Program-made: the position numbers and the translations under genes
The notes under the pieces: model-generated
The model's input: the letters and a program-made list of their open reading frames with translations, nothing else
Databases searched by the model: none
Told to the model about the DNA's origin: nothing
In this document: in pieces, positions 1 through 64,000 of the stretch
How the letters are laid out: every line of letters starts with the position of its first letter
Position numbering within the stretch: the stretch's first letter is position 1
Assembly: GCA_964016885.1 (NCBI GenBank)
Contig: OZ024740.1
Location: 84,320,001-84,384,000, forward strand
Length of the DNA stretch: 64,000 nt
Source: Eledone cirrhosa
Taxonomy: Eukaryota
Reading direction: 5' to 3'

Positions 1-166
1 CTCGTCTCAAAGAGAATCAGGATATAAATTCCTCCACAGAATGTAGTGAAATCCAGGGAAACATCAATAGAGCCTTAACTCATGATAAAATAAAGTCTAA
101 AATACTTATCCTTCAATTTGGAAAAACTTCAAATGCTCTGTATAGTCTTAAAGACTATTTCATGAA

Positions 167-591
<425 letters not shown>

Positions 592-593
<2 letters not shown>

Positions 594-850
594 AAGAATT
601 AATATATCTACTAACTTAGTAGTTCTATGCAGGGGGATGCAGAACAATTATATGAAAGACGTAAATAAGAAAGTTATGAAAATTGACTTACTTACTAAAA
701 TTTCACTCCAACTAATTAGTTTCTGATGACGTAAGGCTTCTCTACAGTATTACATAACTGTATTTATCCCCTTACAGAAACTAATTAGTTGGAGTGAAAT
801 TTTAGTAAGTAAGTCAATTTTCATAACTTTCTTATTTACGTCTTTCATAC
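592..850. mobile_element. Fold-back (inverted) PLE-type terminal-repeat remnant
   Basis: Inverted arms at ~652-725 and ~775-848, flanked by TA runs. The arms join at a CTG microhomology at the start of a hammerhead core. Confidence 0.65.
720..794 (+). ncRNA. Hammerhead ribozyme, type I, 5' arm of stem I apparently replaced by the inversion
   Basis: CTGATGA (723-729); long stem II GTAAGG...TACAGT/ACTGTA...CCTTAC; GAAA (777-780); palindromic stem III ACTAATTAGT; GUU cleavage triplet. Confidence 0.6.
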
Positions 851-888
851 ATATATATATATATACATATATATACATATATATATAC

Positions 889-939
<51 letters not shown>

Positions 940-966
940 CATATATATACATATATATATATATAC

Positions 967-1031
<65 letters not shown>

Positions 1032-1056
1032 CATATATATATACATATATATATAC

Positions 1057-1087
<31 letters not shown>

Positions 1088-1088
<1 letters not shown>

Positions 1089-1795
1089 GTAAGTATGCAT
1101 GTATGCATGAAAATTATGCATGAAAATTAACGGCTGAGCAGCCTAATTTGCATATTGAGTGAGTTAAATCGGTCAGGCATACCGAAAACGATAAATTGAA
1201 ACAAAATGAAAACGAAATTTCATTTCTCACTCTTAGTATGGCACTTACTTAAATGTAAGTATGCATGTATACGTACATACATATATGTATACAGACGTAC
1301 AGTAGCATGCACATATATATATATATACATATATACATACATATGCATACAGGTACACATACATATATGCACGTATCAGCCGTTAATTTTCATAAGGAAA
1401 GTATATACTTTCGAACGTTCAACTATCTGGCAGATGGGTAAACGGTGCTGATGATAGGTAACAAGCTTGAAACTAGTACATCGTTCCTGTGTCAGTGTTG
1501 AACAAAAAGGCGACGTGGTTGCCTTAACACCGTATGGCATAAATTCAGGCTGTTCAGTTTGTTTACAAACGAACAAAGCGACGTTATAATAAGCGCCGCT
1601 AAACTGATACGTGCATATATGTATGTGTACCTGTATGCATATGTATGTATATATGTATATATATATATATATATATGTGCATGCTACTGTACGTCTGTAT
1701 ACATATATGTATGTACGTATACATGCATACTTACATTTAAGTAAGTGCCATACTAAGAGTGAGAAATGAAATTTCGTTTTCATTTTGTTTCAATT

Positions 1796-1796
<1 letters not shown>
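1088..1796. mobile_element. Short inverted insertion (~1.4 units) of the 492-bp retrozyme family
   Basis: Same sequence as the 37.8-45.7 kb units with scattered differences. Orientation flips at a TCAG microhomology (1376-1379). Flanked by (TA)n. Confidence 0.9.
1441..1485 (+). ncRNA. Minimal type I hammerhead ribozyme with one stem II mismatch
   Basis: AACGGTG-CTGATGA-TAGGTAACAAGCTT-GAAA-CTAG-TA-CATCGTT. Confidence 0.8.
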
Positions 1797-1827
<31 letters not shown>

Positions 1828-1828
1828 C

Positions 1829-1877
<49 letters not shown>

Positions 1878-1892
1878 CATATATATATATGT

Positions 1893-2028
<136 letters not shown>

Positions 2029-2061
2029 GGAAAAAATGATATGTTAAAAATCCCTGGATAA

Positions 2062-2110
2062 TTGCTCCGAACACCCCAAACATCGGTTTGGAAGAAACAA
2101 TTGTAAGCAA
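2062..2110 (+). ncRNA. Degenerate hammerhead-like motif in a short insert between microsatellites
   Basis: TTGCT-CCGAACA-CC-CCAAAC-ATCG-GTTTGG-AA-GAAA-CAATTG-TA-AGCAA. Stems I, II and palindromic III are intact, but the 5' core deviates from CUGANGA at two positions. Confidence 0.5.
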
Positions 2111-2161
2111 ATAAATGATTTAAACAGAACTTTGTTTCATGTAATCTCTCTATATATATAC

Positions 2162-2262
<101 letters not shown>

Positions 2263-2296
2263 TATATGTACATATATATATATATATATATATACA

Positions 2297-2365
<69 letters not shown>

Positions 2366-2366
2366 G

Positions 2367-2495
<129 letters not shown>

Positions 2496-2512
2496 GTATA
2501 TATAATATATAT

Positions 2513-2932
2513 AAACGGAAAAAATGAAACGAAATTTCATTTCTCACTCTTAGTACGGCTGTTACTTAAATATAACTATGTATACGTACATAGATATATG
2601 TATACAGACGTACAGTAGTATGTATATATATATATACATACATGCATACATATATATATGTACGTGTGGATTCACCGAACATTTATTATAATGCCCGGTG
2701 TGTTTGTAAACAAACATCCCGTATTAAGCCGTAGTGTCTAGCAACCATCGTTGCTCGTTCGTTCAACACTGACAAAGGAACGCTGTACTTGTTTCCAGCT
2801 TATTAGCTATCGTCAGCAACATATACCTTCCTGCCAGATTATTGAACGTCTGAAAGTATATACTTTCCTTATGCATATTAACGGCTGAGTAGCCCAATTT
2901 GCATATCGAGTGAGTTAATCGGGCGGGTGCAC
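2513..2932 (-). mobile_element. Older diverged unit of the 492-bp retrozyme family
   Basis: Colinear with the array unit (GAAATTTCATTTCTCACTCTTAGTA ... AAGTATATACTTTCCTTATG ... AATTTGCATAT) with many substitutions. Confidence 0.8.
2780..2822 (-). ncRNA. Type I hammerhead ribozyme, diverged copy with pairing-preserving changes
   Basis: Minus strand: ATGTTG-CTGACGA-TAGCTAATAAGCTG-GAAA-CAAG-TA-CAGCGT. Confidence 0.75.
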
Positions 2933-3371
2933 ATATACATATATACATATACATATATATATATGAATCCACCGATATAGAAATGTTATTTGAATGAACG
3001 ATATGGGCATAGAGAATACATATCATGTCTACATTGCTGTAATTCTTTCATGTAGAAAAGCTGCCTATTTAATCTAAGATTATTCCTACTACTGATTTCA
3101 ATTTTCCGCTGAGACTTTGTGAGCCATTGTTTAGTAAGTTAATAACATAACTCCTGTAATTATTGACAGCAACGTGCAAGAATGGAACACATATTTCGTT
3201 TTCAAATGAAATTTCTCGACACATTTCAAATATATTCAATATAAGATGTCTGTTTACTAGGAAAACTGATGTAAAAGTAATCGAATATGTTGATGCCGTA
3301 TATTTCAGATGATAAAGCTCAGAAGTTAAATAATTAAAACATTTGTGGTCAGGGGTAAATATTGCTGTAAT

Positions 3372-3510
3372 AATTGTTTCTACTTTAGGCACAAGGCCAG
3401 CAATTACTCAGTACATTACTGGTACTTTATTTTATCGACCCCGTAAGGATGAAAGGCAAAGTTAACCTCGGCGGGATTTGAACTCAGACTGTAAAGGAAC
3501 GTAACTATTC
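3372..3510 (-). mobile_element. tRNA-derived SINE with Deu/Nin-like central domain (family A)
   Basis: Minus strand has B-box GAGTTCAAATCC followed by TTTGCCTTTCATCCTTACGGGGTCGATAAAATAAAGTACCAG. Many copies occur in the window. Confidence 0.75.
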
Positions 3511-5157
3511 TAGATATGCAACAAAAGCTATTATTTATCCTAATATAGAAGGCGAGAATGCTATAGTATATTTAATAACGCGATAGATACAATGCCTTTG
3601 TTTCTTGAAAAGGGGGCTTTCTATCCTCTTGTTTTTGATTTGCTGTTTATAAACGCATATATATAAATGCATGATTGAGTGGATAGGTAGTTTTCTGCAC
3701 AACTATGAGTCTTACAGTTAGCTCCCGCCGCGAATCAGTTTATGCAAATCTCGTTTACTTTAGACTTTGGATCCCCATCACAGAGAGCTGAAACAAATAA
3801 TACGAGGCATTTTGACTTGCGCTCTAATACGCCAATTTGCTTTCTAGTAGCAGATGCCATAATAGTACGGGTACAAAGGTGAGAGAGAGTAGACAAAAAG
3901 ACTGGGATACAGGGGTTTTGAGTGTGTTTTTTTAGCATTTCAGATGTCTAAGCTGCCAGTTTGTATAGCAGCAAAATCATTCTACATATGGTAGACGGAA
4001 TATATTTGGGTCTCAACTGGGCTCTGTAGAGTATTATTTGATGTTTGGAGATATAATGTACTATCATAAGCTTGTGCTTGGGTTCCTCAATGGTAGTCTA
4101 TCATCCTGGCAGATATAACGAAAGCGAGGAATCTAGATATACGCCTCTCGTTTTCTTCTTTACCCATTTGTAGCTCTAGTCATTAGATAGCAGCATAGTA
4201 GAGTAAATGTTTAAAGAAATTTAGTCGATCATAGCAAACACAGTACTTATTCTTCAAAACTAGAAATTGTCTTCTCGGTCTCTTTTTATCAAACCATTAG
4301 GTTAGGCCATACACAAACAGAAAACCTGAACACACATGAACACACATAAACACATGGACTTTAAGATCAAAAGGCTCTTAGTAATGAATTTGGAAAGATT
4401 AAAGTTTGCACGATGAACGAAAACATTATGTTCACATTATGTTCTTTCTTAAATGGTGGAGCCGTATTGGGGCTTGGGTGGGGGGTGAGGGATTATGTCC
4501 AAGTTTTCTAGACCATGATTTTCACATCGTGGCAGTGTAGCATGGAGTGAATCACTTTGGGTTCCTTGCCACAGTGGTGTTTTCCTCTGTATAGGACGTG
4601 CAGGAACATATCAAATATGTTGACTTCAGTAAACCTTACATGTATCTCTGATGGGTTAATGGTGAGGCTAACGTGCTACCAGGCATAGAATGCATAGCTC
4701 AAGTGAAATTGTGACCAATCAGCTGATTTAAAGTGATATATATACCTTTTGATAATCGCGCTTATCATTTCTGTTAATTTCGTCTGAAAGAAAGGACTGT
4801 TACAAAGATTGTTGCAGTCCCCAGACATCCATAGAATACGTGGAGTCTTACGAAAACATTATATTCTGTTGAATTATATTTAGATTTTCGATATAATACA
4901 TTAAAAATCTATGGGTAAAAATCAATTGATAGACGCTACTATCTTAGAGTATTATATAAGAATTATATAAGGGTTAGATATTCGATAATTATATAAGGAA
5001 ACAATGTAAAAAAATAACAAATGATAAAAATCTATAAATGTCACTTTCTTGAATAGTTTTAGAATTACTTTATGTTAGAATTCTGCAACTTAGCAGGTAT
5101 TGATTTGAAACATATATTGATTATCTCTGCAAAACTTCCAATTATAACAATACACAG

Positions 5158-5285
<128 letters not shown>

Positions 5286-6149
5286 ATACATATATATGTA
5301 TGTATGTACGTATATGTGTGTGTATATGCATATATACATAGGCGTTATTCCAATAATGACACTTGAGATGAAATCAATTCTATTTTCAGACATTCTCTTT
5401 CAATTTTGCATCAGTTGAAGGAGATGCATCAATGAAAGATGATCCTAATTATGAATGGTCTATTTCGATAATCTAATATGTTTGTTCAACACCACTTTCA
5501 AGTTTGTTCAATATATGCTGACTTAATGTTGCCTGGAACCAGTTTTCGTAGGTATTTCCTTACCGAAATAATGGCAAAATAATTAAATAATTCAAAATAT
5601 GTATATGAAAATGTTTATTAGAAGAAAGTACTGGAAAGCAAGACATCTTGAACGTTGCCGTCTGATTTGCTGGAAATAGCTGTGAAATCTCCCTCAAAGT
5701 ATAACGTAATTGCAAAATGAGGGCATATTGAATAACGTAGTTCTAGTTATTTGAAAATATCAGGTGGACACGCTTTAATCTAATTTTATCATTTGTCTAC
5801 TGTATCAAAGCTGAGCACAAGCTTAACAACTTAATCTAGTGTGCAGAAATTTGAATTCTATCTTTGATGTTGCCTTGTGTTTAGAGTCAAAACATATAAC
5901 TCACAACGACATGGTTTCTCTCCTTTCGTATCTCAAGGTAGAAGTTGTTACAGAACCACATTTAATATCTGGATTTGTAGCCATATAGTTTTAAAAGATT
6001 TGCTTCAGCAGCTCATCTCTATTGTTCTTCGGTATTCTGAATTATTCCGGCTTTTTCAAGCAACTTAACATGAATAATGAGTGATCCTATTTAATATTTA
6101 ATATTTAGATATAGTGATTAATTTTATAAATAACTGCTAAAAATATAAT

Positions 6150-6242
6150 GGGGTCGATGAAATAAAGCAGCAGTAACGTACTGAGGTCGGTTTAATCGAC
6201 TTTCCCCTCCCAAAATTGCTGGCTTTGTGCATAAATCAGAAA
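6150..6242 (+). mobile_element. SINE family A, 3' fragment
   Basis: GGGGTCGATGAAATAAAG...AATCGACTTTCCCCTCCCAAAATTGCTGGCTTTGTGC. Confidence 0.55.
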
Positions 6243-7871
6243 CCTATTTCTAGAAAATATTTTGGTAAAAGAAGATATCCATCCTGTCGAGTATGAAAAG
6301 GCTATCAAAAATCTCACAACACATGTAGCTTGTAATCAGAACCAATTGCAATGTCAGCATGGACTTAGAGAATAGGTATATCATAGTTTGAACTTAGTCG
6401 TTCCAAAGTTGATTTCCTAACTATTCATGACAATTGAATTTAGGAAATTTAGACAAAATTAGAAAATGTTATTCTATATAGACGGCAAACTACTAGAAGC
6501 AGGTTTTAAATACTAACTTTACTTCGAAAGATTGACTTAAAATAATTCTGTATAACAGACGGTTAGATTATATTTAAAGATTTATGTAAACAACATTAAG
6601 AGTTTATTGCTGTAAACACTGAACGAGAATGGATTCCTTACATTAATTTCTTTTATAGTCTTTTTTGTTCATCTCTCATTATTTTCTGAACAAAAATATG
6701 CAAAATGTTATGACGTGAATTAATATTGTTTCAGAATAGTAAAGAGCACAGTATGACTTCTCTAATTCATTCGCAATGCAATTAGACAGAATCATTCCAG
6801 AAAACCATATGTCATAAAACATCAGATAAGACATTTCCAACAGACACCAATGCAATTGTTATCCGCATTGATAGTATATTAACAGAAAACTCAGCACCAT
6901 TGTTTGAGTGACATTCCAACCTTGACTATTCGGTTTTCTTGTATATAACATTAAGAAATACTTTATACATTATACGCATCCATTTTACAGATGTGGTTGC
7001 TATTTCGAATACTTGCAGAAAGGTTCCTCTTTTATCCCTACCAAATACTATACTTATTTTCATGCAATCGCGCATCGAGATGCAAGACTCTACTACATTC
7101 ATCGCAAGTAAGATTACATCCATGTTCTAAATACGCTATTTCTTCCTTTCAGTCTGTACAAACGACTTATTAAGCAAACGACTTATTAGCTCCAACCACT
7201 GTGTTAGGGAGCACACTACTCAAATATACACAACTCACATATACACCCTAAGTGAGATTACATTAAGCAATGGTAGGCGGATAGAAATGGATGTATTCAG
7301 ACCTCACACTATACTCGATACCTTGAGCCACGAAATGTTGGATGGTATGTTAGGATTTTTATCTAGACAAAAGAATTTAACACCATACGTTTATCGCTCG
7401 GAATCAACTACATGCGCATTATAGTTCTGCTTGCTATTTCTGTTCACCAACAATATCTTCTAGAGTAAAAGCAAGGCCACCATGTGGTCAAGGCGGTGGG
7501 CTATTTATCGCATGTTCATTTACACCAAATGCAGTATTGTGATAGTATTAATCTCGTTGATAAGCTGCATTAGTTTGGTTGCTTCATTCTCCTGATTTAC
7601 AAACTAATCTTATTTTTTTTATTAAGTAAAACCAGGGAGATGAAATATCTCTAAAAGTAATTGCTTCTGTAATTTTCACATATCCAAATTTGAATGGTAA
7701 GTTAAAGTATCAATAAATATAGCGTCTGCGAAAAGAAGAAACAAGAGTACAAATATTAGTGACTGAACTCATTATTACATTTACATTTTTTATAGTATGT
7801 ATAACATGACTTAAATATGTATATATCCATATTGCCTGCGGTTACACCTAAACATCACGTTAGATATAATA

Positions 7872-7935
<64 letters not shown>

Positions 7936-8011
7936 CGAAGGAATTGTGGTAAGGAACCAGGTGGACCGTAACGCACCAAAGTACTCAATACTTAGGGTAG
8001 TAGAGTGGGTA

Positions 8012-8367
<356 letters not shown>

Positions 8368-9500
8368 CTAGCAGCAGGACCCGGCGTTGCAGTGGTAGGA
8401 ACACGCATATGCAAAGATTGAGGAATGTAGCTGTGTACGTTTTGAAATCCCTTATTCTCAGGGAATGATTGTTCATCTACTGGAAACGTAGAACACCAGC
8501 AGGCAGAATCCAGTAGTAGCAGTGTCAGTGGGCTGATTGTGGAAATCCTGTATGCGAAAGGAGTAAGTAAGTGTTGTGAGGCGATGTATGTCGTAAGTCT
8601 TTTCGCGAATTACGTCACAGATGGGGTACACACGTCAGTCTGAAGGAGCGATGTAGTCAAATGTGTGAAAACCAAGTAGGGATGTACGTTTAAGTAAGGA
8701 TATTGAGATAACGAAATCAGCGTGGCAACGCAGCTGCAGCAGAAGGGGTCATAGTGCAATTAGCACAAACGCTGGGCGGCATGGTTGCACTGCGTTTACA
8801 CAGCAACAAAAGTGCAACAAAAGGGGTCACCGCGGAATTAGCACAACCGCTGTTCGGCGTACTTGCGCATGGCGTTCATACTACGGTGTAGGTGCAACAA
8901 AAGGGGCCTTAGTAGAAGTAGCACAGGCGTGAGTTTTAAGATGTCAATAACACGGTAACGAACACAGGGCCCGGATTTGCGCGTGATAAAAGCACGAAGC
9001 GCCAACAGGGCGCCGACAAAAATTTTAAGGTCCTCCTCATTTCCTCAATCCCCCGAAAATGGCCCTGCTTAAAAGTAAGTAAGTGTTGTGTCTTCTCTTA
9101 AATAATCCAAATTTTTAACGAAATATTATACGTTACTTACGATGTTTAAGTAGCGTTTATATTGAAAATGAAAATGGCATGTAATGACCAATGCTAATTC
9201 GTAAATTTCCTAGAAACCATTAATGGAATCGGAAATTCTTTTTGTCTACAGCAATACGAGGGGACTAACTAATGTGTGCTCCAAATTTCGAGGAAATCGG
9301 CTGGATTATCTTTAAGTTACGCCTCAAAAAACCTAAAAATGCTGTTTTTCGCCTATGGCAGAAAAAGTTTTTAAATGTTTAGCCCATTGCATTTCAAGAA
9401 ATATAATTAACGCACGCGTAAAGTTTGAAAAAGAATCGTTGGGGTACTTCTCGAGTTTTAGGGATTTATACAGACAGACATCCTTTGTTTTATATATAGA
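8368..9500 (-). mobile_element. Non-autonomous Helitron
   Basis: Minus strand starts TCTATATATAAAAC...GTCTGTCTGT and ends GCAACGCCGGGTCCTGCTGCTAG|T. This is the 5'-TC...CTAG-3' pattern with a GC-rich subterminal segment. Confidence 0.65.
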
Positions 9501-10609
9501 CTAGCAGAAAACCACCTGGTGGGCGGTTTTCTGCTACCAAATCTAGTGTATATACTGATATTGTTGAGATTTGGATGAGAAATGTTTTCGGCACCACATG
9601 TTCACCGTCTCTCGGTGTGTCTTTTATGCATGTATAAATATATATGTTATCTATACGGTGAAATCTTTGAAATAAATATATGTTAAAACGAAAAAGGAGA
9701 AAATAAATAACTGGCGGTTAGAAAAAAATATTCCTATGAAATTTTAATCATACCATTAGGTGTGAATAAGGAAATATTTTTTTATTGTCAAAACAAATGT
9801 TCAAAAGTTAAACTTCAATTTTTTGAATAATTTCCAATTTTTTCATGAAATTGAACACTGGACATTGGCTGCTGGAAATGGAAATTAAATCGTATTTAAT
9901 TGTATTTAAATTTCTAACCTTATTTTATTATTTATATTTTTTCAATAAGAAATGAAAAAAAACAACAACAAAAATTGAAGAAAAAAATTGAACAAATCAA
10001 ACGTAGGTTATGGAACTGCGCAAAGTGATAAATAAATTACCTCATCAGCAGCAACCTTCTTCAAATGGTCCTTATTATCAACAGCAACAACCACAAATTC
10101 AATGGCAACCTTCTTCAAACCACAAATTCAATGGCAACCTTCTTCAAATCACAAATTCAATGGCAACCTTCTTCAAATGGTCCTTATTATCAGCAGCGAC
10201 AACCACAAATTCAATGGCAACCTTCTTCAAACCACAAATTCAATGGAAACCTTCTTCGCATGGTGTCAAGTCAGAACCGCCTCGAACTGGTTACTTCTGG
10301 CTTGTGCAAGGTGTCTCTATAGCAACCAGCGATTCCCTCGGCCTCAGTGACCAAAGTCAGTGGAGAGGGGAAGGTAATGTTTCTATAGCGACAGTGTTTC
10401 TCTTGGTAGTACCAAAGTGGAGAAAGGAAGGGGAAGGTAATATTTCTGTAGCACGTGTTTTAGCGTCTATTCACTCTCTCTCCCTCTCTCCCTCCCGCTA
10501 TCCCCCTCTTGTAGTCTGTCTCTTTTTTTCACTCTCACTCTCTCTACGCACGTGTTTCCACTGTCGGACAGACAGACAGAGAAATTGCTGGTCATATATT
10601 ATAAGGAGA
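9501..10609 (-). mobile_element. Non-autonomous Helitron, head-to-tail with the preceding one
   Basis: Minus strand: A|TCTCCTTATAATATATG...CTGTCTGTCTGTCC..., terminal hairpin TAGCAGAAAACC/GGTTTTCTGCTA and CTAG end abutting the TC of the neighbour. Confidence 0.6.
10050..10258. repeat. Minisatellite (~29-bp unit CACAAATTCAATGGCAACCTTCTTCAAAC) inside the Helitron
   Basis: Several imperfect tandem copies. They explain the repetitive 210-aa ORF. Confidence 0.85.
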
Positions 10610-10612
10610 TTA

Positions 10613-10801
10613 TGTAGTAGCATGTGCTTACGTCGTATTTGACTACATAGAATTAGTCTGTTAGTTGGGATTTTAAAAAACCCTCTTAACGGAAAAAAGG
10701 ATGAGTATTGATGTACATGGGACACGAACCCACCTTTGGTTTGCCGTACCAACACGCCACCCATGCTTCCTTCCATTCATTTAAAAGCTATATAACCATA
10801 G

Positions 10802-10870
<69 letters not shown>

Positions 10871-11050
10871 GGAGATACAAAGCAAGCTTTGTTTATAAAC
10901 GGCTAGCGAATTTGAAAATTAGATAGTAACATATGCTTACGGCGTATTTGACTACATAGAATTACGATGTTAGTTGGGATTTAAAAAAAGAACTGAATGG
11001 GAAAAGGGATGAGTATTGACGTACATGGGACACGAAACTACATCTTTGGT
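10613..11050. repeat. Two partial copies of an unclassified ~250-bp TA-associated interspersed repeat
   Basis: TGCTTACG(T/G)CGTATTTGACTACATAGAATTA...GTACATGGGACACGAA is duplicated. Reverse-complement copies lie at 37278-37530 and 37017-37082. Confidence 0.75.
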
Positions 11051-11286
11051 TCATGTTATTTGGTATAAAACCGCTGTGAGACTAACTCCATGATCAGTAT
11101 TTTGATAATTCACCTAGTGACTGCATTCTTTTGTGTATTTAAAATCGAATTTCACAATAGCTACTCACCTATTGTTGATAGCGATTCCAAGATATAATTA
11201 ATTGCTTATTAGGCGATGAAACATGGGTTAATGCTTCGAATAAACCCTATTATATCGCTTATCCGCGTTAATCATCCTGATATATA

Positions 11287-11327
<41 letters not shown>

Positions 11328-11417
11328 GATACTATTTATAGTTATGTATATACTATACTATAAACAGGAAAGGTCAGTAATTTATTACTACCTTATTAAC
11401 AGTAAGAGAAATAGCTC

Positions 11418-11471
<54 letters not shown>

Positions 11472-11474
<3 letters not shown>

Positions 11475-11890
11475 TAAAAGGAAAAGAAAATGCTGAAAAA
11501 TTTTTCCCAGTGAAAAATAGTTTAATTAGGAATAAGTATGAATTAGTAATAAGTATTGGTTAGTATTCAGTTTTAGTGGTTTTAAGTTTTTACCGGTTGC
11601 GCATTTCTAATGCTTTTCAAAAATAATTTTGAGATAGAGCGTTCGTGATATTTGCTCAAATCAGATTAGACCAAACATCATGAACGCTCTATCTCAATAT
11701 TATTTTTGAAAAGCATTAGAAATGTGCAACCGGTAAAAGCTTTAAACTAAAACTGAATACTAACCAATACTTATTACTAATTCATACTTATTCCTAATTA
11801 AACTATTTTTCACTGGGAAAAATTTGTCAGCATTTTCTTTTCCTTTTTCTAGTATATCACAACTCGTGTGTAACACCTCTATTTTTTTAA
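11472..11890. mobile_element. ~380-bp palindromic fold-back element with hammerhead-like motifs in both arms
   Basis: Arms 11472-11662 and 11664-11852 with apex ATC-A-GAT. Motif TTGAAAA-GCAT-TAGAA-ATG(T/C)-GCAA-CCGG-TA-AAA. Unpaired tail ACTCGTGTGTAACACCT. Confidence 0.75.
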
Positions 11891-11955
11891 ATATATATAT
11901 ATACATATATATATTAATCTTATATATATATTAATCTATTTTCTTTCTCATTCTT

Positions 11956-11991
11956 TTTTCTGATGAAGGACTAGCATCCGAAACGTTAAGA
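11956..11991 (+). ncRNA. Minimal PLE-type hammerhead ribozyme
   Basis: TTTT-CTGATGA-A-GGA-CTAGCA-TCC-GAAA-CG-TT-AAGA. Stem III is the palindrome AACGTT and stem I is weak. Confidence 0.6.
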
Positions 11992-12198
11992 CCCTCTTCC
12001 TACTATATCAAGCGTTAACCTAATATATACCTTCCATATATACTGTACCGATTGTGTTGTTATTTCTGTTTACCTTTTACATACATATATATATATATAT
12101 ATTATACTTTGGGAGGGTCATGTTGCCAATAAGAAACACACGCACCAGACGCTTTCATTTCAATTTATTATAAATTTCCGATTGGTTGGTCACTGGAA

Positions 12199-13785
12199 AT
12201 GATCAGTGAGAGCAATGTTGAATTCCGTGGGATTGATACCAGTGAACTGGGACTCCTACTTAAACTCACATATAATAATTATTACCTAGATACGTATGAC
12301 CTTATCAACCTCTGCCCTACAAGGCCAGCAAGAGGCAGACCACCTACCATTACCTCAATGGCCAAGAAAACCCACACAGAAAGATGGAACAGGTGGACCA
12401 GAGCCATATGGACCCCCGAAAACCATGATGAACTAAAGAAAATGATTGCACATGCGGTGGGGGCCAGTATAAAACTAACCCTTAAGGAACATATGTTCAA
12501 ATTTAATGGAAAAACATATGCCCAAGAGGAGGGAGCAACCATTGGCGTTAGTATTGCAGGTGACATAGCTAACCTATTTATGGTATGGTGGGACAAAAAA
12601 CTTAAATAACAATTAGAAAACAACAATCTCTTAACCGTGATTATGTACTCCCGCTACGTTGATGATATAAACATCGTAGTAAAAATACCCCCACTAGAGA
12701 ACAGTCAGGAATTAGAGAAAAACACCATGGAAAGCATCCAGCAAATAGCTAACTCCATCCACCAGTGTATCAAAGTTACTATAGACTACCGAAGCAAACA
12801 CCCCAACCATCGATTACCTGTACTAGACATAGAGCTCTGGTTAGAAACCATTAATAACAAAAAACAAATCCTCCATTCCCATTATGCCAAACCTATGACT
12901 TCCAAATACCTGATCCACCGAATCTCAGCTGTTTCGGATCACACCAAAATCAACATACTGATTGCGGATTTAGTAAGGGTCATGAGGAACGTGTCCCGCA
13001 TGTGCAATCCTAAATAACTAGAGAGACACATACAACACTTCATCCACCGTATGCAGTTCTCTTGTTACAATCAGAGAGATAAAATCAAAGAATATAGGGG
13101 AGCCAGAAACAAATGGGAAAAAAAATGGTAAATAATGATACAAACGGGACCTGCCCCTTCTATAGGAGCAACATTTGGAATAGAGTAGAAAGAACTAGGA
13201 ATAAGGTTAATAAAATATACACATGATATGATAGCACTAAATACCAGTGTGTATGTTCATCAATACAACCCCTAGAGGTGAACTAGCTTACAAATTTAGA
13301 AGGGCCCTAGATAAACTTAAACTAAATATTGAGATAGTGGAAAGACTAAGTACCTCCATAAAAACACTTATTAATAATACATACCCTTTTCAAAGACCTC
13401 CCTGTATAGATAAGAAATGCATAATCTGTAAGCTAAACCCCCATATTAACTGTAAAACTAGAAACATAATATATAGCATAAGATGTACTGAGGGACAATG
13501 TAAAGATAAGAATTTAATGTAGATAGGTGAGACAGCTCGTAGAATATGAGAACGATTAAATGAACACTGGCGAGAACTCCAAGATAGAAAAGACTCATCA
13601 GTACTCCACCAATATGCTAAAATAGAACATAAGGGTAAATTAGAGAACATAAAAATAAAAATAAAATCTACACACAGAAAAGACGCAATGTTTAGACAAA
13701 TCACAGAGGCAATAAACATAAATGAACTCCAACCAAAATTAAATAGAAAACATGAATGGAATAGCAACATCACAACTTACAATTA
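12199..13785 (+). pseudogene. Disrupted PLE reverse transcriptase + GIY-YIG endonuclease ORF
   Basis: ORF pieces 12199-12609, 12637-13017 and 13247-13522 plus downstream read-through, with multiple stops and a frameshift. Confidence 0.85.
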
Positions 13786-13982
13786 AGGACAAAATGAAAA
13801 CACACACACATAGAACAAACAACTAACTAGTAACATATAAATAAACAAATAAATAAACAAATAAAAACACACACCGACACCCGGATGTAACGCATGCGCA
13901 AAGTAAGCACACAACACACACAAAAACAAGATGGCGTAGGATAGAACAAAGGAGAAGCACAATACAAAGAAAATAATCTCCA

Positions 13983-14025
13983 GTCACTGAAGTAGTCACA
14001 GAATGTGTAATGAAAGAACTTTGAC
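13983..14025 (+). ncRNA. Degenerate hammerhead in the PLE 3' pseudo-LTR
   Basis: GTCA-CTGAAGT-AGTCAC-AGAAT-GTGTAAT-GAAA-GAAC-TT-TGAC. Stem I GTCA/TGAC is perfect, while the core and stem II are imperfect. Confidence 0.45.
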
Positions 14026-14233
14026 AATATATGAACAACCATCCGGTTGTGGAACCAACCAACCAACCGGAAATTTATAATAAATTGAAGTGAAAGCAAC
14101 TGGTGCGTGTGTTTCTTATTGGCAACATGACCGTCCCAAAGTATAACAATATCTGTTTCAACACACGTTTTCAGATAAAGAATCTTGCTAAACAAATTCA
14201 GAAACGAAATATATATATATATATATATATATA

Positions 14234-15227
<994 letters not shown>

Positions 15228-18200
15228 TCTTGGGTATGACATTAAACTACATCCAGTGGCAAGGCTCCAGTTCGGGAGTTCAGGAGATGTGGGGAATATG
15301 GAGTTACCCCTTAGTTGTCATGACTCCCAGGTCTGCCCTGGCCCGGGGTGGTAGTACCTGTTAGGGCTCCATTTATGGGTTAAATAACTACCTTATTCGA
15401 GTGGCGCCGGTAAGGTATTGTCAGCCATTGAAAAGAAATATGGAGAGTCGATCTAACAGCACTAGGGTTAGAGCCCCTAATTACACTGTCAAGGAGCAGC
15501 CTGGTCGTTATGACTCTGCTGGCTTAGAGCCACAGAGAGGGCCAGTGGATGATGGATCAGCTGTCTCTGAGACAAATATAAAGAATGCAGTTTTGTCCTG
15601 CAGAAGAGCCATCAAAATGGGCACTTTGAATGTGAGGACTATTCGAACGCTGGAGAAGAGAGAGGAGTTGGGACATCTGTTTGAGGAGAGTGGTATACAG
15701 ATACTTGCGATCCAAGAACACAGGATTCTACACGATGAGCCCGTGAGGAGTGTGATGATCGGGAGGAAGAGCCAGCTCATCACTACATCGGCAGTGAAGA
15801 ACACAACAAATGCTGCAGTAGGAGGAGTGGGTTTTGTGTTCAGTGCAAAAACCAAACTGTTGGTGAGGGAAATAATGCCTATCTCCCCGTGAGTGTTGAG
15901 GGTGACCTTCAATGGAAACCCAAGACTGACAGTCATCTCAGCCTATAGTCCAACCGAGGGGGACAGTGATGTGAATGCCGAGGAGTTCCATGAGGAAGTG
16001 TGTAGAGCTGTCAACACCACTCAGGCACACAATATCCTACTTGTTTTGGGGGACTTCAATGCACATCTGAGTAAGGAGGGCAGTGAAGATCCTTGCTGGT
16101 ACTTCCATAACAACACCAACCGAAATGGAAGACTACTGAGAGACACCCTGCTGGAGGCGAACTTGATAGCGACCAACCTAAGGTTTAGGAAGAATCTGGG
16201 GAAGATGTGGACCTACATCTCAGATATGCACCTGTCCAAGTCCCAGATTGATTTCATTCTGGTGAGGAAAAAGTGGCGGAATAGTGTTCTGAACACGGAA
16301 CCATACAGCTATTTCAGTACACTGGGTAGTGACCACCGGCTTGTTATGAGTGAGGTCCGCGTGAGCTTAAGAAAGAGCAAGGCTCAGCCCCGGAGAACAA
16401 TCTATGACTGGGGAGCTTTCAAGGAAGATGATAAGCTACAGGAGAGGTTCACAGTGGAAGTGAGAAACAGGTTTAGTGCTCTGTGTGGAGAGTCAGAGGA
16501 GAGAGAGATTGGATGGACTGAGGAGAGTGTGACGAGGAGGTACGGCCACTTCACCAATGCAGTGGCGAAAGCAAGTGAAACCCTGGTGCCGAGGAAAAGG
16601 AACAAAGGGAAGCACGTCAGCTCTGCAGACCCAAAAGTGTGTGCAGCCAGAGAACACCTGAAAGCTGCCAGGGACCAATTCTATGCTGATCCTACGGAGG
16701 AGAGGATGGAGACTGTGGAGGTGATGAGGGAAGAGCTCTGTACCGCTTACACTGAGGTCAGAGAGGAGGCACTGATAGAGAAGATCAGAAGTGTGGAGAG
16801 AGCGGTTGACAGATCTGGATGTAAGGAGAGCTGGATGATCATCAACGAGATCACAGGGAGGAAGAAAAGGTGTTCGAGTCAGATCCAGGGAACGGGGCCC
16901 GAGGATAGGAAGAGGAAATGGCTAGACCATTTTAGGACCCTACTAGGAGAGCCACCCTCCACAGCCCAGAGCACTGGGGAGATCAGGTGGCTGTTTGAGG
17001 AACTGGATGTTGAGACAGAGCCCTTCACCAGAGAGGAGCTTCAGAGAGCCAAGAAGAAGATCAAGGAGGGCAAGGCTCATGGAGAAGATGGAGTGGCATC
17101 AGAGGTGATGAAGTGGTGTGATTTTGATGATATCATCCTGGGGTTCTGTAACGGGGCACTGGAGAAAGGAGTTGCCCCGAATCAGTGGAGGAGCAGTAAC
17201 ATCGTCCCAGTGCCAAAGAAGGGAGATCTCTCTAACACCAACAACTACCGGGGGATCTCACTGACGTCACTTGTGGCAAAGACCCTCAACAGGATGATTC
17301 TTAACAGGATCCAGCCTGAGATGGAGAAGAAGCTCAGGGACAACCAGAACGGCTTCAGAGAGGGTAGATCAACCACCAGTCACATCCTGATGCTGAGGAG
17401 GATATTAAAGGGAGCTAGAGCAAAGTGCCTTCCTGCGGTCATGGTTTTCATTGACTTTAGGAAGGCCTTTGATTCTGTGGACCGTTACTGCCTGATGAAG
17501 ATCTTACAGGCTTATGCAATCCCCAAGAGGATAGTGGACCTGATATCACTGCTCTACACCAACACCAAAGCCCAAGTCATTACACCTGATGGGATGACAG
17601 AGTTCTTTGAGATACTGGCTGGAGTGCTCCAGGGAGATACATTGGCTCCCTACCTTTTTATCATCGTAGTGGACTATTGTATGCGCCTTGCACTGGAGAA
17701 ACACCAGGACTCTGGCTTTACTGTAGCACCGGCTCAGAGCAGGAGAGTTGGGGCGAAAAAGGTATCGGATGCTGAATTTGCCGACGACATAGTTTTGGTG
17801 ACAAATACAGTGAAGGAGGCAGAGGATTTGATGCGGGAGGTTGAGACTGTGTCGATGAGTGTGGGGCTGAGAATGAATGAAACTAAAACAAAATATCTGG
17901 TAGAGAATGTTGAGAAGCCAGAGGGGATCACTAATGTAGGCGGGAAGCCGCTGGAATTGGTTGAGGACTTCCTGTATTTGGGAGCAAAGATTGGGAATAC
18001 GGAAGATGATGTGGTTGAGAGGAAGAGCAAGGCCTGGGCGGCGTGCCACAGCTTGAGATCGGTGTGGAAGTCGGACCTTCGTGAAGACCTGAAAATCCGC
18101 CTCTTCATTGCTGTAGTGGAGTCTGTGCTGCTGTATGGGTCTGAGACTTGGACACTGACCAAGAGACTCACTCAGATGGTGGATGGGTGCTACACGAGAA

Positions 18201-18535
18201 TGCTGAGGATGGCTCTGAACATTAATCAGTATACACTGAGGATGAAAAACTCAGAGCTGTATGGGAGCCTCCCAAAAGTCAGCTCAAAAGTGACACAGAG
18301 GAGACTGAGGTTGGCTGGACATGCTCACCGACATCCAGAGTTGAAATTGCACTCAGTGCTCCTTTGGGAGCCCCTACATGGACACACTGGAAGAGGAAGA
18401 CCAAGGTTAACATATGTTGATGCCCTAAGGACAGACACTGGTCTGTTGGAGACGCAGGACATGGCAGCGATAATGAGGGACAGAGACCGCTGGAGAGAAC
18501 TCGTCCATGGATCTCGGGAATTTTATCCGCCTTAG
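15228..18535 (+). mobile_element. Near full-length RTE-clade LINE
   Basis: 5' UTR, APE endonuclease (GTLNVRT, LAIQEHR, LGDFNA, QIDFIL, SDHRLV), RT (NYRGISL, FIDFRKAFD, GVLQGD, FADD) and RTE C-terminus (RLRLAGH...RGRPRLTY). Possible 14-bp low-complexity TSD ACACATATATATAT at 15214-15227 and 18536-18549. Confidence 0.95.
15440..18535 (+). pseudogene. APE endonuclease-reverse transcriptase ORF (~1030 codons) with a single in-frame TGA at 15890-15892
   Basis: ORFs 15401-15892 and 15893-18535 are contiguous and in the same frame. The context ISP*VLRV suggests CGA>TGA. Confidence 0.9.
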
Positions 18536-18576
18536 ACACATATATATATACACATATATATACACATATATACACA

Positions 18577-18663
<87 letters not shown>

Positions 18664-19415
18664 GTATATGTGTGTGTGTGTGTGTGTGTGTATGTGTGTG
18701 TGTATATATGTGTGTATGTATATATATGTGTATATATATATGTGTGTGTGTGTGTGTATATGTTTATGTATGTGTATATATATATATATGTGTGTGTGTG
18801 TATTTGTATGTGTGTATATATATATATATGTATATATATGTGTATGTGTGTGTATATATATATGTATATATGTGTGTATATATATATATGTATATATATA
18901 TATGTCTGTGTGTGTGTGGGTGTGGGTGTGTCTGTCGGCGCCTGGAATATGGCTTAGGAGAAATTTGCAGATAATGATATGATAGGCGCCCAGTATTTTG
19001 AACAGGTTTATAGAGTTCTCTTGGCCTTTGTCACTCTAGGTGGAGCTTTAAGGAACTGGCTTTTGAAGAATTTCCCTTTTTTTTTGATCCGTCCACCATG
19101 GCCGGCCCCCATTGTTCTTATGGACACCTGAAATATGACCATTGTTAGCTTAAGAGAAACTTAAAAATAGGGAGTCGCACCTCATTCTGGACTTGATTGT
19201 GGAGTTCTTTCTGCCTTTGTCACTCTAAATATAAGAGTTGGCTTTTGGTGGATTCCCTTTTCTTTCTACCAATGGCCTCTACCCATCCCACTCCCAGCCC
19301 TCTCCTGCCAAAGGGATGTAAATACCACAACATTTAATTTTGGAAAGCCAGATTCCTGATGATTTCTAAAGAATGAAACAGTTCTAGTCCTGTAGAATCT
19401 CATCTATATTAAAAG
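18536..19415 (+). mobile_element. Right arm of the fold-back element
   Basis: Inverted partner of 14310-15227. Ends in (TA)n. Confidence 0.85.
19350..19400 (+). ncRNA. Type I hammerhead ribozyme
   Basis: AGATTC-CTGATGA-T-TTC-TAAA-GAA-T-GAAA-CAG-TTCTAGTC-CTG-TA-GAATCT. Perfect 6-bp stem I; GUA cleavage predicted after 19394. Confidence 0.85.
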
Positions 19416-19536
19416 TATATATATATATATATATATATATAATAGTGAAAGAGTGAAGAATAACATGGTCAACAGAACAAAAAGGGTTTTATTCACAACC
19501 TCTAACTGGATTACCTATAACGATAACTTGTTATTC

Positions 19537-19703
<167 letters not shown>

Positions 19704-19712
19704 CTTGGTCAG

Positions 19713-19853
<141 letters not shown>

Positions 19854-19854
19854 A

Positions 19855-20235
19855 CTCACTCAGATGGTGGATGGGTGCTACATGAGAATGCTGAGGATGG
19901 CTCTGAACATTAATCAGTATACACTGAGGATGAAAAAATCAGACCTGCATGGGAGCATCCCAAAAGTCAGCTCAAAAGTGACACAGAGGAGACTGAGGTT
20001 AGCTGGACATGCTCACCGACATCCAGAGTTGACATTGCAGTCAGTGCTCCTTTGGGAGCCCCTACATGGACACACTAGAAGAGGAAGACCAAGGTTAACG
20101 TATGTTGATGCCCTAAGGACAGACACTGGTCTGTTAGAGACGCAGGACATGGCAGCGATAATGAGGGACAGAGACCGCTGGAGAGAACTCGTCCATGGAT
20201 CTCGGGAATTTTACCCGCCTTAGAATAGAATAGAA
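19855..20235 (+). mobile_element. 5'-truncated copy of the same RTE LINE
   Basis: Nearly identical to 18166-18535 (MVDGCY.RMLRMAL...REFYPP*), with a short (AATAG)n tail. Confidence 0.95.
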
Positions 20236-21343
20236 TATATATATATATAGAAATAATAATAAATTTGAAGACTAAAATCCAAAGAGGGCTCGATAAGGAT
20301 AAATATATATCAAATATATAAGAACCGTAGAGCAAATATTTATTAAAATAACAGATTAAAGTTTAAGCAAAGAATCGCTGCTTTCACCCTTAACGGGATC
20401 TTCTGAAACTAGTAAAGTCAATCTGTAAACGCAGAAGTGTATATTTCAAAAAACGTTGCAACCAGAGGAAGACAGGAAGACGATACTTTGGTTCGTGGAA
20501 ACGTTCCCTGGCAAAGAACGGGAAAAAACGAATATAATACGTCATAAATAGAAGCGGTGAAAAACAATTACACGCAAAGACGGAACCACGTTTATGGTAT
20601 AAAAGAAGTCGTAGACTAATATTCTCTTAGGTGGTTCATAGAGACGTTCTCTGGCAATGGCGGGAAAAAAACGAAGATAATACGTCATATGTGGAGCGTG
20701 GAGAACAATTGCACGCAAAGACAAAACCACGTAAATGGTATAGCTGAAGTCGTAGACTAAAATTCTAACAAGGAAACCGAATGATTCTCCGCTTCATAGT
20801 TAATAATAAAGTAAATAAAATACAATACAGAGGTAATTGATATTAAATAAATACATACACGCTTCCAAATACGTTCATACACAGGCTACGCGAAAACACT
20901 CGCCTTAGGTATACAAACCACGCACATATAAAAATGTGTGTGTGTGTATACAAATAAATAAGTAATTAAATAAACGTATATAAATAAATATATACGTATA
21001 TAACAAGCGCACACACATACCTACATGTAAATACACAAATGTTCGGAGACAACGTCAACCAAAACATGAAATACACATATACACACACCCAACATACGTA
21101 CGAACCCGCATACTCACACACACGCAAAACTCCCGTATACACATAACCAAAAGCATATGTACCAGAATATATAAAAGAATATACGCCATAACATATACAA
21201 TCAAATACACGAACGAGATAGTATACGTACCTTCACAAAACATACAAGTAATATATACTTACCTATGCAAATAAGTAATGGTATAAACATAACATATACT
21301 TAGCTACCACATCAAGACGTAAAATATCCCCGTATAGATCGTA

Positions 21344-22060
21344 CTAACCATTAGGGTATAATGTGGGGCTGTAATACAGGAAAGTTTTGTGCAATTTATG
21401 TTTACAAGCCGAAATTGCCTCAGATTTTTTGTTTAAGATGTGGTCTGTGGCGTAGAGTATTTCCAGGGCCTCAGCGGCGCAGAGCTCACATGGTCTTTTA
21501 TTTCCGTTATACGATCTAGCCCAAGCTAGGATCTCCCAGTGTAACTTATATTGGGTGTGGTTGTCTTTTAGACTCCAGATATAAGCTGAAAGTGACGTCA
21601 TATTCCTTCTTAGAGGGTAACGAAAAGAATGAGTATGCATGTAAAGATGCTGCTTGAATCTATTGGCGGTTAACCCTACGTAGGCCCTACGGGACGTGGG
21701 TGTTTCAACCTTACATTTGTAGACAATGTTACTAGAGACGCATTTCCCGGATAGGGGGCAATCAACCCGATTCCTACAATTACAGTTAGTACTAACTACA
21801 GGGTTGCACGTGTTCCTACGGCAAGGTGGTTTAGCAAAATTTGAAGCTGTGATGTTATGTGCAAGGTTAGGAGTCGTAGAGTAAGACATTTTAATAGTAT
21901 TTCTATTAAAAATGTTACTATATTTGTGTGTAGGGGGAAAATGCTTCGTAATAAGGGATAGAAAGATCTTAGCTAATGGTGTGGCCACCTCCATATTATA
22001 TGGTGGGTTATACCATATAATGCGATGGGATCTATTTCTTCTAGGTCTATTCTCGTACTC
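21344..22060 (-). pseudogene. PLE C-terminal linker + GIY-YIG endonuclease (truncated)
   Basis: IIWYNPPY...KHFPPTHKYSNIFNRNTIKMSYS...CNCRNRVDCPLSGKC..NIVYKCKV..AYVGLT..FK..H..SF..LSAYIWSLKD..CELCAAE. Confidence 0.85.
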
Positions 22061-22658
22061 TGTATATGCTACCTTATCGACAAATCCATTTATTTAATTA
22101 CTTATTTATTTGTATACACACACACACACACACATATTTATATGTGCGTGGTTTGTATACCTATAGCGGGTGTTTTCGTGTATGCCTGTGTATGTACGTT
22201 TTTGGATGCGTGTATGTATTTATTTAATATCAATTACCTCTGTATTGTATTTTATTTACTTTATTCTTAACTCTGAAGCGGAGAATTATTCGGTTTCATT
22301 GTTAGAATTTTAGTCTACGACTTCAGCTATACCATTTACGTGGTTTTGTCTTTGCGTGCAATTGTTCTCCACGCTCCACATATAACGTATTATCTTCGTT
22401 TTTTTTCGTTCATTGCAAGAGAACGTCTCTATGAACCACCTAAGGGAACATTAGTCTACGACTTATTTTATACCATAAACGTGGTTCTGTCTTTGCGTGT
22501 AATTGTTTTTCACCGCTCCTATTAATGACATATTATATTCGTTTTTCCCCGTTCTTTGCCAGGGAACGTTTCCACGAACCAAAGTATCGTCTTCCTGTCT
22601 TCCTCCGGTTGCAACGTTTTTTGAAATATCCACTTCTGCGTTTACATAAAACTTTGTT

Positions 22659-22709
22659 AGTTTCAGAAGATCCCGTTAAGGGTGAAAGCAGCGATTCTTT
22701 GCTTAAACT
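22659..22709 (+). ncRNA. Hammerhead variant (CAGAAGA core) in the pseudo-LTR; second copy at 20360-20410 on minus
   Basis: AGTTT-CAGAAGA-T-CCC-GTTAA-GGG-T-GAAA-GCA-GCGATTCTT-TGC-TT-AAACT. All three stems pair, and U4>A is present in both copies. Confidence 0.6.
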
Positions 22710-22725
22710 TTAATCTGTTATTTTA

Positions 22726-23330
<605 letters not shown>

Positions 23331-23351
23331 AATTGTTTATATATTTTTTTA

Positions 23352-23566
23352 AGGAACGATCGACTTTCGTCAAATCGGACCGAGGAAACAATGTTTCCGT
23401 TGGTCTTTCCAATTGCTAGTACTATCTATCGGTCGCAACTTCAGGTAGAAGGAGCGACGTGAAATAAAGTGTCTTGCTCAAGGACATAACGCATCGCCTG
23501 GTCCAGGAATCGAACTCACAAACTTTCGATTGCGAATCCAATTCTCTAACCGCTCAGCCACACGCC
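23352..23566 (-). mobile_element. tRNA-derived SINE with CORE/Meta-like domain (family B)
   Basis: Minus strand: A-box TGGCTGAGCGG, B-box GAGTTCGATTCC, then TGTCCTTGAGCAAGACACTT. Partial copy at 37098-37240. Confidence 0.75.
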
Positions 23567-23573
23567 TTCACAT

Positions 23574-23608
<35 letters not shown>

Positions 23609-23901
23609 AATGTAAGTCCATAGAATCATTTCATAAAATATATACAGTATTTCTTCTCCCAATCAGCAAAATTAACCACACAAAAATCAATTAAACGAGG
23701 CTATAAATTTAAAATGTACCTATGAAAAAACAATAGCTAAATAAATGATAGCTATTTTATCCGCGATCAACAGCCGCAGAAGATTTACCTAGTATTTCTA
23801 ATATCCCGATTAGACATATAGCCAACTGATTAGACATATAGCCAACCATACACAATTAGGGACAAAATCAAAGTTAGAAGAAAAAATATACATAAACATA
23901 C

Positions 23902-23940
<39 letters not shown>

Positions 23941-23945
<5 letters not shown>

Positions 23946-24200
23946 ATACTTCGGGAGGGTCATATTGTTGTAATAATATTGCCAGAATTAATAACAGTAA
24001 TAACAGAGAACACACTCACTGTTTGGTTGGTTTTCGCTTTTGTATATCAGTTAATTCATTCGGTCCTCAATGCTTACCATTGACTGACCAACGGTCAAAA
24101 ATACAGATATAATATAGATATAAACACATATATATAGTCTAACAAGTTCTTTCGTTGCACATCTGCAACATCTCAGCGATGTTATTATGTTCCTCCTGTT
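23941..24200 (-). mobile_element. PLE pseudo-LTR remnant (same end family as 386-496 and 14.1 kb)
   Basis: TTGTTATACTTCGGGAGGGTCAT terminus. Degenerate hammerhead on minus 24141-24178 (CTGAGAT-GTTGCA-GATG-TGCAAC-GAAA-GAAC-TT). The inner boundary is uncertain. Confidence 0.55.
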
Positions 24201-27200
24201 GCATTGTATATTTACGCCATCTTTATTTAATCTGTTTAATTATTTATTTATTTATTTATTTATTTTTGTCTTCTTCTCTCCGCATGCGTTTACATATATG
24301 TCCCTATTCCCCTTCTTTTTATGTTTCTCTGTTTGATCGGGAGTAGATGTCTTTTCTTTATGTCCACCGCCGATATAATTCAACTGACGAAAGTCAAACT
24401 TTTTCCATTTTCTCTGTGTTGAGATGTTGCACAAGTTACATACTATATCCGTTGTCTATTTATTTCTAGTCATAATTTATAAGTATATATCTCTATGTTT
24501 GCTGAATTCATCTTTGTTTTGTTATCATCTTACATGCATCATACCAACAGATCGTTTCTGTAATATATTGCTCGAACTGGCCTTACAAGTACAATACCAC
24601 CTTAAAACACGAAGTTGCCCGCAAGGGAGATGGTTGACGAAATAAGGATCCAGTTTTCTGTTTGTCTTATGTAAGTGTGTGCATTTTTTCTGATATTATT
24701 AGGATATATACAATGCTATCACGCTACCGTTTTTCCATAATCTGCTGTTTTTATTCGCGTGACACTCTCATCTATTTTCTTTTAGTTCTCAACCTACTCT
24801 CTTTCTCTCCCTCTCTCTCACTCTCTTTGTTCCTCTTTTCCCCTTGCTCTCCTCTTTGTTCTCCTTTTTGTTCTCCTCTTCCCCTCCCTCCTTTTTTTCT
24901 CTCATCTTTTTTCTCCCTTTTCCCTTTAGCCCATCATTCCTTCTTTGATACGTAGCAGATAATCATTTCTTTAGCTCCTCGAACCAAGGTGATTCTTCTG
25001 TTGAAAGTCAAAAGATGTCAATTTTTCCAACATTAACGTGTTTATTATTTTACATACTAAACTCATAGTTTATGTATTTCTAATCATACTTATTGTGTAA
25101 TTATACCTGTTTGGTTGAACGACAGTCGTAAATTCTCCTGTTCACTCCTTGATTTGATTGTATGCTGTGTGCCCTGTATCTCTGGAAATGCACCTACTAA
25201 TCCCCAAGTATTTGTGTTCGGATAAATAGTGATAAATCGAAACCAATCAATGTGGGTGTCGGACTCTACTAATGGTGCGTACTCTCACCTCTCCTGTCCA
25301 TTATTTTCACGAAAAGGATTGACATGAGCAGTCGGGGTGGAAGTGGTATCAGAACTGACAAGTTTAGGATCAGTCGGCTGGTATTTGCAATCGGAATGGT
25401 ATTACTAGTCAGAAAGTGATCTCTGACATGCTCTGGCCGATTAATAATGGTTAAAATAACAGAAAATTTCACCAGCCTCGCTTTGGGGCAAATGATAAGC
25501 ATAACTTTTCGGTAGATGTCAGTTCGATTTCCACAGGTGACACTGTTCACATTTTTCTTTCTCCGGGATCTTATATGATTGCTTACAAAATGGTGAAGGC
25601 ATTGAAAATCCAGCGTCGACCGCTGCACCAGCTCCTAAACTCATGAGACTCTTTCTTCATGCGGGATGCACTCCTCTCAATTTTACTAGGCCTCAGAGGT
25701 GACCGGCACGAAAAGAAATCCGTCGCCTAAGTCCTGGTATTTGGCTATCTTCATCTCCTTCATGTTATGGTTGGCGATGCCTGGGCTTGAAACCGAAGCG
25801 ACTAGATTGGAGGTGGGGAACTTGTTGCAATACACGACGCTCTAGACGTACCTCCCTCGAATCAGAAGAGGGTTATCCCGTCTGTGTACTTCACATCACC
25901 ATCTTCAAGGTTGGCAGGCGCTAGCTGTGATGGAAAACAATGTTCCTCTACTCAGTTTCACTGACAAAGCTTGAGACGACTATTGGTAAATATACATCTA
26001 CAAGATCAAACCCGGGGCATGGTGATAATAAACGACATAGAAGTCTGAACGCAATATTTTATCCGGCTTAACATTTAACCTCTGAAGAAAGAAAGCTTAA
26101 ATTTGTTATAAACTGTGGGTACAGTAACCGATTATATAACATCTAAATATATAATGACATTCTACGAATTGATTATTAAGATTGAAAGCGTTGCAGGTCA
26201 TATGCCCATGACAACAGAAATATACATTGTATTATTCCTTTTATTTAAAATAAATGTATTTGAATCCATACAGATTACTTTGCTTATATAATCATGTATA
26301 TTTAAATCCGAGTATTTGCATGAGATTTAACAGTGGCATGTTATAAGAAAATGTGTACAAAAAAGGGAAAACAAATTTCCTCTCGTTTTGATCATGCCAA
26401 CTCAGACAGAGAAAACTATGGCTTCTTTATAATACATTTAGTGCCGATAACTATCGGGTTAATATATTTCAAAGATGTGAAGAAATGACATTTCTATTTA
26501 TTGTGTCTTTGACCAGGTTGAAAAGAAATAATGCATAACCTCAAGGGTTTTCAATTTAGATTGTGGTGTGCATAATATTCTTGTTATAAATCACAGAAAA
26601 TGTTACTTTATATATTTCTATATATGAAATATTATGGTGTACATGAAACTTAGGCACAAATCACGTTTTCTAACAGATAATTTGACGTATTTTAAATATT
26701 ATAGAGCATACCAAGAAACTGCTGTACAAAGATAGCTGCACATAAGACAGAAGCTATGATCATGGAAAATAGAATCCCGGAAAGAGCTTGCAGTCGAGGA
26801 AAAATGACAGGTCAGGCGGCACTCCAAATTAAACCACAGATCACATATGCCCTGCCTGCAAGTAGTCATTACTTTGTCATTGAACAAACTAAATATCTAC
26901 AGGCACACGAAACCCAATCGAACACGTAGCCAAAGTCATGCTCTTTCCCAATTATCGATGGACGAATAATATGAAACTATTATAATTTATCTCATCTTCA
27001 ATAAAATTCAAGATCACAAATATTTTACACGATAAATTGTTTTCATGAAACATTAACAATTCAGTAAATCAATATTTCCTTAATTTATTATATTTAGTAG
27101 ACTATCAAATTTAAAAGTTATATAATATTAATAAATCGATTCTTATCAGGTAATCTGTTGTTAAACAATCCACTAGAAATTCCAAATATGAATTCCGCAG

Positions 27201-28729
27201 GTATATGTTTGTTTTCTTTCTCTATTTTAATCATATATCGGTATCTTGCAATTACAATATATCATAGAATCAGTTATTAACCTTCGTTATGATTGAGTAT
27301 TGATACTCTCAAAAGGTTTGGTAAGAATAGATAGCTAAGTAAACTATATCAATGTAGAAATTTCCCCGAAACTCAAGTATGTCTTTCATACTTTTATAAA
27401 TTCACTCATTTGGCTAGAGGGCAAAACATTATATTTTGATAGGAAATAGAACGAGATATAATGGTTTTACTTATCATAATGGCATTAGTGCCATGCATGA
27501 AATTAACTTCAAAATATGTTGCCGTTTCGATTTCCTATTAGGTGATTGATTGTCATTCTTCAGTAGTCATCTGACTTATCCACTGAACCTGTTTACCTTC
27601 ACCGGTATTTTAATTTTAGATCTAAAACAATTAGTTATTTTTTCTTTTTGATTTCGCTGTGCTCAGAGGAAATGTAAAACTGGTTCAATAATACACCTTT
27701 TTAAGTATGATGTAAACCCTTATTAACTTTTTGTATTTTGAGGCTTAATATATCTATTAGTAGTCTTGAAAATCAAAGTATTTGTTTAACATATGTAATA
27801 TAGATTTAGTATTAAAATCTTTTTTAACTACCTTTAAAAGCTTGAAAAAAAAAAGATATAGAAAACATGAACTGACTGTGTTGCTAAAAAACATTCCTTA
27901 ATAATTAGAGTATTTTATAAATACATTGTTTTAAAGACTATTCTGTCATCTTAGTGCTTTATTAACAACGCAATAGCTACATCACAGTGAATTAAAATGT
28001 TGGGATATAATGAAATACTAATAACAAGTTGTCTGAATATTTATAGAATAACTGATGGAAATCAGCCGCAATAAATGATATTTAAATTATTAGATATTAG
28101 ATTGAAAAGTAGTAAAACAAAATAATAGAGCTTTCTTCTTTCTTTTTTTTTTTTTTTGTCTTCTTGTGACAGGCATTCGATATTTGGTAAATAACATATG
28201 AGGGACAAAATTAATAATGTGAATATAATTTATATTTTCTACTTTTAAATATTTTCCAGATAACATCCATTAAAATATTTATACTATTTTGCAACGTTGT
28301 GATTTGAATTATTTTATAAACAATTTCTTCAAATAACTTTTATATTTCATGAAATGTTTTATTTTTTAAAGAAAATATTATATGCATTTATAGGGATAGA
28401 AACTGATTCTTATCAAGTATTTAGATTTCATCTGCTGTCTATAATTAAGCAGCTTATATTCAGTAGAATATTTAAGTATACATTATACGTCGAGAGAAAT
28501 AGTACCTGTGTAGAAAAAAACAAATAGTCATCATAAATGAAAAGTAAATTAACTTAGACAATTAGTAAGCCTGCACCTGCAATCATTCAGCTCGACACAG
28601 AATATATAGAATTCTAAAAGATATAGAGAGAAGTCTTACTCGGATATGCCTGTTTCAACAGAAAACAGAAAACGTTTCGTGAAAATATAGCAAGTTTAAT
28701 CTGCTGGGTTTCTGCTCATCAGACCGTAG

Positions 28730-28915
28730 AAGGTATTGGCAGTATCGGTAGAGGTTCGGACGCCATGCTTTCCAGCATAGAGTTACGCCCCTTTATGGTC
28801 TCAGTTCAAATCCCGCCGAGGTTATCTTTGCCTTTCATCATTACGGGGTCGATAAAATAAAGTACCAGTAATGCACTGGATAATTGCTGGCCTTGTGCCA
28901 ATAATAGAAACAATT
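28730..28915 (+). mobile_element. SINE family A
   Basis: TTGGCAGTATCGGTAGAG...AGTTCAAATCCCGCCGAGG...GTCGATAAAATAAAGTACCAG...GGCCTTGTGCC. Confidence 0.8.
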
Positions 28916-29584
28916 ATTTTTCGTTAATTCAACTAACTGATGGCATACGTCTCTATTAAATGTTTAGTAATACATAGAACCACCATGATACAAATTAGTA
29001 ATACATAGAACCACCATGATACAATTTCACAAATCATTTCTTTCCAAATCAAACCCACGTTAACTTGAATGGGAGAATAAATGTAAAGCATATTACATTA
29101 TCAATATACCCATGGTAATGATATGAGGGATGGGATGTCTTTCTTAGAAATCCATTTTCTCGCGTGTACTAAAAACTTTATCAACAACACTGAAAATCTA
29201 ATTTGGGGCTAACGTCGACAATGCATCAGCAATCACTGAAGAGTTAAAATGATTAAAATAGTCTGTTCCTAACAATAACCGTAACACATTGCTAGGCATA
29301 AGTATAATATATGACATGACTAACAAAGGAATCGGAAAAATAAAACCACAAATAAATAAATATGAAAAGCACTGGGAATGCAAATGAAAAAAAGGATAAA
29401 CAATTGGTGTTTTTACAAAGCCTACATGATTTTGTAAGAATAATTGCTTGGGCAATTACAAATAAGATAGATGTGGTTTCCTAACTATAATAGACAGAAG
29501 AGTTACAAAGTATCACTTAAAGACATTCTATCACAATCCTTAATCACAAATATAGCTGAGAAGTTAGGAAAGTACATACATACA

Positions 29585-56189: not shown

Positions 56190-56725
56190 ACCACCGTCCC
56201 CCACCAACCGATGACCATCCTTCCCCTTGATCTAGCACTCCACCACCATGCCTGTCTCGGGGCGATTCTCTGTCTCTTCTGCTGCCTCAAGTTGGACATT
56301 TCCACTTCCATCAATTTCCCCTCCTTCAAGCGCGCACGCAACCCCTGAAATCTTCTCGCCCAGAGTTCTTTTCCTCTTCCCAACTCCTCCCCCAGATACT
56401 ACTCCTGTTCCCAAACCACTGTCATACATGACATTTTATTACCAAACCCACCATCCTCACTGGTCCCGACGGTCATTCCTTTCCACCTTCCGAACTCCTT
56501 CCGCTGCACCTCCACGAGCATCTTCTACGAGTTCTGATACACAGTATGCGAGGTCATCTACATTAAACAACTGACGGATAGATATGCCGAGCATCTGTGG
56601 GACATCCCGCTCGTCAAAAAGTCTCCGGTCTCACGAACACTCCACCCACCACCTCACCATATTCGACTTTGTTGCCAGCACCGGACACTCAGACTCAAGC
56701 CTCGGAAGAGAACTGCACCTTATCT
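56190..56725 (+). pseudogene. Highly degenerate PLE GIY-YIG region
   Basis: Stitched translation: PLDLALHH...FKRARNP...SFRCTSTSIFY...CEVIYI...LTDRYAEHLWDI...SPVSR. Confidence 0.55.
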
Positions 56726-56727
56726 TC

Positions 56728-57050
56728 TTATTCTTATTCTTCTTCGCCCACTTATTCCTGGAAGGGTCGTGGGGTAAGAGTCCTCAAACACTCCCTCAGC
56801 GGGTCATGTCAGAAGCAACCGTCTCCAACTGATCCGGTTGGATCCCCAAGCGTGACCAGCCAAGTTCACGGATGTTATCCAACCATCTTACTCGGGATCT
56901 ATGCCTGGGTCTCCTGATAGTTGGTTTTCCCTGTAAAATCGGTCCAGCGATTTTTCCTGAGACATTCTAACCACAAGCCCTTAGTATTGGAGCTGTGTTC
57001 TCTCAATTCGGAGGAGTAGTGGCTCTACCTGGAGTGACTCTTATTTTCTC
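56728..57050 (-). mobile_element. Rex3/Expander-like RTE 3' fragment
   Basis: Minus: RSRVRWLDNIRELGWSRLGIQPDQLETVAS...LLPPRP, followed by (GAA)n. Confidence 0.65.
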
Positions 57051-57844
57051 GCTTCAAAAATTTACCGCCTACGGCTAAATACACTGCCCCTTTTTCTCTA
57101 GCAGCTTTGCTCCAAACCCATCTCCCATTCACTGGCACACCAACATACATGCACTATCCCTAGCATCATATGACTAATTTCACCAACACATTTACACACA
57201 TTCACATCAATACACTAACACATAAATACTGAAAGAAATACACACATGAACAAAACTAATTAAGTATACTAACATGACTAATTAATTATACTAACACGAC
57301 CAAAGATACATAGCACACTTTAAATTGACTGATGAATTATACTATTACTACTAATTAATAAAACATGATTCACTGATATAACTATTATGACTTATAATCA
57401 TATTAACGCTACAAAATAATTAAACAAAATATAATTTCTGAAAATTATTAATTAAACTAACACGATCATGCACACACCACCACAATCATCACTACCAGCA
57501 TCATCACCACCACAATCATCATCACCACCACTCCTACCAGCAGTACTAGCACCACCACTACCATAAACAGATATACACTACATTAATTCAACCGCAAACA
57601 ACTTCACAGTGATCCATCAATTTTACATTTTTAGAATTCTGTCACCACACATTACCTTACTCAGTGAGATACACACATTCACCCTAAAACTTACTTCTCC
57701 TATCTGACCATCAGCCATCACACCGGTTTCTGAAGTGACACTCTCTACTACTCAATGGTTCCCATTGAATAATTCGATTACATACATATCTCTCTTCTCA
57801 TTTGGTACGCACACACACACACATACACACACACACACACACAA

Positions 57845-58105
57845 CTTAATCGCATCGGCCATAAACCCTAATACTGCAGTCCATAATGTAGATGACAGGA
57901 AGACAAGAAAATACTGTGGCTTGTCCTGCCACTTCCACTTCGCACTGGTCGCCGTCGAGACGTCAGGCGTCCTCGGACCCCGTACTACTGAGCTCCTCCG
58001 TAAAATCGGTACTTCAGCAGCTCGTCTAAGGATGGAGCCCCGTGAGGTGGGGTGGTTTTTGCAACGAGTGTCGCTGACCATTGTCCACGAAAATGCCTTG
58101 CCAGT
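57845..58105 (+). pseudogene. C-terminal restriction-like endonuclease fragment of a CRE-clade LINE
   Basis: DDRKTRKYCGL..FHFALVAVETSGVLGP....LLRKIG......EPRE..WFLQRVSLTIVHENA. Confidence 0.7.
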
Positions 58106-58827
58106 TAAAGATATACAAATTTTTAGGTCCATTTCTATAGTGCAGCCATATCTGATGAGCATATGAAGCCTTTGGTTATATGTTTCTTCGTGGATTTTGA
58201 AAGTTGTAAACAAAGTATCCGAGCGTTGCTAATTTGTACTACTATCACGTGGATGACGAATCCGGCTATCATCTGAGTCCACCAGGAAGATCAGCCCATC
58301 GCCTTTCTTTAGCCACGAAGGTCAGGTATTTTTTCTGTCTGGTGACCATGGAGAAAGTGGTCATGTGGTGGACCTGCGTGAATTTATTGAGGAAAGGGAA
58401 TTTTCTCTTCAGCAAAGATTAACTTTTTTAAGTTTCACTTGACTAGAGAAATCAGGGTGGAGAGAGATTGTTACTTTCTAACCAATTATTTTCAAACGTC
58501 GATGAAAGTGGTTCGTGTAAAAGAGCGTACTGTGAATATATGCCTGTAGATTGAGGACAACTGGGAGGAGGCATTTGGAATAGCGGTCGGTTTGACCATG
58601 GCTCTTTGTAGACTCTCTTATTGAGGAAACCTTTTTGGTAAATTATCTTGTTTGAGTTTTTCCTATTACCACCTTTCTTAACCCACTTTGACTCGTCCTG
58701 TTCCATCTTGTGTCTTTAATGTTTTCTTGATTTCAGTCTTGTCTGTCTTATAAAGAAACAAGTAATATTATTTTTATTATTGCTATTATTGTTGTTGTTT
58801 TTGCTTTTGTTGGTTTTACGATAGATA

Positions 58828-60611
58828 AGGGCAGTGGATTGACAGAATCGTTTAACAAAGGCCTAGTAGTATATGTTCCGGTTCTTTATGTTTGAAATTC
58901 AAATCCATGTGAGGTCAATTCTGCCTATCCGGGATGGACAAAATAAAATACCAGTCACATACTGGGGTAGATTTAATCGTTTTTCCCCTAACTATGAATC
59001 CATTATTTACTACCTGAACTGTAAGCGTATGACAATTTTAAAATGTGCTAAATACACAGTGGACAGGACCTTAGCCATTATACAAGTTAAATGTATCTCT
59101 GTGGTGTCTTACATTTTAACTATAGTCGTTATGCTTGGTTAAATTACTACTGCGATGTTTTATATTTCAACTCTAGGCGTTATACAAAATAGAATTACTA
59201 GTGTGATTGCTACCTTTCAGTTGAATGTGCATATATAAGATTTTACTAGAACATCATTGACATTTTCTGTTAAAATGTTTCTTTATTCACTCTGTTTCAC
59301 GGGAGGCGTTGTCCACATTCTAATTACAATCTTATCCTATTAGGTTTCTTGTTACCATGATAATTTTTCTCATGATAGCTAATTTTATGTCTGACACAAT
59401 TATTTACATTTCACTAAATTCGTATTTAATAATGGGCGTCATAGAGAAAGAAGCGCACTTATAGTGAGCAGAGACTTTTGTGTTGATTTCAATACCTTGC
59501 CTGAAGATATTTCACTTGAGAAGCGTGCCAAATTTCTTCAACAAAAAATTCAGGAACATTGAACAGAAGGGAATAAGAAATAATCATTGTAACATTCCTC
59601 TGCTATGTATTATTGAATTCCATCGTGAACAATATTAGTTACCCTAGTGGCGTTTAAGTAATTATCAATAGGATGATGAAATTATATATGTCAACTGTAT
59701 TTCACGCCTAGAAAATAATTACTCAGAAAATATTATTTATTATTTCCATCATAATAGTGGTGGGTTGCCTGAATCATTACTGACGCCAAGTTATGCGCCT
59801 TTGTGTTCTGAATTCAAATCCCACCAAGACGAACTTAGCTTTTATCATTTCGTGATCGATAAAATAAAGTACCAGTTGCATACTGTGGTCTATGTAATCC
59901 ACTTTTCCCTCACCATACATTTCTAGTGTTGTTTTTAATTCAGATATAATTATTGCTTTTATATTTATAATGATTGCATAGTAAAATGTTTGAATCGTGA
60001 TATATAATTTTGGCTGTGACACATTTGGAAACTTTACCCATCTGAGGCTTTACAATATAAACGAATTATTTCAGAAAACCTTGCTTCCGTAACCACTGAT
60101 ACAAAATGTATCAAGCAATTTCAAAAAGAGCATTACCAAACCAAGAACAAGACATAAATATTATCGAGGTAATTCAACTCAAATCTATTACACCTGGGTA
60201 AGGGTTACACACACAATGCGTTCTTGATTTTAAAAATATAGATATAGTTTAACATTTATAAAGTAGCTTTACCTGCTCAGTTGTATCAATCAGGTTATAG
60301 AGGTGAGGTGTACTGGATAACTTCATACCAGAAACATCTACGTGGTATCACATGCAATTATAGTTTGTATTTTTACCCAGCAGGAATTCTGATACAAAAT
60401 GAATCTCATTAAACTTGAACCAGAGGTTAAACAGACTTTTATAAATTGCTGTTTAAAAAGCTTTTTTGAAACAAATTTAATTAAAATATCATTGCTTTCT
60501 TTGCGGACATAATTTGCAAAGGCAATATGTGCTCTGTGTGAGTACTACTTGAATTCAGATTTTAATCATTTTCTCTCCATCACTCTATTTCTATCTCCCT
60601 TCCTCTGAGAC

Positions 60612-60648
<37 letters not shown>

Positions 60649-61400
60649 ACAAACAGTAATGGACATAACACACTCAATAGTAGATTTAGAGTAATACTGA
60701 ATCAAATAAGGTATAATGTTTCATGTAGTTTTGTATTTTTCGAAATCTCAGAGATAACACTGAAATGGTGTTGATAAAGCACTGCTGCTCATGTGGAAAA
60801 TATTGAGTTATAACACAATGGATGAAGTATGCAGAGAGATTAAAATTCCTTCATTGTTTTAAGATTCTATTTAAGGTGGTGAATTTGACAGAGCCGTTGG
60901 GTGTCTGATTAAAAATGACACGGTATTTGTTCCAGCTCGATTCACTCTACGTTCAAATGCCGCAAAGGTCAACTTGGCCTTTCATCCTTTCAATATCCAT
61001 AAATAACTACATGTTCGGAGTTCAAATCTCACCGATGTCACCTTTGTTTTTTTTATCCTTACGGAATCGATAAATTTAAGTACCAGTCAATTACTGGGTC
61101 AATATAATCGAATTTACCCTTTTCCCCCACATTGCAAGCCTTTTGCCTAAACTAGAAGTCATTATTACGAGTCTACTTGAAGAGGCAGGGTGGTATTATC
61201 GTTAGAGCGTCAAAGAGTGTTTTTCTTTAATTTAGTTACAACTCGTTACGTTCTGAGTTCAGATACCATCGAGATCAACTTTGACTTTCAACCTTCCATG
61301 GTCAATAAAATAATGTAGCGATCAAGGACTGGGCTCGAAAATCAACTTTCACCACTTCAACAGCTTGTTGGTCTTATGCTTAAAATAGAAATCATTATTG
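58828..61400 (+). mobile_element. Cluster of old diverged SINE family A copies (~58828-58990, 59755-59912, 60873-61165, 61185-61400)
   Basis: Recurrent TTCAAAT...GTCAAC/TTTGCCTTTCATCC...GATAAAATAAAGTACCAG motifs, separated by unique DNA. Confidence 0.55.
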
Positions 61401-61834
61401 CGAATCTATATATCAAATATGTTAACCCTAACCTTTTGCAAACAGATATTTCTAGACTAATATACACATATGCACGGACACAAAAACAAAAATACACAAA
61501 CAAATACACAAATACACAAACAAATACACAAATACACGCAATACATCCAGAGCTATAAAAATATTTTGTTGTTGAAAGTATGTGATAAACGCCCAGGGTG
61601 GTTAAAATAAGAGAATGTTCAGGAAAAGATGAAGTCAATAAGTGAATAATATAAGTGTAAAATAAGGGTGATAAAGATCTATAGTGTTTAAAGTAAGAGA
61701 GTGTTCAAGGCGTAATATAAGATAAGTGTTGGTCTAATACTTTCCCATACCACCATAGGCTATAACTTAGATAGATTAAGGAAAGACTTAATAAAAAACC
61801 TTCGCTAGTTTTAATCTTAAAATCACTATTGACA

Positions 61835-62800
61835 CTAACTTTTCCAATGTTAATTTTCTAGATATAAACCTAGATCTGCCTACTGCTTCTTATAAACCGT
61901 ACCATAAACCTAATGAAAATTTAAAATATATAAACAAAGGTTCTTGCCATGCTCCTATAGTTTTTAAAAACCTTATCCCTAATATTAGCCGTAGGATCTC
62001 CACCCTCTCTTCCTCAGAAAGCTATTTTCAATAAGGCATCCTCCTACTATAATAAAGCCCTTCAAAATAGCGGATTTAGCGAACCGATAAAGTACGTATC
62101 CAACAATACTAACTCCTTTAAACATAATAATAGGAAAAGAAAAATAATCTGGTTCACACCCCCCTACTCTTTAGCAGTTAAAACTAATGTAGGCAAAAAA
62201 TTCCTAGAGCTCTTAGATAAACATTTCCCTAGAACACATAGATACTATAAGATCTTCAATAGAAACTGTGTCAAAATTAGCTACTTCTGCGGTCCCCCTA
62301 TTAAATCATATATCATCAATAAGAAAACACCCAGAGAACATCAAAATTGCTCCTGTAGAGTCAAAAGTGAATGCCCATTACAAGGTAAATGCAACAACAC
62401 CAAAGCCATTGTATATGCGGCTAAAGTTACAACCATCAGCAACAACCTACCAGCCACCAGCGAACGATATGTGGGTATGACACAAGACAAATTCAAAACT
62501 CGTTATTACTCACATGTCGCATCTTTCCGACATCCAGAAAAAAGATTTACAACAGCTCTGGCTAGCAGAATATGGGATTTGAAAGACCAAGGTATCCAAT
62601 ATAAATTGGATTGGTCAATTTTGAACAAATCTAAAGAATATGCAAGAGGAACAAGGAGATGCACACTCTGCATAAGTGAAAAAAAATTGGATTTTACAGA
62701 ACCTTAAATCAAAACAGAAATTTTCACCAGTTGCCCACACATGAAATCACACTTGCTTTCCAGCTCATATAAACTCAACTCACTTTCAGATACTTATCCT
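61835..62800 (+). pseudogene. Penelope-like element RT C-terminus + GIY-YIG, frameshifted, with 3' UTR-like sequence running toward the window end
   Basis: FLDINLDL..ASYKPYHKPN...SCHAP...RRISTLSS...KRKIIWFTPPYS..VKTNVGKKFL...AIVYAAKV...YVGMTQDKFKTRY..H..SF...CTLCISEK. Same subgroup as 21344-22060. Confidence 0.85.
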
Positions 62801-63321
62801 CCATAAACTCTTGTTCTTCACTTTCCTTAAATTATCCTCTTTACAGACTTCTCTTTCTGATTTACTTTCATTTTTAACTTTATTTATTTATTTTTTATTT
62901 TTACTTCACATCCACCAGTGAAACCCCCCCCCCTACTTTTTGATTCACTTACCTAATATCTTCACATTCCACATTTTACTTCCCCATTTTCTTTCACTAC
63001 CTGATAAGACTAGTCACTTGCGTTTTCCACTCCAGATATATTCTGTTGTTTCGCAGCCGATTTTATATTTGTACTCATTTATTCATACGGCTGGTTTATA
63101 ATTTTTATCTATGCGTGTGAGTGTGCATGTGTGTATATACGTTCTTTATATGTATACGAACGCCTCCGTATGTGTGCGTGCGTACGTATATATATGTGTG
63201 CGTATGTGTGTTTTTATATCTATGTTTTTTACATACTTATTTATACGTGTGTGTGTATGTGGGTGAATGTATGTGTATATGTATGTATATATATGTGTAT
63301 GTATATGTATGTATGGATGTG

Positions 63322-63364
<43 letters not shown>

Positions 63365-64000
63365 GCGTACGTACGTGTGATTAGATATACATGGGGCAAT
63401 ATATATGTATACGTGCCTCGTGTGTACGCATGCATGCGCTTTTGTCTGTACGTATTTATATCTATATATATTTATATATATATATATATATATATGCGTA
63501 TACGTGCGTACGTATGTTTGTTTTCTTTTTTCTAGTGTTAATTGATAACCCCTCCCTCTTACTTTCTCTTTGATTTTTAAAAAAAAATGTTTTTTTTTCA
63601 TTCTCATATATTTTTTCATTTTTATACATATATCGAGAATGACACTTCTTTTTACTACTACACTCCCTTCCCTCTTTATCTTCCGCATATAAGCGATCGC
63701 GCGCGTGTGTGTGTGTTTATACGCGTGCTTTCATACTCGTATGTGTATATATTATTTAATACCTGTATCTGGATGTGTGTTAACTATATCTTACAATTTC
63801 TTTTTCAACTCATATTATATACGTATTTGTGGTCACACATACACAAATATATTTGCCCTCGTATATGTACTTACGCACACATTTTCACCATACACATGCA
63901 TTTGTACATACACACATATGTACATTTGTGAGTGTATATACATACATATACACATACCCTAACTACATTTCCTTTTTTTTATATATCTCTTGTAAGTACT

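Follow-up and report, generated by a model that had tools for sequence, protein, structure and literature searches.

The window analysed here is a 64,000-nt stretch of the Eledone cirrhosa genome (assembly GCA_964016885.1, contig OZ024740.1, positions 84,320,001 to 84,384,000 of the forward strand). Near its left edge the window carries a head-to-head inverted insertion at 1087-1798, hereafter the copy, which is flanked by (TA)n tracts at 847-1086 and 1799-1951, and farther to the right it carries an inverted array of 16 units of 492 nt. Unit coordinates (u) were assigned on array unit 42453-42944 as the reference, with u1 at window position 42453, the first base 3' of the predicted hammerhead cut. 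S1 (u268-283) and S2 (u325-341) denote two separate unit sites, ~60 nt apart, and the segment between them is referred to as the tail. The features of the two insertions and their surroundings were as follows.

847-1086, no strand: (TA)n/(TACA)n target tract on the left side (sequence and repeat parse).
1087-1104, minus strand: 18-nt left-arm stub beginning at S1 (u275), the tail-less end; identical to the copy's own 1254-1271.
1102-1129, minus strand: 13-nt tandem duplication, probably by slippage, at the template jump from ~u258 to u407 (TRF, 2.2 copies, 100%).
1120-1379, minus strand: main left arm, from u407 down to u135-139, with an internal tail copy and without the hammerhead (alignment parse).
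1376-1379, no strand: TCAG microhomology at the head-to-head junction (alignment parse).
1376-1798, plus strand: right arm, from u390 across the cut site to u336 (S2, the tailed end; alignment parse).
1442-1484, plus strand: predicted type I hammerhead, with the predicted cut after 1478 (sequence and motif scans).
1737-1798, plus strand: ~60-nt tail from S1 to S2, with two predicted hairpins (end census; fold z -2.3).
1799-1951, no strand: (TA)n target tract on the right side (sequence and repeat parse).
2513-2927, minus strand: older, diverged single-arm copy of the 492-nt family, starting at S2 beside (TA)n (alignment parse).
37841-41876, minus strand: left arm of the array, 8.2 units, from S1 (u278) down to u169 (repeat and alignment parse).
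41877-45734, plus strand: right arm of the array, 7.9 units, from u405 to S2 (u334) (repeat and alignment parse).

The first-pass annotation had described the copy as an independent insertion sharing both end points and the inversion with the large array. The copy begins with ATGTAAGTATG at 1087 (u275), not at 1088, and thus shares its start point with the left end of the array at 37841 (u278) to within 3 nt, while its right end, which is ambiguous (1795-1798, u333-336) because of TA microhomology, agrees with that of the array at 45734 (u333-334). Both insertions are head-to-head, but the junction itself is not common to them: the copy inverts at a 4-nt microhomology, TCAG (1376-1379, u139/u390), the different microhomology that had been noted, and the array at u169/u405. 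The distance of ~330 nt given for the 3' end downstream of the predicted cut also held, at 320 nt in the copy and ~335 nt on the array unit. The left arm of the copy was not colinear with the unit, and consisted of 18 nt from S1, a 13-nt duplication stutter and then a jump to u407. The arms were identical to the array unit at 404/435 and 254/274 columns (~93%) and to each other at 189/189 aligned bases, except for a 6-nt gap in the TA tract; the copy is therefore an independent insertion from another variant, as had been proposed, and its descent from the window array was ruled out by the ~93% identity. A target-site duplication was unreadable within the (TA)n microsatellite flanks. A sequence pattern built on the diverged sister copy at 2513-2927 had genome matches in the window alone.

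The 492-nt unit is non-coding and tandem, with one type I hammerhead motif per unit, and a 25-mer spanning the predicted cut had 15,060 exact matches in the 3.0-Gb genome. Helix I of the copy hammerhead is formed by 1442-1447 and 1479-1484 (6 bp), the CTGATGA core lies at 1448 and GAAAC at 1469, loop 3 is a palindromic 2-nt loop, and helix II has one G-G mismatch. Among the motif matches of all fetched loci, a set of 503 that counts in overlapping loci and other families, helix I was paired at 5/6 positions or more in 493 and loop 3 was a palindromic 2-nt loop in 499. Type I hammerheads with a short helix III and such a loop have been described as working as a dimer (PMC4209133). An Rfam search returned nothing at the gathering score, and the folding energy of the monomer was not unusual (z -0.94 and -0.25, not significant). 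In the tail, S1 is predicted to lie within the loop of the first hairpin and S2 immediately 3' of the second (fold z -2.3). The family has the make-up of a retrozyme, each unit of its non-coding tandem repeat bearing a type I hammerhead motif, and like retrozymes it is dispersed, at high copy number, as monomers to multimers; arms of clean insertions measured 39 to 4,642 nt. In contigs, the family was present in X1, on three contigs in X2 and on none in X5. A young subfamily lacked u107-122 in every array unit (L005, L007, L064, L086, L110 and L115).

To census the ends of insertions, 88 of the first 120 loci, the remaining 32 overlapping others or having been refetched larger, were parsed together with the two window pieces by jump-alignment on the circular unit, and segments with fewer than 18-25 informative matches or less than 78% identity were dropped. 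This first locus set was picked by the hammerhead core, and 80 further loci were picked by one end. The 162 outer 3' ends of 108 insertions lay at S1 in 62 cases, at S2 in 74 and elsewhere in 26, so that 136/162 ends fell within 33 of the 492 unit positions (binomial p ~4e-131). Only 2/162 ends were within 15 nt of the predicted cut. The earlier claim of a single fixed internal priming site thus stood in that the ends are fixed and internal, but there are two sites, ~60 nt apart and one per arm, in place of one; neither of the patterns named beforehand as contrary to it, breakpoints random across the unit or mostly at the cleavage site, was seen. A TA-type flank accompanied 118/136 of the S1/S2 ends (55/62 at S1, 63/74 at S2) versus 12/26 of the others, counts that are uncorrected for genome TA content, in agreement with the proposed targeting of (TA)n; a bias towards (TA)n or AT-rich targets is also found in Penelope-like insertions. 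Genome-wide exact junction patterns numbered 2,350 for S1-(TA)n, 2,696 for S2-(TA)n and 0 for cut-(TA)n, the patterns being unequal in strictness and the counts therefore lower bounds. Ends at the ribozyme cut were ruled out by the census and the genome-wide counts together. Junctions with the (TA)n target showed TA/AT microhomology. The surroundings of S1 are AT-rich, and the unit carries TA tracts of its own beside S1, in which some ends lie. The internal TA tract was also hit by later insertions, in L197, where 2.8 kb of a Penelope-type element was inserted, and probably in L170.

Inverted insertions combined the two sites according to a strict rule. Both ends lay at S1 or S2 in 87 of the 119 inverted insertions, and all 87 had one S1 and one S2 end. 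The rule held separately in the hammerhead-core set (58 inverted; 41/41 heterotypic, p 5e-13; 15 with an end elsewhere and 2 off the locus) and in the set of 80 loci for which one end had been chosen (61 inverted; 46/46 heterotypic, p 1e-14; 13 with an end elsewhere and 2 at the edge). The exceptions among the 119 comprised 28 with one or both ends elsewhere, several of them at the internal TA tract, and 4 that ran off the fetched DNA. Nested locus L170 has two S2 ends that face outward at a distance of 850 bp, and it was set aside from the pairing count because ~400 nt of another element separates these ends; the simplest, if ambiguous, reading is that an S1/S2 pair received later insertions in its central TA tract. 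The copy and the window array both follow the layout of one S1 and one S2. Inverted head-to-head arms with a tail on one end alone, as in all 87 of these insertions, are a Penelope-like trait. By eye, the same one-tailed layout was recognised at 6/9 inverted loci near GIY-YIG ORFs, with tails of ~38-64 nt (the other 3 were not interpretable), and it recurred in two other families of the window, at 14309-19414 and 20242-22733.

The annotation had further proposed that priming reads through ribozyme sites. Among the 164 arms of 82 clean two-arm insertions, 112 crossed a ribozyme site and 71 were longer than one unit; only 2 of the 113 arms that reached a first cut stopped within 10 nt of it, and 5' ends near the cut numbered 6 versus 10 expected. 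Read-through was thus confirmed, and the template was therefore not a cleaved linear monomer. By itself this does not demand a circle, because the one Penelope protein assayed in vitro favours uncleaved RNA, as described in the available text of that study (PMC11167929). The units of young arrays were identical, with 0/2840 differences in the left arm of the window array and 0/819 and 0/320 elsewhere. A register test for a heterogeneous linear multimer gave, in four older arrays, no register with a better arm match, and the young arrays were invariant; unit identity and the lack of a register are compatible with a circle and also with a source array of very recent origin, and do not decide between the two. 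Given priming of two strands on one RNA, we lean slightly towards a circle over an uncleaved multimer as the template.

We regard it as highly probable that the copy at 1087-1798 is a non-autonomous retrozyme mobilised by a Penelope-type element. For the origin of the inversion, we consider it probable, with appreciable room for doubt, that a Penelope-type RT-endonuclease made breaks in both strands of the (TA)n tract and used each end as a primer on one uncleaved, probably circular, RNA. A protein dimer would bind the tail and position one 3'-OH of the target at each of S1 and S2; the two RTs would travel in the same direction, the S2 enzyme either displacing the S1 cDNA or halting at it and so leaving tail-only arms, and the far ends of the two cDNAs would then be joined by microhomology. 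Junction coordinate pairs were all different in the clean two-arm insertions (82/82). Among the S2 arms, those stopping inside the first tail were in excess, with 11 at 30-65 nt versus 21 at 66-317 nt, a comparison window seven times wider (p 0.0012), and such short arms look as if they had been blocked by the S1 primer. Against this, most S2 arms ran past S1 (71/82), so that the one-RNA model requires routine strand displacement. The 18-nt stub of the copy is likely an S1 cDNA that came off its template early and annealed again at u407, at a distance of 17 nt from the stop of the S2 cDNA at u390; on the contrary side, a landing so near u390 has a prior chance of ~8% and was seen in a single case. 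S2 arms of 506-511 nt (L068, L075, L082, L109 and L036) ended one unit upstream at u317-321, on the 3' side of the second hairpin predicted in the tail.

The variants carried by the arms indicate that the two arms of an insertion derive from one source variant, a point in favour of the one-RNA reading. The partner arm was closer than the median other copy in 32/32 cases, and the indel class matched between arms in 19/27 versus 39% expected. Rare bases were common to both arms in 18/103 cases; the 85/103 that were not are expected from post-insertion mutations, which is not proof. Against the one-RNA reading, the partner arm was the single closest sequence in only 10/32, arm lengths within insertions were uncorrelated (rho -0.005), and short S1 arms of 30-65 nt also exist (5, mostly ending at the internal TA tract). 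There is some room, though we think it unlikely, for priming of the two strands on two RNAs or on two units of one multimer, with an asymmetric dimer forcing one S1 and one S2 start. Such a scheme accounts for the 87/87 pairing and for long overlapping arms without strand displacement, and the absence of a length correlation and the 10/32 count speak for it. It does not readily explain why arms share variants when more than 15,000 source units are possible, as seen in the 32/32 below the median, the matching indel classes and the 189/189 identical bases of the copy, and the excess of S2 stops inside the first tail suggests a block on the same tail.

Less probable again is the possibility that S2 alone primes, the inverted arm arising by self-priming or fold-back and S1 marking an endonuclease cut that resolves a DNA intermediate, ideas raised for Penelope-like elements in the sections available of PMC3846280 and PMC8557442. 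One tailed and one tail-less end would follow by construction, S1 does lie in AT-rich sequence, microhomology of 3 nt or more, as scored on the reference unit, occurred at 8/32 junctions versus 7% at random, and the junction of L111 is a 16-nt palindrome. A fold-back nevertheless needs one arm to be contained in the other. In 32/82 insertions neither arm was contained in the other, and therefore neither is a fold-back copy there, and the S1 arm fitted within the S2 arm in only 32/82. Moreover, tail-only S2 arms adjoined S1 arms of up to 1.4 kb, and both boundaries of the tail are RT start sites in vitro (PMC11167929, in the text available). At another inversion junction, in L222, a run of 14 T separated the arms (836-849). 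Spread as a DNA-level satellite, with inversion by recombination or repair between TA-rich tracts and no RNA step, is very improbable and largely refuted: the unit's own TA tracts beside S1, with some ends inside them, and the tandemly duplicated 6-kb block with a short inversion in L120, an instance of higher-order amplification at the DNA level, agree with it, but it leaves unexplained the two fixed ends, one of each per insertion, and the like layout in RT-coding Penelope-like elements of the same genome, and later loss of tails would yield S1/S1 and S2/S2 pairs, of which there were 0/87.

Returning to two-strand priming on one RNA, we put forward more tentatively, as a suggestion that may well prove wrong, that a Penelope-type RT-endonuclease dimer clamps both ends of the structured 60-nt tail and brings a cut strand of the (TA)n target to each of them. 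One RT would then follow the other, with strand displacement, on the same RNA circle, itself a product of the ribozyme. If true, a single step would account for three features, namely the inverted repeat of Penelope elements, their one-sided tail and the arrays of retrozymes, and in the stub of the copy a displacement event would have been frozen.

Metazoan non-LTR retrozymes have been proposed as non-autonomous partners of Penelope-like elements with circular RNA intermediates, and their entry into DNA has been proposed, not demonstrated, according to the portions available of two papers (PMC7229834; bioRxiv 10.64898/2026.07.22.740005). The 492-nt family resembles them in its low-GC, non-coding tandem unit with one type I hammerhead each, in its range from monomers to multimers and in its thousands of copies (Cervera and de la Pena 2020, PMC7229834; Li, Clavereau and Pollet 2026; both as partially available), and its unit length is in the upper range of theirs (PMC7229834; bioRxiv 10.64898/2026.07.22.740005). 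For the 492-nt family, cleavage is predicted and a circular RNA is proposed. Mapping of insertion ends, the inverted two-arm layout and (TA)n targeting, all three described here, do not appear in the accessible text of the retrozyme papers (PMC7229834; bioRxiv 10.64898/2026.07.22.740005). The words 'ribozyme' and 'retrozyme' are absent from the text of a cephalopod repeat paper (PMC13282606).

Insertions of endonuclease-bearing Penelope-like elements, as far as described in the available parts of PMC3846280 and PMC8557442, likewise have a head-to-head inverted 5'-truncated arm, a tail on one end and partial tandems, and their microsatellite targeting likewise masks target-site duplications. 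Their tail measures 30-40 nt versus ~60 nt here, and it is optional or found 'often only at one end', whereas exactly one tail was present per clean inverted insertion here (87/87). Self-priming or endonuclease resolution was proposed there, a mechanism that the containment test disfavours here (PMC3846280, PMC8557442), and the origin of the inverted repeats and the one-sided tail was named an open question in the text available of PMC8557442.

Biochemical data exist for PAc, a Poseidon element of the green anole (Frangieh et al. 2024, PMC11167929, cited here from the text available). In vitro, both target strands were cut and extended at AT-rich targets, reverse transcription began internally at two sites bounding the tail, hammerhead cleavage was unnecessary and a dimer was predicted. 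Top and bottom strands showed no difference in their start sites, which counts against our main reading. Fixed internal priming and read-through have therefore already been published for Penelope elements (PMC11167929), and the two PAc start sites match the geometry of S1, S2 and the tail. In contrast, the available text draws no link between this pair of sites and the two-arm structure of inverted insertions (the word 'inverted' occurs once, in a methods sense), and circular templates go unmentioned; TA/AT microhomology with the target at junctions is a further feature here to be set against PAc (PMC11167929). The one-site-per-arm rule predicts that in vitro a molecule extended on both strands uses one start site per strand, and the RNA of the 492-nt family could serve there as a small substrate whose start sites are mapped.

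LINE-1 twin priming likewise uses one RNA on which cDNA is primed from the two target strands, and it leaves a 5' inversion with microhomology at the join. Its second primer, however, anneals at an internal position that varies, and its arms are free of overlap, whereas S1 and S2 are both fixed, 60 nt from each other, and the arms here overlap extensively. The element class and layout are known; the strict one-site-per-arm rule, twin priming for Penelope elements or retrozymes and the mechanistic reading were not found in the literature searched, a body from which most subscription papers fell outside coverage.

The genome contained 10,596 GIY-YIG candidates, and fetched ORFs of up to ~1,000 aa bore RT and GIY-YIG domains. 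Five of six Penelope-type proteins from the genome had a CX4CX2C linker, which goes with the Neptune and Nematis clades and (TA)n targeting in the part of PMC8557442 available. The copy and the array do not themselves carry the RT and GIY-YIG ORF of an autonomous Penelope-like element: tblastn with the six proteins found no match in either. A blastn comparison of the masked unit with 40 loci (from 150 scored of the 10,596 candidates) returned inserted retrozyme copies only, with no common pLTR, and in these 40 GIY-YIG loci there was no autonomous element with the 492-nt unit, which counts against the main reading.

Elsewhere in the window, a weak RT remnant at 12109-12996 matched a Penelope-type protein in tblastn (E 7e-9), and a hammerhead-like motif accompanied it at 11953. 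The inverted insertion at 14309-19414 had hammerhead-like motifs at 14374 (minus strand) and 19349 (plus strand), and one of its ends bore ~70 extra nt ahead of (TA)n. The family at 20242-22733 is also inverted, with a tailed arm (tail ~95 nt), a tail-less arm and 141-bp internal repeats, and it includes a 249-aa ORF piece on the minus strand (21344-22093), which we take from its motifs to resemble a Penelope-type GIY-YIG C-terminus; a Pfam search of the ORF at 21347-22093 recognised no domain. At locus L013 (1340-1412), a tail-only S2 arm was followed by 72 nt that were 92% identical to the 141-bp repeat of this family and then by the S1 arm; this order may stem from a switch of RNA template from one family to the other and may also point towards the partner.
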